Origin: a virus
Direction: 5' to 3' (one strand)
Length of the DNA: 64,000 nt
IMG/VR virus record: IMGVR_UViG_3300042555_002918
Location: 81,389-145,388 of that record
In this document: piece after piece, positions 1 through 64,000 of the stretch
How positions within the stretch are numbered: the first letter of the stretch is position 1
How the letters are laid out: each line of letters opens with the position of its first letter
The notes under the pieces: model-generated
What the model was told of the DNA's origin: nothing
What the model saw: the letters and a program-made list of their open reading frames with translations, nothing else
Database searches by the model: none
Position numbers and translations under genes: made by a program

Positions 1-702
1 TCCAAAATACACCTCATAGAGACCGTTTTGATTTTCTTGAATAAAGTATACAAGAGAATCTTGATTGAGGACGTTTATGTTGGTTGCGGGCGAGAAGACT
101 TTGATAGCAGATGATGCCGCCGAATCCTTTACCTTTACCGAAAGAGTCGTAATGTCGACGTTCTTGTTTGGGATTTCAAATCGTTGCTTTGTGGGTGAAT
201 TTCTATCCACCACAAACTGCACTTTGAGTCGCTTACCTTCAATTAGGACAACGTCCTCAACGTAGCTTCCACTGGCATCCGCCTCGATTATATATGAACG
301 GTCTGGGCTAAAAACGTAAGACTTCCCGTCGAGGTACGATGTAAACTCGTCAGTTTGATTTAAACGTACAAACGGTGGATTTGGGTCAAGCGGACCTTTA
401 GTTGTGTCGATTTCAAGTCGGATTTTTGCTCGTGCGCATTTGGCAGAAGACGGGATGTATCCGACCGTCTTTGCTCTTGAGGTAACACTAGACCTGAGTT
501 GTGCCGAGTCCAGGAACATCTCAGCGCCTACCATATTTAAGTAGAACGCATTGTATGAAGTATTGTATGCCAGAAGAGAGAGAATCTGTTGGATTCCGCT
601 AGCTTCGAAATCAAAGTCTTGAAACTCCTTAAGAGTTTTCAAGTGCTGCTTAAGCGACTCTTTAATCTGGAGGTAATCGAGGTTTTTGAAATTGGTCGCC
701 AT
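1..702 (-). CDS. gp6: baseplate wedge protein gp6 (N-terminal part; runs off window)
   Basis: Hand translation from ATG at 702: MATNFKNLDYLQIKESLK...FQDFDFEASG...LLAYNTSYNAFYLNM...EMFLDSAQLRSSV...GYIPSS, the gp6 N-terminal signature. Directly downstream of gp25. Absent from the ORF track because no stop is in the window. Confidence 0.93.
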   Translation of the reverse strand, partial: MATNFKNLDYLQIKESLKQHLKTLKEFQDFDFEASGIQQILSLLAYNTSYNAFYLNMVGAEMFLDSAQLRSSVTSRAKTVGYIPSSAKCARAKIRLEIDTTKGPLDPNPPFVRLNQTDEFTSYLDGKSYVFSPDRSYIIEADASGSYVEDVVLIEGKRLKVQFVVDRNSPTKQRFEIPNKNVDITTLSVKVKDSAASSAIKVFSPATNINVLNQDSLVYFIQENQNGLYEVYFG

Positions 703-711
703 GACGGTTAT

Positions 712-1104
712 TTATCGGACTCTTTCCATAAATGTTGTAACGGTCTCAAGCACCGAGAGCGAATCGACAACGAACGATAGGTACACCTCATATCCGTTGC
801 GATCCGGGCTACCTGTAACCTTTAGGTCAACGACGGTAACTCTCGGTTCATATCGAGAGATGGCACCTCTTATTTGCATCGTGATGGACTGCTCTGTAAG
901 AGGGTTGATGTCTTCGAAAAGTAGCTGCCGAAGGTTTGCCCCAATATCAGGCTCGAACGGTCGATCGTACTTACCCATGTAGAGGAGGTTTCTCAGGGAG
1001 CGCTTGACTGCCTCTACGTCACGAAGGACAGAAATATCCCCGGTCACTGGATGCGGAACGAATGTTAGGTCAATATCTGTGTACTTCTTGGTTGTGGTTG
1101 GCAT
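712..1104 (-). CDS. gp25: baseplate wedge subunit gp25
   Basis: YTDIDLTF..HPVTGDI..DVEAVKRSLRNL..RPFEPDIG..LLFE..YEPRV motifs. Confidence 0.95.
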   Translation of the reverse strand: MPTTTKKYTDIDLTFVPHPVTGDISVLRDVEAVKRSLRNLLYMGKYDRPFEPDIGANLRQLLFEDINPLTEQSITMQIRGAISRYEPRVTVVDLKVTGSPDRNGYEVYLSFVVDSLSVLETVTTFMERVR

Positions 1105-1144
1105 GTTGTCTATTTATGCCTTAGCCACACGAGGGGCTTTGATA

Positions 1145-1465
1145 TCACCGCTCTTCCTTTGGTGAGGCCTCATCTTTACCCTCATAGTACTGGCGGTACT
1201 CTTCTAGGGTCTGCCGTTGCATAGCCATATAATGAAGAATGTCGGTCATGTTCAATGATAGATTCTTGTACCCCGCTTCCGTAAGAGCAAAGAAGACTAT
1301 AACTTTTCCACTTTCGTCTTCCACTGGGACTACCACCCATTTCACTGGTTTTAGTGTCAGAGGCTGTGGATCTGGTAGAGCTAAGGGCTCTCTTGGCTGA
1401 ACCGTAGTAACGCAACCAGACAGTCCCACAAGGATTGCTAAAAAGATTTTTTTAACCGGCATCAT
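1145..1465 (-). CDS. o-spanin-like lipoprotein (Rz1)
   Basis: Lipobox LSGC, Pro-rich linker; adjacent to i-spanin candidate. Confidence 0.75.
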   Translation of the reverse strand: MMPVKKIFLAILVGLSGCVTTVQPREPLALPDPQPLTLKPVKWVVVPVEDESGKVIVFFALTEAGYKNLSLNMTDILHYMAMQRQTLEEYRQYYEGKDEASPKEER

Positions 1466-1466
1466 A

Positions 1467-1883
1467 TTAACAACCTCCCCCCCGAGTTACCGACTCGAAG
1501 CACTTAAACACCTTCTCCGTTCCATTATTAACTGCTTTTTCAACCATCCTAGGATGTCGGCGAGCAATCTTGGACAAGTCATGTTTGATGAGCTTTTCAG
1601 CAAGCTCTCGGCGCTGCTTTTCAAGCTCCTGGGATTTCTTTGAGAGGTCGTCTCTAGCCGAAGAGATATCTTCAACGTCTCTCTTTAACTGAGCAACGTG
1701 CGCTTGAGCCTCAGCCAAATCGCGCTTTGTAGCAGCTAGTTCATTTCGAAGATTGAAAAAGCCGATAACAAAGTAGAGTACAGTGATGGTTGCTAACGCA
1801 ATAACAATGGCTTTGATATTGGTTACTATAAAAACGTATGCGTTGGTCGAGTACCCAATAAGCTTAAGTAACGTTTCAATCAT
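1467..1883 (-). CDS. i-spanin-like protein (Rz)
   Basis: N-terminal TM segment then coiled coil, KHDL..IA..HP.MVEKAVNNGT motif; SD before ATG at 1883. Confidence 0.75.
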   Translation of the reverse strand: MIETLLKLIGYSTNAYVFIVTNIKAIVIALATITVLYFVIGFFNLRNELAATKRDLAEAQAHVAQLKRDVEDISSARDDLSKKSQELEKQRRELAEKLIKHDLSKIARRHPRMVEKAVNNGTEKVFKCFESVTRGGGC

Positions 1884-1896
1884 GATCCTTTCCTTA

Positions 1897-2292
1897 CTAA
1901 CGGAGGTAGGAACGAACTGTCCAATATCCCGAGTCAATCTTGCGGGCTCCTTCCGGGAGCCTGGACGTAACGAAGATTGATGCCGGAACTACGATCCTCT
2001 CATTTTCCTCAGTAATTGTGACACGCACGGTCTGTACGCTCACATTACCATTTGGAAAGGCGAACTCTTTCAATTCATCGATTAGTTGGTAACTGTAGGT
2101 AGTCCAAATTTGCCCCCGCACAACGTCAGTGCCACGTGAGATAAATCCAGCATCTCCCCCAACGTCATAAAGGCTGCCGGTCGTCGAGCACTGAGCCTCA
2201 CCAGCAAGAATCTCAAATCCATGATAAGGGCCGTCCCCTGGCAAGAGCGTTACTTTGAGATTGTTGAAAACAAAAAGGACTCGGTTTGACAT
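1897..2292 (-). CDS. gamma-glutamylcyclotransferase-like (AIG2-like) protein, degenerate
   Basis: VLFVFNNLK resembles LFVYGTLK; VRGQIW strand; size fits. Confidence 0.5.
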   Translation of the reverse strand: MSNRVLFVFNNLKVTLLPGDGPYHGFEILAGEAQCSTTGSLYDVGGDAGFISRGTDVVRGQIWTTYSYQLIDELKEFAFPNGNVSVQTVRVTITEENERIVVPASIFVTSRLPEGARKIDSGYWTVRSYLR

Positions 2293-2339
2293 CTTACAAG
2301 CCTATTAACTGCTTGTATTTATCCGACCGAGACCGGGCA

Positions 2340-2642
2340 CTATTCCCGAGTTAATGGGGAATCAACATCACCATTTTCAACAATTTTCACCTGCTCATAG
2401 GGACCAACATGATGTCGGTACATTTCAAGTTTAGCGCACTCAAGGATGCCGGTTATTTCATTGAAGTCCGTGTAGTTTGGAAGCCTGTCCCCGTAAACCT
2501 CCAATATCAGCCGCGAAATGATGTAATTGATCTGTCCGGCTGGGGACTTTCGCTCCTCTGAAATGAATCGCTTTACTTCCCCTGCCAAGGCACCAACTTT
2601 AGCGTCGTATCGTTCTCTGTCGTTTTGTGGAATGTACGGCAT
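2340..2642 (-). CDS. conserved phage protein (DUF6899-like)
   Basis: MPYI..GQINYIISRL..GILECAKLEMYR...PYE..KI.ENGDV. Confidence 0.75.
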   Translation of the reverse strand: MPYIPQNDRERYDAKVGALAGEVKRFISEERKSPAGQINYIISRLILEVYGDRLPNYTDFNEITGILECAKLEMYRHHVGPYEQVKIVENGDVDSPLTRE

Positions 2643-2664
2643 AAACACCTCTAATAATGGGTAC

Positions 2665-2699
2665 AGAATACCCAGTATTAGAGAGCGCCGGACATTACC
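2665..2699 (-). promoter_or_regulatory. early/middle-type promoter motif
   Basis: GGTAATGTCCGGC-N16-TATTCT. Confidence 0.7.
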
Positions 2700-2708
2700 C
2701 TGTAGAGA

Positions 2709-3383
2709 TTAACGTTCTGTCTCGTAGCGATTCAGGCCGCGAGCAAAGGCGTGAAAAAGGTCGGCCAGGTCCTTATGTTCCTTGACCTTGGCACTCTGAG
2801 CCTTAACTCTGGGATGGTCTTCACCATGAACTTTAAACATCTCACGAAGCTTATCCTCGCCGTTAAGGGCCATCTGAACATGCTTTTCATGGGCTTTGAG
2901 GGCTGAGACCTTCAGGTGTTCAACTTCAAAATCATCGCCTACCTTATGAGCTGCCTTAAAGCCCTGAGCATATGCCGGGTGGTCCTGGGCAGACCCTTCC
3001 CCAAACCAAATGCCAACTACCGGGCGAGGTGCTGAGACCCCTTGAGACTCAGTAAGGTGCTGTTTGTTATATGCTTTTCGCCGAGCAGCTTTCAGCGGAA
3101 GGCGCCCTGCTTTGGAAAGTCCCGAAAGGATTCCGTCGTGGACACCCTGAAGCTTAGATATTTGCGTTTGGTGCCGCTTAGCTTGTGCGCTGTTTCCGCG
3201 TTTCAATGCTGCGGAAAGGCTTGCGGTATGTTGGGTAATCATCTCCCTTGCTGCGGATAAGCTATTATCAACAGCGTGATGAGAGGACGCCCCCTTCTTC
3301 AAATGGACAGATGTCTCAGTTTCCCAAGTACGAAAGTTTGCTGTATATGGGTCGTTTACCGACTCGCTTACGGAGGTAGCCAT
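2709..3383 (-). CDS. His-rich hypothetical protein, possible internal head protein
   Basis: Long ORF, His/Lys-rich, candidate gp21 cleavage site HLTE/S; follows a late-promoter gene. Confidence 0.55.
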   Translation of the reverse strand: MATSVSESVNDPYTANFRTWETETSVHLKKGASSHHAVDNSLSAAREMITQHTASLSAALKRGNSAQAKRHQTQISKLQGVHDGILSGLSKAGRLPLKAARRKAYNKQHLTESQGVSAPRPVVGIWFGEGSAQDHPAYAQGFKAAHKVGDDFEVEHLKVSALKAHEKHVQMALNGEDKLREMFKVHGEDHPRVKAQSAKVKEHKDLADLFHAFARGLNRYETER

Positions 3384-3403
3384 AGGTGACTGCCATCCTT
3401 GAA

Positions 3404-3823
3404 TTAGTTCATGAGTTTGGGGTTATAGCGTCGGACTCCGAACTTCTCATCGTCGGTAAGACCAGCAGAGTGGACGTCTTCTACCCCAGCGGCTTGGAAA
3501 AAGCGTTGACGGTCAAAACGAGGATTAGACTTGCTGAAAACGTCAGCATGGTGCTGTGCCATCTCAGCTCGTTTCTTAGTGTCAGATATTGCCTTAATTG
3601 AATCAGCGGCAAGTTGAAAGTGTTTACGGGTAAGGCGACCCTCGGCCAGAAGCTCTTCGTTCTGCTCCTTCACAAGAACACCAGTTTTAATCAGAAGTTC
3701 CACGTATTCTCGAATCTGCTTCTCGTATTGAGCATCGAGAATATCTTTAGCTTCTTTAACGAAATCCATCAGGTCTTCGTTCTTGATGTTCTGGACAAAC
3801 TTTCGAGTCATATATGCCGTCAA
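3404..3823 (-). CDS. hypothetical protein, possible prohead core or internal protein
   Basis: Acidic helical N-terminus, LLAE/G candidate cleavage site, C-terminal NPRFDRQRFF domain; TAAATA at 3851-3856. Confidence 0.55.
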   Translation of the reverse strand: MTAYMTRKFVQNIKNEDLMDFVKEAKDILDAQYEKQIREYVELLIKTGVLVKEQNEELLAEGRLTRKHFQLAADSIKAISDTKKRAEMAQHHADVFSKSNPRFDRQRFFQAAGVEDVHSAGLTDDEKFGVRRYNPKLMN

Positions 3824-3853
3824 ATATTATTAACTTCCGTTAGCCGAATCTAT

Positions 3854-4090
3854 TTATTCGCTCTTCACGCCCTCTCTCTCAAGAATTGCCAAAGCTTCAT
3901 CCAAATCCATAAAAGAGGAGATATCAAATTGATCCCGTTCACCTCGTACTAGCACCTCTCCCTTACACCGAAGCTCAAGGCGGCCCTGGCGGAAATGGAT
4001 CTCAATTTGTTTTTTGTTTGAAAGACGTCCAACCCAGGACGATGGACAACTAAAGGAGGTCTGAGTGAGGCTTGCCTTTACAATCTTCAT
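3854..4090 (-). CDS. hypothetical protein
   Basis: 78-aa ORF preceded by both promoter types. Confidence 0.6.
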   Translation of the reverse strand: MKIVKASLTQTSFSCPSSWVGRLSNKKQIEIHFRQGRLELRCKGEVLVRGERDQFDISSFMDLDEALAILEREGVKSE

Positions 4091-4149
4091 ATCACCGCTT
4101 CGCTTGATTTTCCTTGTACAACTATTTAGGACTCAACATCGGCAAACCA

Positions 4150-4184
4150 ACGCTATCAGAACTATCAGTAAGGCGAGCATTACC
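4150..4184 (-). promoter_or_regulatory. early/middle-type promoter motif
   Basis: GGTAATGCTCGCC-N16-TAGCGT. Confidence 0.7.
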
Positions 4185-6161
4185 TTATATTGCTTCGTGA
4201 CGAGCTCCTGACTCAATAATGAGGTACTGTGTTGTTCCAATCTGTAAAATCAGTGGGGTTGGATACTTGGAACCGGGCTTCTTAAACCTCCAGTGGTCTC
4301 GCCCTCCATTGCCGTTACCGGAGTATCGACCAGCTTCGATGAATCGTCCCTTCTTGTGCACGGGCCGCTTTACCTTCCAGGTCGTAATTGACCCGCCCTT
4401 GCTCTTATATACAAGGGTTGCGTCCTCTAGCTGTCCCGTTGGGAGAGCCTCATACAGCTTTGCCTTCTGCCCTAGGGCGTGAGAAAGAACTACCAGCTTA
4501 CCGTCGGAGTCTGCCGTAGGTTTATACAGGTCTTGGGCTCGTTTAGTTCCTTCGACCACGGAATCCCCGTTGAAGATATACCCTTCCTTTGGTGTGAAAC
4601 TTGTAACTAAGTCGCTTTTGTTATCGGCGTCATTTTCCTCAAAGTCTACGGAGGGAGCTGGTATAACAGGAATCGGAACCACTACGCCTATACCGGCGGC
4701 AATTTCTGTAAGTTCAGAATAATGGGCGCGGATGAAGTTTCCGGTTGTGAATGGGCTATCAAAAAACGTGAGAGGACCTTCAGTTAATACGACCCTTCCC
4801 GCTTTGAGCACGTTACCGCCTCTAGCCTCAATCTTTGTATCGTTACCCTCAATTTGAACATCACCTTTGGCTTTTACCTTAATCTCTCCCTCAACAGCTA
4901 CATTAAGGTCCCCTTTGATAAGGATGCGCACATCGCCATCGACTACGGTATATGCGTTCTTTGCAATTTTCGTGTTGGCATTGCCTCCGACTTTGACGTT
5001 TAAATCGCTTCCTGAGTCCTGATTCATCGCTCCGCCAGACTCCAGAGTAACCTCCTGTATGCCGAGGGCTCGTAAAGTCTCCTTAGCGGTAATGTTGACG
5101 CTCTTCTCTGAAACGTAACTTGAGTTACCCAGTGCCAAGTCAAACCGGTCATTTACCGCTTTGTCGACCTGCTTTCCATCGGGGTGAATCTCTTTAAATG
5201 TTCCGCTTCGATGGAAGAAATGAAGTCTCTCTGCCAGTGGGGTATCATCGTATTCGATTACGTGCCCTGACTCTGACTCGTAAACGTGGTTAAATGGATA
5301 CTGGGCAGCATAAGGTGTTTCTGGTTCTCCCATCGACTCGCCGTCAGATGCTTTATCGGTCCCTACACCCATGGCGGCATGTGTTGCAGTCGGCGCAGTC
5401 AGAGACGCCCCCTTCTTTCTTGCTACAAGGGTTTGATCCGTATTTTCATTCCTCGCTAATCGGCTTGCTACTGATTCTCTGAGTTGATGCTCAAGGGGAT
5501 ATCTTGAAATTGGGACCTGGGGGGTGTCCGCTGGACCTGCGCCGTCAAAGAAATCTCCCTCATCATCGCCTGAGCCAGTAGTTCCGTCTTGGTCAGGGTC
5601 TATAAGAAGTGATGCGTCAGATGAATCGTATTTTCCGTCTCCATTGACATCATATGGGAAAGGATTTACCCCGAACTCTTTAGCAAGTTGTCCGGTCGAT
5701 GTTGACTGAATTGGCAACTTGTCGGGATTTTCATATTTACCAGTGGCAGACTCCCCCGACTCTGATGATTCAGGTGTTGGAGGAGGAATCATCTCTGGGG
5801 GACGGGCGACTTTACCGGCAATCAGGTTTTCGTCTGGGGTTGGATCGTTATACCCCTCATTTGGATTTGCTGGCTTCTCGGGAATCCCGGGAATCTTACC
5901 CAGGATTATAGGATACTGCTTTGCTTCGCCGTCTCTAAAATACCCAGCAACAAAATCTCCCTCTTTGTATCCAACAACGTTCTTTCCATCATCGGCCGGG
6001 AGTAACGGCATCGCCCACGGTAAGCTATCAGTGGGCATCTTTTGCTTGTCGGCATCGTGAAATCCGATTGCTCGAACCCTTACTCTTCCGATGAAAAGTG
6101 GGTCGTTTCTGTCCTCTACGACACCCTCAAAGAGAATCAGTTCTTTTCCGCCGAAAAACAT
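4185..6161 (-). CDS. gp5: baseplate hub/spike gp5-like protein without lysozyme domain, with extra C-terminal domain
   Basis: OB-fold FEGVVEDRNDP..GRVRVR..LPWA; YPFNHVYESESGHVIEYDDTP.AERLH..HRSGTF.EIHPDG; beta-helix repeats. Confidence 0.92.
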   Translation of the reverse strand: MFFGGKELILFEGVVEDRNDPLFIGRVRVRAIGFHDADKQKMPTDSLPWAMPLLPADDGKNVVGYKEGDFVAGYFRDGEAKQYPIILGKIPGIPEKPANPNEGYNDPTPDENLIAGKVARPPEMIPPPTPESSESGESATGKYENPDKLPIQSTSTGQLAKEFGVNPFPYDVNGDGKYDSSDASLLIDPDQDGTTGSGDDEGDFFDGAGPADTPQVPISRYPLEHQLRESVASRLARNENTDQTLVARKKGASLTAPTATHAAMGVGTDKASDGESMGEPETPYAAQYPFNHVYESESGHVIEYDDTPLAERLHFFHRSGTFKEIHPDGKQVDKAVNDRFDLALGNSSYVSEKSVNITAKETLRALGIQEVTLESGGAMNQDSGSDLNVKVGGNANTKIAKNAYTVVDGDVRILIKGDLNVAVEGEIKVKAKGDVQIEGNDTKIEARGGNVLKAGRVVLTEGPLTFFDSPFTTGNFIRAHYSELTEIAAGIGVVVPIPVIPAPSVDFEENDADNKSDLVTSFTPKEGYIFNGDSVVEGTKRAQDLYKPTADSDGKLVVLSHALGQKAKLYEALPTGQLEDATLVYKSKGGSITTWKVKRPVHKKGRFIEAGRYSGNGNGGRDHWRFKKPGSKYPTPLILQIGTTQYLIIESGARHEAI

Positions 6162-6176
6162 AGTGGTTATTTATGC

Positions 6177-7031
6177 TCAAAAATTCGTTATTAGATATTC
6201 AGATACCGAACCGCGCCCCTTTCCCTTGCATGAGATATTCCGAGGAGCCTTCACCTCAATGAAAGTGTATCCCGAGAAAATGTCCTCAGTTTCCTTACAC
6301 TTGGAATTGGACAAAATTACCTTCATCCCAAGGTCAGTCAGCTTGTCCACCTTTCGGCGCAGTTTACGTTGTTCAGAAAGTCCAAACTGTTTCCAATATC
6401 CAGTAAAGCTTGCAGTCTTTGATATTGGTATATAAGGAGGGTCTATGTACGCCAGAACGGAGGCCCCTTCCTTTGCTGTAGGGATGGCCACCTTGTCCAA
6501 AAACCTACTCCAGTCTGCACAGTGCAAAGATGCATTGGCGCTTAAAATCGAAGAGACATCTTCAAGGTGCTCATATGGCAAAGTCGGCAGTGACTTATAC
6601 TTACCAGCCGGAACATTAAATTCACCCTGAGAGTTGTAACGAATCAGTCCGTTGAATCCTCTCTTATTGAGAAAATAAAACATAGCTGCTTGTTCGTGAG
6701 GGGGAGAGCGGCGCTCGTTAAACGCCTGTCTTACTTCCAGATACAGCTTAGTCGGGTCGGAATCTTTAAGCGTGTCGACGAGTTTCTGGAAGTTTTCTGA
6801 TACCGCCCGAGGGTTGATGGATATTTGCCTCCAGAAATTTACAAGATCCGGATTAGCGTCGTTTAATGCCATGTATGGATATCGTCGTCCAATGTTTAAT
6901 GCGACGGATGCTCCCCCGACAAATGGCTCCACATACAGATCTACACTCCCCCGGGGCAACGCGGTGTCGATTGCGTCAAGTAACGCATATTTACCGCCCG
7001 GATATTTGAGGAGAGATCTAGTCCAACCCAT
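6177..7031 (-). CDS. dam: DNA adenine methyltransferase (Dam family)
   Basis: LKYPGGK, EPFVGGASV, FNGLIRYN, YIDPPY motifs. Confidence 0.95.
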   Translation of the reverse strand: MGWTRSLLKYPGGKYALLDAIDTALPRGSVDLYVEPFVGGASVALNIGRRYPYMALNDANPDLVNFWRQISINPRAVSENFQKLVDTLKDSDPTKLYLEVRQAFNERRSPPHEQAAMFYFLNKRGFNGLIRYNSQGEFNVPAGKYKSLPTLPYEHLEDVSSILSANASLHCADWSRFLDKVAIPTAKEGASVLAYIDPPYIPISKTASFTGYWKQFGLSEQRKLRRKVDKLTDLGMKVILSNSKCKETEDIFSGYTFIEVKAPRNISCKGKGRGSVSEYLITNF

Positions 7032-7654
7032 TATTCCCCTTCATCCACGGCAGCCGGACTACCTTCGGAATGAACAGTCTGCGCTCCTTGTTCCTCTCCG
7101 AGTTCAAGGAGGATTTGGGAAAACAGCTCCCTGTCCTTTGGTGAAACCCTAAAGTCATGATCAAGAGTTGCACTCATATTCATAAGAATATAGCCAAGGG
7201 CGTCATGAATGTAGTCGATACAAAGCCTCTTGGCCTCATCTGAGAGGTCTTGTCTTGCTTGAATGTTTTCTCCTCCTGAAGAGGCAAACACTCCAATCAC
7301 ACTTGTAAGCACTGACATGCCAATCATGTAGCCGAATGACTTACCGATCTTTATGAGCCTGTGTCCCTTCTCCAGGCTTGAAAACGTCGTCCCTCGACGT
7401 GCCAACACTTTTTGGACCATCGGCGTAGCCATTGCGGAAAACCTCATGCTTTTGTCGCTTGGGTCGTGGATAAACACCTGCAACGTTTTGTCGAGCTTAG
7501 CGGCGAGCTCTGCTACGGGACTCTTTCGCACTTCCCTAACAGCCCTTGCCGAAAGCCTTAAAATGAGAGTACCAGCCTCAGAAACCCCTTCAGTCAGAGC
7601 TTGCTCAAAAGTCCTTTCCTGAATTTTAGCTATGGTGCCTTGAGTAGTTGTCAT
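7031..7654 (-). CDS. hypothetical protein, possibly membrane-associated
   Basis: ORF fills the gap between primase and dam; one hydrophobic segment. Confidence 0.6.
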   Translation of the reverse strand: MTTTQGTIAKIQERTFEQALTEGVSEAGTLILRLSARAVREVRKSPVAELAAKLDKTLQVFIHDPSDKSMRFSAMATPMVQKVLARRGTTFSSLEKGHRLIKIGKSFGYMIGMSVLTSVIGVFASSGGENIQARQDLSDEAKRLCIDYIHDALGYILMNMSATLDHDFRVSPKDRELFSQILLELGEEQGAQTVHSEGSPAAVDEGE

Positions 7655-8649
7655 CGTCGGTTCTTCCACTTAATCATTTTTAGTCTAGCCGCTTGTCCCT
7701 TATGGGAATTTGAAAGGATAAACGCCGATATTTCCCTCACGGTTGCGCCGTTCTTGACCATCTCGTTAATGTCCTTACCTTTGAAGGGACAGTCTGCCCA
7801 AATACAAACCGACCGATCCTCACTTAGAGCCTTCTCCATGTTCTTAACGATCTGAGGATTTTCCGGCTCGTTGTCGAATATCAGTATTGAGTTTACGTCG
7901 GGAAACGATCTGCAGAACATTCCCAGCTCGGCATGACAGACCGCTACTGCATTAGGGAGGAACAGTGCATCAATTGGCCCTTCGGTCACCAAGACCGGCA
8001 GGTTGGGATTCATTCGTTCAAGACCAAAGAAGCACTTTTGATCGTCGCTTTTGGCCGTTGCATACCGAATGGGAGAGCCGTTCATACTCCTACCGGAAAT
8101 AGCGACGAGCTCCCTTTTGGTGTTGTAAATCGGGATAACTAATCTCTCATCTTCAGGAAATCGCCCGCCCTTACCGGGAAACACCTCTTCTACAAGCTCT
8201 CGGTAATTAGCTGTGTAAAAGAGAAGCTTGTGTCGAGAGGAAGGAATTTGCCGGGAGGAGACGTACATTCTGGCTACGTGGTCCTCTGGAAGAGAGAGAA
8301 TGTTTACCATCCTATCGTAGCTATCTTTCTTGACCGACACTAGCTTAGGGATGAATGTGAACTTATAGCTTGGCTCCTCTTGTACCGATTCCTTTCTCCA
8401 CTCTGACCAGGTGCCTTCGTCCAGATGCCGGAGCAGGCTGCCGAAGCTTTTTGCCTCTCCGCAGTTCTGACATTTAAAGAAGGTCTTCCCCTGATACACG
8501 TAGACGTATCCGCGAGCTTTCCATCTGACTTTCTTTGAATCGCCACACAGTGGACATGAGAAATTGGCCTTGAATTGCTCAAGCTCTTTGAAATTTCGCA
8601 GACGATGCGAAACCAAATTCAGGAATTTGAAATCCGTGTGTACACCCAC
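7651..8649 (-). CDS. gp61: DNA primase
   Basis: Zn ribbon CPLCGDS..CQNC, RLVIP, TOPRIM VTEGPIDALF, FDNEP, KDINEM. Start set at GTG 8649 because ATG 8664 overlaps the promoter -10 element. Confidence 0.95.
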   Translation of the reverse strand: MGVHTDFKFLNLVSHRLRNFKELEQFKANFSCPLCGDSKKVRWKARGYVYVYQGKTFFKCQNCGEAKSFGSLLRHLDEGTWSEWRKESVQEEPSYKFTFIPKLVSVKKDSYDRMVNILSLPEDHVARMYVSSRQIPSSRHKLLFYTANYRELVEEVFPGKGGRFPEDERLVIPIYNTKRELVAISGRSMNGSPIRYATAKSDDQKCFFGLERMNPNLPVLVTEGPIDALFLPNAVAVCHAELGMFCRSFPDVNSILIFDNEPENPQIVKNMEKALSEDRSVCIWADCPFKGKDINEMVKNGATVREISAFILSNSHKGQAARLKMIKWKNRR

Positions 8650-8655
8650 GAGCAT

Positions 8656-8690
8656 ATAGTACATGCCGTGATCTATAGCCGGGCATTACC
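8656..8690 (-). promoter_or_regulatory. early/middle-type promoter motif (primase)
   Basis: GGTAATGCCCGGC-N16-TACTAT. Confidence 0.75.
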
Positions 8691-8709
8691 CAACCCTGCT
8701 TTGTCAAAA

Positions 8710-8744
8710 GGTAATGTTCTCCGCCTTTGCCGATTAGCTAACCT
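8710..8744 (+). promoter_or_regulatory. early/middle-type promoter motif (ardC)
   Basis: GGTAATGTTCTCC-N16-TAACCT. Confidence 0.6.
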
Positions 8745-8833
8745 CTTGAAATTATATCACCCAAACAAATTGTTTGAAGGCGGACCACTGACCATGATAC
8801 AATTGACACATTGGTTGTTTTTAGCGGGGTTGT

Positions 8834-9709
8834 ATGGCTGTAAAAACTGACATCTACGAAATCATTACTGAGCGTATTATTTCCCGCATTGAGAGTGAGG
8901 GTACGTTACCTTGGCAACAACCGTGGGGGAACTATCAAGGTGTCTCGGGCCAGCCTCAGAACTTTGTGACTAAAAAGCCATACCGGGGATGTAACGTCTG
9001 GATTCTTGCCGCTGCAAACTATCGCTCGCCCTATTGGTTAACTTTCAAACAGGCTCAATCTTTGGGAGGGACCGTCAAGAAAGGCGAAAAGGGCGTCCCA
9101 GTGATCTATTGGCAGTGGATAGAGAAAAAGGACAAAGAGGGAGAGAGAATCCCCCTCCTTCGATATTTTACAGTATTTAACGTAGAACAGTGCGAGGGAT
9201 TCGAGGTTCCACAGCTTGAGGAAGCTCCTGTTAACACCGACCAGGGCTTTGAGTCTGCAGAGAGAGTCATTGAGAACATGAAGAATCGACCGAAAATAAG
9301 ATTTAACGGTCATTCTGCCTACTACTCTCCTTCGGAAGACCTTGTCGTAATACCGAGTAAGTCCGACTTCACTTCGACAGCTGAGTTCTACAATACGACT
9401 TTCCATGAGCTTATCCATTCGACCGGCCACTCTAGCCGATGTGCCAGGATGAAGACTCTTCAAGACTGGAATAGGTATGGCTCAGACCCATACGCTAAAG
9501 AAGAGCTCGTCGCGGAGATGGGGGCGAGCTTCCTCTGTGGAGTCGCTGGGATTGAGTCAAAGGTCGAGGATAACAGCGTAGCCTACCTTCAGGGGTGGAT
9601 TAGCCGTCTTAAAGGGGACAAGAAGCTCCTTATACAGGCGGCAGCACAGGCCCAGAGAGCAGCGGACTACGTGCTTGGGACAACCGATAACAACGAACAG
9701 GAGGGATAA
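8834..9709 (+). CDS. ardC: ArdC-like antirestriction/ssDNA-binding protein with zincin-like domain
   Basis: PWQQPW, YRGCN, WLTFKQA..GG.VKKGEKG, VFNVEQ, HELIHSTGH, YAKEELVAEMGA. Confidence 0.92.
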   Translation: MAVKTDIYEIITERIISRIESEGTLPWQQPWGNYQGVSGQPQNFVTKKPYRGCNVWILAAANYRSPYWLTFKQAQSLGGTVKKGEKGVPVIYWQWIEKKDKEGERIPLLRYFTVFNVEQCEGFEVPQLEEAPVNTDQGFESAERVIENMKNRPKIRFNGHSAYYSPSEDLVVIPSKSDFTSTAEFYNTTFHELIHSTGHSSRCARMKTLQDWNRYGSDPYAKEELVAEMGASFLCGVAGIESKVEDNSVAYLQGWISRLKGDKKLLIQAAAQAQRAADYVLGTTDNNEQEG

Positions 9710-10014
9710 TGTGGTTTTGTTTTAATGATGGATTCATCAGTGCAGTGCAGCATCGAGACGAGCCGGATATGCTTGTAGTAAGAGCGAGACGCAGGGATAT
9801 CCTGGGTAACCTCTTTCCCGAGCACAAGGTAATTGTCGGTGGGTCTACCGACTACAATTACCGGGTCTTCATTGGAAAAAAGGACTTTAGCGCAGTTGTG
9901 GCAAAGCGTATCCAGGCCATCGACTACTCCAATTTCAAGAACAGCGTAGAAGACGACGACCTACACGCTCTGTATGCTGACTTCTGGCAGCTACACTACG
10001 CATATCAAAGGTGA
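9709..10014 (+). CDS. hypothetical protein
   Basis: Translationally coupled to ardC; DGFISAV..VRAR..DY.YR..IDYSNFKNSV. Confidence 0.7.
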   Translation: MWFCFNDGFISAVQHRDEPDMLVVRARRRDILGNLFPEHKVIVGGSTDYNYRVFIGKKDFSAVVAKRIQAIDYSNFKNSVEDDDLHALYADFWQLHYAYQR

Positions 10015-10029
10015 CCTAACCCGCTCGAC

Positions 10030-10944
10030 CTATCGGTCCTTAAGGTCCATTAGAATCTGCTTAGGGTCCTCAGGCTCATTTGGCACAACGTGTGCGTGCC
10101 AAACGTGGATGGGCTCCATGTTTGAAAAATGGGAGCCTGGCGGAAGGATTGTCGGCGTTGGATGTACTTTCAGTGTCGTGTGCCTTGGAAGTAAGTACTC
10201 ATGTTCGTTGCCGACCGCAGAGTGTTCTCCGACGTACAATCCTCTCTGTCCCTTTTTAAGATGAATATGAAGCACGTGGTTGGCGCGGGCATCACCCTCT
10301 TCCGAAAGAGGCTTGGAAAACACCACAGCCGTCTTTTTGTTGATAGACGTGGATGTATAGGCTGGGAGGTGAATTTTGTTCTCTGAATTTAGAGCGGCTT
10401 TCCGCCCAGGGTGAAACCCCACTCCTGAATAGACGTGGAGGTCGTGTTTAAGTCTGTGGTGTTTTACGGCCTCATCCAAGTGCGGGATGCTGTGCTCCGC
10501 TATATTATCCCCAGGGTGAGTCTTTGTGATATGGTGCTGTAGAAGAGCCCTATTAAGACGACTGCTTTCCTCGGTATACTTCTTAACTGCTTTTCGGTGC
10601 CCATCTGAAAAATCATGATGCGGTTGTAGTCCAGCCAAGGTTTCATGGACATTGGAGTAGGTTTCTCCTATGTGCGAATTGTCGTTTTGGCTCCTCCATT
10701 CGGCGTACTTGACTGCGCGGGCGGCCTGAGCACTCTCATCTACCTTTTTAAGAGGCTTTTTATTGGCTGAAGAGTGGCCGCCGTGGCTATCGACAACGGT
10801 GGGGGTGCCTTTATAGGTGGGGGGCCTATCCTGAGCGTGACTTCCGTGCGTATCGACCACAACGGCAGTTCCCCTATAGCGGGTAACCGACTTTTGTCCG
10901 CCTAATCCGGCAATAGACTTCAGATATTGAAGAAACGTTTTCAT
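10030..10944 (-). CDS. ADP-ribosyltransferase (Alt/VIP2-like), paralog 1
   Basis: YT..S..LN..L, HVYSG, AYTSTS, EHEYLLPR; N-terminus MKTFLQYL. Confidence 0.85.
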   Translation of the reverse strand: MKTFLQYLKSIAGLGGQKSVTRYRGTAVVVDTHGSHAQDRPPTYKGTPTVVDSHGGHSSANKKPLKKVDESAQAARAVKYAEWRSQNDNSHIGETYSNVHETLAGLQPHHDFSDGHRKAVKKYTEESSRLNRALLQHHITKTHPGDNIAEHSIPHLDEAVKHHRLKHDLHVYSGVGFHPGRKAALNSENKIHLPAYTSTSINKKTAVVFSKPLSEEGDARANHVLHIHLKKGQRGLYVGEHSAVGNEHEYLLPRHTTLKVHPTPTILPPGSHFSNMEPIHVWHAHVVPNEPEDPKQILMDLKDR

Positions 10945-10981
10945 AGCGGGGTACCACAAACTCCCCCACTATTTAGGTGCG

Positions 10982-11950
10982 TTACTTAACCCCAACCGAT
11001 GTCTTTTTCTTAGAAGCACCCGTGTCTTTTCGCTTTGGGACTTTGGCCTTGCTGGTTGAATCATTTAACTCGCTCGGTATGACATGGGCGTGCCAGATGT
11101 AGGTCTTGTAGTCATTACCGGCGTGCCCTCCTTCAGGAACGACTGAGGGTTTAGGGTGAACCTTGAGTGTTGTATGTCGAGGAAGGATGTACTCGTACTC
11201 ATTTTGGTCATAATTAGAGTGTTTTCCGACGTAGAGGCCCTTCTGTCCCTTTTTTAGATGGATGTGCAGAACGTGATTAACTGGTTCATGATTGTATTTG
11301 TCGGTCGTTCCTTCGATAGCGTGGGAAAAGACAGTAGCAGTCTTTTTGCAAATCGAAGTAGATGTATATGCGGGTAGGTGAAGATTGCCCTTATGACACA
11401 TTTCACACTTTTCTCCTGGATGAAAGCCTACCCCAGAGTAGACATGAAGATCGTGCTTCAGTTTGTTGTGACCAATAGCCTGGTCTAATTTATGGATGTT
11501 GTGTTCATCCACTTTTGGAGGGTCGTCATATCCGGCCTCGTAATGTTTGAGAAGGGTGCGATTAACATGACGACTATAGGTCGTGTACATTTCAACAGCG
11601 TCAGAATGATCGCGAATATTGCTTATTGGATATTTCTTATCCAAGTGAGTTTCAATTTCGTCATGATTATTTCCAAGGTGGTGATTGTCGTTATTTGACT
11701 CCCATTGGGCGAAATGTTTCCATTTCCTAGCCTTTTTAAATGACCACGCCTCATCGAGTTTCTGTTTTTTTGCCAGAGTCGATGAAAGTGACTGAGATGC
11801 CGAGACATCTGTCGCCTGCGCTATGCTCTTTTTTCTGAGAGCCTTATGTTTTGAATGGGACCCGTGGGTATCAACAACAACCGGGGTGCCCGTAAAGCGG
11901 GGCACACCTCTCAGGATTTTCTGAGAGATGAATTGAAGAAATGTTTTCAT
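10982..11950 (-). CDS. ADP-ribosyltransferase (Alt/VIP2-like), paralog 2
   Basis: YT..S..VN..L, HVYSG, AYTSTS, EYEYILPR; N-terminus MKTFLQFI. Confidence 0.85.
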   Translation of the reverse strand: MKTFLQFISQKILRGVPRFTGTPVVVDTHGSHSKHKALRKKSIAQATDVSASQSLSSTLAKKQKLDEAWSFKKARKWKHFAQWESNNDNHHLGNNHDEIETHLDKKYPISNIRDHSDAVEMYTTYSRHVNRTLLKHYEAGYDDPPKVDEHNIHKLDQAIGHNKLKHDLHVYSGVGFHPGEKCEMCHKGNLHLPAYTSTSICKKTATVFSHAIEGTTDKYNHEPVNHVLHIHLKKGQKGLYVGKHSNYDQNEYEYILPRHTTLKVHPKPSVVPEGGHAGNDYKTYIWHAHVIPSELNDSTSKAKVPKRKDTGASKKKTSVGVK

Positions 11951-11980
11951 AATTAACTAGTAGGTTGATCCACTAGTTAT

Positions 11981-12721
11981 TTATGCATTTTTCAACCCAT
12001 GATACCGGACAAGAAGCATTTTTTTTCTTGTGTTGAAATTCTGGTGCAATTTTTCCCAGTCCTTAAGTCCTGACTGACTAAATTCCGTCTTGACCTTTTC
12101 GTCATCAAGTTTCTTAACGGCATCAAGACCATCCCGCTCGGCGTGAGGATGCTGCGAAAACACGTGGTTGAATACTTGAGACGCTTGTTGGTTTTTATGG
12201 CGTAGTGAGTCATGCTCATCAATGTCCGGACCAAATTCCTTGTGGTCACCCTGGGCTCGAAAGTGAAATGCGCCGCCAGTATCAATGGAATGTAGGTCTC
12301 CGGTTTTTGCGTTCTTTAGGATGTTATCATGCTCTGTTCCGACGATGTCCCAGTTCTTAGTTAGAACTGCAGCGTGGAACATTTTTCCGATCTGACTAGC
12401 TTGCGTTGGTGTCAGATGATGAAAATCTTCAGGTTTGATTTTGGCGAGGTTATCGTCGTACCTAGTAACGACGGCATGTTTTCCTCGAATGACGCGATAC
12501 TCGGGCTTTACCGTATGGATGCCCATATGATGATAAATCCTTCCAGCAAGGGCCTCAACCTTGGCCTGGTCGGCATTTTTGTAAAATTTGACGTAATGAC
12601 GATTACCGGAACTGTCGGTGTGAATCCCGCCCTCATTTGAGCCGAGTTGAGTACCTGACACTGGGGTCAGTTCTTGAGAGGTAAACTGCTTAAATGTTTT
12701 GATGTTACTCTCGCTCATCAC
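11981..12721 (-). CDS. HipA/PI-kinase-like atypical kinase
   Basis: GSNEGG loop, YVK, E in helix C, NWD..G...DNIL, IDTGG; N-terminal KTFKQF. Confidence 0.65.
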   Translation of the reverse strand: MMSESNIKTFKQFTSQELTPVSGTQLGSNEGGIHTDSSGNRHYVKFYKNADQAKVEALAGRIYHHMGIHTVKPEYRVIRGKHAVVTRYDDNLAKIKPEDFHHLTPTQASQIGKMFHAAVLTKNWDIVGTEHDNILKNAKTGDLHSIDTGGAFHFRAQGDHKEFGPDIDEHDSLRHKNQQASQVFNHVFSQHPHAERDGLDAVKKLDDEKVKTEFSQSGLKDWEKLHQNFNTRKKMLLVRYHGLKNA

Positions 12722-12722
12722 C

Positions 12723-13325
12723 TTACTTCCCTTTCATTTTATCATGATTAAGGGCTGGCCTGTCATCAAATTCTGTCATACCTCGAATTTCATACGCGAC
12801 GAGAAATCCGGCGCTAGTAAATGCGTGCCAGAGGTGGGACATGCCTGACTCCTCATCGATAGTGGAGCGACCGGTCATCTTTCCGAGCCACCACTTCCAT
12901 GAGTGGCGTATCATCGCTCCAAACACTCGGCTCCATGCCATGCCGCGTTCCCAGTTGCGCTCAGGATATGCCTTATCTCCTCTCACGCTTGTGCTGACTG
13001 CCCATGTCTGCACCTGAACCATGGCCTCAAATGCATCAAATGGGGCCAGATCCCATCGGGGCTTTCCTGTATCGAGCTTATATCCACCGAGCCCCGTCTT
13101 TGCTTCCTCTTGGGTAGTTGGCTTTACGATAGTTTCGGTTTCAAGCTCTTCTTCTTCATTTAGCCTACTCGCCAGCTGCTGTTCCATGACGCTCATCTCG
13201 TGTGGATTGAGAACGACTCTCTTTTCAGAAAGCGAAGTACCCCAGAACGGCTTTACGTTAGTGTCATCTGTTTGAACTGTAGCCCTTACTTCATCCTTCA
13301 GCTTGTTGATGTCTAACTCTCTCAT
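12723..13325 (-). CDS. dATP/dGTP diphosphohydrolase domain protein (DUF5664-like)
   Basis: KLDTGKPRWDL, Y..RNW.RG..WSR..A..RH, D.ESG.SHL.HA. Confidence 0.85.
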   Translation of the reverse strand: MRELDINKLKDEVRATVQTDDTNVKPFWGTSLSEKRVVLNPHEMSVMEQQLASRLNEEEELETETIVKPTTQEEAKTGLGGYKLDTGKPRWDLAPFDAFEAMVQVQTWAVSTSVRGDKAYPERNWERGMAWSRVFGAMIRHSWKWWLGKMTGRSTIDEESGMSHLWHAFTSAGFLVAYEIRGMTEFDDRPALNHDKMKGK

Positions 13326-13747
13326 GGTTTCCCCCTAGTTTGTGTTTTTAAAATTTGTGGAAAGCATTGCTTGAGTGTCGCCTTCGAGAGGCCAATCTTT
13401 ATTTGCTTTTTTGCGGCCTGAATCAGAGTTGCCGCCTCCCTGGGTTCAAGCCTTTCAAGCATCGATTTGAATCTTAGGTTCTTCCTAACCTCAGGTACGT
13501 TGGAATCTTTGGTGAATGTGTGCCACAGCTTTGAAGAGTGGCTGAGTGTCTCAAGCTCATCGTGCTCCTTTCTCTTTAAATAGGGAGCGTCAAGATCGAC
13601 ATCTAAGAACAGGTCGGGGTCAAAGTTTAGCCTTAAAATCCCAGCAAGCCCCGCACTCATATTAGTGTGTAGAATATCAACCTTTTCCCCTCGGCTCTTC
13701 GCCTCTTGGGTTAGACTAATCACTTCAAAGATATACTTACGCTTCAT
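13322..13747 (-). CDS. conserved T4-like hypothetical protein
   Basis: IFEV..K.EKV.IL..L..NFDP..F..MLE.L.P.EA pattern; ATG at 13747. Confidence 0.7.
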   Translation of the reverse strand: MKRKYIFEVISLTQEAKSRGEKVDILHTNMSAGLAGILRLNFDPDLFLDVDLDAPYLKRKEHDELETLSHSSKLWHTFTKDSNVPEVRKNLRFKSMLERLEPREAATLIQAAKKQIKIGLSKATLKQCFPQILKTQTRGKP

Positions 13748-13869
13748 CGTTTCGTTATATTTTGGTCTTGGGAATAGGAGCCTCAAGGAGATCCTTGCTG
13801 CAACAATCAACGCCACCGGGAGTGAGTAATACATTGATTGCATAGTGTTCTGGTGTCTTGTTGCTCACC

Positions 13870-14109
13870 CTACGCAAGCATAATAACGGATGCGGTATCG
13901 TGGCGTGGATTACCTTTCCGGTGTCGCTCTGGTTTACTCGGCGGACACTTAGAACATCCTGCGTATGGACATGAAAGAGTTTTCTGATACCCCAAATACA
14001 GGCATCCATCCTCAACGTGACCGATAAGCCGACCAAGTGGAGGAGCTTGGTGAGTGGGACGACACGAAGAAAGAATTGAAACTGCTAGGACCAAAATCAG
14101 TTTTCTCAT
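13870..14109 (-). CDS. small putative lipoprotein
   Basis: Signal peptide with LSSC lipobox; Cys-rich mature part. Confidence 0.5.
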   Translation of the reverse strand: MRKLILVLAVSILSSCRPTHQAPPLGRLIGHVEDGCLYLGYQKTLSCPYAGCSKCPPSKPERHRKGNPRHDTASVIMLA

Positions 14110-14112
14110 AGC

Positions 14113-14949
14113 CTAAAAATTGTTTGGGTTTACGCCTGCTTGAACGAGGTAGTGGGTTCTTTTTCCGCGAGCAAAAAGGGCGCTCGGAGCGGGTTTTGAG
14201 AACTCCTCCAATATTGCATCCCTAATTGTTTCTGGGATGTACTCAAAGCTTATAAGTCTTTGATTACGTTCAAAGTGTGCCTTATAGGTCTCTGGTATAC
14301 CGCCATCTCCCACGAAAAAGTTGTCTATATATATAGAGAACGCCTTTGCAGACACGACGGTCTGGCGCTCATTTAATACGAATACGGCATCCTTGGAGTG
14401 TAGATTTGGGATGCCATCGTTCCTGTCTCCGCGAATGATCTTCTCTCGCAAGTCATCTTCCGGGGACTCAGTTCGGTACACTGAATCCCTTCGCTTTGAA
14501 TACTGACTGATATATGGGAGCCTATGCAGCTGATGGAAATCTTTATCCTCTGATATGATGATGCTCGGCTCTTGGTTTGTAGTTGCTAGAACAGCTACTA
14601 CATCATCCCCTTCTGCTCCTGGGACGCAAACAACTCTAAATACTGCGTGTTCGGTTAGCTCATCTCGAATCAGCCGATTAAGTCGGTCAATCTCTTTCCA
14701 TTTAACTGCCTCTTCGGCTCTGGTAATTTTTCGTCTGGCTTTGTAGTGGGGGTATATCTCGTACCTCCATGAGCGTCGTCCGTCGCAGCAAACAATCAAT
14801 TCTCCATATTGATGCTTGAATCGGTTCTGAACAATGAAGAGAGTATGAAGAACGTGCTTTCTGAAATCGCTTTCCGTAACTTCCGAGACCTCTCGCTCCT
14901 GGGCAAAGAAGCATGAAATCAGCAAATGAGAGAAGTCAACGTATATCAC
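14113..14949 (-). CDS. rnh: RNase H / 5'-3' exonuclease
   Basis: WRYEIYPHYKARR, AEGDD, ISEDKDFHQL, GDRNDGIPN, RNQRLI. Confidence 0.93.
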   Translation of the reverse strand: MIYVDFSHLLISCFFAQEREVSEVTESDFRKHVLHTLFIVQNRFKHQYGELIVCCDGRRSWRYEIYPHYKARRKITRAEEAVKWKEIDRLNRLIRDELTEHAVFRVVCVPGAEGDDVVAVLATTNQEPSIIISEDKDFHQLHRLPYISQYSKRRDSVYRTESPEDDLREKIIRGDRNDGIPNLHSKDAVFVLNERQTVVSAKAFSIYIDNFFVGDGGIPETYKAHFERNQRLISFEYIPETIRDAILEEFSKPAPSALFARGKRTHYLVQAGVNPNNF

Positions 14950-14964
14950 GACATCACCTTTCAG

Positions 14965-15510
14965 TTATCGCGTCTGACTGAATCCCAGCTTCGCGATATA
15001 GTAAGCATCCACTAAGTCAGCCAGTGGAGACTTCCCCAACGGACATGGAAGTATTTTGTCTAGCCATAATCCTTCATTAGCAAAGGCGCGGCACATTCCC
15101 TCTTTTGTTGCGTTTCCTTTTCCGGTCGCAAATTTCTTAATGGTGGTGACAGGTAGGAGGTGAATATTCACATTCTCCCTCCAAATCTTATGTTTTAAGA
15201 CTCCGCACCCCTCGGCCAGCACGTGGGTCGAAGATGAATGAGACGTGTAAGAGTAATTCTCAATGAAAATGTCTGAACACTTGAAGTGCAGGATGTGTTG
15301 AAGAAGCCAGCCCGAAATCCAGTCGACCCTTTGCTCCTGGGTGAGATATGGGGGGCAGCGCTCGGACGTAAGCCGATTATCCTGCCTGACCCACTTCCCT
15401 ACGCCGTACAGGTAAAAGAAGTGACAGTTTGCAGGTGTCCACTCCTCCCCTATGTGAACGCACATAGCGGGACAGGATAGAGAGAAATCAATTCCAGCTA
15501 TGCACCTCAT
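14965..15510 (-). CDS. RuvC-like Holliday junction resolvase
   Basis: AGIDFS, FIENYSY, IKKFATGKGNATKE, DLVDAYYIA. Confidence 0.85.
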   Translation of the reverse strand: MRCIAGIDFSLSCPAMCVHIGEEWTPANCHFFYLYGVGKWVRQDNRLTSERCPPYLTQEQRVDWISGWLLQHILHFKCSDIFIENYSYTSHSSSTHVLAEGCGVLKHKIWRENVNIHLLPVTTIKKFATGKGNATKEGMCRAFANEGLWLDKILPCPLGKSPLADLVDAYYIAKLGFSQTR

Positions 15511-15523
15511 GGGAGGTATTTAG

Positions 15524-16798
15524 CTAGTCGTTTCTCTCATTAGGATTTTCAATTTTATAACAAAGAAGGCCGGTACTGGTTTGTGCCCGTACGACGACAT
15601 GAAACGGATATGTTATTGGACTGACTAACGACCGAAACATCCATCTATTAGAGCCATCGTGCTCGTAGCTACCCGATCGATGATATGTATCAATCGTACT
15701 GCCACCTGCCATGATAGATACTGTTCTTGGCTCTGTTCCCTTGGGGAAAAGAATAACTCCTCCCCGGTCACGGAACTCGGATTGCTTTAAAAGAAACCCA
15801 GATTTGGGGCCATCATTAGGTGACTTAATCACTGAACATGACTTTAAGCTCTCGTTGTCCTTCTGAGTCCATGTGTTTTTAGTGTGTTGCCGAATTGACT
15901 TCATTGCCTTTTCGGCCTGCTTTGCAACGAGGTGAAATACCTTGGAGGCTGCCTTGCAATTTCGCACTCTTGGATCAACGAAACCAGTGCCATAGTTGCA
16001 GTTATCCTCAAGAACCCACAGGAAAACTACCTCGCACCGATTGGCATATGTCGAGATGTACTGCATAAGAGGTCTTCCACTCTCGACTGAGTTCTCGCCT
16101 AAAGGACTCATTCGTTGTGGGAAAGTAATATCTGTACCATCTAAATTAGCAACGCACGCCTTAGGGAGTGGAGGGTTTGAACCGTGTCCCTCTACCAAGT
16201 CAGCACCTTTAATCACCTTTGTGCTTCGTGACGAGGCGGAAAGAGGATTCCATACGGTTCTGCACCCAGGGAACTGCTCTTTAGTCCACTCCATCAGTAC
16301 CTCACCGGCCTTAGAGGACACATTAGACTCCAGTCCTGGGTTTATTAAACACTGAACTCTTGGGGGTAAGGCCTCAATTTTCCGCTTAGCTAATTGAACG
16401 TACTGAATGAATTTTGCCTTAAGCTGAGGGTCCCTGCTCCTCAATAGCTTGTCGTATTGGGCCGGATTCTTGATGCCGTACAGAAATTCATATTTACCAA
16501 GGCGCTTATTCCGATGTCCTGGCTCGTTGATGAGGTTTAATTCAATAGTCTGCAAGCGCGGATCTGCCGCAAGTCTGTCCCAGCACCGGAAGTCATTTCC
16601 GAATGTGTTATAGAGAGCCGCAATATGAAGGACAGGTAACCTTCGAACAGAACTCAGAAATTCATTACAATTAAAGGTGGGGGATGTTAACGAAAACACT
16701 CCTCTGCCCACGTTACTGACGTATGGTTGTGCGGTTGAGGTTCGCGGCATGAAGACAGAAAGCGCTACTACTACCGCTAATAAAGTCTTTTTCCACAT
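15524..16798 (-). CDS. exported protein (signal peptide, possible TIM-barrel domain, C-terminal module)
   Basis: Sec signal MWKKTLLAVVVALSVF; NEP motif; several Cys; 424 aa. Confidence 0.6.
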   Translation of the reverse strand: MWKKTLLAVVVALSVFMPRTSTAQPYVSNVGRGVFSLTSPTFNCNEFLSSVRRLPVLHIAALYNTFGNDFRCWDRLAADPRLQTIELNLINEPGHRNKRLGKYEFLYGIKNPAQYDKLLRSRDPQLKAKFIQYVQLAKRKIEALPPRVQCLINPGLESNVSSKAGEVLMEWTKEQFPGCRTVWNPLSASSRSTKVIKGADLVEGHGSNPPLPKACVANLDGTDITFPQRMSPLGENSVESGRPLMQYISTYANRCEVVFLWVLEDNCNYGTGFVDPRVRNCKAASKVFHLVAKQAEKAMKSIRQHTKNTWTQKDNESLKSCSVIKSPNDGPKSGFLLKQSEFRDRGGVILFPKGTEPRTVSIMAGGSTIDTYHRSGSYEHDGSNRWMFRSLVSPITYPFHVVVRAQTSTGLLCYKIENPNERND

Positions 16799-16867
16799 AG
16801 TTACGCTCCAAATACAGCTCTGTGTGAGAAGTATTTAGTGAGCGCGGATTTGAGCCCGTGGAGCTAA

Positions 16868-17176
16868 CTATTCGTTTGATTGTTTAGATAAACAGTCCGG
16901 ACAGGTTGTTCTTTCCTTTTCAGTCCGTGCGTCCTGATCCCCGCAGGTGTCGCAAGTGTACACATACAGAGTCAGAACTTCTTGTCTGGCGAGATCTTCA
17001 AACATTTTTGATAAATCAGACTTCAACTCATCCAACGTCTCTCCAAATGGATAAGCGCTGTTTTGAGACCAACCACGAGGAGTCCCATCTTCGTCATAAA
17101 AAAATGACCGAATGTCCCAGACCTCGCTTCCGTCTTCATGGATAATCCGACACGGTCGATAGTTCCACTTAGTCAT
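16868..17176 (-). CDS. hypothetical protein with C-terminal Zn ribbon
   Basis: MTKWNYR..FYDEDG.P.GW; CDTC..CPDC. Confidence 0.65.
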   Translation of the reverse strand: MTKWNYRPCRIIHEDGSEVWDIRSFFYDEDGTPRGWSQNSAYPFGETLDELKSDLSKMFEDLARQEVLTLYVYTCDTCGDQDARTEKERTTCPDCLSKQSNE

Positions 17177-17783
17177 AGATATCGTCCTCAAACCGAAGGC
17201 ATTTTCCGGCCCTAACGCCCTCTTGAACGGTGATGTTCTGGAGTGCAAGCCGAGATGTGCTTAGGTCATCATTAACTATGAGATAGTCAAACTTTTGATG
17301 CTCATCCGAATACACGCTTAACTCCTTCGAGGCTCTCCCAAGTCTTCTTGCCACCTCGTCAGGTGATGTACCCCTGGACTCTATGCGGCGACGAAGCTCA
17401 TCTCTTGTAGAGCAGGTCAAAAAGACATTAACCGTATTTACAGGGAATGTGTCCTTCAGTCGGATTGCACCATAGACATCAAGAATAATTACCGCAGACT
17501 CGTCCTTTGAGATTACCTCCTCCAATGACCCCTTCAGGGTACCGTAAAGATTACCGTGCACCTCTTCATGCTCGAAAAACATATTGTCTGCGATTCCTCT
17601 CCTGAAATGTTCCTCACGCCAAAAGTGATAATCGACACCATCCAATTCTCCCTTCCGAGGTGTCCTTGTCGTGACAGTCGTAATGCGTGATACGCTTCCG
17701 TTCGATGTGCGTCGAAATATATCAGCGAGAGTCGTTTTTCCGGAGCCTGAAGGGCCGCTGAAGCAATAAATCATTCCGCCCAT
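17169..17783 (-). CDS. gmk: guanylate kinase
   Basis: SGPSGSGKT, TTRTPRKGELDGVDYHF, HGNLYGT, FDYLIVNDDL. Confidence 0.93.
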   Translation of the reverse strand: MGGMIYCFSGPSGSGKTTLADIFRRTSNGSVSRITTVTTRTPRKGELDGVDYHFWREEHFRRGIADNMFFEHEEVHGNLYGTLKGSLEEVISKDESAVIILDVYGAIRLKDTFPVNTVNVFLTCSTRDELRRRIESRGTSPDEVARRLGRASKELSVYSDEHQKFDYLIVNDDLSTSRLALQNITVQEGVRAGKCLRFEDDIYD

Positions 17784-17793
17784 TTGGTCCGCC

Positions 17794-18102
17794 TTAGGAA
17801 ATGATACCGCCTCCTGAGTTGGGGGTAATTAGGCCGCTTGTCTTCTCCCTAAACGCGGCATCGATTTGAGCGTTGGGTGCCATGGAATAGTGAATTGCAT
17901 TTTTTGGTAGTGTCACATTCTTCGGGTCTTCAGCGAATGGGAACGCAACAAAGAAAGCTAGTCCAGGTTTGGTCGGGTCACCTGTCGGAACCACCTGGAA
18001 CGCCAGAGCATCAAAGAATGTCACCGTGCCATCCGTGTTCTCAGATAACTTCGCAATCAAATATTCCCCTGAGTTAATGCGAACCACTTTAGTATCTGCC
18101 AT
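17794..18102 (-). CDS. Sm-like domain protein (T4-like conserved)
   Basis: KVVRINSGEYLIAK; C-terminal SGLITP; SD AGGAG. Confidence 0.7.
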   Translation of the reverse strand: MADTKVVRINSGEYLIAKLSENTDGTVTFFDALAFQVVPTGDPTKPGLAFFVAFPFAEDPKNVTLPKNAIHYSMAPNAQIDAAFREKTSGLITPNSGGGIIS

Positions 18103-18110
18103 ATGGACTC

Positions 18111-18407
18111 CTATTTCATAAACACATAAGCCCATAGGGCCGCTGAAAGCATGTAGAGTAAGTTTATCCGACTGATAAGCTTGCCCAGCATTACCAATTC
18201 CCGACTTGCCCTTTTCACATACAGTAAAGTTACAATCGCTAGCCCTTTAACGGCGACAAGGGCCGTCCCTGGCCCAATTGCGTACATCAAAGACTTAATT
18301 AGCGGATTACCCTCAACCTCCATTCCAATTCCAAGACAACGCACTCCTGCATACGTAAATAATCCATCAATGACCTGGAGGATGATGTGTATGTGAAAAG
18401 GGCACAT
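18111..18407 (-). CDS. DUF5658-like membrane protein
   Basis: LQ..DG.FTY.G....EGNPL; three hydrophobic segments. Confidence 0.75.
   Translation of the reverse strand: MCPFHIHIILQVIDGLFTYAGVRCLGIGMEVEGNPLIKSLMYAIGPGTALVAVKGLAIVTLLYVKRASRELVMLGKLISRINLLYMLSAALWAYVFMK
18161..18195 (-). promoter_or_regulatory. early/middle-type promoter motif
   Basis: GGTAATGCTGGGC-N16-TAAACT. Confidence 0.7.
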
Positions 18408-18418
18408 TTTGACCCCTC

Positions 18419-19117
18419 CTACTTGTGCCGAAGTACAAGTACGGTGTGTCCTGAGGTCAGATCGAATTGCTCAATCTGAAACTCTAGGGGCGAATCTTTA
18501 AGGGACTCTGTCCAAAGATGCGCATCATCTTGGGTCATTTTTACAACGTAGTGCCCCTTCTTTTCGCTAAGTTGAAACCGAGATGGAGCCTCTTCCCAAA
18601 GCCAAGCCTCCGCTTCAGTTACACCCTTTCTGCCTTTTGTCTTCTCTCGTCCCTCACAGATTCGAACTCCATCTCTCATCAGTTCGGCGATGCTGCGAAC
18701 GTCAAATAGCACTCGGTTGCGAAAGGTGTCCGGGTCAAAGCCAAGCACTCGACATGACCACTTGAACGAGAGAGCTTCCTCGGAACTGCTCAGAATAGCA
18801 GCCAGAGCGGAGCGTCTGCGAGTCCGGCATTGCTTACGGTAAGCACCACTCTGACCGCCGTCTTTAGAGTTGATGTAGAGATCTCTAACCATTCGCAACA
18901 AGTGGTACACAATCAGATTGCGCTCAGCGCAGTCCGACAGCACCGAATCTTGCTGCTCATCAATCTCGTAGTACGCACCGGCCCCGTGCTTGCCACGTGG
19001 CGTAATATATTGGGGCGAACCCTCTGCACGAACATCAACCGAATTAACAACAACCTTTGCGTTAGAACCGAACATAGATCTCTCCCGTTGGGTCACAAGG
19101 ACCCATTCAAAAGCCAA
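18419..19117 (-). CDS. hypothetical protein
   Basis: Long ORF in a co-directional run; start uncertain. Confidence 0.55.
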   Translation of the reverse strand: MAFEWVLVTQRERSMFGSNAKVVVNSVDVRAEGSPQYITPRGKHGAGAYYEIDEQQDSVLSDCAERNLIVYHLLRMVRDLYINSKDGGQSGAYRKQCRTRRRSALAAILSSSEEALSFKWSCRVLGFDPDTFRNRVLFDVRSIAELMRDGVRICEGREKTKGRKGVTEAEAWLWEEAPSRFQLSEKKGHYVVKMTQDDAHLWTESLKDSPLEFQIEQFDLTSGHTVLVLRHK

Positions 19118-19145
19118 AATTTGAGGTTTCAGGGGTGGCTAGCTG

Positions 19146-19643
19146 CTACGCGGGAGCAGCTTTACGGGGCACCTTGTCAGGTGGCTTTTTGGTCTTTTTA
19201 GGTTTCGGTTCATCTTGGGCTTGAAGGTTTTCGCCCTGGTCATCTGCCGTACTGGTCTCCCCCATGCCAAGGGACGACATGATCTCGTTGAAGGCCTGCT
19301 TAGCCGATTCATCAGACGAGAATTTTATTACCTCAGGCAAAAACCCTGTGGTGGAAACAACTACCGATGCATTTTCGAGGTAGAGGGCAGTGATAAGGTC
19401 GAAGCGAAAAGTCACCGCACCAAACGTGATGAATGGAACGTCCTTCTGGCTTGAGCGGACCAAGTTGCAGATATCACGGTAGAGCGCTGAAGCCTTTTCA
19501 GGATTCTCTTCGGAAAACGAGAAGGCTTGCGGGCGGTCTTTTACCGATAACTTCACCTGGCTTGTTGCCAGATCAAGAGAGATTCGGTTTAACTTGGCTA
19601 CCGATACTGCGACGTCGTTAATTCTTATAATTTGTAGCGTCAT
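19146..19643 (-). CDS. hypothetical protein with two tandem beta-strands-plus-helix modules and a basic tail
   Basis: ATG at 19643 with AGGAG SD; internal structural repeat. Confidence 0.6.
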   Translation of the reverse strand: MTLQIIRINDVAVSVAKLNRISLDLATSQVKLSVKDRPQAFSFSEENPEKASALYRDICNLVRSSQKDVPFITFGAVTFRFDLITALYLENASVVVSTTGFLPEVIKFSSDESAKQAFNEIMSSLGMGETSTADDQGENLQAQDEPKPKKTKKPPDKVPRKAAPA

Positions 19644-19647
19644 ATCG

Positions 19648-20247
19648 TTACGCTCCTCTCTTAATTCGGTCGACGATGTAGCGCCGGAACGCCCTCGCTT
19701 CGGAGATTCGAAATGAAAGGGAGTAACGTTGGTACTCGGCTGGGGCGTATCCAAGTACCCTTTGAATATGCTCTGCTTTTCGTATCAGCGCCCCAAGTTG
19801 TCCCCCAACAAAGAAGAGATCATCAAGGGGAAGCTCAATTGCCGCTTCGTATACCGTGCGTGCCGAAATAGCCTGGTAGAGCTCCAAAAGAATGTCCTGG
19901 ATATCATCAGTCAAAGTGGTACCTCTCAATTCTGACAACGAGGGTACGTAACGGCGACTGATGCCGAGCATTACCTTTTCAGCGACAAGTTCACTTTTTG
20001 TGATGCTCGGACCTGGATTGGCTAAGTTACGCGACTTCTGTTTCATACTGCTCCACGTCGAATATCGGTCTTGCACAGAGGCATTGAGGCACATATGCTC
20101 AAGTCCTTCGGCCCGACCTTGCTTCAGGTCTGGATAGATTCGGCAGCCTTCAAACAGCGCGTAATACGAAAAGCTCTGGTCGACCGCCCCAAAAGGGAAG
20201 AAGTCAATAGAAATTCGATGAGATACGTCGAGTAACTTTTTTTTCAA
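19648..20247 (-). CDS. hypothetical protein
   Basis: 199-aa ORF with TTG start; contains an internal promoter motif. Confidence 0.45.
   Translation of the reverse strand: MKKKLLDVSHRISIDFFPFGAVDQSFSYYALFEGCRIYPDLKQGRAEGLEHMCLNASVQDRYSTWSSMKQKSRNLANPGPSITKSELVAEKVMLGISRRYVPSLSELRGTTLTDDIQDILLELYQAISARTVYEAAIELPLDDLFFVGGQLGALIRKAEHIQRVLGYAPAEYQRYSLSFRISEARAFRRYIVDRIKRGA
19941..19975 (-). promoter_or_regulatory. early/middle-type promoter motif
   Basis: GGTAATGCTCGGC-N16-TACCCT. Confidence 0.75.
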
Positions 20248-20538
20248 TTAAATAGCGCCCGTTTGTTATCTATGCGAAATCACATCAGCTCCTAGTGAGC
20301 TTTTGACGTGTTTTGCCTGTAACTGAGAGGTACTCGTAGAGACAGGTTCCGCATTTGTTTTTGGCGGTACCCGGGCTTGATTCGACGTTCTTCGTTTTTT
20401 GAATAACTTGTTGCCGATCTAAGCGTGTTGTGTGCCGCTTACAACTCTGATGCCAGTCATCATGTTGCGAATGGCACATGTTCAGCCGAGAATCCTGCCA
20501 GTAGACCCGAGCGTGAATCCGCAGATATTGACAGAGCT

Positions 20539-20721
20539 TTAGGTTCTAATGCCGAGGGAGATTTTGAATTTGGTACTCGCAGTGCTGATTGAAATCTTGC
20601 TGGCGCAGATTGAGTTCTTGTCGGGAAACAAAGACACTTCAATGTCTCGGATATGGATGACCAGCCGGTATCCTACTCCCGCCGTCCCGTATCGTGTCCT
20701 GCGAACTCTTACTAATCTCAT
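20539..20721 (-). CDS. small basic hypothetical protein
   Basis: First ATG downstream of the promoter motif at 20743-20777. Confidence 0.4.
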   Translation of the reverse strand: MRLVRVRRTRYGTAGVGYRLVIHIRDIEVSLFPDKNSICASKISISTASTKFKISLGIRT

Positions 20722-20742
20722 ACAGCAAAACCCTTATGTACT

Positions 20743-20777
20743 GTGATAGCAGAACGAGACAGGTGCCGAGCATTACC
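20743..20777 (-). promoter_or_regulatory. early/middle-type promoter motif
   Basis: GGTAATGCTCGGC-N13-TGC-TATCAC. Confidence 0.7.
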
Positions 20778-20895
20778 GATTCTGAGTTTGGTGCGGCAAA
20801 GCTCGATATAAATAGCTATGCGGGGCAAAACCCAGCTTTGGGTGACACGCTAAATAGTGGTCGAGACGCGTTTTATACTTTGGAAGATTTCAACA

Positions 20896-21303
20896 ATGGC
20901 AAATGGCATGTACTCAAAGGGCCTTGAGGCTTTTTTGACCGGTAACGTGAACTGGGAGGCTGATACGATTAAGGCGGTTCTCTTGGACCTTGATCGATAC
21001 TCCCCGAATCTCCTCTCCCATCAGGTGCTCGCCGATATCCCATCAGCGGCCAGGGTATCTATTTCCCCTGCCCTTACCGCTAAAACGGCTACCAATGGGG
21101 TGGCGGACGCGGGGGATGTAACCTTCCCATCTGTGTCTGGCCCTCAGTCTGAGGGCATTGCTCTCTTTAAAGACACTGGGAATGAGGCTACATCGACCCT
21201 TATCTGCTTTATCGATACAGCAGGTGGGCTCCCGGTCTATCCCGGAGGAAGTGACATTTCGGTGGTGTGGGATAACGGACTGAACAAGATCTTTAGGCTC
21301 TAA
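20896..21303 (+). CDS. virion/tail-associated protein
   Basis: MAN.MY..G.E.FL.G..NW..DTIK.VL..GVADA.DVTF..LI..ID..GLP..P.G.DI.V.W...KIF.L; TAAATA upstream; terminator after. Confidence 0.75.
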   Translation: MANGMYSKGLEAFLTGNVNWEADTIKAVLLDLDRYSPNLLSHQVLADIPSAARVSISPALTAKTATNGVADAGDVTFPSVSGPQSEGIALFKDTGNEATSTLICFIDTAGGLPVYPGGSDISVVWDNGLNKIFRL

Positions 21304-21323
21304 CCCAGGGGTCACATCTGTTC

Positions 21324-21350
21324 AAGGGGAGCCGTGAGCTCCCCTTTTTT
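21324..21350 (+). terminator. intrinsic terminator
   Basis: GGGGAGC-CGTGA-GCTCCCC followed by T6. Confidence 0.85.
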
Positions 21351-21416
21351 ATGCTGAAGACCAACAAAGGGGTTTGGGAATCGGCACTTAGAAAGTTTTT
21401 CACACATTTTAAAAAA

Positions 21417-21451
21417 GGTAATGCTCGGCGCTTAATGCTCTCCCGTAGGCT
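21417..21451 (+). promoter_or_regulatory. early/middle-type promoter motif
   Basis: GGTAATGCTCGGC-N16-TAGGCT. Confidence 0.75.
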
Positions 21452-21490
21452 GGTCAAACTGAAATTAACCGTTTTTTACGGAGTTTGAAC

Positions 21491-21697
21491 ATGGCAACGA
21501 AGAAAGCAGCAAAGGCGACCAAGGCAAAGACAACGACGGCAGGGAAATCTACGGCTGAGATCCTCACCCAGACAAACAGCCGAGTGGCTTGCTTAAGCGC
21601 AGCAAAGAAGAAGGCAGCTAAGAAGAAGGCAGCAAATCGGGTGGTATCGCTTTTGACCCGAGCAAAGGCAGCGCTTCTTCGCCTTGTGGGTCGTTAA
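21491..21697 (+). CDS. Lys/Ala-rich histone-like protein
   Basis: ATKKAAKATKAK..AAKKKAAKKKAA; GGAG SD; promoter at 21417. Confidence 0.7.
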   Translation: MATKKAAKATKAKTTTAGKSTAEILTQTNSRVACLSAAKKKAAKKKAANRVVSLLTRAKAALLRLVGR

Positions 21698-21726
21698 TTG
21701 TACAGAGTAGCTTGAGGAGGAGGTTT

Positions 21727-22068
21727 ATGAGTTTGTTTCATCAGAAATCAGAAGTTCTTAGGCGTCTTTCTCAGGCTATTACTCAGCTTGAGGAGGCGGT
21801 CTACGCGGCGAAGGACACTATCGAGAGTAAGCCCGAGTATCCGATTGAGGCTATTGAGCGCCTGGACCACTATCTGAACATTGTGGCCCAGCAGCGGTAC
21901 TCGCTCCTTACCATTTCAGACCTCATCGACCAGGGGGACATGGAGTCCCTTACCCAGGAGGTCAGCAAGGTCAATGGGCTCTCGGCTATGATCCGCGAGG
22001 ACGCCAAGGAGCTCCTTGGGGTCTTGGCTAACCCTGACCTTAAGGTAGTCCGGCCCGAGTACAACTAG
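21727..22068 (+). CDS. helical hypothetical protein
   Basis: Strong SD GGAGGAGG before ATG; amphipathic helices. Confidence 0.7.
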   Translation: MSLFHQKSEVLRRLSQAITQLEEAVYAAKDTIESKPEYPIEAIERLDHYLNIVAQQRYSLLTISDLIDQGDMESLTQEVSKVNGLSAMIREDAKELLGVLANPDLKVVRPEYN

Positions 22069-22094
22069 CCAGTCCGCCTTCAAACGCAGGGCAC

Positions 22095-22145
22095 AAAAAA
22101 GCCCCGGTGTCGCATGGTGAGTGCGGCATCGGGGCTTCTTCTTTT
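22095..22145. terminator. bidirectional intrinsic terminator
   Basis: A6-GCCCCGGTGTCGCA-loop-TGCGGCATCGGGGC-T-rich. Confidence 0.8.
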
Positions 22146-22291
22146 GGGGGTCGTGAGTGGTTTGGTGGGTAGCGGATCATCTGTCCGCTTTATCTGTTTG
22201 CCTTTGCTTTTGACTTCTTGTTACTGTTTAAGAGAGCGGACATTTTGGGCTCACTTCGTTCGATGCTTTTGAGTAAAACGCACTCGAACTT

Positions 22292-22314
22292 CGTGGTCAT
22301 AAAATGGTCCAAAA
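22292..22314 (+). repeat. putative integrase arm-type site (left)
   Basis: CGTGGTCATAAAATGGTCCAAAA, near-identical to 22587-22607. Confidence 0.65.
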
Positions 22315-22439
22315 CATCGAAAAACACGTAGCGAAAAGTGGCTACAAAGAGCAAAAACGAACGCACAAACCGTTAGGAGTTTTGCTTTGAAAAGTGTGGT
22401 GTTTTAGGGGAATAAATAACCATTTCAGTGAGATAGAAA

Positions 22440-22490
22440 TGGAGCGGGTGAAGAGATTCGAACTCTCGACCTCTTCCTTGGCAAGGAAGA
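22440..22490 (-). mobile_element. attP core: 3' part of tRNA-Gly(GCC)
   Basis: Reverse complement TCTTCC-TTGCCAA-GGAAGAGGTC-GAGAG-TTCGAAT-CTCTT-CACCCGCT-CCA gives anticodon arm, T arm, acceptor 3' strand and CCA. The 5' acceptor strand and D arm are absent. About 180 bp upstream of the integrase. Confidence 0.88.
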
Positions 22491-22572
22491 CAGTCGAGAG
22501 TTAGATTCGAGGTGAGACTACCTTAACCTGCTGATTTACCTACCCTTATCACCTTCTCATTTTTCAAACATA

Positions 22573-22607
22573 GGTCAAAAAAGGTCCGTGGTCCAAAATG
22601 GTCCAAA
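22573..22607 (+). repeat. putative integrase arm-type sites (right)
   Basis: GGTCAAAAAAGGTCCGTGGTCCAAAATGGTCCAAA, tandem GGTC(C)AAAA units. Confidence 0.65.
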
Positions 22608-22631
22608 TTTTGACCCGCAAAAATGCCCTAG

Positions 22632-22666
22632 GGGAATGTTTGAGCGTTCGTCATAGCTCTTAAGTT
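22632..22666 (+). promoter_or_regulatory. variant promoter motif upstream of integrase
   Basis: GGGAATGTTTGAG-N16-TAAGTT; close to the 56603 variant. Confidence 0.5.
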
Positions 22667-22673
22667 AGGAGGC

Positions 22674-23792
22674 ATGATGAAGCAAAAAAACATCGTCGAG
22701 CGCACCACTGCTAATGGCGAAAAGCGGTATCGAGTGAGGGTAAGGCTTAAGGGGGTCTACGTGAGCAAGACATTTCGCTCTAAGGCCCATGCCCAACAAT
22801 GGCTCCAGAATCAGTCGAGGACCATCGGAGCATCGGCTGAACTTGGAATCCTGGATGACTCAGACTACAGCACAAAGACCGTCAAGGATGCTGTGGAGTC
22901 CTTCCGGACATTCAAGCTCCCTACCCTGACATCGGGGGAGAATAACCGGAGTCTGCTGGATGAGATTGTCAGGACCCTAGGAACCAAGAAGCTTAACGAC
23001 GTGGACCACGACGACGTGTTCCTGGCGGTAAGGGAATATCGTAGTGGGGGGAAAAGGGGTCGGTCTGAATCGTCGGCCAATAAGTTTATCAACCTCATCT
23101 CGTCGGTGTTCACCGAGGCAAGGCGAAAGAAGTGGACCAAGAACAAGCCCACCGAGTTTGTTAAGCGATACGATGAAGAGAGGTTTCAGCGAACCAGGTC
23201 TCTCAGCAAGGAGGAGGAGGAAAGGCTTATTAAGGAGGCAGAGAAGAACATTTACCCAAACTCCGTAGTTTCAATCTGGTTGGCCCTCCTCACCGGATAC
23301 CGGAAGGACTGGATCCGCCATATGAAGTGGGACTACATCAACTTTGACAGGAGAATGATCCAGCTACCCTTGGGGAAGATTAACCCTCATGGAAAGACTG
23401 GTAAGAATACAGCTAAGGGTTTACCCATCGTTGAGAAGCTCTATCAAGAGTTGAAAAAGCATAGAGCCCTCTTGCGTGCAGCTGGCGTCAATAGTCCCTA
23501 CCTGTTTCCTCAGGAGAGTAACGCTAATAAGGCTTGGGACATCATAGCTGCGTATAAGAGCGCAGTAAAAAGAGCTGGTATTGAGAACTTAACGTTCCAC
23601 GACCTTCGACATAGCGCGGCGACTAACCTGGTAATGAAGGGGATTCATCAGCGGATTATCGGAGAGATGCTTGGGCACAAGGACGCTAGGAGTACTCAGC
23701 GATATACCCATGTGCCAACTGAGCATATGAGAAATGAACTTGAGAAAGCCTTTTCCTATTCAAATGATGGAGGTGAAGATGAGACCGTGTAA
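22674..23792 (+). CDS. int: tyrosine integrase
   Basis: N-terminal arm-binding-like YRVRVR..SKTF..K..AQQW; catalytic TGYR, HDLRH, LGH, TQRYTH all intact. Confidence 0.95.
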   Translation: MMKQKNIVERTTANGEKRYRVRVRLKGVYVSKTFRSKAHAQQWLQNQSRTIGASAELGILDDSDYSTKTVKDAVESFRTFKLPTLTSGENNRSLLDEIVRTLGTKKLNDVDHDDVFLAVREYRSGGKRGRSESSANKFINLISSVFTEARRKKWTKNKPTEFVKRYDEERFQRTRSLSKEEEERLIKEAEKNIYPNSVVSIWLALLTGYRKDWIRHMKWDYINFDRRMIQLPLGKINPHGKTGKNTAKGLPIVEKLYQELKKHRALLRAAGVNSPYLFPQESNANKAWDIIAAYKSAVKRAGIENLTFHDLRHSAATNLVMKGIHQRIIGEMLGHKDARSTQRYTHVPTEHMRNELEKAFSYSNDGGEDETV

Positions 23793-24003
23793 GTACCCAG
23801 ACTACGTAAAAGCCCAAGACCTAGCAGATGAATTTGGAATAGAGCCATTGCTAGCCAAGGCAATGATTTACTTCCGGCAGATCAACGGCCTATGCGATGC
23901 GGGAGCTATTATGATTTTGCATGGCTCAAGGGTCATGATCCACAAGGAGAAGTTCCAGAACTGGATGGAACGAAAAAAGCTTCCAAAGAGCGTCATCTGG
24001 TAA
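23779..24003 (+). CDS. excisionase-like (MerR/AlpA-type wHTH) protein 1
   Basis: Overlaps int end; R..NGL....I....RVMI....FQNW. Confidence 0.6.
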   Translation: MRPCKYPDYVKAQDLADEFGIEPLLAKAMIYFRQINGLCDAGAIMILHGSRVMIHKEKFQNWMERKKLPKSVIW

Positions 24004-24065
24004 TGTTGGAGCGATGATCGTAGTTGATAAATTGAAACTCGACAGGATGAAACACCTGGAGGGTT

Positions 24066-24287
24066 ATGACAAACGACACCGCTACAATATCCAATCTTCT
24101 AACACCAAAGCAGCTTGTGGAGCGTCATCGGTGGCTGACAATGGGTACTCTCAGGAAATACCTTTTTCACCGAATGTACAACGGTCTGGCTGAACAGAAA
24201 GTTGTCATTGCTCTATCTCAAAAGAAGCTTTTGATAGACGAAGCGCGGTTCATAAATTGGGTCAGATCTCATGGTCCCACCTGCTAA
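24066..24287 (+). CDS. excisionase-like (MerR/AlpA-type wHTH) protein 2
   Basis: LLTPKQL..TLR..R..NGL..KKLLID..RFINW; paralog of the preceding gene. Confidence 0.7.
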   Translation: MTNDTATISNLLTPKQLVERHRWLTMGTLRKYLFHRMYNGLAEQKVVIALSQKKLLIDEARFINWVRSHGPTC

Positions 24288-24298
24288 GACATTTAACT

Positions 24299-24323
24299 AG
24301 GCCCTCCTCGCGAGGGCCTTTTC
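24299..24323 (+). terminator. intrinsic terminator
   Basis: AGGCCCTC-CTCGC-GAGGGCCT-TTT closes the int-xis operon. Confidence 0.75.
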
Positions 24324-24351
24324 ATTTCTCCCGTTCTGACATTCTCCAAAA

Positions 24352-24386
24352 GGTAATGCTCGGCGATTAGTCCACTTCCCTACCCT
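24352..24386 (+). promoter_or_regulatory. early/middle-type promoter motif (HNH)
   Basis: GGTAATGCTCGGC-N16-TACCCT. Confidence 0.75.
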
Positions 24387-24392
24387 GGGAAA

Positions 24393-24986
24393 ATGGAACA
24401 GCGCACATTACAAATTCCTCAGGAGTTCATTTTAGAAGGTGAAGAGTGGAAGCCAATGCCAAAATATCCCGACCTCTTCGGCATTTCCAACCTAGGGAGG
24501 TCATGGAGCATTACGAAGCAAAAAATCATCAAGCCCTGGAAAGATAAAGACGGGTATCTCCAATATCGCAATTACGTAGCAGGCCTGGACTGTATGATTT
24601 CCTTTAGACCTCACCGCGAAGTGGCTGCTGCCTTTATACCCAACCCACACAATTACCCTCAGGTTCACCATATTGACGACGACAAGCTTAACAACTCAGC
24701 TTCTAACTTGAAGTATGGCACAGCCAAAATGAACCAACTGGATGCTGAGAGAAATAAGGTAGAGGGCTACGCTCATCGCAGGGCAGTCGTTGGGATTCAT
24801 ATCGAGACCGGAGAAAAGAAAAGATACCCAAGCGTACGTGACGTTGAGAAGGACGGCTTTAACTTCAGTAACGTCCGCCAGTGCTGTAAGGGCAAACGGC
24901 ACAAAGCTCATGGGTACAGGTGGAAATACGCCGACGAGGCGAATGTTTCAAACATGTTCTTGGTAGATAAAATCCCTGCCGAATAG
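24393..24986 (+). CDS. HNH homing endonuclease (NUMOD4-HNH-NUMOD1-like)
   Basis: EEWKP..ISNLGR, HREVA.AFIPNP, VHHIDDDKLNN..SNL; C-terminal HTH with GYRWKY. Confidence 0.9.
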   Translation: MEQRTLQIPQEFILEGEEWKPMPKYPDLFGISNLGRSWSITKQKIIKPWKDKDGYLQYRNYVAGLDCMISFRPHREVAAAFIPNPHNYPQVHHIDDDKLNNSASNLKYGTAKMNQLDAERNKVEGYAHRRAVVGIHIETGEKKRYPSVRDVEKDGFNFSNVRQCCKGKRHKAHGYRWKYADEANVSNMFLVDKIPAE

Positions 24987-25046
24987 CTCTCTACCCGAGC
25001 TGCCGAATCGCTAAATAGCTATCGAGACGTAAACGGCAGGGTAGCT

Positions 25047-25319
25047 ATGAGCGAAAAGCAGTGTTCGATGTGCAAAGAGACAAAGCCCATAGAGGCTTTC
25101 GGGCGCAATAAGAAGGGCGACAAGGTCATCGTGCGCTCTGCTTGTAAAGCCTGCACAAATGCCAAGAAGAAGGCTCAGCGGGACGCCAATCCGGCTAAGG
25201 TAAAAGAGATCCTTCGCCGCTCCTACCAAAAGCACCGCGAAAAGCGTTTGGCCTATGCTAAAAGGAAAAGAGAAGAGTCTCTAACAAAGGTAAAGACTGA
25301 GACTGATACTGAGAAGTAG
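25047..25319 (+). CDS. Zn-finger protein with basic tail (no nuclease domain)
   Basis: KQCSMCKETKP...F...CKAC. Confidence 0.65.
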   Translation: MSEKQCSMCKETKPIEAFGRNKKGDKVIVRSACKACTNAKKKAQRDANPAKVKEILRRSYQKHREKRLAYAKRKREESLTKVKTETDTEK

Positions 25320-25321
25320 CC

Positions 25322-25585
25322 CTACTTCCCCTTGGTCGCTTTGTCTAACATCCGGGCTAGGTCATATTGGTCGAGTCCTAGCTTTTCAAACCACTCGGTA
25401 ATGAGAGAGACCTTTAACTGATAAATGCCGCTGGTATACTGACGGTAGTACTGCCGAAGGATTCCTAGCTCCTTGGCGATTGCATAGTCAGTCATCCCCG
25501 TACGATCATTAAGCAGGTCGAAAAAGAGCACCTGATTGAATGAACCTTTGGGCTTAGTTTGACGTTTGCTCTTTTTCTTAATCAT
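25322..25585 (-). CDS. XRE/HTH DNA-binding protein, candidate repressor
   Basis: GMTDYAIAKELGILRQYYRQY.SG helix-turn-helix pattern. Confidence 0.6.
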   Translation of the reverse strand: MIKKKSKRQTKPKGSFNQVLFFDLLNDRTGMTDYAIAKELGILRQYYRQYTSGIYQLKVSLITEWFEKLGLDQYDLARMLDKATKGK

Positions 25586-25666
25586 ATCGTTAGGGTTAAA
25601 AATGTGTCAGACTTCAACTATGGCACCCCGTTCTACTGAGACAAACGGCAGTATTAAATAAGTCAC

Positions 25667-25975
25667 ATGAGCGACCTTGAAGCCGAAAAACTCATCGAAA
25701 CTGCCTGGAACAATGGCTACACCGGACCTTTAGGCCCTCGTCCTCTATGTTATCAACTCATTGTCGAGGGTAACAATGTAATTTTCTCCCTGGAGACTGA
25801 TGCAGATCAGGAATTGCGCCATCTGTGTCTAAATTGTTTACTGATGGACAAACACTTCGTCAGGGCGCTCCTAAAGGGCGCAGAACCACGAGAGGTTCTG
25901 TGCGCGATGGTTTGCATGTCTGAACGGGAAAAGGTCAAGTTTCTCACCGAAACTATTTTGGCCCAAAGCGTTTAG
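25667..25975 (+). CDS. hypothetical protein
   Basis: TAAATA 6 nt before ATG. Confidence 0.55.
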   Translation: MSDLEAEKLIETAWNNGYTGPLGPRPLCYQLIVEGNNVIFSLETDADQELRHLCLNCLLMDKHFVRALLKGAEPREVLCAMVCMSEREKVKFLTETILAQSV

Positions 25976-26051
25976 TGAAGCCTGTTTGAAGTCGAACTAC
26001 CTCTTAACGGGGTAGTGTATGCTGCTATTAGAAACGAATCTCTCAGGCAAT

Positions 26052-26375
26052 ATGTCCGGCACCAAGCACTGCGCCAAATGTGACCGCAACCGGTCCACTA
26101 ACCTCTTCTATAAGAGGGCTCAATCTAAGGATGGTCTTTCCTCTTACTGTATCGATTGTTGGAAGGCACTCAATGAGAAGAGGAAAGAAGAGATGTACGC
26201 TCAGCAGGCTGAGTATAGAGATGAGCATCGAGACGAGCGAAGAAAGACCTACAGAAAGTACTGGAAAGAGAACGCAGAAGAGATTAAGGCCAGGCGCCGC
26301 GCTCGCTATGCAGAGCTAAAAAAAGAGGCCGCAAAAGCGGCCCAAAACAAAAAGAAAACCTCGAAAAAACCTTAA
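26052..26375 (+). CDS. Zn-finger protein with charged helical tail
   Basis: KHCAKC...FYK...DGL.SYCIDC. Confidence 0.65.
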   Translation: MSGTKHCAKCDRNRSTNLFYKRAQSKDGLSSYCIDCWKALNEKRKEEMYAQQAEYRDEHRDERRKTYRKYWKENAEEIKARRRARYAELKKEAAKAAQNKKKTSKKP

Positions 26376-26376
26376 A

Positions 26377-27024
26377 TCATTTCTGACCAATCGATTTGAT
26401 GAACTTCTGGTAAGCGTCAAAGCTAACCCGCTGTATTTGAGCGGCGGGCGCGGCTTCAATAGCTTTTTTGGTTTCTTCGACCACACGTGAGACCCAAGTT
26501 CCCTCAGCAGAAAGCACCCACTCCTTGTTCTCCATGACCGCTTGAACGAAAGCATCAGGCGCAGATGGGTTCATCACAACATCACCCGCCGTCACGAGAA
26601 CGAAAGGAGTGCCGACTTCCTCATGTCCTTCAGTTGTTAAAGAGACGGATCCTACGGCCCGGGTAGAAACACCGAACTGAACTCCGCCTTTTAGTAATCC
26701 TCGCAAAACATTTCCCATCGGGGTGTCGAGCACGAGTGCTCTACCCACGTAGTTGTTTCCTTCGCGAGCCAAGGTAACAATTCGATGTGAGATGCGATCA
26801 ATGTTGAGGTTTGGATTTGTTGGGTGGTCAGCTTCGCCTACCGCCTTACCCGTGTTCACTTGATTTTGGATATAATCCTCGATGATCGGAGCGATCTTTT
26901 GTGATGGGTAGAACCGGTTGTTCCGGTTAATGGTATCGAGCTGAATGAAGACTCCCTCAAAGTAGAGTTTGTTATCCTCTTCTTGTCTCTTCAATTCAAA
27001 ATTGGCTTCTTGTAGTAGCTTCAT
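26377..27024 (-). CDS. gp21: prohead core protease
   Basis: EGVFIQ..NRNNRFYP, GEADHP, RISH.I, LDTPMG, GVSTRA.GS, D.V.NPSAPDAFV. Confidence 0.95.
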   Translation of the reverse strand: MKLLQEANFELKRQEEDNKLYFEGVFIQLDTINRNNRFYPSQKIAPIIEDYIQNQVNTGKAVGEADHPTNPNLNIDRISHRIVTLAREGNNYVGRALVLDTPMGNVLRGLLKGGVQFGVSTRAVGSVSLTTEGHEEVGTPFVLVTAGDVVMNPSAPDAFVQAVMENKEWVLSAEGTWVSRVVEETKKAIEAAPAAQIQRVSFDAYQKFIKSIGQK

Positions 27025-27096
27025 AGCGATATAGAGGTCAGTCTGTTTCCCTCTATTTATAGCCCTGGGATTTGGGGTGGTCCGATAAATAGCTTG

Positions 27097-27906
27097 ATGG
27101 CAAAGCGTCAATACCCCATCGAGATACGGGACGTAGCTCCTGGGCCTGGAGCCGTCAGAATGACCGGAAAAACGGTTATTGGAGGCTTAGACGGTCTGCA
27201 TACAGGTGGCGCATGGCTCTACCAGAACAAGGTCTGGAAGCCCTTAGACGGCAGGCCTTATCAAAATGCTCAGTTTCATATCGAGACGGATGAGGAAGCC
27301 TGCCTTAAAGCTCTTCAAGGAAAACCCCTATTCCCAAAGAACTGGGAAATTGCAGAAGCCAACGGGCGACGATTTACCGTAAGAGACAAGGTGCAGACCT
27401 TTCCTGGAGGAGGATTAACCCTCAACGCTTCTCAAGTGCAGGAAATCGAAAAGGGCATTAGGGAGATGAACAGATCTGGATGGGCAGTAAATGACAACCT
27501 TGTCATCGGACGCGATGGCTCAGGGCGGCTCTTCATCGTTGACCTTTCAAACGCGTCGCACTCGACCCAGACGGGAATCCATAAACCGGACGACGGGTTC
27601 TTCTTAGATGAGCTAATGAAACAGGCTGGCTTTGGTGAGATAGTCAAATTAAAGAAGCTCGCTCAAGAGATGCGAGGTTTAATGATTTTCAATAAAGCTT
27701 TTAGTAAGTACTCAAGCTACCGCTGGATCTACTCATCGAAACAGAAGAGTGAGATTACGGGAACTGTTGATGTCACGGCGATGGCAAGTGAACTTAACGC
27801 CGTTGATAGTGGGGTTGCTCGCCAATTTTCTTGGTATGCAAGCAAGTCCGAGCTTCAGCAATCTGTAGTTCGGTCAAAGGGACTAACGCTGAGAGTAGCG
27901 GGATAG
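27097..27906 (+). CDS. protein kinase-like hypothetical protein
   Basis: Gly-rich start, VWK, E..CL..L, M...GW.VND, FIVDLS (DFG-like); TAAATA 5 nt before ATG. Confidence 0.45.
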   Translation: MAKRQYPIEIRDVAPGPGAVRMTGKTVIGGLDGLHTGGAWLYQNKVWKPLDGRPYQNAQFHIETDEEACLKALQGKPLFPKNWEIAEANGRRFTVRDKVQTFPGGGLTLNASQVQEIEKGIREMNRSGWAVNDNLVIGRDGSGRLFIVDLSNASHSTQTGIHKPDDGFFLDELMKQAGFGEIVKLKKLAQEMRGLMIFNKAFSKYSSYRWIYSSKQKSEITGTVDVTAMASELNAVDSGVARQFSWYASKSELQQSVVRSKGLTLRVAG

Positions 27907-27910
27907 CGAC

Positions 27911-29587
27911 CTACTCTCCGCTATCGACTGGAAATGTCTCAGAGCCTGGAACAGGTTCCTGGGGATCAACTGGCTCACTTTGAGGAGCCCCACCGAGAGG
28001 TTGTCCTGTCATTGGATCTATTTGCATCCCGGTAGCTGGGTCCACAATAGGAGGCGGTATAATCTCACCTCGGGCCATCTCCTCCTGAATCTCAGATTGC
28101 ATCTTTAGCTGCTCATCATCGGTCATCTTAAAGATGTGCTGTTTGATCCACTTGTTTGACAAATATTTTCCAACAAACCCCTGAGCCTCGGCCGCGAGAG
28201 CCATTCGACTTGTATAGACCGTTGCCTCGGACATCTCTGAATAGTAGTTGTCAGATGCAAACTTGTACTTCCAGTTACTGAGAAGATATTCCATATCAGC
28301 TTCGTCCTGAACTATACCTTTCAGTCGAAGTTGAGTGGCTAAAAGAGTGTCGAACAAGCTTGAGAACTGCTTTCTCAACCGATGAATCATCTTTGCAAAC
28401 TGACGCTCATCGCGAGACACCATTCCCGTATTTCCAAACAACGCCACTGCATCTTGCTCCAGGCGGGATGGAGGAACATTCAATGCTCGAAGGAGCTGTT
28501 TGTTGAAGTAGTCAATTGTGCTCGTGTCGTCAAAGCCTGCCCCGCCGGGGATAGCATCAACTTGAACGGACTCTCCTGAGCTAGGTACCGGAATGAAGAT
28601 GTCGTCGATGATGGACATTACCTTGCGCTCATCGACCACGTCGCCGGTGATTGCATCGAAGGCTGTCTTTGTGCGGTATTGAGCCACAATTTGATCAAGA
28701 TAGTGACTGACTTGCTTTTCCGGCATCTGCCCGGTTGGTATTCTCCACACTCTTCGCTCTGGCGCTCGGGCAACCTTATAGATGAGGGTGGCGTTCTCCA
28801 TGCTCTTCAACTGAGACATGGGCCGAATAGCTTTATGTAGGTACGAGAGGATAACTGAGCTGGTAGAATCGAAGATGCCCGAGTGAACAAAGGCAATCGA
28901 ATCCCTTGTGAGCTTTACTCCATTTATGATTGGATTCTTCCCAAATGGGACGACCGCCGTGCCGTTGTAATCAATTCCAAACGGAGCATAGACAAAGTAC
29001 TCATTTACAATGTCCGTGTACTCAATCTGAGTGGCTGGGTCTATCCGTTTGTCGACCTCAATGAACTTCCTTATTTGACGAGGGTCAATGTAGCGAAGCT
29101 CCTTTATACCCATGCGAGGGTCTTGATGGGGAAGGATCTGATAGAACAACCTTCCATCAGTGTAATAATTTCGGAAGAGCTGATAAGACTCATTGGTCCA
29201 GTTAAGGAGTTTGAGTACATTTTCAAACTCATCCGTGAGGATTTTCTTAACTTCATCTGGAATCTGCTCGCAATCCGTAAGGTCAAGCTCAACAGCCGAG
29301 TGTTCGCCGTCTTGTACAATACACTCATTGGTAATCTCATTGATTGCCCAGTCCACTAAAGGATGTAACGACAGATCGCGATATCGGGTAATGAGTTGGT
29401 ACTCTGTCAGCTGTCCGTCAATCTTGGTCTGAGAGTTCCCGAGGTACCCGAATTGGTTGGGTGCGCCAATTACCACACTCCCATCGTTTGGATTTGGGGG
29501 CACAGGAGACGACAGCTTTGCCTCCGAATCGCGCCGGAACGCAAAGCCGAACAGCCGAGAGATTAAGAAAGATCGTGTTTGTGCCAT
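27911..29587 (-). CDS. gp20: portal protein
   Basis: LI.RYR...HP.VD.AI.EI, YYTDGR, ELRYIDPR, SYLHKAI, IY.VARAPERR, L.VP.SR. Confidence 0.95.
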   Translation of the reverse strand: MAQTRSFLISRLFGFAFRRDSEAKLSSPVPPNPNDGSVVIGAPNQFGYLGNSQTKIDGQLTEYQLITRYRDLSLHPLVDWAINEITNECIVQDGEHSAVELDLTDCEQIPDEVKKILTDEFENVLKLLNWTNESYQLFRNYYTDGRLFYQILPHQDPRMGIKELRYIDPRQIRKFIEVDKRIDPATQIEYTDIVNEYFVYAPFGIDYNGTAVVPFGKNPIINGVKLTRDSIAFVHSGIFDSTSSVILSYLHKAIRPMSQLKSMENATLIYKVARAPERRVWRIPTGQMPEKQVSHYLDQIVAQYRTKTAFDAITGDVVDERKVMSIIDDIFIPVPSSGESVQVDAIPGGAGFDDTSTIDYFNKQLLRALNVPPSRLEQDAVALFGNTGMVSRDERQFAKMIHRLRKQFSSLFDTLLATQLRLKGIVQDEADMEYLLSNWKYKFASDNYYSEMSEATVYTSRMALAAEAQGFVGKYLSNKWIKQHIFKMTDDEQLKMQSEIQEEMARGEIIPPPIVDPATGMQIDPMTGQPLGGAPQSEPVDPQEPVPGSETFPVDSGE

Positions 29588-29759
29588 GGTATGAGCTTTG
29601 TCTAAATCTGCCCTGTATTTATATCTCCGAAACCGATGTTATCTGGGGAAAGCCCTCCCCCAACATTCACCAACCAGCATAAAACGTCTCAAAAACACCT
29701 CAAGCTAGAGTTGAAGGCTGACGATAGTATCGTAATGGGCAGAAATTAGAGGTGGCTGT

Positions 29760-30011
29760 ATGAGTAAAATTCTTAGTGGGGTCGAGCTGGGTAATGCAAT
29801 TCGGGAGACTAACGCTCAAAAAGGCTATCCCATCCATCCCTTATGTGACCTTTCCGGGTCATATGTATCATTCAGGGTTCTCAAACCGGTCGGCTCTTTC
29901 CGCCAGAAGGGCCCTTACCTCGAAAATCCCCATAAGCTCCTTAAGGAGCTTAGGACCCTTCCCGACAGGCCAACGAAAGGGCTCCTGGGGCTCTTAGTGC
30001 GATTCTTTTAA
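29760..30011 (+). CDS. hypothetical protein
   Basis: GAGG SD before ATG; fills the gap between portal and protease. Confidence 0.45.
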   Translation: MSKILSGVELGNAIRETNAQKGYPIHPLCDLSGSYVSFRVLKPVGSFRQKGPYLENPHKLLKELRTLPDRPTKGLLGLLVRFF

Positions 30012-30817
30012 ATGCACATCAAGGCGCTACTTTCAAAAACAGCGGCTTCCTTGTTCATTACGAGCGCCTGTGTGGAGACCTTTGGACGACTTGCCCGGTA
30101 TTTACGAACAAGGTCGAGGTGAGCCTTTATTTGGGCAAGGCTGTAGTGGCTATACTCATCAGAATACTGATTAACGCAAGCACACGGATGCATAATGCCC
30201 TCGTCTACGTGCTCGGCTCCCAGGACGTGCCCAATCTCATGAATAAGGACTCTGGTCATAAACTTCTCACCTCCCATCACCTTTGCTAGTAAAGCCGACG
30301 GGCGAGCTCCTAAGACTCCAATGCCAGAGGCAAGGCCAATCATGCCTTCTTGCTCAAAGTTAAAGGTGTCGATGTTGTCGGGATGGTCTTCAAGCAGAAC
30401 CACTGTAAGGTCATTCTGAGCTGCGCCCAAATTAGAGGCGATTTCAAACCACTGCATCCAGCGCTCTTCAATTGTCCCTACCGGCTGTTTATCGGTAACG
30501 TACACCTTTGCGATTCGAAATTTCACATCTAGTCGCTTTTCCAAGTAGCTAATAGCCAGTTTAAGGGGACGGATTCCCCTGTCGCACTGTACGTGCCCAC
30601 CGCAGACCACAGAAACTGTAAAGATGACTTTTTCGGCTGGTGATGACGAGTCCTTAACCTCAGCGGGCGTCTGATTGAGTGGCGTCATTCGGAAATTGGA
30701 CGCTTGCGGCAGCTGAGTGACAGCACCTACAACCAGCAACAGGACAGACAGGATAATCCCAACAACTCTAAGTTTAGTCAGGAGCGAATACTTCTCGGCT
30801 TTCCTTTTGGACTTCAT
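30008..30817 (-). CDS. membrane-anchored or exported metzincin Zn metalloprotease
   Basis: N-terminal TM; HEIGHVLGAEH..GIM (HExxHxxGxxH plus Met-turn). Confidence 0.85.
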   Translation of the reverse strand: MKSKRKAEKYSLLTKLRVVGIILSVLLLVVGAVTQLPQASNFRMTPLNQTPAEVKDSSSPAEKVIFTVSVVCGGHVQCDRGIRPLKLAISYLEKRLDVKFRIAKVYVTDKQPVGTIEERWMQWFEIASNLGAAQNDLTVVLLEDHPDNIDTFNFEQEGMIGLASGIGVLGARPSALLAKVMGGEKFMTRVLIHEIGHVLGAEHVDEGIMHPCACVNQYSDEYSHYSLAQIKAHLDLVRKYRASRPKVSTQALVMNKEAAVFESSALMCI

Positions 30818-30866
30818 CTACATATTTAGCTGCGTCGATTCGGAGAAGGAGTCAGAACATGGCAAT

Positions 30867-30894
30867 AAAAAAGGGGAGCCGAAGCTCCCCTTTT
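30867..30894 (-). terminator. intrinsic terminator after gp23
   Basis: On the minus strand GGGGAGC-TTCG-GCTCCCC-T6. Confidence 0.9.
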
Positions 30895-30918
30895 CCGTTT
30901 GTTATCGATAATTCTCGA

Positions 30919-32229
30919 TTAGAGAAGATTCTTGATCTTGAACTTTCTATACCAAACGTTGCTGTTTGCAGTGAACGCGCCAGTGCTGTTTCCTGCAAGG
31001 TTTCCGAAAGGCGACTCAACGCAACCATACCTAGTCTTGAAAGCAAGACTTGGCTGGTAACTCTTCGGATCAGTAGCTTGGAACATCTGAAGCGGAGTAT
31101 ATGGAGCGTAGAAGAATCCAGCATCCATTGGGCTTGGCCCCTTGTACCCTACTACAGCGAAGTTCACGTTTGCTGGAATATATGGATCAGCGTAAACCTT
31201 CCATCGTCCCATCAATGTACCAACATAGGTACGTCCGCTCTCCTCAACACCGATGTCAACCTTAAGAGCGTCTGTGCAATCAAGGAGCTTAGCCATCGAA
31301 AGAGCGGCAGCAGTGTTGCTGTCGCAGATAACGATGTTACCAATTCCACGACGAGTCTCGCGAGCAATTGCGTTAGACTCACGAGCAAGTTGGATGATAA
31401 GTCCAACGTACTTCTCAGCATGGAATCGTCCGTCAGCATCTTGATTAAGGTCGAACTCACCTGGAGTTGCGAGGCCCTCATCCTGACATCCTACCTTAGC
31501 GATGTGGTAGATGGTACGGATGACTTCACGGTTAATCTCACTGAGAAGCTCAGTTGCAACGATCTCAGCAAGCTCTTTCTGAGCATCAAGGCCGTGTACA
31601 GCCATGAGGTCTTGCATAAGCTCATGTGTGTACGATGCACGCAACGCACGAGTCTTAGCCTCAACTGGGATACGGTCGATGCTAAGAGACATCTCAGGCA
31701 TATCTGGGGACGATCCGCCAGTTCCAAGAGCCTCACCAGCAGCGGTCGTAAGACCGGTTCCGCGAGAGAAACCTACATCGAATGGATCAACTGTCGTCGA
31801 GTGGGTTCCGGCTCCTGTGAAGTCGGTGTCTGCCTCATTGTGAAGAGCCTCAGTTCCACCCTGGCTCGTGTACTTCGCCTTAAGAGCAAAGATGAACGAG
31901 TTTGGCGCCGACATTGGCTGAACGCCTGCTACGTCAAATGCCATCATGTACGGCAAAGAACGTCGAAGCATGGTCATAAGAGGAACAGTGAATCCCTTAA
32001 GATTTGGATTCTCTGGGAAAGCCCCTGCACTGTTAGCAGCAGCATCCTCGGTAATGAACTTGCTGTTAAAGTCGCGATAAACAGCGTTGGTCTTGATATC
32101 CTGTAATTGGTTCTCCAGGAGGCAAGCGATTACTCTCTCTTTATACTCGTTGAGTTTAGGGAAAGCCTGGTGGCGCAATACGCCCTTCCAGCTCTCTACG
32201 AGTACCCTAGAAGTGTCATTCTTAATCAT
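30919..32229 (-). CDS. gp23: major capsid protein
   Basis: LLENQ, GVQPM..P...IFAL, EM...I....VEAKTRALRA.YT.EL.QDL.AVHGLDA, EINREV, GYKG, FKTRYG. Confidence 0.98.
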   Translation of the reverse strand: MIKNDTSRVLVESWKGVLRHQAFPKLNEYKERVIACLLENQLQDIKTNAVYRDFNSKFITEDAAANSAGAFPENPNLKGFTVPLMTMLRRSLPYMMAFDVAGVQPMSAPNSFIFALKAKYTSQGGTEALHNEADTDFTGAGTHSTTVDPFDVGFSRGTGLTTAAGEALGTGGSSPDMPEMSLSIDRIPVEAKTRALRASYTHELMQDLMAVHGLDAQKELAEIVATELLSEINREVIRTIYHIAKVGCQDEGLATPGEFDLNQDADGRFHAEKYVGLIIQLARESNAIARETRRGIGNIVICDSNTAAALSMAKLLDCTDALKVDIGVEESGRTYVGTLMGRWKVYADPYIPANVNFAVVGYKGPSPMDAGFFYAPYTPLQMFQATDPKSYQPSLAFKTRYGCVESPFGNLAGNSTGAFTANSNVWYRKFKIKNLL

Positions 32230-32264
32230 TTTCAAAACTCCTATCCTTTGGTGGAAGTTAAAAT

Positions 32265-33569
32265 CTATTTATTATTCTCGGAGGCCGCCGGGATTAAATT
32301 CGCAATTAAATCTGCTTCAGAACGAACTGTAACAGCGGCGTTGCGAATACCTCCCTGAAGAGCCAGGTTTTCATTGGTAGCTCGAATACCCTCAGTTTTC
32401 TTCGCTTTTGGCATGAAGGACGCCCTCATAACCTGAACGTTTTCTCTGAACGTATCCAAATCCTCGGCCTTAATCTTGGCGACCACGGCCTTGAAATTCT
32501 CAATTTCGGTCAGTGGGAGCCCCTTTGCGGCTTCTTCGATTACGAGAGCGCGGTCACGAAGAGAAACCTCTCTAACCAACGCTGCGTTCTCGGAAACCAT
32601 CTTGTTTGACTGGTCCTCCAACTTTGCGATCTTTTGCTCGTACATCTTTACGAGAGATGCAGTCGCATCTACTGTCTCGATATCGAACGTTTCAACAAGA
32701 GTTCGAACACTCTCGAAAATCTTTTGCGCCACCTTTACCTGGGTAGCAGTGAAAAGCTTTGGCTCATTCTCTTTACGCCATGTCTCCACGACGTACTCAA
32801 GATAATGGCTTACTTGCTCGTTGAGTTTTGCCTCACGTGCTGATGTGATAGCTTGGAACTTATCGCTGAGTTTTTCCTCTGCAAGCTTAACCGCAGTGGC
32901 AACACGGGCTTTTACTGCGCTCTCAACCGACTCATCAAAGAGTCTCTTAACAACGCACTTTTGCTCATCGGAAAGATCCTCTGAACCAGGAAGCTCCGGC
33001 TCTGCCTCAACATTCTCATCTTCACCGTCAGCTTTGAGGGCGGCATTTGCTTTTGCAACGATATCCGAAATCTCTTCTTCAGTAAGAGATGCGGTGTCCA
33101 CATCGTTATAGCCCGCTTCCTTTTCATCCTCTTCGGCGTCGACCTCGGCTTTATCCTCCTCATCGGAGTCTTCAGCTTCGGGCTCTTCCTCGGATTCGCC
33201 CATCAGGCGGATGATTTCAGCAATCTCTGGATCGAGGTCGTCCGCCACTTCGTCACCGGAAACCTCAGCATCTGCGGGAAGATCTCCCCTCCCGGATCCT
33301 GCTGTCGGAGCAGATGTGGGGGCTGCTGGATCTGCGATTGGAGCGCCAGAAGCGGCCATAAGGTCAGCCTCTGGAAGGAGTGTTTTGCCCATCGGCTCAT
33401 CAAGTTCCTCAACCTCATCGTCAAGAACAGATTTAACTTCCTCCGGATCGACGGCTCGGTTAGCCTCGGCACCTGGCTGCTTAGCTGGTTCACTGCTTGC
33501 GACTGCCGCCGATGGGTCAATGTCGGATTCACGAAGCAAATCTAACAGCTCGCTTACCTTTGTACTCAT
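32265..33569 (-). CDS. gp22: prohead scaffolding protein
   Basis: Acidic N-terminus, LFDE..V, YLEYVVETW..EN, coiled coil; directly upstream of gp23. Confidence 0.88.
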   Translation of the reverse strand: MSTKVSELLDLLRESDIDPSAAVASSEPAKQPGAEANRAVDPEEVKSVLDDEVEELDEPMGKTLLPEADLMAASGAPIADPAAPTSAPTAGSGRGDLPADAEVSGDEVADDLDPEIAEIIRLMGESEEEPEAEDSDEEDKAEVDAEEDEKEAGYNDVDTASLTEEEISDIVAKANAALKADGEDENVEAEPELPGSEDLSDEQKCVVKRLFDESVESAVKARVATAVKLAEEKLSDKFQAITSAREAKLNEQVSHYLEYVVETWRKENEPKLFTATQVKVAQKIFESVRTLVETFDIETVDATASLVKMYEQKIAKLEDQSNKMVSENAALVREVSLRDRALVIEEAAKGLPLTEIENFKAVVAKIKAEDLDTFRENVQVMRASFMPKAKKTEGIRATNENLALQGGIRNAAVTVRSEADLIANLIPAASENNK

Positions 33570-33580
33570 CTTAAAAACTC

Positions 33581-33931
33581 CTATAGTTCTTTTACTCTGA
33601 CAAAAAACTCTTGCTCAAATCTTTGACCGTCTTCGGTCACAGCAGTACACGTTACTTGGTAGTCGTATTCAGCCTGCCCACCCGCAACGATTATTCGTGC
33701 GTGGGTGAGATAAGGAGCAACAATCTGAACGCTGGACTCTCGAAGAATTTCCGTTCCGTCAGTCCTATTATTAGGATTAGAAAGCGGCCATTTTCTCGCA
33801 GAGAATGTAGCTGAGGTCAGCTTGCCAAAATACGGAACAACCTTGTCTGAAAAGTCACATGCGATGCGCACTTCTTCGGATGGCTGCTTTGTAATTGAGC
33901 GTTGAAACTCAGGAACAATCCAGTTCTTCAT
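33581..33931 (-). CDS. virion-associated Ig-like/adaptor protein
   Basis: KQP.E....DFS..GG....Y.VT....T..G..E.E..V.V pattern; TATAAATA 6 nt upstream. Confidence 0.6.
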   Translation of the reverse strand: MKNWIVPEFQRSITKQPSEEVRIACDFSDKVVPYFGKLTSATFSARKWPLSNPNNRTDGTEILRESSVQIVAPYLTHARIIVAGGQAEYDYQVTCTAVTEDGQRFEQEFFVRVKEL

Positions 33932-33937
33932 TAGGTC

Positions 33938-33945
33938 TATTTATA
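33938..33945 (-). promoter_or_regulatory. gp55-type late promoter (representative copy)
   Basis: TATAAATA matches the T4 late consensus. The TAAATA core also precedes gp25 (1111), gp5 (6168), both ARTs (10970, 11978), RuvC-like (15517), gp21, gp20, gp23, gp3 (53072) and others. Confidence 0.8.
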
Positions 33946-34011
33946 GCGCTCGGTGGGGAGATGAATTGGGGCCACGAAAAAACGGGCAAACTTGCAGGCT
34001 GACTGTCACAA

Positions 34012-34030
34012 GAAATGTTTCAAACATTTC
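34012..34030. promoter_or_regulatory. palindromic operator-like site
   Basis: Perfect inverted repeat GAAATGTTT-C-AAACATTTC; core repeated exactly at 24943-24955. Confidence 0.5.
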
Positions 34031-34094
34031 ATCGGAACTGGCCTTAAGGGTATTTATGTCACCACGCCCACCCTGCGGCTAATAACTTTCCCCC

Positions 34095-34406
34095 CTAGGT
34101 CAATTGCGAATGTTGGCGCTTTCCAAATATGATTGTCGTACAGTCCCCGGCAACTGGGTTCACACTTGTAATCTGGGTAACAAAGATAGCAGGCTCAAAA
34201 GCTCTTTCTTTGATTTTCTCGACTGAGTCTTCGTCGTTAATTGAGCATTTCAGGACCAATCCGCTGTTTATCTCAATAGTGAAGTTCTCCATGCTGGGAT
34301 TAAGAATTTGAGTAATCATCCCGTACAGGGGATAGATTTTACCGATTTCCACCTCGCTAGCTTCCACGGTCAGTCCAAATTTGTTGAAGAAATCGTCGTC
34401 ACTCAT
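34095..34406 (-). CDS. hypothetical protein (OB-fold-like)
   Basis: GAGG SD; promoter motif at 34445-34479. Confidence 0.65.
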   Translation of the reverse strand: MSDDDFFNKFGLTVEASEVEIGKIYPLYGMITQILNPSMENFTIEINSGLVLKCSINDEDSVEKIKERAFEPAIFVTQITSVNPVAGDCTTIIFGKRQHSQLT

Positions 34407-34444
34407 AAGGAAACCTCACCTGACTGTTCGTCATCGTAAGGAGC

Positions 34445-34479
34445 AGCATAACGAGGTCATTTGTGTGCCGAGCATTACC
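34445..34479 (-). promoter_or_regulatory. early/middle-type promoter motif
   Basis: GGTAATGCTCGGC-N16-TATGCT. Confidence 0.75.
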
Positions 34480-34542
34480 CGGGGGAGGCATGAGCAATAA
34501 ATAGATGGGAATTACCCACCCTTCTGCGAGAAACTCGGAGAT

Positions 34543-34905
34543 ATGAAATCATTTGAACGCTTTATTGAGGAAGATGCGCGAGAAGTAACCTTTGACTACT
34601 CAAAGGAGCCTCGCTCCGCTATCGGTGCAGTAGACGTCGACAGGCTCGTTAAAACGGCCTCAATACTGCTTGACGGACCGATTACCGGGAAGAAGTTTCG
34701 GTTAGCTATTGTATACGTAAATCCCCGACGAGACACCGGCAGCGTATTTGATGTTTTCCCGGCATATGGCTCTCCGGCGTGTTCTAGTGTTGAGGAGCTC
34801 CGGGCTCTCAATCCAGATGTCAGCGATACTCATGATGTAATTACTCAGACTATTAACGATTTTGAGAAGTCGCCTGCGTACCAAAATGTAACAAGGCAGG
34901 GCTAA
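34543..34905 (+). CDS. putative internal head protein
   Basis: N-terminus MKSFERFIEE resembles the T4 IP capsid-targeting sequence; TAAATA upstream. Confidence 0.65.
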   Translation: MKSFERFIEEDAREVTFDYSKEPRSAIGAVDVDRLVKTASILLDGPITGKKFRLAIVYVNPRRDTGSVFDVFPAYGSPACSSVEELRALNPDVSDTHDVITQTINDFEKSPAYQNVTRQG

Positions 34906-34931
34906 GAACTAGCTTCGAGCTAAACCCGACG

Positions 34932-34960
34932 AAGGCTTGGGCAACCAAGCCTTTATTTTT
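34932..34960 (+). terminator. intrinsic terminator
   Basis: AAGGCTTGG-GCAA-CCAAGCCTT-TATTTTT. Confidence 0.85.
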
Positions 34961-34986
34961 ACCCCCTCTAAATATCCGCTAACCGT

Positions 34987-35163
34987 ATGAAGACTTTTCT
35001 TCAATGGCTAAAAGAGGAAGCTCCCGTCAACAATGTTGGCGATGGCAGAATTGCCGACCTTCCTCGACCGATGGGTATATTACGAAGGCAGGTAAAAGAT
35101 GGCGACAAAGGGACCAACCGAACTCGAAATAAGCGTTCTCGCAGGATACAAACATCCAGCTAA
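34987..35163 (+). CDS. 58-aa putative internal head peptide (below ORF-track cutoff)
   Basis: Hand translation MKTFLQWLKEEAPVNNVGDGRIADLPRPMGILRR...IQTSS*; TAAATA at 34968-34973. Confidence 0.7.
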   Translation: MKTFLQWLKEEAPVNNVGDGRIADLPRPMGILRRQVKDGDKGTNRTRNKRSRRIQTSS

Positions 35164-35458
35164 GTCACTCCAGTCCCTTAGAAAAGACATTCTTGTTATC
35201 TCTCAACTGACAAATGCCCTGAAAAGCTATAAAGCCAAGCAGGACCCGCAGCATCTTAAGCGGGCAGTCAACCTGATAATTATTCTCTCTAACGTCTTTG
35301 AGGCTTCAACGTTAGAGTATGCCTTGTACGCCATTATGCCTAATGAGTTTTGGCCTGAGGCTGCTACGTTGCTATTCGTGCTGAAACTTTCCAAAGAGCG
35401 AAAGCATGTGGATGAAAATCTCCTGCGGCTTTTAGGAGACCTCCGAGCTGAGCGTTAA
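35099..35458 (+). CDS. conserved T4-like hypothetical protein
   Basis: Y..P...L..D......Y...R..N.III..NVF..W...T.L..L pattern. Confidence 0.65.
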   Translation: MATKGPTELEISVLAGYKHPAKSLQSLRKDILVISQLTNALKSYKAKQDPQHLKRAVNLIIILSNVFEASTLEYALYAIMPNEFWPEAATLLFVLKLSKERKHVDENLLRLLGDLRAER

Positions 35459-35733
35459 TCGTCGATGGGCATCCCATTCTTTTCAAGCCAAAGCTCAAGG
35501 TAGTGAATGTACTCGGCCACAATCTGAAAGTCCTCAATGATGTCTTCTTCTACGCCCTCTTTTTGATCCCTTGTGTCGTATTTGACTTGGTCATTTAGGT
35601 GGAGGGAGTCTCTGAATAGCTTAATTAGACTCCTTCGGGCAGTCTCGTGAAGTTCCCTTGGAATTGTCGCAAACGGAGCATGGTCCGGCTCCTGCTTTTG
35701 CCATATTAAAGCTTTTGCTCTCCGTAACTTCAT
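35455..35733 (-). CDS. hypothetical protein
   Basis: TAAATA 7 nt before ATG. Confidence 0.6.
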   Translation of the reverse strand: MKLRRAKALIWQKQEPDHAPFATIPRELHETARRSLIKLFRDSLHLNDQVKYDTRDQKEGVEEDIIEDFQIVAEYIHYLELWLEKNGMPIDD

Positions 35734-35828
35734 ATAACACTATTTATGAGATTACGGAGACGCAAAAGCCTCTCCCTATTAGAGATTTGCCCCTAGGCTC
35801 CGTTGCCTAATTAGCTTTATGTCGAGCG

Positions 35829-37736
35829 CTAAACCCCGACATCCACAATCTCGCAGGAGCCTCCAACACAGGCAAAGTCTCTATCCCCGCCAGTTGTAGT
35901 CTCTGCAGTCTCGTAGCTACGGAGCCCTGACCAATCAATCTCTGTTGGGACCTTGGCCAGGAAGTCTGCATACTGCTCCTGATTTATTGGCTGATATGGA
36001 GCTTGCTCATACACATGGTCATCAAACGGCAAGAAGCTTACTCCTGATATCTCGTCAAAGTTATTCCACACCCATGCCTGAACCTCCGGCCATTCGTACT
36101 CTTTCACCTGAATAGTGACGCTTGGCTTATGTTCGCACCAATAAATTTGATACGTCTTCCAGATCTCTAATTGCTGAATGGCATTAAGACTATCGGAGAC
36201 AATAGCATCCTTTGGGGATTCCATCGGAAATGAGAACACAAATACGCTATCTGGCCTCATCTTATCGTCCTCGACCGGAAATCCAGAATCTTTCATGAAC
36301 TGAGCCAATGGATCCTTCTTGTCGGCTCTGACCGTCCGAATGTAATAGTGTGAGAATCGAGTGTGGATGCCCGAAGACGCATTAACTAATTGAGAGACGG
36401 TACCCGACGGCTTTACGCATGTTACTGCCGTGGCCTGATTGATGCCTAGCTTACTCGACCACTCCTTATTAACTGCTACGGCATGGTCTTTAAGCTCTGC
36501 GAGGAGGCTAGGTAGCTTATCAGCATCCACTTGTCCGGACATCATAAGATTATCCATGATTCCGGTGAGGGACACACCAAGAAGGCGCTCCTCTTCGCAG
36601 TTCTGGGTCCATACCTTCCTGAGAAATTTGAAGTCGGTAAGGGTCGCTTGAAGGGTGCCAAGTATCGAGGCAATCCTAACCTTTCTGAGTAAAGACTGTT
36701 TAGTGTCATTTGCCCTTACTACAACCTCAGAGAGGTTACAAAATTGCCCGGGGCGCAATATGATCTCTGAGCAGGGGTTACATCCCCAGTCGTTCCGGGG
36801 CTCTCGTCTTCCACTTCTGGCTACCTGCTTTGCAGATGCAATCCGATTAAAGATCCCACGCTCGCCCGACTTTGAGTCATAGAGCGCGAGCCACTCCCTC
36901 ATGAATTGTCCAACATCAGGCTTTTCGTTGTATACTGCTGAATTATTGGCAAGGGAGCGGTATCCATGTGTCATCCAGAATTGCCCGCTCTTAGCATGTC
37001 TCATCAGATCATCCGATGGACTCGAAAGCGATATGAGTGCTGAGCGCCTAACTCCTCCAACAACCACAACATCCCCAATCTTACAGACGATGTCATGGAC
37101 TTCGAGAGAGTTCAATTTCCGCCCTGCCGCTCCCTTAAATTTCGCGATTGCAAACTCACAAAGTGACTTGAGAGGCTCTGGTCCCGATGCCCTTCCACCG
37201 AATGTCTTGAGGCGAGCTCCGGCTGGTCGAATCTTGGAGTAGTCAATCTTTGGCTCCAGTCCTAAGTACAATAGTGAGATGAGCTCTTTAAACCCCTTTG
37301 CCCACCCAATCTTCGAATCTGCAAACACGATCGTAGTGTCCGTTGGAAAGATATGTTCAGGAACTACAGGAAGCTTAGATACTGCTCCATGCTCTACGGA
37401 AAACCCAACTCCAGTTCCGCACAGAAGGATGTAAAGGACCTCAGACAATGCGACAGGATCATCGATGGAAACGTACGCACAGTTATAGGCACAGACGTTA
37501 CACCGCTTTGCTGCCGGTCCGGCCGTCATAAGCAACCGCATAGATGGCATAACCTCAAGGGTCTTTATGGCATTGGCAATCTCTACAGTTGTCTCATCGT
37601 CGCAATTCGGCCTAACTAGAAAATCAACGTAACGGTCAACCGTTTCTTCCCACGTTTCTCGTCTACCAAGGTCATCTCGAAAGCGAGCATATCTGGAGAG
37701 TGCAATGAATGTCTGATAATTTGTTGGGAGGGCCAT
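35829..37736 (-). CDS. nrdJ: class II (adenosylcobalamin-dependent) ribonucleotide reductase
   Basis: RRETWEE, MPSMR, YNC, GGVRRSALI, NPCSEI, CNLSEV, TCVKPSGT, EHKPS; C-terminal ACVGGSCE. Confidence 0.93.
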   Translation of the reverse strand: MALPTNYQTFIALSRYARFRDDLGRRETWEETVDRYVDFLVRPNCDDETTVEIANAIKTLEVMPSMRLLMTAGPAAKRCNVCAYNCAYVSIDDPVALSEVLYILLCGTGVGFSVEHGAVSKLPVVPEHIFPTDTTIVFADSKIGWAKGFKELISLLYLGLEPKIDYSKIRPAGARLKTFGGRASGPEPLKSLCEFAIAKFKGAAGRKLNSLEVHDIVCKIGDVVVVGGVRRSALISLSSPSDDLMRHAKSGQFWMTHGYRSLANNSAVYNEKPDVGQFMREWLALYDSKSGERGIFNRIASAKQVARSGRREPRNDWGCNPCSEIILRPGQFCNLSEVVVRANDTKQSLLRKVRIASILGTLQATLTDFKFLRKVWTQNCEEERLLGVSLTGIMDNLMMSGQVDADKLPSLLAELKDHAVAVNKEWSSKLGINQATAVTCVKPSGTVSQLVNASSGIHTRFSHYYIRTVRADKKDPLAQFMKDSGFPVEDDKMRPDSVFVFSFPMESPKDAIVSDSLNAIQQLEIWKTYQIYWCEHKPSVTIQVKEYEWPEVQAWVWNNFDEISGVSFLPFDDHVYEQAPYQPINQEQYADFLAKVPTEIDWSGLRSYETAETTTGGDRDFACVGGSCEIVDVGV

Positions 37737-37876
37737 ATAGGAAATAGATACTCTTCAAACGGATTGTATTTAGACTAGTTGCGGAGGATCGTTCCGCACT
37801 ACGAGAATAAAAAAGCAAACACACAACTATTGATTGTGTGTCTGCCTTTCCTGGAACTATTAGAGCAGAGGAAGCG

Positions 37877-38092
37877 CTATGCTGCGCTTGCTTCTCCGGA
37901 CGAAGTTGCTTCGTCCTCATCCTCGGCACTTGTGGGTGTACCACGAGTGTTAGACGGGGCCACTGAATCACCAGTACCGACCAGACGAGCCACTTCTCGC
38001 CCGTACTTTGTAATAATTACGTCACCCGATTGGGCTTGTGAGAGATAAGACTCAAGATTGCGTCGAAGCTCAGTGAGTGTCACTGTATTCAT
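37877..38092 (-). CDS. Phd/YefM-family antitoxin-like protein (orphan)
   Basis: MNTVTLTELRRNLESYL..A..GDVIITKYGREVARLV; acidic disordered tail. Confidence 0.85.
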   Translation of the reverse strand: MNTVTLTELRRNLESYLSQAQSGDVIITKYGREVARLVGTGDSVAPSNTRGTPTSAEDEDEATSSGEASAA

Positions 38093-38133
38093 AAGATCCT
38101 CTACAAAACGTTTATAACGGTTTCGATGCTGCA

Positions 38134-38168
38134 ATGTTCACATAGTAATGGGTGAGCCGAGCATTACC
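38134..38168 (-). promoter_or_regulatory. early/middle-type promoter motif (Phd-like gene)
   Basis: GGTAATGCTCGGC-N13-TGT-GAACAT. Confidence 0.7.
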
Positions 38169-38188
38169 TTTTGTTATTTCGTAGACTG

Positions 38189-38704
38189 TTAGAGGGTAGA
38201 TTTATTCTCGGTAAGTCCCTTAGAGCCTTGATAGTGGCTCTTGCGTCTCTCATCGCCGTATGGAATCTCAGCCGGGGCGTTCATGCCCTGAAATATAAAC
38301 TGCGCCACCCTTCTACCTAATCGCAACTCGTACGGGTCCACTCCCATGTTAATCAGGCAGAATGTAATCCGACCCTCAAAGCCTGGATCGATAAACAGTC
38401 CCATCGGTGATACAATCATTTGCCGAGCTAGAGAACTTTTGAGACGGACGGAAATTGCAACGTCCGATGGAGTCTTAATGGTTTCCGCCGTGACGACCAA
38501 GGCCCTTTCATTTGGCTGAAGAAATACTGACCCCAAGGAGGAGAGATCCCATTCCTGCCTCTTTCCCCGGTCAGTAGTCGGGTATATTACGACCTGCTCA
38601 CCAAGGGAAATATCGTAGCTTGCCGGGTTTACTGCGTCGGGATTAAATGGCTCAATTCCCCCCTCAGAGCCGAACTTGGTAATCCATGCATCATTTTTTA
38701 ACAT
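38189..38704 (-). CDS. dcd: dCTP deaminase
   Basis: NPASYDISLG, KSSLAR, IDPGFEG.IT, QFIF, YQG. Confidence 0.9.
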   Translation of the reverse strand: MLKNDAWITKFGSEGGIEPFNPDAVNPASYDISLGEQVVIYPTTDRGKRQEWDLSSLGSVFLQPNERALVVTAETIKTPSDVAISVRLKSSLARQMIVSPMGLFIDPGFEGRITFCLINMGVDPYELRLGRRVAQFIFQGMNAPAEIPYGDERRKSHYQGSKGLTENKSTL

Positions 38705-39081
38705 GCTGACCTCAACAAGTAGACCACCGCACCCCTGTCTAAAAGATCGATAATGGAAGTATCTGGGAGAGCAAACGCGTCATCGGAAAGCTTCCACTTT
38801 GCCTGATTCAAGGTTGGAAATATGTATGCCCCAATCGTCTCTGAATCGTACAAGTGCAGTCGATTCTTTTCCCAAGCCAGGAGCCTGTCATCTCGTTTCA
38901 GTTGCAGGTTATCTAATCCGGTCCGTGAAAGGAGAAAGAGGTTGGTACTATTAAGAATGTTATCACTCTCGCTCTCAACGCAGGCCAATACCTCCTTGCA
39001 AGTCTTCTCTAAGCCAATCCCTCGTGCTTGATAGTACCCATGGATGATGGTCGCGATTTTTTGCAATAAGTTGTCTGTCAT
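38698..39081 (-). CDS. hypothetical protein
   Basis: Tightly packed between gp41 and dcd. Confidence 0.6.
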   Translation of the reverse strand: MTDNLLQKIATIIHGYYQARGIGLEKTCKEVLACVESESDNILNSTNLFLLSRTGLDNLQLKRDDRLLAWEKNRLHLYDSETIGAYIFPTLNQAKWKLSDDAFALPDTSIIDLLDRGAVVYLLRSAC

Positions 39082-39083
39082 GG

Positions 39084-40484
39084 CTAAAAATCAAAATCAG
39101 AAAATGTTTTAGGAGTCTTTTCCCCTCGCATACCCTGTCCAAATCGTGACTTATCAAAGGTTGATGCATCTTCATTGACCTTTCTAGGCGACTCCAAATC
39201 GTTTGCCTCGGATTGAACCACGTCGTATACGCGCATTTTCTGTTTATCAATTCCGACTATGAACTTATTGTAGAAGTTAATGTCCCCATATCGACTCTTA
39301 AGCTGCTTCACACGCACATGTTGAGCACGTTGGAGGTTTTCGTCTGCACTGAGCCCCAGGAAAATGTCTGCTGTAAATGGCAATCCCATGGACTCTGAGG
39401 TATTTTCAAGTCCTATATCATCACCCTTGTACCCTTCTCGATTCACCTGCGTACCGGTCCACACGCACGCGTTATACTCAACAGCTAATCCTCTACATTC
39501 TTCAGCAACAGCCTTTACGACCTCGTAACTTTTTCCCTGGCGCACCCGGGATGAGTTCATTAGGTTAAGATAGTCGATACAGATGATGTCAGGCTTGAAA
39601 TTGTCCTTAAGAGCCAGGTCTTCAATAATCCGACGAAAGTGGTTGACGGAGACTGTAGCTGGAGGGAACTCGTGAATTTTCAGCCGTCCCTTTATCTTGT
39701 CTTGGAGAAAGCGAATCTTTGCAAAGTACATGCTCTCATCAAGATTAACGAAGTTCTGAATTGGAATATCCAAAAGGTTTGAGTCAATTCTCTGTCGAAT
39801 CTTGTGTTCGGAAAGCTCAAGAGTAAGGTAGAGCACATTATACCCATACTGAAGGTACTTCGCGGCAAAGTGACACATGAAAAGGCTCTTTCCGACACCA
39901 GTACCCGCAAGCATCACATTAAGGGTTTTTCGCTCTACTCCCCCCGATGTGATCTTATTGAACATCTCCAAATCAAAGGGGAGCTTATCCACTTTTTCTT
40001 TGTACCAGCTGAACTGCTTCTGCGCGTCTCTAAAAAAGTCGTGAGAGCTGGACGGCTCAAATGAAATAGCTAGCGAATCCTGTATCAGCCGTGGAATGTC
40101 ATACATGGAGACCTTGGCGTCCCCTTCAAGAACATCCAATGCCTTGGACACTGAAATTTCGAAATCTGAGGTACGACAGAACTCCTCGGTTTGATTGATA
40201 AGCCACTCACTCTCAATCTCCATCTCCCGGAGAGATGCCATGTACTCATTAAGCTCATCTATATTCTCCTGAGATGGAAGGTTCTTGGAAACGCTAATGA
40301 CAAGCGCAGCCTCAGACGGTAGAGCTTTGTATTCGGAGAAGAATCTCAAAGCCTCTTTTACAAGCTCCTTTTCCAAAAGGCTCTTGAAGTACTCCGGCTT
40401 TAGGTACGGAACAACCTTCACTACAAAGGCCTCATCCGTGATAAAGCCTTTTATTATTGCCTTTTGGATCGTCGGGTAAGTCAT
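39084..40484 (-). CDS. gp41: replicative DNA helicase
   Basis: FNKIT.GG, AGTGVGKS, TLELSE, IDYLN, QVNR, SES.GLP.TAD, KQLKSRY. Confidence 0.96.
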   Translation of the reverse strand: MTYPTIQKAIIKGFITDEAFVVKVVPYLKPEYFKSLLEKELVKEALRFFSEYKALPSEAALVISVSKNLPSQENIDELNEYMASLREMEIESEWLINQTEEFCRTSDFEISVSKALDVLEGDAKVSMYDIPRLIQDSLAISFEPSSSHDFFRDAQKQFSWYKEKVDKLPFDLEMFNKITSGGVERKTLNVMLAGTGVGKSLFMCHFAAKYLQYGYNVLYLTLELSEHKIRQRIDSNLLDIPIQNFVNLDESMYFAKIRFLQDKIKGRLKIHEFPPATVSVNHFRRIIEDLALKDNFKPDIICIDYLNLMNSSRVRQGKSYEVVKAVAEECRGLAVEYNACVWTGTQVNREGYKGDDIGLENTSESMGLPFTADIFLGLSADENLQRAQHVRVKQLKSRYGDINFYNKFIVGIDKQKMRVYDVVQSEANDLESPRKVNEDASTFDKSRFGQGMRGEKTPKTFSDFDF

Positions 40485-40485
40485 T

Positions 40486-40776
40486 TTAGTACCAATGTAC
40501 GATTATTCGAGGTTTCTTACTGTCGGTTCTAAAATCGGTCACCAAGAAGCCCCGAGACTGCAAGAACATGGCTAATGGACACGCCTCTTCCCTGGATATG
40601 GTTTGCCCAATATCAATGATCGCAGAGGTTTCTCCTTTGCGAGCAGCTTCCATAATAAGACTATCCAGATTCAATTTGCCGAATAGTTTTGAGCCCAGTT
40701 CAATTACTACAGCTCGTACGCTATCGACTTCAATCTCGGGGGAATCCGTCCTATTCCTCTTCGCTTTCATGTCCAA
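40486..40776 (-). CDS. hypothetical protein
   Basis: Fills the gap between uvsX and gp41. Confidence 0.55.
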   Translation of the reverse strand: MDMKAKRNRTDSPEIEVDSVRAVVIELGSKLFGKLNLDSLIMEAARKGETSAIIDIGQTISREEACPLAMFLQSRGFLVTDFRTDSKKPRIIVHWY

Positions 40777-41818
40777 TGATCTCCTCTAACGTTTCGTTAT
40801 CGTTATCAGCAAAGCAAAACCTTTGCTTTGCGAACTCCTCGATCTTATTGAGCACGTCCTCCGTGTAGTACTTGTCGGGATGTGCCAATAGTTCTTTTTC
40901 GAAGATCTTCGAGCCATCTGGCATCACTAGCCGAGTGCCATCTTTTTTGATTACGCCTGACTCAACCGCAAGGTCTTGAAGCCCAAAATACCGGTCCAGT
41001 CCCCTGGTGTATGATAGGTACGCCCGAAGCTCGCTGTACTGCTTCACGTTCCACCCCTTAGCCACTTTGATGTGAAGGATGTTTCCCTGCACTACCTTGT
41101 CCGAGTCTGCATCCTTTCTCTTGGCGAGTAGAAGAATGATGTCAGCTGCGTATTTGAACCCTCCTCCGCCAGCTACCTCAGTGGTAGGAAACATTCCAGT
41201 TGTCTGGTACGTGTGATTAGTACAGAACATGGGAACTTTGGCTTTAGATAATGGCTGCCGTAATACTCGGAACGCCGACCGCCAGGCCTTTGCTCTTAGT
41301 CCCTGGTCACCTACCTCCTTATCGGCAGCGGCATCGGCTGTCTCCTTAACCGAAGGCAGCTGAGTGAGGGAATCAGCAACCATCAAAAGAGGAAACCTAT
41401 CCTTCTCCTCTCTCTCCCGATAATTTACCAGAATCTGATGATTGACGTTTCGAAACTGCTCAATTGACTCCGGATAGAGCATGAGCACACGAGATACATC
41501 TACCCCGCGCTTTTCGAGCATGTCTTTATCAATGCGCCCTTCGGTGTCATTGTAGATAACTCTTCCCTTGGGATTCTCAGCGAGGAAATTGCGCACGATT
41601 TGAATAATTAGATAGCTTTTACCAACTGCCTCCAAAGCTGCGAATCCAACTACCTTGTTGGTTGGTGCTCCTCCAAACAAGGAGCCGGAAAGAGCAAGGT
41701 TCAAAGTGTAGCAACCGGTATCGATGAACGTGGTGTTGTCAGCAATCGTTCCATCCTCGGCAACCTTTACAATGTCATCTCCGACAAGCTTTGCGATATC
41801 TTTAAAAAAGTCAGCCAT
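40751..41818 (-). CDS. uvsX: RecA-like recombinase
   Basis: IDTG..LN.ALSGS.FGG.P, GKS, DTE, DSL, TNHTY, GG.G..YAA. Confidence 0.95.
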   Translation of the reverse strand: MADFFKDIAKLVGDDIVKVAEDGTIADNTTFIDTGCYTLNLALSGSLFGGAPTNKVVGFAALEAVGKSYLIIQIVRNFLAENPKGRVIYNDTEGRIDKDMLEKRGVDVSRVLMLYPESIEQFRNVNHQILVNYREREEKDRFPLLMVADSLTQLPSVKETADAAADKEVGDQGLRAKAWRSAFRVLRQPLSKAKVPMFCTNHTYQTTGMFPTTEVAGGGGFKYAADIILLLAKRKDADSDKVVQGNILHIKVAKGWNVKQYSELRAYLSYTRGLDRYFGLQDLAVESGVIKKDGTRLVMPDGSKIFEKELLAHPDKYYTEDVLNKIEEFAKQRFCFADNDNETLEEIIGHESEEE

Positions 41819-41830
41819 TTGTCGAACTCC

Positions 41831-42247
41831 TTAGTTTTTTCTTTCCTTCCAAAATCTCTGAAGGTGCATGAACACCCATTGGTCGAAGTGACTCATTTCT
41901 CCGCTCACTTGAAGCTCAATATAATTACTTCCAACCTCAACGATGGGCTTGCCTTCAATCATGAACTTTATTGGGCTCTTTCCTCTTTCAAACTGCGCAC
42001 CATGAACAAACGATGAGATTGATTCATAAATCATCTCGGCAAACTCTTTGCTGGTTTTCTCAGGAAACCGGTCCCTTTCAGTGTGTAAACCGGTGGCAGT
42101 CACTGTGGCTATCTTACCGTGAGTGCCATGCTCAAAATTGATTGTATGATCAACAACCGACTTCATATCAGACGTGGAATCCAACGATTTATCTTGGCTG
42201 TTTACTGGTGGGATGTAGCTGTGAAACATGCGTTCCTTAGTCGTCAA
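41831..42247 (-). CDS. hypothetical protein
   Basis: Between gp43 and uvsX; overlaps gp43 stop. Confidence 0.55.
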   Translation of the reverse strand: MTTKERMFHSYIPPVNSQDKSLDSTSDMKSVVDHTINFEHGTHGKIATVTATGLHTERDRFPEKTSKEFAEMIYESISSFVHGAQFERGKSPIKFMIEGKPIVEVGSNYIELQVSGEMSHFDQWVFMHLQRFWKERKN

Positions 42248-44804
42248 AAATGCCCATAACGCTCTTGGGTGCCCCTACTTCGCTCCATCCGGTTGCACGA
42301 AGAAGGATATTTAGCGGTCCAACAAAAACCTTATTGAACTGCCCCTCATAGTCGATCCACTCTCTCAACTGTAGCTCCTTTGGAACTTTGTCCAACATTC
42401 CCATTACATGGCTGCGAAATGGATTTTGCTCCTTTAAATAAAAGAATCTCATACGGTCTCCGGACTTTATCGTGTCGTACTTTCGGTTGAGCTTCTTTTC
42501 GGATAGGAATCGGTTGTATGTAAATGCCGCCGCAACCTGGATGGGCGCTCCGCGCTCTAGGCCCTTTCTGCCCCCGACTTCGACGGTATCTTCAAAGGTG
42601 ATGCAGTTTTTACTGCTCAGGAGAGCCGTATACTTGTCTATGTCGCTTACGTTTATCGGGTAGCTGATGGTTTCTAGGGGAAGGGTTTCAAACTTTTTGC
42701 GATAGTCCGAAACGAGCCCCTGCAGATCGCTACTTTTCCCCTTGAGAATCACTTCAGTTGCATTATTAAGCCACTCTTTAAAGACCTTGGATGTCGTACT
42801 CTTGATCATCTCAAGCCCCGTTGCCTTTCGCTTAGGCTTTGGATACCTAGTCCCCTCCTTGTCCCAAACCTCCATGAGGTACTTTTTCTTGGATACAAAG
42901 ATTGTATCTTCCGCTATCACGTCCCGAACCATATCAAGCTGCTCAGTAAACGTGTTGTATCGATCTCTATGAATAGATAGCCCCTCACGGATCCAGACGT
43001 ATATCTCTTGGCAAAATTCCTTGTCGATTCGCTCGACTATTTCAGCTGATGTTAATCCTTTGGGTAAGGAGTCTACGTACGACTTGGCTGATATGTAGAG
43101 GGAGTCGGTGTCCCCGTAGAGAATCGGATCCCCGGCACTTTGATACTTTTCCTGGATGCGCTTTGTTATTGTGTCCTTGACGGTAAGAAGAACAGCTCGA
43201 CCTGACAGTGTGACGCTTCGAGCTAACTCAGTATCATAGAATCGAAAATACTTACTGCCTAGCGAACCGTACGCCGCATTAAGCTGAATCTTTTTGGCAC
43301 TTTGAAAGTTATTATACTTCGTTGCCTCGGCGTCGTACTTTATTCGCTCTTCTGGGGTAGTTGCTTCAATTGCCTTCCTCTGCGCTTCTTTCATTTTGGC
43401 TTTATAAGCCATGCGATCGTCGAACAGCCGTTTCATAATGTCCCCGAGGAACCCGGCTTTGTCCCTTCTAAAAAGCCATCCAGCCCCAGAGCACGTTGCG
43501 TCGAGTTCCTTTAACATGGACAGGTCTTGGGCACGCGAGACCATTCCCTCTTCGTCGAATTTTACCTTTCCCTCCAGAACGGTATCAATATGACGGGAAA
43601 TGGTATCCGGAGATATGTTGTGTTCCCGTATTAGGGATGGATACAGAGAGGCAAAGTCAAAGTTTACTACCCACTTGTGCTTACCAACTTGAGCCGGGAG
43701 AACGAAGGCTCCCTCATACTTGTCGTTTTTGTCATGCTCAATGAGTGGAGGGACCGCTACCTTTCGCTTCTTAAGCTCATTAAAGGCTATGGTATCCCAC
43801 ATTCTGACTTGCTGTTGGACGTCAGCAAAATTACACAAGGAATCATATGCGGTAGTAATGACCACATCCGCAAGTTTTAGCTTAGCGTCGAGTTTTTCAA
43901 CGAGAGCAACGTCCTGGACGTTATACTCAATAAACTTGTCATAATCTTTTGTATAGAGGTCATGAAGAGTTCCGTCATAATCGACCTTAGTCTCTCCTAG
44001 CTCAAGCTCAGCAACAAACTTAAGAGCATCGCTTTCCGCCTTTGGCATGTAGCGACGGTATAGGTCGATGTAGTCTAACGAAACAATCCCTACGATGTCA
44101 TAGGTAGCGATTTGTCTGCCTCTGAAGTTTGCCCGTGTATCCCGAATAATCCCCCAAGGAGACAATGCCTTGGCCGCTCCCTTGCCAACAACGCGATTGA
44201 TTCGATTGATGATGTAGGGAATATCGTACTGATCCGTATTCCAACCAAACAGAATGTCGAAGTCTATGTCATCCCACCATTTCATGAACGCAACAAGCAT
44301 CTCTCGCTCGTCTCGGAACTGCTTATACCTCACATCTGGTCGAGTTGGCCTATAGGGCTTCAGGCCAAATACATAGAACTTGTCGCGATATTTGACAGTT
44401 ATGCTGATGATTGGTGCATAGGGATCTGAAGGAGGCGAAAACCCATTGGAGCTGTCAACCTCGATATCTAAGGTTACCTTGCGGATAAGGTTCATATCGA
44501 AGTCGATTCCGTCCCCGAACTTGTCGGATAGGTAGGTAAAGTGCCACCGGGTATTTCCAAAAAGATACTGATGCTGCACTGCCTCATTAGAAGACATGAA
44601 TTTTCGCGCCTCTTCTATTGAATCAAATGTGAGCTTCTTTACCGGCCGATTTCTGATGGTTCTGTAGGGCGTCTCTTCATTAGTAGGGACAAATAGACTG
44701 GGGCTATAGTCCGTAATTTGCTTCGATACGCGCTTATTATTTTCGTATCCCCTGTAGTAGATACCCTTTATGTTCCCGTAAACGTGCGTGTAGAAGCTGG
44801 CCAT
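42237..44804 (-). CDS. gp43: family B DNA polymerase
   Basis: ExoI DIEV, DFASLYPS, KKIQLNAAYG, YGDTDS, KKKY. Confidence 0.98.
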   Translation of the reverse strand: MASFYTHVYGNIKGIYYRGYENNKRVSKQITDYSPSLFVPTNEETPYRTIRNRPVKKLTFDSIEEARKFMSSNEAVQHQYLFGNTRWHFTYLSDKFGDGIDFDMNLIRKVTLDIEVDSSNGFSPPSDPYAPIISITVKYRDKFYVFGLKPYRPTRPDVRYKQFRDEREMLVAFMKWWDDIDFDILFGWNTDQYDIPYIINRINRVVGKGAAKALSPWGIIRDTRANFRGRQIATYDIVGIVSLDYIDLYRRYMPKAESDALKFVAELELGETKVDYDGTLHDLYTKDYDKFIEYNVQDVALVEKLDAKLKLADVVITTAYDSLCNFADVQQQVRMWDTIAFNELKKRKVAVPPLIEHDKNDKYEGAFVLPAQVGKHKWVVNFDFASLYPSLIREHNISPDTISRHIDTVLEGKVKFDEEGMVSRAQDLSMLKELDATCSGAGWLFRRDKAGFLGDIMKRLFDDRMAYKAKMKEAQRKAIEATTPEERIKYDAEATKYNNFQSAKKIQLNAAYGSLGSKYFRFYDTELARSVTLSGRAVLLTVKDTITKRIQEKYQSAGDPILYGDTDSLYISAKSYVDSLPKGLTSAEIVERIDKEFCQEIYVWIREGLSIHRDRYNTFTEQLDMVRDVIAEDTIFVSKKKYLMEVWDKEGTRYPKPKRKATGLEMIKSTTSKVFKEWLNNATEVILKGKSSDLQGLVSDYRKKFETLPLETISYPINVSDIDKYTALLSSKNCITFEDTVEVGGRKGLERGAPIQVAAAFTYNRFLSEKKLNRKYDTIKSGDRMRFFYLKEQNPFRSHVMGMLDKVPKELQLREWIDYEGQFNKVFVGPLNILLRATGWSEVGAPKSVMGIFDD

Positions 44805-44830
44805 AGGTTTTCCTTGAAGTGAATGAACCT

Positions 44831-44865
44831 AGGGTAGAGAACTTGAGGGTTTGCCGAGCATTACC
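44831..44865 (-). promoter_or_regulatory. early/middle-type promoter motif (gp43)
   Basis: GGTAATGCTCGGC-N16-TACCCT. Confidence 0.78.
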
Positions 44866-44878
44866 CTTGGGGATATTT

Positions 44879-45352
44879 CTATGATTTAGGAAGTTCTCTG
44901 ATGCCTTGACGAAAAAGCTTTTCTTCGGCGGCTCTTCGCTTAGTCAATCCTGGCTGTTCTTTCCCATTGTCGAACCTCCAGCGGGAGAACTGCTCGGCGG
45001 CTGCATTGAAATTCGACATGTTAATCAGTTTCAGGAGGGTCGATTTGGAGAAGTTTCCCGCCCCCAGATTGTAAACAAAGCTGACGAGGGCATCGAACAT
45101 GGATTGAGAAATCTTGACCTTTACGAGGCGCTTAATTGCCTGAACGCTGGACTCTACGTCATGGGCAAGCCATACGTTGGCCTCTTCCTCAGTGCAGATG
45201 TCACCCATTTGCACTTTTTTACCGTTTGGATATGCCGTTGTTCCCCACCCAATAGTCGGAACTCCCCCGGTATCCAGATACGCTTTCAACCGACACTTGT
45301 TGCTGGCCTCAAAAAGGCGAATGATATCAAATGCTTTAGTTGATGGTTCCAT
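44879..45352 (-). CDS. lysozyme/endolysin (GH24)
   Basis: FE...L.AY.D.GG.PTIGWG.T, FDALVSF.YNLG, GL..RR..E. Confidence 0.95.
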   Translation of the reverse strand: MEPSTKAFDIIRLFEASNKCRLKAYLDTGGVPTIGWGTTAYPNGKKVQMGDICTEEEANVWLAHDVESSVQAIKRLVKVKISQSMFDALVSFVYNLGAGNFSKSTLLKLINMSNFNAAAEQFSRWRFDNGKEQPGLTKRRAAEEKLFRQGIRELPKS

Positions 45353-45773
45353 TGACGGGCTTAATCCTAACAGTCTTCTTGAACCTGTATTTAGGGCGCA
45401 AGGACCATTGGCTAAGCTCAGGGTACGGCACTATGAAAACGGTCTTGGATGCTCGATTGCTGTAGGGAAGTATCGACAGGTCAACTTCAATAAGACCCTT
45501 TTCGGCAAGGATGGAAATGATTTTGTTTCGGCGCTCTCTGTCGAGCTTAGTCATGCAATCCGGTCGGCCGTCTATCCAAAAGAGCTCTTTGAAATGGCAG
45601 ATGTAGAACTCGTTACCATGGCGGAAGATATGGCATGTCTGAAACAGGTTTTTGGTGCCCGATGGATTTATCCCAACCCTACGAAGGAAGTTCTTAATAG
45701 TGGTAAAGCTCTCACGCTCTTTAAGCTTTACCCTTACTAGCTGATTTATCCTCTCTTCCTTTAGTGCCACCAT
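45336..45773 (-). CDS. regA: translational repressor RegA
   Basis: LFQTCHI...G..YI.HFKELF..DG, RRN.I..L, W.L.PKY. Confidence 0.9.
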   Translation of the reverse strand: MVALKEERINQLVRVKLKERESFTTIKNFLRRVGINPSGTKNLFQTCHIFRHGNEFYICHFKELFWIDGRPDCMTKLDRERRNKIISILAEKGLIEVDLSILPYSNRASKTVFIVPYPELSQWSLRPKYRFKKTVRIKPVNGTIN

Positions 45774-46158
45774 AAGCCAACCTGAGTTCTTCAAGGTCCT
45801 CAGCAGTACACAGAGCTAGGTACTCCCTCGCAACTTCGATAGAGCACTGATAGTATTTAGCAATAAGGTCGATGTCCTCGAATGACTCACTCGCATTTTT
45901 AGAGGAAACCCACCGCTCAAATGGTCTCCGATACTTCGAGACTTGATTGAAAAGGAACGCGTAATGTTGGTCGGGCGAGACCTGATACTCATTCAGCATC
46001 TGGCAAATAAAGATATTATCTCGGTGGTGGGCGACCGCCCGGTTAACGATGTAGTTGATATACCCATCCGACATCTCCAAAGGCTTGTTGGAGCTAAGAA
46101 TGGACTTCGAGTAATCGAAAGGTGACGGCCCCTTAGGTTTGTCCTCCCGCTCTATCAT
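45721..46158 (-). CDS. gp62: clamp loader small subunit
   Basis: SPFDY, Y..YIVNR, Y.FL, YY..S...A.EYL, GG. Confidence 0.88.
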   Translation of the reverse strand: MIEREDKPKGPSPFDYSKSILSSNKPLEMSDGYINYIVNRAVAHHRDNIFICQMLNEYQVSPDQHYAFLFNQVSKYRRPFERWVSSKNASESFEDIDLIAKYYQCSIEVAREYLALCTAEDLEELRLAYGGTKGREDKSASKGKA

Positions 46159-47111
46159 GCAAACTCACAGTTGCTCATGACTTCAGTAAGGGCCGAAAGA
46201 AGGCATATCCCCTTATCTACCACCCTTATTGCCTTATCTTGATGGTCATTGAGGATTATAACCAACGCCGGTTTACTCTTGTTATCCACCAGCGGCTCCA
46301 GGGCTTTGTACAATTTGCCGTATACCTCTGGCTTGATGTTTGTCTGGGAGAACACCCAATTACGCAGAGAGGTCCAGCTCTTGCTTTTAAGAAAGCCTGC
46401 CACCTCATCGAAATTGTTGTCTCTATAAACGGCAAGCACCCCCGGATTTATCTCCCCATAGGCTTTGGCATAACCCTGAAGCAAATTAAGGATATGCCTA
46501 ATGTCCGGGAAGAACTCCTTTACGATACCAACCAGCACCTCTTTGTCGAATTTTACGCCTTCAGACTGGAGAACGGTCTGGAGCCTTACGAAGGTTGCCT
46601 TCATAAGGTCCTTCCTCTCCTCCTGCAATAGGGCATTAAAGTCAATCTTGGTGCATCGTGAGTGGATTGCATCAATAATTTTGCTTGGATGGTTGCACGT
46701 TAATACGAATCCACACAGATTGGAGTACTCCTCCATAAATGTCCGAAGGGCTGGCTGAACGTGCATCGAGAGGTTATCTGCCTCATCGAAAATTATCACC
46801 TTTCGCTTGTTAGACAGAATTGACTGAGTAGACGCAAACTTTTGAATATTGTTCCTTAGCGCGTCTATTCCCGACTCCGTGCCCCCAATAGATGCATTGA
46901 GGATCATAAAATCGAGATCAAGCTCCGAACATATGCACTTGGCTAATGTAGTCTTTCCGAGTCCTGAGGTTCCAATCAGAAGCAAATTGGGCACTTCACC
47001 GGTCTCAAGGATTGTACCTACCAGCTTCTTTACGTAGCTTGGCAAAATACAATCCTCTACCCGAGACGGGCGATATTTCTCCGCCCAAATGACATGCTCT
47101 AATGAAGCCAT
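46155..47111 (-). CDS. gp44: clamp loader large subunit
   Basis: WAEKYRP..CILP, G.GKTT, DEAD, SRC. Confidence 0.96.
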   Translation of the reverse strand: MASLEHVIWAEKYRPSRVEDCILPSYVKKLVGTILETGEVPNLLLIGTSGLGKTTLAKCICSELDLDFMILNASIGGTESGIDALRNNIQKFASTQSILSNKRKVIIFDEADNLSMHVQPALRTFMEEYSNLCGFVLTCNHPSKIIDAIHSRCTKIDFNALLQEERKDLMKATFVRLQTVLQSEGVKFDKEVLVGIVKEFFPDIRHILNLLQGYAKAYGEINPGVLAVYRDNNFDEVAGFLKSKSWTSLRNWVFSQTNIKPEVYGKLYKALEPLVDNKSKPALVIILNDHQDKAIRVVDKGICLLSALTEVMSNCEFA

Positions 47112-47128
47112 AGCTCAGACCCCAAAAC

Positions 47129-47773
47129 CTATTGGCAACTAACGTGGTAGTTCACTGGAAACTCAATACCAGAGAACCTGACCATGTTCTTACTTGGGAA
47201 ATACGAAAGCTTATAGCCAATGTCCAACATTGAAAGCACGCTCACGTTGAATGAAACCGGAGGGGAGTCGATTGAGACGTCCAAGTTAATTGTGTAACTG
47301 TGATTATGGGACGCTTTCTTATCGTGCAACACCAGGGTTCCGCTATCTCCAGAGACAACGTTGACATCGTGGATGCCGAGATACCCGGCCATCTTAAACA
47401 TGTTCTTAATCTCTGCCACTGGCAAAGCCACTTCAAAGGAAGGCTCGCCTAGGTTAATCTTCTTCGCGTACACATCATCGACGATTGCCTGATTCGCATA
47501 CCTAAATACAACGGAATTATGCCCGTTTGAGATGTACATGTGGTCATCCCGAAAATCGATATCCGCGTCCTTTACTACCGTTAGCACCTGGAGAAACTCC
47601 CGAACGCTGAAGATTGCGAACCGCTGAGGAAGCTCATCTTCAATGGTGGCGGTCATATAGACAGACTTGTCGCTCGACAATGCTTTTATTTCGCTCCCAG
47701 GAACGAAGAGCATGGAATCGTTCAGGTTCTTGAAATTGTTAAGGACTGACAACGTACTTTCCGAAAGCTTCAT
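47129..47773 (-). CDS. gp45: sliding clamp
   Basis: MKLS..TL.VL.NF..LN; position before gp44. Confidence 0.92.
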   Translation of the reverse strand: MKLSESTLSVLNNFKNLNDSMLFVPGSEIKALSSDKSVYMTATIEDELPQRFAIFSVREFLQVLTVVKDADIDFRDDHMYISNGHNSVVFRYANQAIVDDVYAKKINLGEPSFEVALPVAEIKNMFKMAGYLGIHDVNVVSGDSGTLVLHDKKASHNHSYTINLDVSIDSPPVSFNVSVLSMLDIGYKLSYFPSKNMVRFSGIEFPVNYHVSCQ

Positions 47774-47813
47774 ACTTCACCATTTAAAATGAGTGGTTGG
47801 TTCTATCGGGCTC

Positions 47814-47848
47814 AGTTTTTCACACTTGTCCTAGTGCCGAGCATTACC
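47814..47848 (-). promoter_or_regulatory. early/middle-type promoter motif (gp45)
   Basis: GGTAATGCTCGGC-N13-TGA-AAAACT. Confidence 0.72.
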
Positions 47849-49855
47849 CAGCGAAGCCGAGGTGAAATTATTTCGCTTCTGAAAGTGAAGGGTTTGGTCA
47901 AAGTTCTCACTGAGGCCGTCTTTGTGGGAAATGATAAAGATATTAAAGGATTGGAAGTCATCACCTTTCAACAGACTTAAAATGGTCTCTGTCGTCCCTT
48001 GGTCGAGATAAGAATCAAGGACTTCGTCCAGAATGAGAAGGTTTGTGTTAACTGCAGATTGAGCCTGTGCTAAATGCCTCCAGGCAAGCAAAACTGCCAA
48101 GTCTAGGCGCTGTCGCTCTCCCTCTGAGTAGTTAGCATAAGAAAGGACGTCCCGATGGCGAGACCTTATTGTATCGTTGAACTCCTCATCTAGTTCAAAT
48201 GATACAAACATTCCCATTTTTGTAAGATACTGATTGATGTATCTGTTGAGTGTTGGAACGTAGCGCTTGAGGATCTCAGACTTAACTCCATCGTCCTTGA
48301 TGATGACTTGGGCTTCTCGAAGTAACTTGACCTTCTTTGCTGTATAGTCAATGTCAGATTCCAAAGAACTGACTTCTTCTCCTAGGCGCAAGATTTCCCC
48401 GCTATTGTCCAAGAGCGGCTTACTCTTCTTCTCCTCGATTGCTTCCTTCAAAAGCTTTGCCTCGGTTAAAAGAGCTGTCACCTCCAATTTCTTATCTTCA
48501 AGGGCCTTTCGCTTGGTAACAAGGCCAGCTTCGAAATCCTTTTTCTTTCTTTCGACAAGCTCTTGCGCTGAGCGTACTTTCTCTTCGTGCGCCCTGAGAC
48601 GGGCCTCAAATGCACGTCTCTTATCTTCAAACGCACGGCGCCGCTCTTCATATGCGCTTTTGCGGCTATTGAAATCCGCCTTTCGAGCCATAAACAGCTC
48701 GCGAGCTTCCGTGTATTCTTTCTTTCGCCTCTGGACCTCTTCAGCCTTGACCTTAATACTATCTATAACCTTGGTAGCGGCAGCAACAAGCGACTCTAGT
48801 TGCACCTTTTCCTGCTCCAGTTCATCGGTGGATTTCCTCTTGAACTCATCGTCTATCGGTTGAGAACAGGTCGGGCACTCGTGGTGCTCAGCATAGAAGT
48901 TCAGGTGCTTGGAGTTGTGTTCGAGCTTCTCTTTGGATGACTTAATTTCGGCAAGCTTGGTCGCCCTCTCGCTGACAAGCTCTGAAACATCAAAAGCAGC
49001 CGGATCCTGCTCTTCAAATGTCTCATTGAACTCTTCGGAAAACTCTTCAGTAAATGTAAGATTAAATATCTCGGTGAAGTCTGGGACCTCTACGTTTGCA
49101 TCGAATGATTCGACCAACATCTCCAGTTCTTGCTCTTTGCAAAGAATCTCTTGGTCCAGGTCCTTTTTCCTGTCGCGCAAACCTACGAGCTTTTTAGTAA
49201 GAGTGGCGACCTCTTCCTTTGTCTTTTCTTCAAATGATTTCTGCTGTTGTTCCAGGTACTGAACCTGTTGCGCAAGGGTGTTGCGCCTGTCTGTCATTCC
49301 CTTATATTTCAGCGTCTCATCGGAAATCTTGGTTTTGACGACTGCGTTCATCGTCGAGAACACATCAATCCCGAGGATGTTTTCCACCATTTTCTTCCGC
49401 TCGCCTGGCTTTAGCCTCATGAACGGGGTGTAATTTGCGGCACCAAGCATCACAACATGGGTGAATATCTTCCAGTTCATTTTGAGAATCTGGTCTTCGA
49501 GGCACTTTTGCTGGTCCTTTGTATGTGAGTCTTGATTCAGGGCCGTCCCATTCAGAAGGATTTCAAAGACGTTAGGCTTAAGACCTCGTCGAATTTGATA
49601 TCGGTCGCTCCCTATCGAAAAGGTCAGCTCAACTAAGAGGTCTTTCCCATTGATTGAATTGATAAGTTCCGTCTTATTGATATCGCGAAAGGCGCGACCA
49701 AACAACGCAAAGGACAACGCGTCCAGGAATAGGCTCTTCCCAGAGCCTGACGGACCACTTAAGGCAGTGAGACGATGAGTGGACAAATCCATAACTAATG
49801 GAGCCTGACCGACCGAAAGAATGTTCCTATATGTGATGCTCTCGAATTTGATCAT
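47831..49855 (-). CDS. gp46: recombination endonuclease ATPase subunit (Rad50/SbcC-like)
   Basis: N.LSVG, GSGKS, CPTC zinc hook, SEGE, LILDEV.D, ISH. Confidence 0.95.
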   Translation of the reverse strand: MIKFESITYRNILSVGQAPLVMDLSTHRLTALSGPSGSGKSLFLDALSFALFGRAFRDINKTELINSINGKDLLVELTFSIGSDRYQIRRGLKPNVFEILLNGTALNQDSHTKDQQKCLEDQILKMNWKIFTHVVMLGAANYTPFMRLKPGERKKMVENILGIDVFSTMNAVVKTKISDETLKYKGMTDRRNTLAQQVQYLEQQQKSFEEKTKEEVATLTKKLVGLRDRKKDLDQEILCKEQELEMLVESFDANVEVPDFTEIFNLTFTEEFSEEFNETFEEQDPAAFDVSELVSERATKLAEIKSSKEKLEHNSKHLNFYAEHHECPTCSQPIDDEFKRKSTDELEQEKVQLESLVAAATKVIDSIKVKAEEVQRRKKEYTEARELFMARKADFNSRKSAYEERRRAFEDKRRAFEARLRAHEEKVRSAQELVERKKKDFEAGLVTKRKALEDKKLEVTALLTEAKLLKEAIEEKKSKPLLDNSGEILRLGEEVSSLESDIDYTAKKVKLLREAQVIIKDDGVKSEILKRYVPTLNRYINQYLTKMGMFVSFELDEEFNDTIRSRHRDVLSYANYSEGERQRLDLAVLLAWRHLAQAQSAVNTNLLILDEVLDSYLDQGTTETILSLLKGDDFQSFNIFIISHKDGLSENFDQTLHFQKRNNFTSASLGNARH

Positions 49856-50898
49856 TCGCTGATATCGTGCAAGTTCAACGCCTCATGATACAGTTCGCGA
49901 AGAATCCCCTTTAACTCTGCTTTGGGACTCTCGAAGTCAAGCGAATCAACATACAGATCCATTAGAGAAAACAGATCCATACCTTCGTCAGCTTTGGTCT
50001 CCAGTCTACTAATTGATGCCTGCTCACTAACATTTACCTCAGAAGGATTCTTAGATTCGATTGCCTCAAGGAACTGTAGGAAGCCACTTTCGCTGCTCTT
50101 TTGCTTAATCAGAACTCTGACAATCTTGTCTTTACACTCAGGGATGGAACTTATGTCGGAGTCTGCATAATCGATATGAACAAAGGGATTGCTAGGGTTC
50201 TCGATGAAATTGAGCCTTAGATTGGTCATGTCGATCACATGAAACCCCCGACTATCAAATGCCTCGGCCCACATTGTTGCGACCGGAGATCCAAGATAAT
50301 CGATGTTCTTCTGATGACTTTTCAGGTGGAAATGCCCGGATAGAACCCTTTTGAATTTAGAAAGGATGCCGGGGTCAATACCCTTATCTGGATTCTCTAT
50401 ACCTCTAAACATCGGACAACCGATGATTTCTAGGTGGCCCAGAACCAAATCCGCCTGCGACTCCTCAAGAGCTTCATTTGCCTGAATTTTATTCTCCTCA
50501 CATATCCAGGGAAGCATGAGCGTTTGAACGCCATATAGATTTAGCTCTTGTGGCTGAGCATAGAACCTAAAGCTGTCGTAACGGCCGAGGAACTTCTCAG
50601 GCGTGTTGACCGAGTTTGTGTTCTTGAAATAGGTATCGTGATTACCAATAATGATATGCGTCTGTTCAAAGACTTCATCCCATTTTGCAAAGACTCGACG
50701 ATCCCACTCGTAGATGACAAAGTTGTTGGTATCTTTGCGACGATCAAAGATATCACCTAGATGAATCATGTGCTTAATATTGTGTTCTTTGACGTAAGGA
50801 AAGAACACTTCCTCAAAGAAGCGGATCTGATGATTCATGAACACCGGAGAGTTGTTGCGAACTCCAGCATGTGTGTCCGCCAGGATTGCAACCTTCAC
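49852..50898 (-). CDS. gp47: recombination endonuclease nuclease subunit (Mre11/SbcD-like)
   Basis: DTH, HLGDIFD.R, GNHD, GHLE, SGHFH. Confidence 0.95.
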   Translation of the reverse strand: MKVAILADTHAGVRNNSPVFMNHQIRFFEEVFFPYVKEHNIKHMIHLGDIFDRRKDTNNFVIYEWDRRVFAKWDEVFEQTHIIIGNHDTYFKNTNSVNTPEKFLGRYDSFRFYAQPQELNLYGVQTLMLPWICEENKIQANEALEESQADLVLGHLEIIGCPMFRGIENPDKGIDPGILSKFKRVLSGHFHLKSHQKNIDYLGSPVATMWAEAFDSRGFHVIDMTNLRLNFIENPSNPFVHIDYADSDISSIPECKDKIVRVLIKQKSSESGFLQFLEAIESKNPSEVNVSEQASISRLETKADEGMDLFSLMDLYVDSLDFESPKAELKGILRELYHEALNLHDISE

Positions 50899-50901
50899 GA
50901 C

Positions 50902-51531
50902 CTACTCCAGATCGGCTTCACCTAGGCCCGGAGGAAGCCCTTCCGAGTCGAACTCTATCTTAGAAGCATTTGCCTTCTTTCGTTGCTTGCTTTTAAGCCT
51001 CTTCTCTTCAAGTCGCTTCTCAAATTTCTCACAGAACTCCCTCATCTGAAGATCACTATATCGAGATCCGTAGACCTGAACGCTCTCCGCCTCAGTGTCT
51101 CCGCACATCTCTTTCTGGCGCTCCATGATGGCCTTGAACTTTCGATAAAGAGCGGTATGCTCTCGGAGAATCCTCTGAATGAACGAGTAGTGAACAATTT
51201 GCGTGAAGTACGGAAACGCTGTCGGATGCTTTGGGTTGAAGTTGTGTATGTTCTTGAAACAACAGAGGATAGCGTCTCCTATCATATCCTCGATAAACGG
51301 GTATCGAGAAAATCCAGGCTTACGGGCAATCTTTCGCGCTAGCATCATTAGGCTCTGCGCTATGTAATCGGACACCATTGGCTTGGGCAGATCGTTTGCT
51401 TTAGCCTCATCAACGGCAGCCCTGTGCTCAGAAAGCGCTTGATGAAACTGCTTGTCGTCAATGTAGTGACGATCTACTCCCGACTTCCGTTTAGCTTTAA
51501 CCTTCTGTTTGGTTACCGTTTTAGTTCCCAT
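50902..51531 (-). CDS. gp55: late-transcription sigma factor
   Basis: HYID..F, YI......A......F..Y.F.EDMI.D, NFNP..AF.YFTQI..F.QRI..E. Confidence 0.93.
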   Translation of the reverse strand: MGTKTVTKQKVKAKRKSGVDRHYIDDKQFHQALSEHRAAVDEAKANDLPKPMVSDYIAQSLMMLARKIARKPGFSRYPFIEDMIGDAILCCFKNIHNFNPKHPTAFPYFTQIVHYSFIQRILREHTALYRKFKAIMERQKEMCGDTEAESVQVYGSRYSDLQMREFCEKFEKRLEEKRLKSKQRKKANASKIEFDSEGLPPGLGEADLE

Positions 51532-51557
51532 ACCTAAACCTTTTACTTGCACCCCTG

Positions 51558-53024
51558 CTACAGCTTGACCTTAACAATGCTGTAGTTAAACCGTTCTTCC
51601 TGGTAAATTTTCATTCGCTCCATTGCGTGCCGTAACGAATAGTTATTCCAGGACTTCCACGAGAGATCGTCGCAGATATCAAATACGGTGACCTTATTCG
51701 ACCTGCCTATTCGCAGCCCCCGTCCAATACCCTGCAAAGTCGTAATTTTAGCTTTTAATCCAAAAGCAAAAATTAGGTTCTCCAAGTTGCGAATGTTGAT
51801 GCCTCGGGAGAAGGTACCTAAAGACGCTACTATGATGACACCATCCTCCTGCTCTGCCACATTCACTATTTCGAGGCGCTTATCTTTACTGATGCCGCCG
51901 TGTACTAAAAATATTTTCCGGCCGAGTCCCAGTCGCTCATTTTCATGTTTCAACTGTTCAAATATCTTCTTTCCGTGTTCCTCTACTCGCTGGAACAGTA
52001 CCAGGCTATTTCCAGGACATTTAAGCGTCAGTTTGGTTAGGAAGTTCATTCGAGGCTCGGACGAAAGGAGAAACTCCACCTCTTCCTGATAGACTTTTCT
52101 GGCGTTATCTTTCCTTGTCTCGGGTGGGTACTGCAGAATCACCTGCTTTAGCCTCATGTCAGCCAGCAAACCTTTATCCATTAGTTCTGAAGTTCGACTT
52201 ACCTGGTGAACGTCCCCAAAAAGTCCACGAAGAATCATTTCATTGGTCAAAGTGCCATCGAGGGTCCCGGTAAAGCCGTAGCGGTACTTTGAGTTTTTAC
52301 ACTTCTCAATGAGTTGCCTGAGCTTGTCGCTTTTATCCTCGTGCGCCTCGTCGGCGATTACCAACTCAAACCTTTCAAAGTACTCTACGGGAAGTTTGTA
52401 GATTGATTGCCAGGTGGAGATAACTATCTGCTTTGAAACCTCTTTTGTCTGCCCTCCGTGGATCTGCTGAACCATTTCATCAACGTCAAAGTCGGGTTCA
52501 ACAGATGCGTAATCCTTAAAGTCCCCATACATCTGCCCGACAAGCTGGATAGACGGCACAATAAGTAACGTAGGCCGATTGATAAGCCTAATGAGCGCGT
52601 AAATGGACAATGACTTTCCTGACCCGGTAGCTGATAGGAAGAGTCCCTTACTATTAGACGAGGCGATCCTTAGTACTTCCTTCTGATATTCACGGAGCTC
52701 GTGCTTTGCCCTGAATGTCTCAGTAAAGCTGTCCAGGTTCAGTGAGTCATGATGGCTAAATTCACTTTGGTCAATTTCGACGGAGAGTCCCCTGTTGTCT
52801 GCAAATTGAAGAACCTTGGTAAGTAGCCCCATATAGGTGCTGGATGTCCTTAGGTCAAACAGAGAGATCCTCCCGTCCCAGAATCCCATTTTATACTTCG
52901 GCATGTGACGAAAGTTAGGGACAAAATAGGAGAACGCCTCCTTTAGCTCGTGGCGAATTGTTCCGGAGGTTGACATTACCCGGACCCTAACTTCGTCAAT
53001 TTTCTGCACGGTCAAATCGGCCAT
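51558..53024 (-). CDS. uvsW: UvsW helicase
   Basis: F.HMPKYK..WDG.I.LF, TGSGKS, STWQS, DEAH, TGTL, Q.IGRGLR. Confidence 0.96.
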   Translation of the reverse strand: MADLTVQKIDEVRVRVMSTSGTIRHELKEAFSYFVPNFRHMPKYKMGFWDGRISLFDLRTSSTYMGLLTKVLQFADNRGLSVEIDQSEFSHHDSLNLDSFTETFRAKHELREYQKEVLRIASSNSKGLFLSATGSGKSLSIYALIRLINRPTLLIVPSIQLVGQMYGDFKDYASVEPDFDVDEMVQQIHGGQTKEVSKQIVISTWQSIYKLPVEYFERFELVIADEAHEDKSDKLRQLIEKCKNSKYRYGFTGTLDGTLTNEMILRGLFGDVHQVSRTSELMDKGLLADMRLKQVILQYPPETRKDNARKVYQEEVEFLLSSEPRMNFLTKLTLKCPGNSLVLFQRVEEHGKKIFEQLKHENERLGLGRKIFLVHGGISKDKRLEIVNVAEQEDGVIIVASLGTFSRGINIRNLENLIFAFGLKAKITTLQGIGRGLRIGRSNKVTVFDICDDLSWKSWNNYSLRHAMERMKIYQEERFNYSIVKVKL

Positions 53025-53029
53025 GATTG

Positions 53030-53064
53030 ACGATAACCGTTTGGTAATGCGCCGGTGCATTACC
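53030..53064 (-). promoter_or_regulatory. early/middle-type promoter motif (uvsW-gp55-gp47-gp46)
   Basis: GGTAATGCACCGG-N16-TATCGT. Confidence 0.7.
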
Positions 53065-53084
53065 TGGATGCTAAATATGGGGAT

Positions 53085-53645
53085 ATGAAACAGCTCAACT
53101 TGCAAAGTGAACTGCACTTTGATTTTCAAATAATGAAGCTTCCCACCCTACCTCTTTTGGTTCAGTCGGTTGCGCTACCTGGGATCTTCACTGAGGCCCC
53201 TCAAACAAGCACCCAATTCTCTCCTATCAAACATCCAGGGGATACCGTGTTCTTTCAGGACCTTATAGTGACGCTTAAGGTGGACGAGGGAATGGAAGCT
53301 TGGTTTGAGATGTACAAATGGATAACAGGGCTGACCCGATCTGAGAGCTACGCGCAGTTTATTGAGCTTCTTGCTGACAAGACTCGATCGCTCGATGGCT
53401 CCAAGAAGCTCTTTAAGAATAAAGAACTGACTCCAGGTAGTAGAGGCTATAAGAACCTGAAGTCCACAGCATCATTAACGATAAGCGACTCCAATCACAT
53501 CAAATACATAGAGGTGGTATTTGTGAACATACACCCAGTCAACATGAGTGGGCTTCAATTCCGTACTGACGAGTCCCAGACCGGGTACATGACCTACGAT
53601 GTGGCTTTCTCGTACGACTATTACTTTCCAAGACCTGTTTCATAA
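53085..53645 (+). CDS. gp3: tail tube terminator / tail completion protein (gp3/gp19 fold)
   Basis: F.I..LP....VQ...LPG, PGD...F..L...VDE....EM..WI; upstream of uvsY as in other T4-likes. Confidence 0.82.
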   Translation: MKQLNLQSELHFDFQIMKLPTLPLLVQSVALPGIFTEAPQTSTQFSPIKHPGDTVFFQDLIVTLKVDEGMEAWFEMYKWITGLTRSESYAQFIELLADKTRSLDGSKKLFKNKELTPGSRGYKNLKSTASLTISDSNHIKYIEVVFVNIHPVNMSGLQFRTDESQTGYMTYDVAFSYDYYFPRPVS

Positions 53646-53653
53646 TTCAAAAA

Positions 53654-53688
53654 GGTAATGCTCAGGCTGTATCCCACTCTGCTTCACT
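53654..53688 (+). promoter_or_regulatory. early/middle-type promoter motif (uvsY)
   Basis: GGTAATGCTCAGG-N13-TGC-TTCACT. Confidence 0.68.
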
Positions 53689-53723
53689 AAGCATACGGAT
53701 AGTTTTATCTGGAAAATGAAAAG

Positions 53724-54161
53724 ATGAAGTACGACGAACTGATCGACATGTGGGAACGCGACGCGAAAATTGAGCCAGATAATCTGGACAGCGAGTCGCT
53801 CAAAATCCCACTCATTCAGGGAAAGTATTTCAATCTATTTTGTCGAGAAAAAGCCATCCTTGCAAAACTAAACTTGGACCTCAGTCAGTTGAGGCGTTGG
53901 AAGCGTGATTACTTCCTGGGAGAAATCCCAGTTGAGGAACTGGTAGAGAAAGGGATTCCGGTCTTTGCCAGAAGGCTCGTTAAATCGGAAGTCGATGCCT
54001 ACATCGATACCGATTCGGATGTAATTACCATGTTGGAGAAAATTGCGGTTGTTCAGACAAAGGTTGACTTACTCAATCTTCTTGTGAAGAGCATCAATGA
54101 TCGCCAATGGAACATCCGCAACGCGATTGAGTTCCTCAAATGGAAGAGTGGTGTATCATGA
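53724..54161 (+). CDS. uvsY: recombination mediator UvsY
   Basis: MW..D..I..DNLD.ESL.IP...KY, Y..D.D, R.W.I.NAI...K..SG. Confidence 0.93.
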   Translation: MKYDELIDMWERDAKIEPDNLDSESLKIPLIQGKYFNLFCREKAILAKLNLDLSQLRRWKRDYFLGEIPVEELVEKGIPVFARRLVKSEVDAYIDTDSDVITMLEKIAVVQTKVDLLNLLVKSINDRQWNIRNAIEFLKWKSGVS

Positions 54162-54682
54162 GTGAGAACCTAAAAAACAAAGAAGATTGGTTCGTTTACT
54201 ATGTTGCTAGTCCGTATTCGCATCCAGAACCATCAGTAAGAAAAGAGCGCTATGAGTTGGCAGTGAAAGCGGCCAAAACATTAACCCGGTTGGGATACTC
54301 AGCATTTGTTCCAATTGCTTATGACGGCCTTTGGGACCTCGATCCGAGCTACACTGTAGACCACTCGTGGAGCTTCTGGGAGAAAATTGACTTACCGATC
54401 CTTGACCGCTGTTCGGCGTTAGTTCTCTTTGAGATTCCCGGATGGGAAAAGAGTCAAGGAGTTGCAGGAGAGCTTGAGCATTGTGAAAAAATGGGAATAC
54501 CCGTCATGTGCATTTCTCTTGAGGACCTTGCAAATGACCAGGTCATTCATCGCAAGATGAGTCTTCTTAAGGGGATGATTCGTCGAAATAAACGAGAGGC
54601 TCCACCAAAATTCAATACGAGTTCGGATACAACATCGGAACGAGTCGTATCATTTTGCAATCCGTCGCGGGAGATACTCTAA
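54158..54682 (+). CDS. DUF1937 / nucleoside 2-deoxyribosyltransferase-like protein
   Basis: YVASPYSH, PI, W...D..IL.RC, GW..S.GV..E. Confidence 0.8.
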   Translation: MSENLKNKEDWFVYYVASPYSHPEPSVRKERYELAVKAAKTLTRLGYSAFVPIAYDGLWDLDPSYTVDHSWSFWEKIDLPILDRCSALVLFEIPGWEKSQGVAGELEHCEKMGIPVMCISLEDLANDQVIHRKMSLLKGMIRRNKREAPPKFNTSSDTTSERVVSFCNPSREIL

Positions 54683-54696
54683 ATATCACCCACGCA

Positions 54697-55983
54697 ATGT
54701 CAGGAAACATGGAAATAGCACAAGCAGAGCGGGAGTACTTAAACGATCTACCGGACTTTACCGAGTTCGATCCTTCCGCTCTGCGTAGCTATGACCCTAA
54801 CCTTGATTACACCGAGTACGCCTTCATTCAACCTGATGGTACTGCACTTGGCGTGAGTTATCCTGGCAAAAACCGAAAGCAGCTATACTACAGAGCAAGT
54901 AAGCAGTACCACTCATTTCGGACCTTCATTAACCGCCACCGACCAAACACTAAATGTCACACGAAGTTCCACCTTTGGAAGGGACGTCCGAGGAAGCAAT
55001 TCGTAATCTGCATTGATATTGACGCCCTAACCAGGCGGGATTATCGAATGGCTAACTTTTGGGGGGCAATTGCCTTTGAGGAGAACCCGTACGAGTTTAG
55101 AGTGAAGCTCGGGTTCGTTGAATTGGCCAAGGAGATCCAGAAGCGCATCGGTAACAAGGGTTACGTGTTCAACTCTGTTAAGTCCGGGCGGCCCAAGATT
55201 TTAATGGTCGTTGAATACGAGGAGGCTCGGAAATGGCCATGCGTAAACGACCTCAAGGAACTCTGTTTTCAATTCTTCCCTGAATATGCCGAATCTGGCT
55301 GCATTGAGTTCACGCGAAACGCCTTTTCTTCTACGTTCTTCCCATGGGAAAAGCGCTTTGAAATTCGGGATGTGCTCCCAAGGCTTGAGCCAATTAAGAT
55401 ATCCAAATCAGCCGAACACATAATCTTTAAGACTGCCGAAGAAGAACGTGTTGCATCTTCAACCTTCAAGTACCTTATCGCCCACCAGCTTCCGGCTGAG
55501 CTTGACACCAATGGTCACACAAGGAGCTTCAAAACCTTTTTAAAGATGCTGTGCACGATGTCAGGCCTCGCAAAGAAGGGGTTTGGTATATCGCAGAAGG
55601 TGGTGGCTCGAACACTCAATATAGAGCAAACCACGGCCTCTACATACATTCGCAAAGCCATCCAGCTCGGATACCTCACAGTGGAGAACGATTGGTATGA
55701 GCCGGGGAAGAGAGCAAAGATCTACAAAGCTCGCGGTGCCCTACGAAGATTCATTAAAGAGAAGATATCAGCTGTACTTGCCACTGCACTCCCTAGACGA
55801 ATAAGAAAGAAAGAGTGGCACAAGACAATAGTGTACTATGGCCTTAAATGCTTCAGGACCAACCCTGACGGCTTTTTGAAATGGGTGAAGACCATTCGGG
55901 ACCATGACGTTGGAGACCGCTGGCAGCAGGCTGTGAACTTCCATAAGTGGCTTGTCGAGAACCCTCTACCCAAAGCGACTTAG
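54697..55983 (+). CDS. Rep-like protein (primase-like N-terminus plus winged HTH)
   Basis: VICIDID (DxD), SVKSGRPK, and wHTH SQKVVARTLNIEQTTASTYIRKAIQLGYL; start uncertain. Confidence 0.5.
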   Translation: MSGNMEIAQAEREYLNDLPDFTEFDPSALRSYDPNLDYTEYAFIQPDGTALGVSYPGKNRKQLYYRASKQYHSFRTFINRHRPNTKCHTKFHLWKGRPRKQFVICIDIDALTRRDYRMANFWGAIAFEENPYEFRVKLGFVELAKEIQKRIGNKGYVFNSVKSGRPKILMVVEYEEARKWPCVNDLKELCFQFFPEYAESGCIEFTRNAFSSTFFPWEKRFEIRDVLPRLEPIKISKSAEHIIFKTAEEERVASSTFKYLIAHQLPAELDTNGHTRSFKTFLKMLCTMSGLAKKGFGISQKVVARTLNIEQTTASTYIRKAIQLGYLTVENDWYEPGKRAKIYKARGALRRFIKEKISAVLATALPRRIRKKEWHKTIVYYGLKCFRTNPDGFLKWVKTIRDHDVGDRWQQAVNFHKWLVENPLPKAT

Positions 55984-56602
55984 GCCCAACAATCTCCACC
56001 CAGCGCATTAGGTCTTCACGGGTGAAGTGTATCTTCGGCTACCCCAAATCCGGGATTATTTCACATTTTAGGTTGGATTGGTGACTGTAGACCTTTCCAT
56101 CCTACCCTTTCTTCCTCTTAAACTTGGTTATTTCAGATTTGGATTGATGATTGGTCGGTCTGGCATCCCTTTACCCTGGTTTTGTTGACATGAAATGTTT
56201 GAATCTTTGGTACTATAAAAGCAGGAGATAAGATGATGTGCATATGATCACTATACACATGCAGTGTCTGATTAGTGATTGTGTGATTCACATGTCACAT
56301 GGAACCCTATACAGACCTCCCTACTCTCTATTCAAATAGACCTAAAGACAGTTAAAGGATCGAAAGGTGTCCAGGTCTCATCACACTGTTCACTCCACAA
56401 TAAGGATCGGTCTAATAGGGATCCCTCATATTGATGTGTGTAAAACTCGTAGAAGAAGGTTGGCGTAGACAACCTAGAAGAGCCAACACTCAATATTCGG
56501 TTGAATGAAATAGAGATAACCCACTAATACCCTTCTGTGTTGAGAGTGGGTAGTTCCCACTTCCTCCTTAATAGTTCATACGGACCTTGGTCTGTCGTCC
56601 TG

Positions 56603-56637
56603 GGTAATGTTTGAGCTATGTCTGAATCAAGTAACCT
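56603..56637 (+). promoter_or_regulatory. variant promoter motif
   Basis: GGTAATGTTTGAG-N16-TAACCT. Confidence 0.6.
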
Positions 56638-56701
56638 CACAATACGCTCGCTTCTTTGTGTGAAGTGTAAATAGGAGCAGCGCACTCGTTAGAGGTACTG
56701 A

Positions 56702-58231
56702 ATGAAGAAACGACTAACACGACCCTACGTTGTTATCGGCACTGCCCACCTGGGGTTGAGCACTCCAATCCTCAAAGTCATAAGCTCATTTGCAAAGCAC
56801 TTCAATGCAAAGGTCCTCCACGTTGGTCCCCTCTGTACTGTTGAAGAACGCAAGATGTACGAAAATCGAATCCAAAGGGTTAAGACCTGGGAGAAGATCA
56901 CCGAGCGGAATATCCAGATAGAGGAGCTTTACCAGCGTTATAAGAAAGAAGCTGAGAAGTTACTTGGATTACAGAAAAAGAGAGTCCTGGCTCTTCAAGA
57001 GGCATTTGGTGAAATTGACTTTGTAGCTAACGACGAGCAGATGATCCCCGATTCCTCCATTCCGGTGATAGGATCTGAGTATTCCCTGTCTAGGCACCTG
57101 ATCCTTACTTCCATACCAGCTAATGGGGATAAGATTACAGGGGACCCTATTACATCAAAGTGTATGCTTGCCATGCGGGAATATAATTGTTCCGTACTGA
57201 TGGCCCACCCTATTCCTTCTACTCGCATGTACAAGAAGGAAGGCGTCAACTGCGCATATCAATTTGCTACTACCGGAAGTCTCATTCCGCCTGAGCGTTG
57301 CAAGCGGGTGAGCGATATCTGGAAGCAAATCCTTAAGCCGTCATTTATCTTTGTTGGGATTGATGCAAAGAGCGAAGAGTTCCACTGTCAGCGCGTAAGG
57401 GTAAAATCTCACCGAGATGAGTCCTTACATAGACAGGTACCTCACATAGCCTTTGACGGCCTGGTGTTTAAGGGTGACTTGAAAAAGCCAATTGAAGCTC
57501 AATCTGGCGACAAGGCCTGCTACATTACCGATATCCACGCTCCGCACCATGCAGAGAACGTTCTTCTTTGCTTTAAGGAGCTCATTAAGCTCCATAGTCC
57601 AGAGGTCGTCTTAGACGGAGGAGATACCGCTGACTTTGCTTCCGTGTCCCGTCATACGGAAGCCTTACCTGGGGCGAGGGAGAATCTTCGTCTTACCGAT
57701 GATCTTCAAGCGATGTGGAATGTCCTTGATGGTTTTAAGAAAGCTGCTCCGTCCGTTAAGACAGTAAAGGTCCTTGATTCAAACCATGCAGAGTGGCTTA
57801 CACTTTTCGTTCAGAAGAACCCAGCTCTTAAAGGACTTCTGGATTGGGAGACCTTAGCCAAGGGGTTCTTTAAGGAATTTGACTTAGTAGTCAGAAAAGG
57901 AAACGTAGGGGCAATCTGGTTTGGTGACCTTGCCATCCGACATGGGGACCAAGAGAACTCCTTAATGGACGCTCACCTCTCCTACCGTAACTACGTGGCT
58001 GGACACTTCCATGCATATCAAGAGCTAGGCGATGCGGTAAGAGTCGGGTGTGCAGCAAAGCTCGATCCTGGCTACTTACGCGGCAACAACACGGCGTGGC
58101 AGTGGCACATCACCACCTTTACAAAGTTTAAGGGCATCACCGACAAACACCCCCGAATCGTCCTGTCTAACAAGACAGGCAACCGCTCTACATTCATGTA
58201 TCGCGGACACATTTACGAAATTACACATTAA
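56702..58231 (+). CDS. calcineurin-like metallophosphoesterase
   Basis: TDIH, GGD..DF, SNH, RHGD, GHFH in the C-terminal half. Confidence 0.82.
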   Translation: MKKRLTRPYVVIGTAHLGLSTPILKVISSFAKHFNAKVLHVGPLCTVEERKMYENRIQRVKTWEKITERNIQIEELYQRYKKEAEKLLGLQKKRVLALQEAFGEIDFVANDEQMIPDSSIPVIGSEYSLSRHLILTSIPANGDKITGDPITSKCMLAMREYNCSVLMAHPIPSTRMYKKEGVNCAYQFATTGSLIPPERCKRVSDIWKQILKPSFIFVGIDAKSEEFHCQRVRVKSHRDESLHRQVPHIAFDGLVFKGDLKKPIEAQSGDKACYITDIHAPHHAENVLLCFKELIKLHSPEVVLDGGDTADFASVSRHTEALPGARENLRLTDDLQAMWNVLDGFKKAAPSVKTVKVLDSNHAEWLTLFVQKNPALKGLLDWETLAKGFFKEFDLVVRKGNVGAIWFGDLAIRHGDQENSLMDAHLSYRNYVAGHFHAYQELGDAVRVGCAAKLDPGYLRGNNTAWQWHITTFTKFKGITDKHPRIVLSNKTGNRSTFMYRGHIYEITH

Positions 58232-58245
58232 GAGCGGAGATATAC

Positions 58246-58599
58246 ATGGTTGAATTACTTCTTGATGACGTTCGAGTGATAAAGCTCACTACAGGAGAGG
58301 TCGTAGTTGGCTTTCAGGGGACGATGGGTGACGACCTGGATGAGAACCCTGAACTCGACAACTACATAGTTTTACAGCACCCGTACGTGGTTGATTGCGG
58401 TGTAATCAATAAAGATGATCCACAAACCTCATTTGCCATCAATTGCTACCGTTACATGCCCTATCTTCAAGACGAGGCCCTCCTCATTCAAAAGCACAAT
58501 ATCATAGCCATCGGTACACCAGATGACTCACTGATCCACTGCTACAGCACGTTAATAGAGATGGCTTTTGGGATGGTGGAAGATGGGGACGAAAACTGA
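58246..58599 (+). CDS. Sm-like domain protein
   Basis: VIKLTTGEVVVG..L..P...YMPY..I...P...L...Y. Confidence 0.7.
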   Translation: MVELLLDDVRVIKLTTGEVVVGFQGTMGDDLDENPELDNYIVLQHPYVVDCGVINKDDPQTSFAINCYRYMPYLQDEALLIQKHNIIAIGTPDDSLIHCYSTLIEMAFGMVEDGDEN

Positions 58600-58840
58600 T
58601 TCAAAGATCTTAGTAACATCAAGCCAGAGTGAGGGTGAGATTGTTGACGCTCTTATCGAAGAGGCTGACGAGATCATGAAGCTAGCAAAGCTTAGGGATA
58701 CCATGTCTCTGGGTTGTAAAAGCGCCCTTAGAACAAAATCAGAAAACTATCTGACCGAAGAGATTAGGAGGCGAGTAGATACCTTATCGGCGAACATCAT
58801 TCAGCGGTTCAGGCCTTTGCCTGGTGATGACAGTGAGTAA
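58583..58840 (+). CDS. hypothetical protein
   Basis: Overlaps the preceding stop; helical. Confidence 0.5.
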   Translation: MGTKTDSKILVTSSQSEGEIVDALIEEADEIMKLAKLRDTMSLGCKSALRTKSENYLTEEIRRRVDTLSANIIQRFRPLPGDDSE

Positions 58841-58863
58841 GGGTTAGCCAACTTTTTCATAAG

Positions 58864-58898
58864 GGTAATGCTCGGACTTCTCTGAGGTTTCGTAAGAT
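58864..58898 (+). promoter_or_regulatory. early/middle-type promoter motif
   Basis: GGTAATGCTCGGA-N16-TAAGAT. Confidence 0.72.
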
Positions 58899-58940
58899 AA
58901 ATGAACCTCACGATGAAACCGAATCTGTCTTTAAGGTTCT

Positions 58941-59255
58941 ATGCGACGACAACAAGATATCCTCAGATCGATTTTCCTAGATGGACTGGCCCTTCTTTCA
59001 ATTTGCATGGCGATTCTTATGATGAGCCTGCAGGTGAAGGCCTCTAAAAGCACACACACCGGCCTTGCGTACGTTGGTGAAGGCATGGCTCTTTGTCACT
59101 CCGACTACACTCCGGGGCAGGATGGATGGATCACTCTTGAGTTTACTGGGTTTAAAGTTTCAACAAAAAATCAAATAGTCTTCAATCTTCATGATGGCAC
59201 CACGGTGGAAGGAAATTTTCCATGCGTCATCAATTTAGACCGTCAACCTGATTGA
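58941..59255 (+). CDS. membrane-anchored or exported hypothetical protein
   Basis: N-terminal hydrophobic helix; promoter motif at 58864. Confidence 0.55.
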   Translation: MRRQQDILRSIFLDGLALLSICMAILMMSLQVKASKSTHTGLAYVGEGMALCHSDYTPGQDGWITLEFTGFKVSTKNQIVFNLHDGTTVEGNFPCVINLDRQPD

Positions 59256-59315
59256 TATCTCCGCAGTTGCATGTGGATGACTGATAAATAGACAGATCAC
59301 AGGAGGAATACCGCC

Positions 59316-59573
59316 ATGGGCACTTGGAAATACACTCAACCACCAACTTGGAGAAAAGACGCCGTAGCAACTTCTAGGGGATGGTGTCACCCAAAGACCG
59401 GAGAGGTGTTAGTTTGCTGCCGAGGACTTTTGAAACTCCGCCGCAAGAAGCTTGATGAAGAGGACTCTAACTTAATTACAGAGGATGACAGTCTGTTCGT
59501 TTTAGAGAATCAAAATTCAGATCGGACTGAGAATTTCTTTGACCTTGAAGACGAGTCCGAATCAGAAAGTTAA
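59316..59573 (+). CDS. small T4-like late protein
   Basis: P.W.KDAVAT.RGW.HPKTGE.LV; AGGAGG SD; TAAATA upstream. Confidence 0.7.
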   Translation: MGTWKYTQPPTWRKDAVATSRGWCHPKTGEVLVCCRGLLKLRRKKLDEEDSNLITEDDSLFVLENQNSDRTENFFDLEDESESES

Positions 59574-59579
59574 AAGTAC

Positions 59580-61052
59580 ATGGCTACAAACAATAACGAC
59601 AGAAAAATCAGTCAGTTACCGTTAGCGGACCCGCTAACAGGTGATGAACTGTTACCGCTTGTTCAAAATGGCCGCAACAAGCGCGTGTCTGTTTCTACCC
59701 TCGCCTCCCTTGCTGGCGGAGGCTCCCTTGGCGGAGGAATTTCCAGCGTAAACGGAATCATCGGACCTGACGTCGTATTGACTGCCAGTGACGTCGGTGC
59801 TGCCACTACTGAACAGGGTGCTAAAGCCGATACGTCTGAGCAGGTATCGCGCAAAAATCAAGCCCTTGGTTATGCTGGATTAGACGGGGCAGGGAAAATT
59901 CCTTTATCTCTCTTACCGAATACGGTCCTGGAACTTAAAGGCTCATGGGACGCCAACACTAACACCCCGCGCCTGGCGAATGGAACTGGGCAACCTGGGG
60001 ATATGTACATCGTAAGTACCCCAGGTACGGTTGATTTTGGAAATGGACCTATCACCTTTGCGTTGAATGACTCAGTGTACTACGGGTCAAATGGACGATA
60101 CTTCAAATCGATAAATTCGTCTGGGGTCACAAGCGTCAATTCCAAGCGAGGCATCGTAGTCCTGGACAAAGCCGACATTGGGCTTTCGCGTGTAGATAAT
60201 ACCAGCGACCTTCAAAAACCTGTCTCGATAGCAACTATTCAACAGCTTAACTTGAAGGTGAATGTAAGTGACGTTTCTGAGGTTGCGTTCTCGGGTGACT
60301 ACACTGATCTTATCAACAAACCAACCATTCCTAACGTCTCAGCAATTAACGCTGATATCTCTACCCTTAAAGACGATGTGGAAGTTCTCACTGGCGCTAT
60401 CAATAATGTAGAGAATTACATATCGAGCCTAGAAAATGGGCAAATAATATATAGGGAGAAGCCAACCGGCACTTTCAACGGCATAAATACTGTCTTTACT
60501 CTTGCAAATGCCCCTACTCTCGGCACCGAACAGGTTTTTGTAAACGGATTACTGCAAGAATACGGTGAGACCGGCGACTATATTATATCCGGGAACACCA
60601 TTGAATTTAACAACGCTCCCAAATCTTACTGGAGCGTTTTTGTAACATATGCAACTGGCAATGTGATTGTACCACCTGTGGACTCGGGTGGAGGGTCATC
60701 TCTCCCTCCCCGATCGTTGGCCGCTTTTCAATGGAGTAGTGAAGAGAAGGTCTATCCACTTGAGCGAGCATCGGATGGGTCCGTGCTCTATTGCAAAGAG
60801 ATAGAGATGGGATTTCTCGCCTGCAAGGGCGGTAAGAGCGTCCCTCACGGAATACAAAATTACGATGCAAAAAAGCTACATACCATCAGTGGTACTATCT
60901 ACAACACCGTCGGGAGCGATGCAGTTGCAATAAATAGCATGGCTTACGGAGGGAACTTCTGCATTTTGGATTCGGTAAACGTCAGCGTTTTTACCCCCAC
61001 TACGGACTGGACAACATACAAGTGCAATGTCCGGTTAGTTTACTCCAAGTAA
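59580..61052 (+). CDS. tail fibre / fibre-associated protein
   Basis: KISQLP, VTSVN..G.V.L, GYAGLD..GK.P, KG.WDA..NTP, VDNTSD..KPVS.A, FTL...P..G.E.VF.NGLLQ modules. Confidence 0.85.
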   Translation: MATNNNDRKISQLPLADPLTGDELLPLVQNGRNKRVSVSTLASLAGGGSLGGGISSVNGIIGPDVVLTASDVGAATTEQGAKADTSEQVSRKNQALGYAGLDGAGKIPLSLLPNTVLELKGSWDANTNTPRLANGTGQPGDMYIVSTPGTVDFGNGPITFALNDSVYYGSNGRYFKSINSSGVTSVNSKRGIVVLDKADIGLSRVDNTSDLQKPVSIATIQQLNLKVNVSDVSEVAFSGDYTDLINKPTIPNVSAINADISTLKDDVEVLTGAINNVENYISSLENGQIIYREKPTGTFNGINTVFTLANAPTLGTEQVFVNGLLQEYGETGDYIISGNTIEFNNAPKSYWSVFVTYATGNVIVPPVDSGGGSSLPPRSLAAFQWSSEEKVYPLERASDGSVLYCKEIEMGFLACKGGKSVPHGIQNYDAKKLHTISGTIYNTVGSDAVAINSMAYGGNFCILDSVNVSVFTPTTDWTTYKCNVRLVYSK

Positions 61053-61106
61053 ACAAGAACGATTTTTCACATTTTTTCGGTTAATGACAATTAAAGGTTA
61101 AACTCT

Positions 61107-64000
61107 ATGTCCAATAACATTAAGACAAAGATTTCAGGTGAGCAGATTATTGACGGAAGTATTACCCGTCAGAATCTGGATACCTCGATCGTCTCTGATA
61201 TCGATACCCTGATTCAGAGCGACCAGGCCCAAGCATCTGATATCTCCCAGATTCAATCTGACATCACCGCAGAGGAATCAGCTCGTATTGCAGCTGACTC
61301 GGCGCTTGGTGTTCGAGTTGATGACGTTGAAGCTGATCTCGCTGCTGAGGTCGCTCGTGCGCAAGCTGCTGAATCCACACTATCAGGTCGTGTTGGCACT
61401 CTTGAAGCTGATGCAACCACCAAAACTTACGTAGACCAAAAAGTAGCTGATCTTGTAAATTCCGCCCCTGCGGTTCTTGATACACTTAAAGAGCTTAGCG
61501 ATGCAATCGGAGAAGACCCAAACTTCTCAGTAACTGTGTCCGGCATGGTTGGCGAAGTTGCTGCGGACCTCTCAGATGAGGTTTCTCGTGCAATGGCCGC
61601 CGAGTCGTCACTCTCGGGAGACATCACAACTGAGCAAACCCGTGCGATGGCCGCTGAGGCAGATCTCGCTTCGGATATCAGCGCTGAAGAATCTCGCGCA
61701 ATGGCCGCTGAGGCTGCTCTTGGTTCCGACATCGCTGCTGAAGAATCTCGCGCAATGGCTGCTGAGGCTGTACTCGCTTCGGATATCGCTGCCGAGGAAA
61801 CTCGTGCCATGGCTGCTGAGGCCGGACTCGCTTCCGACATCTCCGCAGAGGAAACTCGTGCAATGGCTGCTGAGGCTGGATTGGCTTCAGACATCAGCGC
61901 CGAAGTTGTTCGCGCTACTGGCGTAGAAGCCGGACTCGCTTCCGACATCGCTGCTGAAGAGACCCGTGCTCTCGCTGCTGAGGCTGATCTCGCTTCAGAC
62001 ATCGCTGCTGAAGAGACCCGTGCCCTTGCGGCTGAGGGAGTTATCGCTTCCAATCTTGCCGCTGAGGTAACTCGTGCTCAAGGTGCTGAAAGCGACCTCT
62101 CTGGTCGTATCTCTGTCCTCGAACAAGACCCAACTACAAAGACCTATGTAGACCAACAGGTTGCAGGTCTGGTTGACTCTGCTCCAGAGGTATTAAACAC
62201 CCTGAAAGAGCTTGCTGATGCAATCGGCGAGGATCCTAACTTCTCGACAACAATCTCTGGCATGGTTGGTGCAGTTTCCGCCGATCTGGCTTCCGAGGTA
62301 ACTCGCGCTACTGGCGTAGAAGCCGGACTTGCTTCAGACATCGCTGATGAAGAGACCCGTGCTCTTGCTGCCGAGGCCGGACTTGCTTCCGATATCAGTG
62401 CTGAAGTAGTTCGCGCTACTGGCGTAGAGGCCGGACTTGCTTCAGACATCGCTGCTGAAGAGACTCGCGCTCTTGCCGCCGAGGCTGGACTTGCTTCAGA
62501 CATCTCCGCAGAGGAGACCCGCGCCATGGCCGCTGAGGCCGATCTCGCATCCGACCTTGCCGCTGAGGTAACTCGTGCTCAAGGTGCTGAGGCTTCAATC
62601 TCAGCCGATCTCGCTGCTGAGGTAACTCGTGCTCAAGGTGCTGAGGCTGATCTCGCTTCAGACATCGCCGCTGAGGTAACTCGTGCTCAAGGTGCTGAGG
62701 CTGATCTCGCTTCCGATCTCGCTGCTGAGGTGACTCGTGCTCAAGGCGTAGAAGCTGGACTCGCTTCAGATATCGCTGCTGAAGAGACTCGTGCTCTTGC
62801 TGCCGAAGGCGCTCTTGGAGTTCGAATTGACGGTGTAGAGGCTGATATCGCTGCTGAAGAGACTCGCGCTCTCGCTGCTGAAGGTGCATTAGACATCCGA
62901 GTATCAGTTCTTGAGCAGGACCCAACTACAAAGACTTATGTAGACCAACAGGTTGCGGGTCTTGTCAATTCTGCTCCTGCTGTGCTCGACACTCTGAAAG
63001 AGCTTGCTGACGCTATTGGAGAGGATCCAAACTTCTCGGCAACTATCTCTGGAATGGTTGGGACGGTATCTGCTGACCTCGCTGCTGAGGTAACTCGTGC
63101 TCAAGGTGCTGAGGCTGGACTTGCTTCAGACATCACTGCAGAGGAAACTCGTGCTCTCGCTGCTGAGGCTGGACTTGCTTCGGACATCACTGCAGAGGTA
63201 ACTCGCGCTCAAGGTGCTGAGGCCGATCTCGCTTCGGATATCAGTGCTGAAGAATCCCGTGCAATGGCAGCTGAGGGAGTCATCGCTTCCGATCTCGCTG
63301 CTGAGGTAACTCGCGCTACCGGCGTAGAGGCTGGACTTGCTTCAGACATCACTGCAGAGGAAACTCGTGCTCTCGCTGCTGAGGCTGGACTTGCTTCGGA
63401 CATCACAGCCGAAGAGACCCGCGCAATGGCTGCTGAGGCTGGACTCGCTTCGGATATCGCCGCTGAGGAGACTCGCGCTCTCGCTGCTGAAGGAGTTCTC
63501 GCTTTGGATCTTGCTGCTGAGGTAACTCGTGCTACTGGCGTAGAAGCCGGACTTGCTTCGGATATCAGTACTGAAGAATCCCGTGCTATGGCTGCTGAGG
63601 CTGGGCTTGCTTCAGACATCACTGCTGAGGAAACTCGTGCTCTCGCTGCTGAGGCTGGACTTGCTTCAGACATCTCCGCAGAGGAGACCCGCGCTATGGC
63701 CGCTGAGGCTGGACTGGCTTCCGACATCGCTGCTGAAGAATCCCGTGCTATGGCTGCTGAGGCTGGACTCGACTCAAGAGTATCAGTTCTTGAGCAGGAC
63801 CCAACTACAAAGACTTATGTAGACCAACAGGTTGCGGGTCTTGTCAATTCTGCTCCTGCTGTGCTCGACACTCTGAAAGAGCTTGCTGACGCTATTGGAG
63901 AGGATCCAAACTTCTCGGCAACTATCTCTGGAATGGTTGGGACGGTATCTGCTGACCTCGCTGCTGAGGTAACTCGTGCTCAAGGTGCTGAGGCTGGACT
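61107..64000 (+). CDS. long repetitive coiled-coil fibre protein (runs off window)
   Basis: Hand translation from ATG 61107: MSNNIKTKISGEQIIDGSIT..., then 18-aa repeats AEETRALAAEAGLASDI(A/S/T) broken by four YVDQ..SAP.VL.TLKEL.DAIGEDPNFS modules. Confidence 0.88.
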   Translation, partial: MSNNIKTKISGEQIIDGSITRQNLDTSIVSDIDTLIQSDQAQASDISQIQSDITAEESARIAADSALGVRVDDVEADLAAEVARAQAAESTLSGRVGTLEADATTKTYVDQKVADLVNSAPAVLDTLKELSDAIGEDPNFSVTVSGMVGEVAADLSDEVSRAMAAESSLSGDITTEQTRAMAAEADLASDISAEESRAMAAEAALGSDIAAEESRAMAAEAVLASDIAAEETRAMAAEAGLASDISAEETRAMAAEAGLASDISAEVVRATGVEAGLASDIAAEETRALAAEADLASDIAAEETRALAAEGVIASNLAAEVTRAQGAESDLSGRISVLEQDPTTKTYVDQQVAGLVDSAPEVLNTLKELADAIGEDPNFSTTISGMVGAVSADLASEVTRATGVEAGLASDIADEETRALAAEAGLASDISAEVVRATGVEAGLASDIAAEETRALAAEAGLASDISAEETRAMAAEADLASDLAAEVTRAQGAEASISADLAAEVTRAQGAEADLASDIAAEVTRAQGAEADLASDLAAEVTRAQGVEAGLASDIAAEETRALAAEGALGVRIDGVEADIAAEETRALAAEGALDIRVSVLEQDPTTKTYVDQQVAGLVNSAPAVLDTLKELADAIGEDPNFSATISGMVGTVSADLAAEVTRAQGAEAGLASDITAEETRALAAEAGLASDITAEVTRAQGAEADLASDISAEESRAMAAEGVIASDLAAEVTRATGVEAGLASDITAEETRALAAEAGLASDITAEETRAMAAEAGLASDIAAEETRALAAEGVLALDLAAEVTRATGVEAGLASDISTEESRAMAAEAGLASDITAEETRALAAEAGLASDISAEETRAMAAEAGLASDIAAEESRAMAAEAGLDSRVSVLEQDPTTKTYVDQQVAGLVNSAPAVLDTLKELADAIGEDPNFSATISGMVGTVSADLAAEVTRAQGAEAG
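61560..64000 (+). repeat. 54-bp coding tandem repeats within higher-order units of about 0.7-0.9 kb
   Basis: Recurring GCTGAAGAGACCCGTGCTCTCGCTGCTGAGGCTGGACTTGCTTCAGACATC variants; 62899-63121 identical to 63778-64000. Confidence 0.92.

Follow-up and report, generated by a model that had tools for sequence, protein, structure and literature searches.

A T4-like myovirus from a lake carries a set of genes and DNA sites that is best explained, with good probability, as a functional site-specific integration module of the lambda type. The module lies in the 64,000-nucleotide stretch of DNA analysed here (the window), which is part of a complete T4-like genome, and it combines a tyrosine integrase gene with an adjacent attachment site (attP) that reproduces the 3' part of a tRNA-Gly(GCC) gene. 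Judging from these sequences and their conservation, we consider it quite likely that the phage is competent to integrate into its host, and we regard a temperate lifestyle as unproven and rather doubtful. T4-like phages are textbook virulent viruses, and ecological models, host-range studies, and the safety screening of phages for therapy all take them to be purely lytic. Our full-text searches of the literature found no paper describing a temperate or integrating T4-like phage.

The source record is a circularly assembled virus genome of 145,388 bp with a 127-bp terminal repeat and a completeness rating of 100%. It encodes the T4 core set (Gp23, gp20 portal, gp21 protease, gp5 hub, gp43, gp41, gp44, gp46/47, UvsX, and RNase H) with strong profile matches, e.g., for the Gp23 capsid (PF07068, E 1.7e-109), the portal (phrog_213, E 1e-142), and the polymerase (phrog_262, E 1e-239). 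Profile matches on both flanks of the module confirm the claim of the first-pass annotation that it is embedded between T4-type core genes. The gp43 polymerase is just 36% identical to cyanomyovirus gp43, and the phage therefore belongs to a distant T4-like lineage. The elements of the module and its immediate neighbors are the following (positions in the window):

22099-22137, plus strand: left terminator-like hairpin, strong, ending the upstream gene and forming the left edge of the cassette
22140-24394: integration cassette of 2.25 kb that holds attP, the integrase gene (int), both ORF A and ORF B, a terminator, and the promoter box that follows
about 22290-22610: attP as a whole, upstream of int
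22293-22313, plus strand: int-distal (P) attP arm (CGTGGTCATAAAATGGTCCAAA), putatively bound by the integrase as arm-type sites
22440-22489, minus strand: attP core, corresponding to the 3'-terminal 50 nt of tRNA-Gly(GCC), which run from the anticodon stem (5' strand) through to CCA
22455-22508: imperfect palindrome that lengthens the anticodon hairpin into DNA specific to the phage and may provide core-type sites around the crossover
22478-22484: anticodon loop inside the attP core
22585-22607, plus strand: int-proximal attP arm (GGTCCGTGGTCCAAAATGGTCCAAA), in which GGTCC(A) is repeated in tandem; putative arm-type sites
22629-22641, plus strand: promoter-like box TAGGGGAATGTTT some 35 nt ahead of int, a variant of the dispersed GGTAATGCTCGGC box
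22674-23792, plus strand: tyrosine integrase of 372 aa (a second ATG at 22677 may be the start)
23779-24003, plus strand: ORF A, 74 aa, winged-helix model, overlapping the end of int and co-varying with it
24066-24287, plus strand: ORF B, 73 aa, winged-helix model, highly conserved
24299-24319, plus strand: right terminator-like hairpin, closing the int-A-B unit and weaker than the left one
24393-24986, plus strand: HNH homing endonuclease (NUMOD4, HNH_3, phrog_59), adjoining the right cassette edge and outside the module
25322-25585, minus strand: small XRE-family HTH protein of 87 aa (HTH_3, 23.8 bits)

The integrase matches the catalytic domain family PF00589 (E 3e-27; 95.8 bits at a cut-off of 27.1) and phrog_1 (E 1.5e-53, with an alignment that begins at residue 9), and no Pfam family matches residues 1-65, i.e., the N-terminal and presumed arm-binding region. 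Its residues R210, K244, H309, R312, H335, and Y344 align with the catalytic residues of XerD/XerC-like structures, which bears out the initial impression of intact catalytic motifs, and all six are invariant in eight orthologues. Comparison with the 88% identical orthologue of the related phage L002 yields a dN of 0.075 and a dS of 1.55, and by the resulting dN/dS of 0.049 the integrase is under purifying selection. The best five homologues of the integrase are all phage-borne, beyond them identity drops to about 31%, and we found no close relatives outside T4-like contexts. An integrase search of IMG/VR returned no relatives either. The integrase homologues P0006 and P0007, at about 30% identity, lie in ordinary chromosomal islands rather than in T4-like phages and were set aside.

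Upstream of int, the attP core is identical to full-length tRNA-Gly(GCC) genes at 50 of 50 nt, so that the tRNA fragment seen by the first-pass annotation is real but measures 50 rather than 51 nt. Copies of GGTCCAAA flank the core, in agreement with the near-identical repeats reported there for both sides; the 145-kb genome holds eight such copies with both strands counted, and the three that flank the core share one strand. Equivalent GTCCAAA-type repeats form the int-distal arm in L002 and L005, and tandem repeats of this type occupy the place of the int-proximal arm in L002, L004, L005, and L060. Two-sided arm repeats are thereby kept in relatives even where the core tRNA differs. The palindrome around the anticodon hairpin has 16-nt arms that are 88% complementary (inverted match 27/30), and we looked for it in L002, where it is not conserved.

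The complete phage genome contains no tRNA gene (ARAGORN) and no second copy of the core. The site is therefore an attP and not an island inserted by its own recombinase, as had been argued from the arm repeats on both sides, and a search of the complete genome for a full-length tRNA-Gly that could bracket the module found none. The edges of the cassette show no att duplication. Inside the HNH gene, positions 24467-24479 repeat the core at 12/13 nt, but this match is at chance level and we do not accept it as an att duplicate. Two tRNA-like predictions, i.e., an Rfam match of 25.5 bits in the window and an ARAGORN "tRNA-Val" in L005, were set aside as pseudo-fits of the 3' half to unrelated 5' sequence that stay below the Rfam gathering score. 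A search of IMG/VR with the tRNA-core pattern gave no matches.

The core sequence also leads to the host. An exact 42-mer of it is present in 27 species genomes among the 185,579 searched, all of them from a single GTDB order that comprises 91 genomes, and each of the 27 has a full tRNA-Gly(GCC) gene of 77 nt. The host tRNA-Gly anticipated by the first-pass annotation thus has an exact counterpart in bacterial genomes. This identity of core and host tRNA assigns the phage to a freshwater host order that is uncultured and labelled Bdellovibrionota/Deltaproteobacteria; we know of no tailed T4-like phages that infect this group. Genomes of the order encode integrases of 28-34% identity next to full tRNA genes, and no close homologue of the phage integrase was found among the 91 (best 34% identical).

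On one contig of a host MAG (L014, G001:C294), attL-like sequence comes after the tRNA-Gly(GCC) gene, with a 22/23-nt match to the P arm of the window, a 21/24-nt match to the P arm of L005, and tandem TTTGGACG repeats, all at the same offsets. Local alignments score 33-43 there, compared to 17.6 +/- 2.3 (maximum 29) for shuffles and a maximum of 22 for the downstream regions of other hosts. Beyond the junction, the contig continues with SDR, FAD-oxidase, SHMT-like, and P450 genes and no phage genes, and the junction may represent a scar or have been left by another element with the same att system. No attR junction was found in host DNA, and scans of JGI metagenome contigs for the DNA pattern of the tRNA 3' end with P-arm flank and for that of the int-proximal arm yielded no matches. 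As for contigs that switch from phage to bacterial sequence at the core, as first envisaged, this attL-like junction is the one candidate, the JGI scans were empty, and every contig long enough to tell is in the attP form. Breaks within the tRNA part are seen in five Logan contigs from different runs, as expected if the samples also contain host-type tRNA sequence.

Among related phages, the module occupies the same slot in at least six lineages and differs in the tRNA that it matches. The core is Gly(GCC) in L002 and L003 (integrase 88% identical) and in L004 (68%), where tRNA identity stops at the anticodon loop. In L060 (59%), it is Gly(CCC), exact to the tRNA-Gly(CCC) of the same host order, with tRNA identity that begins at the first base of the anticodon loop. 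L005 and L006 (58%) have a Val(GAC) core; that of L005 was not found in the host order or, with up to two mismatches, in the phylum. A different integrase (30% identical), with TGTGCCA arm repeats on both sides of the core, is found in L042 and L043, two records of one further relative and the sole finds of our portal and ORF B searches in IMG/VR; the attP core region of this type has no convincing match in the host order.

The cassette at 22140-24394 is about 100% identical to those of L066, L067, and L068, whereas the flanks are 50-84% identical (portal 78%), and the block of 100% identity with L066 begins just past the left hairpin. On this pattern of identity, the cassette is a discrete unit that has been swapped en bloc between diverged, co-circulating phages, a conclusion that goes beyond the first-pass annotation. 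It is self-contained, terminator-bounded, and, in sister lineages, retargeted to other tRNA genes.

Downstream of int, ORF A and ORF B are paralogues of each other that have no sequence matches in Pfam, PHROG, or PDB. In structure they resemble Xis proteins weakly (Foldseek E > 0.1); ORF B scores best against Tn916 Xis and Pukovnik Xis (TM-score 0.51 by query, 0.60-0.63 by target), with E values in that same range. Of the two excisionase-like genes initially proposed, what stands is a pair of small paralogous winged-helix genes, but their identity as excisionases is just plausible given these E values and the lack of a family match. ORF A is a candidate recombination directionality factor, while ORF B may be a regulator or a second directionality factor. 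A search of 5.8 billion proteins recovered 15 relatives of ORF B. L042 encodes an ORF B (57% identical) and no ORF A beside its different integrase.

The unit also appears to be wired like other phage genes. The window, L004, and L005 share its box GGGGAATGT without change, L002 has AGGGAATGT in the aligned place, and the resemblance of this box to the dispersed GGTAATGCTCGGC box upholds the earlier view that int carries a variant of the phage's own promoter motif. The terminator assigned to the end of the unit was found at 24299-24319, in addition to the stronger hairpin at 22099-22137 (17-bp stem with 10 GC pairs, then a T run). An exact-protein look-up of the gene to the left of attP found it not on record. 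On the other side, the HNH homing endonuclease gene is present in L004, L005, and L069 and absent from L002, L066-L068, and L070.

We propose that the integrase would bind the GGTCCAAA-type arm repeats on both sides together with the core around the anticodon hairpin, and that the phage's 50-nt copy of the tRNA-Gly(GCC) 3' part would be recombined with the host tRNA-Gly(GCC) gene by strand exchange that probably occurs in or beside the anticodon loop. The predicted outcome is insertion of the entire circularised 145-kb genome. At attL, predicted to join the host 5' half to the reverse complement of window positions 22484 to 22293, an intact tRNA would be rebuilt using the phage-borne 3' part, while int and the displaced host 3' part would come to lie at attR. 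Setting directionality or regulating the unit would most likely fall to ORF A, perhaps with ORF B, both predicted DNA-binding proteins. By analogy with T7-like cyanophages, we lean towards integration at low frequency in the course of lytic infection, or towards a conditional state, rather than towards stable lysogeny.

Stable lysogeny would mean that the 145-kb genome resides as a repressed prophage at tRNA-Gly(GCC) and that ORF A and/or ORF B act as excisionase upon induction. All evidence for integration also counts for such a truly temperate phage, i.e., the maintenance of the module under purifying selection across lineages with about 57-59% integrase identity, its repeated retargeting to host tRNAs, the two small genes predicted to bind DNA, the attL-like footprint in one host MAG, and the small divergent XRE HTH gene close by. 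The first-pass annotation had spoken of an apparently complete module and a candidate temperate virus, and these two labels were not borne out. Searches of the phage for the Peptidase_S24 and HTH_3 families revealed no CI/LexA-type repressor and no Peptidase_S24 domain; HTH_3 matched the gene at 25322-25585 and an HTH_31-DUF5753 protein elsewhere. The former, a candidate by its sequence, is the only repressor-like gene near the module, but it is missing from several relatives, with homologues in L004 and L069 only. A Gp23 search detected no T4-like prophage in any of the 91 host-order genomes, which is weak evidence since these MAGs are incomplete and often lose prophages. The proposed gp23 relatives next to tRNA-Gly were likewise not encountered in these assemblies; the search gave one stray 3.7-kb capsid-gene contig in MAG G083, and portal and polymerase searches in this one MAG found nothing. 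Contigs are all in the attP form, and in the T7-like cyanophages P-SSP7 and S-TIP37 integration requires int and attP, yet no lysogens were obtained with this same kind of module (Shitrit et al. 2021, PMC8776855). On balance, we consider a truly temperate phage possible and hold it to be the less probable outcome.

Less probable still is that the cassette serves only itself, i.e., that int and attP were captured from islands of the host order and are shuffled among phages by homologous recombination, perhaps through HNH-linked co-conversion, with neutral or cassette-only use and no integration-based phage lifestyle. The 2.25-kb block of about 100% identity in diverged backbones, with its sharp edges at the terminator and the start of the HNH gene, would fit such a scenario, as would the integrases next to tRNA genes of the host order and the non-phage genes behind the L014 junction, and the different integrase in L042 marks the locus as a replacement hot spot. 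However, a neutral passenger would decay, while here dN/dS is about 0.05 and every lineage retains the catalytic residues, the arms, and an exact host core. That the five best integrase homologues are phage-borne and that no close relative was found outside T4-like contexts also speaks against capture, as does the lack of att duplication at the edges. An island in a phage-encoded tRNA gene or a phage-host assembly chimera joined at the tRNA is largely refuted and would be very surprising. T4-like phages often have tRNA genes, on which mobile elements have been suggested to act (PMC3037559), and short-k assemblies do break at the tRNA segment. Yet the complete genome has neither a tRNA gene nor a second core copy, G+C content is even across the module region, T4 core genes lie on either side, and the same attP arrangement was built independently in at least seven samples by the JGI, ENA, and Logan pipelines, which argues against chimeric assembly. 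Sources of the phage include JGI 3300034066, 3300034101, 3300042317, and 3300059473, the runs SRR27426509, SRR10955554, SRR27419726, SRR3184738, and SRR33696485, and ERZ27272047. A functional integration module in a T4-like myovirus thus remains our preferred explanation.

The maintenance, retargeting, and exchange of a host-matched cassette within a clade would put chromosomal integration within reach of the T4-like architecture, with lysogeny or pseudolysogeny, specialised transduction beside tRNA genes, and superinfection effects as possible consequences. We can tentatively imagine a freshwater T4-like clade that is truly temperate, with prophages of about 145 kb in tRNA genes of Bdellovibrionota-lineage bacteria, an exchangeable and retargetable cassette, and a new winged-helix family of directionality or regulatory proteins; were this so, the view of the T4 superfamily as strictly virulent would be overturned. 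The core additionally places the host of this uncultured T4-like lineage precisely, at the level of an order, and the 2.25-kb unit of attP, int, and accessory genes is compact and open to a direct recombination assay.

Arm-dependent tyrosine integrases acting at the anticodon-loop region of tRNA genes are familiar from mycobacteriophage L5 (tRNA-Gly), HP1 (tRNA-Leu), and P22 (tRNA-Thr), and sublocation classes of integrases within tRNA genes were reportedly described by Williams in 2002. As in these systems, attP contains the tRNA from the anticodon loop to its 3' end and has int beside it and arm-type direct repeats to either side, a small gene near int is a (here candidate) directionality factor, and the tRNA is regenerated upon integration, as predicted for our phage. 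The integrase, however, is at most 27% identical to any from a cultured phage, the accessory proteins have no sequence match to any Xis family, and the genome that carries the module is T4-like and encodes its own replisome.

Closer in spirit are the T7-like cyanophages, another archetypally lytic family in which a tyrosine integrase sits beside an attP that exactly matches part of a host tRNA gene (PMC8776855). They are 45-kb podoviruses of cyanobacteria that target tRNA-Leu, whereas ours is a 145-kb T4-like myovirus with tRNA-Gly and tRNA-Val targets, a Bdellovibrionota-labelled host, attP upstream of int with clear arm-type repeats on both sides, and two accessory winged-helix genes, and it is known from sequence alone. 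Integrating pelagiphage podoviruses are similarly aquatic viruses whose hosts are uncultured or fastidious; they are reported to carry a tyrosine integrase together with a tRNA-matching att site used for host assignment, but they have a podovirus backbone and integration is reported for isolates, compared to metagenomic evidence alone here (bioRxiv 10.1101/410191). Finally, the cassette resembles the mobile cassettes and homing endonuclease genes known from plastic stretches of T4-like genomes (PMC3037559) in that it occupies a variable slot between conserved core genes, adjoins an HNH homing endonuclease with presence/absence polymorphism, and is exchanged en bloc between genomes. Its cargo, in contrast to a nuclease or metabolic gene, is a complete site-specific recombination system that appears to be aimed at the host chromosome.

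The window spans bases 81389-145388 of a 145,388-bp IMG/VR virus record with a completeness rating of 100%, whose 127-bp terminal repeat indicates a circular assembly. Its polymerase shares only ~36% identity with cyanomyovirus gp43, pointing to a distant, uncultured T4-like lineage, and the G+C level is even throughout the module region. The first-pass annotation had described T4-type core genes on both flanks of an integration module with an intact integrase, an upstream 3' fragment of tRNA-Gly(GCC) between near-identical repeats, and a terminator, all of which held up.

Features of the integration module and its surroundings (window positions)
4185-6161: gp5 hub-lysozyme, left of the module
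14113-14949: T4 RNase H, left of the module
22099-22137 and 24299-24319: terminator-like hairpins bounding the unit
22293-22313 and 22585-22607: GGTCCAAA-type arm repeats flanking the core
22440-22489, minus strand: attP core, the 3' 50 nt of tRNA-Gly(GCC) from anticodon stem to CCA
22674-23792: tyrosine integrase (PF00589 match)
23779-24003: ORF A, winged-helix model, paralogue of ORF B
24066-24287: ORF B, winged-helix model, paralogue of ORF A
24393-24986: HNH/NUMOD4 homing endonuclease gene, adjoining the right edge of the cassette (attP, int, ORF A and ORF B)
25322-25585, minus strand: small XRE-family HTH gene 1 kb away from the cassette, its neighbours lying on the other strand
26377-27111: gp21 protease, right of the module
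27911-29587: gp20 portal, right of the module
30919-32235: Gp23 (PF07068, E 1.7e-109), right of the module
Also right of the module: scaffold protein, RNR, gp41, UvsX, gp43, gp44, gp46, gp47
19975(-), 20777(-), 21417(+), 24352(+), 34479(-), 38168(-), 44865(-): GGTAATGCTCGGC boxes

Integrase residues R210, K244, H309, R312, H335 and Y344 align with XerD and XerC-like structures and are invariant in eight orthologues. The genome has eight copies of the GGTCCAAA repeat; the three that lie here share one strand. Two excisionase-like genes had also been proposed: both small ORFs are present as winged-helix paralogues (hhalign 94.6%; pLDDT 80 and 74), but sequence-based family searches gave no match for either, and the resemblance of the models to the Tn916 and Pukovnik Xis proteins is weak. 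Dispersed copies of the phage box GGTAATGCTCGGC, with a TACCCT-like hexamer 16 nt further on, include one upstream of the HNH gene (24352), and a variant precedes ORF B (23999); the TGCT in the box is reminiscent of the T4 MotA box. The promoter variant noted before int is GGGGAATGTTTGAG (22631), with a GGGAATGT core invariant in relatives; it only resembles GGTAATGCTCGGC, a likeness that would fit expression of int within the phage's own programme.

An island inserted in a phage tRNA gene is very unlikely, since the complete 145,388-bp genome contains neither a tRNA gene, full-length tRNA-Gly included, nor a second core copy. A phage-host assembly chimera is likewise very unlikely because the identical attP arrangement was assembled independently in many samples by the JGI, ENA and Logan pipelines. 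In five runs, the Logan contigs (k = 31) begin without exception within the tRNA part, at the equivalent of window 22460, as expected of a de Bruijn graph if the same sample holds a host-type tRNA with a different 5' continuation. The earlier reading as an unrecombined attP aimed at host tRNA-Gly(GCC), as opposed to island junctions, is well supported. As a tRNA the window attP fits weakly (25.5 bits, Rfam), and its anticodon hairpin is lengthened to a bigger palindrome that relatives do not conserve.

The proposed search for the host tRNA-Gly was run with the core: the exact 42-nt tRNA part was found in 27 of 185,579 species genomes, always within a full 77-nt tRNA-Gly(GCC) gene and always in one GTDB order (91 genomes) of a small phylum (124). 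These MAGs, labelled freshwater Bdellovibrionota or Deltaproteobacteria by NCBI, come from Lake Mendota, Erken, Loclat, Zurich and several rivers. At some host loci (L033:5096-5330, L019, L023), the region downstream of tRNA-Gly(GCC) holds inverted partial T-arm copies and tandem units, each of which closes with a repeat of the final 17 nt of that tRNA (TCTCTTCACCCGCTCCA); most other hosts carry REP-like tandem repeats in this place. This pattern suggests that further integrating elements use the tRNA as a hot spot.

One host-order MAG contig (L014, G001:C294; Lake Mendota 2005) has tRNA-Gly(GCC) followed by a 22/23-nt match to window P-arm-proximal sequence, a 21/24-nt match to the P arm of the related phage contig L005 at the same offset as there, and, at 125-150 nt, tandem TTTGGACG repeats. 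The local alignments scored 33-43, against 17.6 +/- 2.3 (max 29) for shuffles and at most 22 for the downstream regions of other hosts. From this similarity, L014 appears to hold an attL-type junction left by an element of this att family. Beyond it come small ORFs over ~1 kb and then SDR, FAD-oxidase, SHMT-like and P450 genes, none of them from a phage, which would make the junction a scar or else a remnant of a different carrier.

Among 5.8 billion proteins, only five close integrase relatives were found, all in syntenic T4-like contexts. The Gly(GCC) core is kept where the integrase is 88% (L002/L003) or 68% identical (L004, where tRNA identity ends at the anticodon loop). At 59% (L060), the core is the 3' part of tRNA-Gly(CCC), exact to that tRNA of the host order, which follows tRNA-Gly(GCC) on its downstream side at a distance of a few hundred bp; identity runs from the first anticodon-loop base onward. 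At 58% (L005/L006), it is the 3' part of tRNA-Val(GAC). ARAGORN makes an 81-nt call of this tRNA (L005:9775-9855), since the acceptor 3' strand can find a partial pairing partner in phage DNA 5' of the tRNA 3' half; Rfam does not accept the call. The minimal identity common to relatives extends from anticodon loop to tRNA 3' end, which would place the crossover in or beside that loop. Tandem GTCCAAA-type repeats occur in all close relatives, on both sides wherever the contig is long enough, and integrase dN/dS against L002 is 0.049. In a phage further removed (L042/L043; portal 79%, Gp23 89% identical), this slot is occupied by an integrase of 30% identity, with TGTGCCA tandem repeats on both sides of a ~230-bp AT-rich core without tRNA resemblance (L042:15800-16150, IMGVR_UViG_3300035663_000060); no attB for this site was found in the host order. 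Its ORF B is 57% identical despite the different integrase.

Three further phages (L066-L068) are ~100% identical to the window over 22140-24394 with flanks only 50-84% identical (portal 78%), so phages that circulate together exchange the attP-int-A-B unit as one block. This block runs from just past the upstream terminator to the start of the HNH gene. The window, L004, L005 and L069 have this gene; it is cleanly missing (24394-24813 gap) from L002, L066-L068 and L070, whose cassettes are the same or near-identical. With this, the attP reading covers a clade whose members switch att sites and exchange the cassette.

As for the proposed temperate lifestyle, a search of the 91 host-order genomes found no T4-like prophage, and the phage has no Peptidase_S24 domain. 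Nor did these genomes yield a close integrase copy; their integrases are 28-34% identical and lie beside other full tRNA genes, like ordinary islands. Gp23 relatives were limited to a stray 3.7-kb contig (L046, G083:C43:1-3691) whose T4-type major capsid protein shares 48% identity with window Gp23; it is binned in a MAG of the predicted host order, in which neither a portal nor a polymerase gene was found. All long contigs have the attP form, and junction and core pattern scans of JGI metagenome contigs and IMG/VR gave 0 matches. HTH_3 matches in the phage are confined to the gene at 25322-25585, present in the window, L004 and L069 only, and an HTH_31-DUF5753 protein elsewhere in the genome. 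The latter (276 aa) adjoins a DUF6879 protein (223 aa) outside the window (G000:C1:34142-35654 = L058:853-2365, minus strand), a pair we take to be typical of bacterial chromosomes and possibly a toxin-antitoxin-like or defence-related unit. We consider integration competence probable and stable lysogeny rather doubtful.

No description of a temperate or integrating T4-like phage came up in full-text literature searches, and integrases go unmentioned in the Far-T4 paper. The best precedent for the module is that of T7-like cyanophages, in which an integrase and a tRNA-matched attP bring about integration at low frequency in the course of lytic infection, with no lysogeny (PMC8776855).
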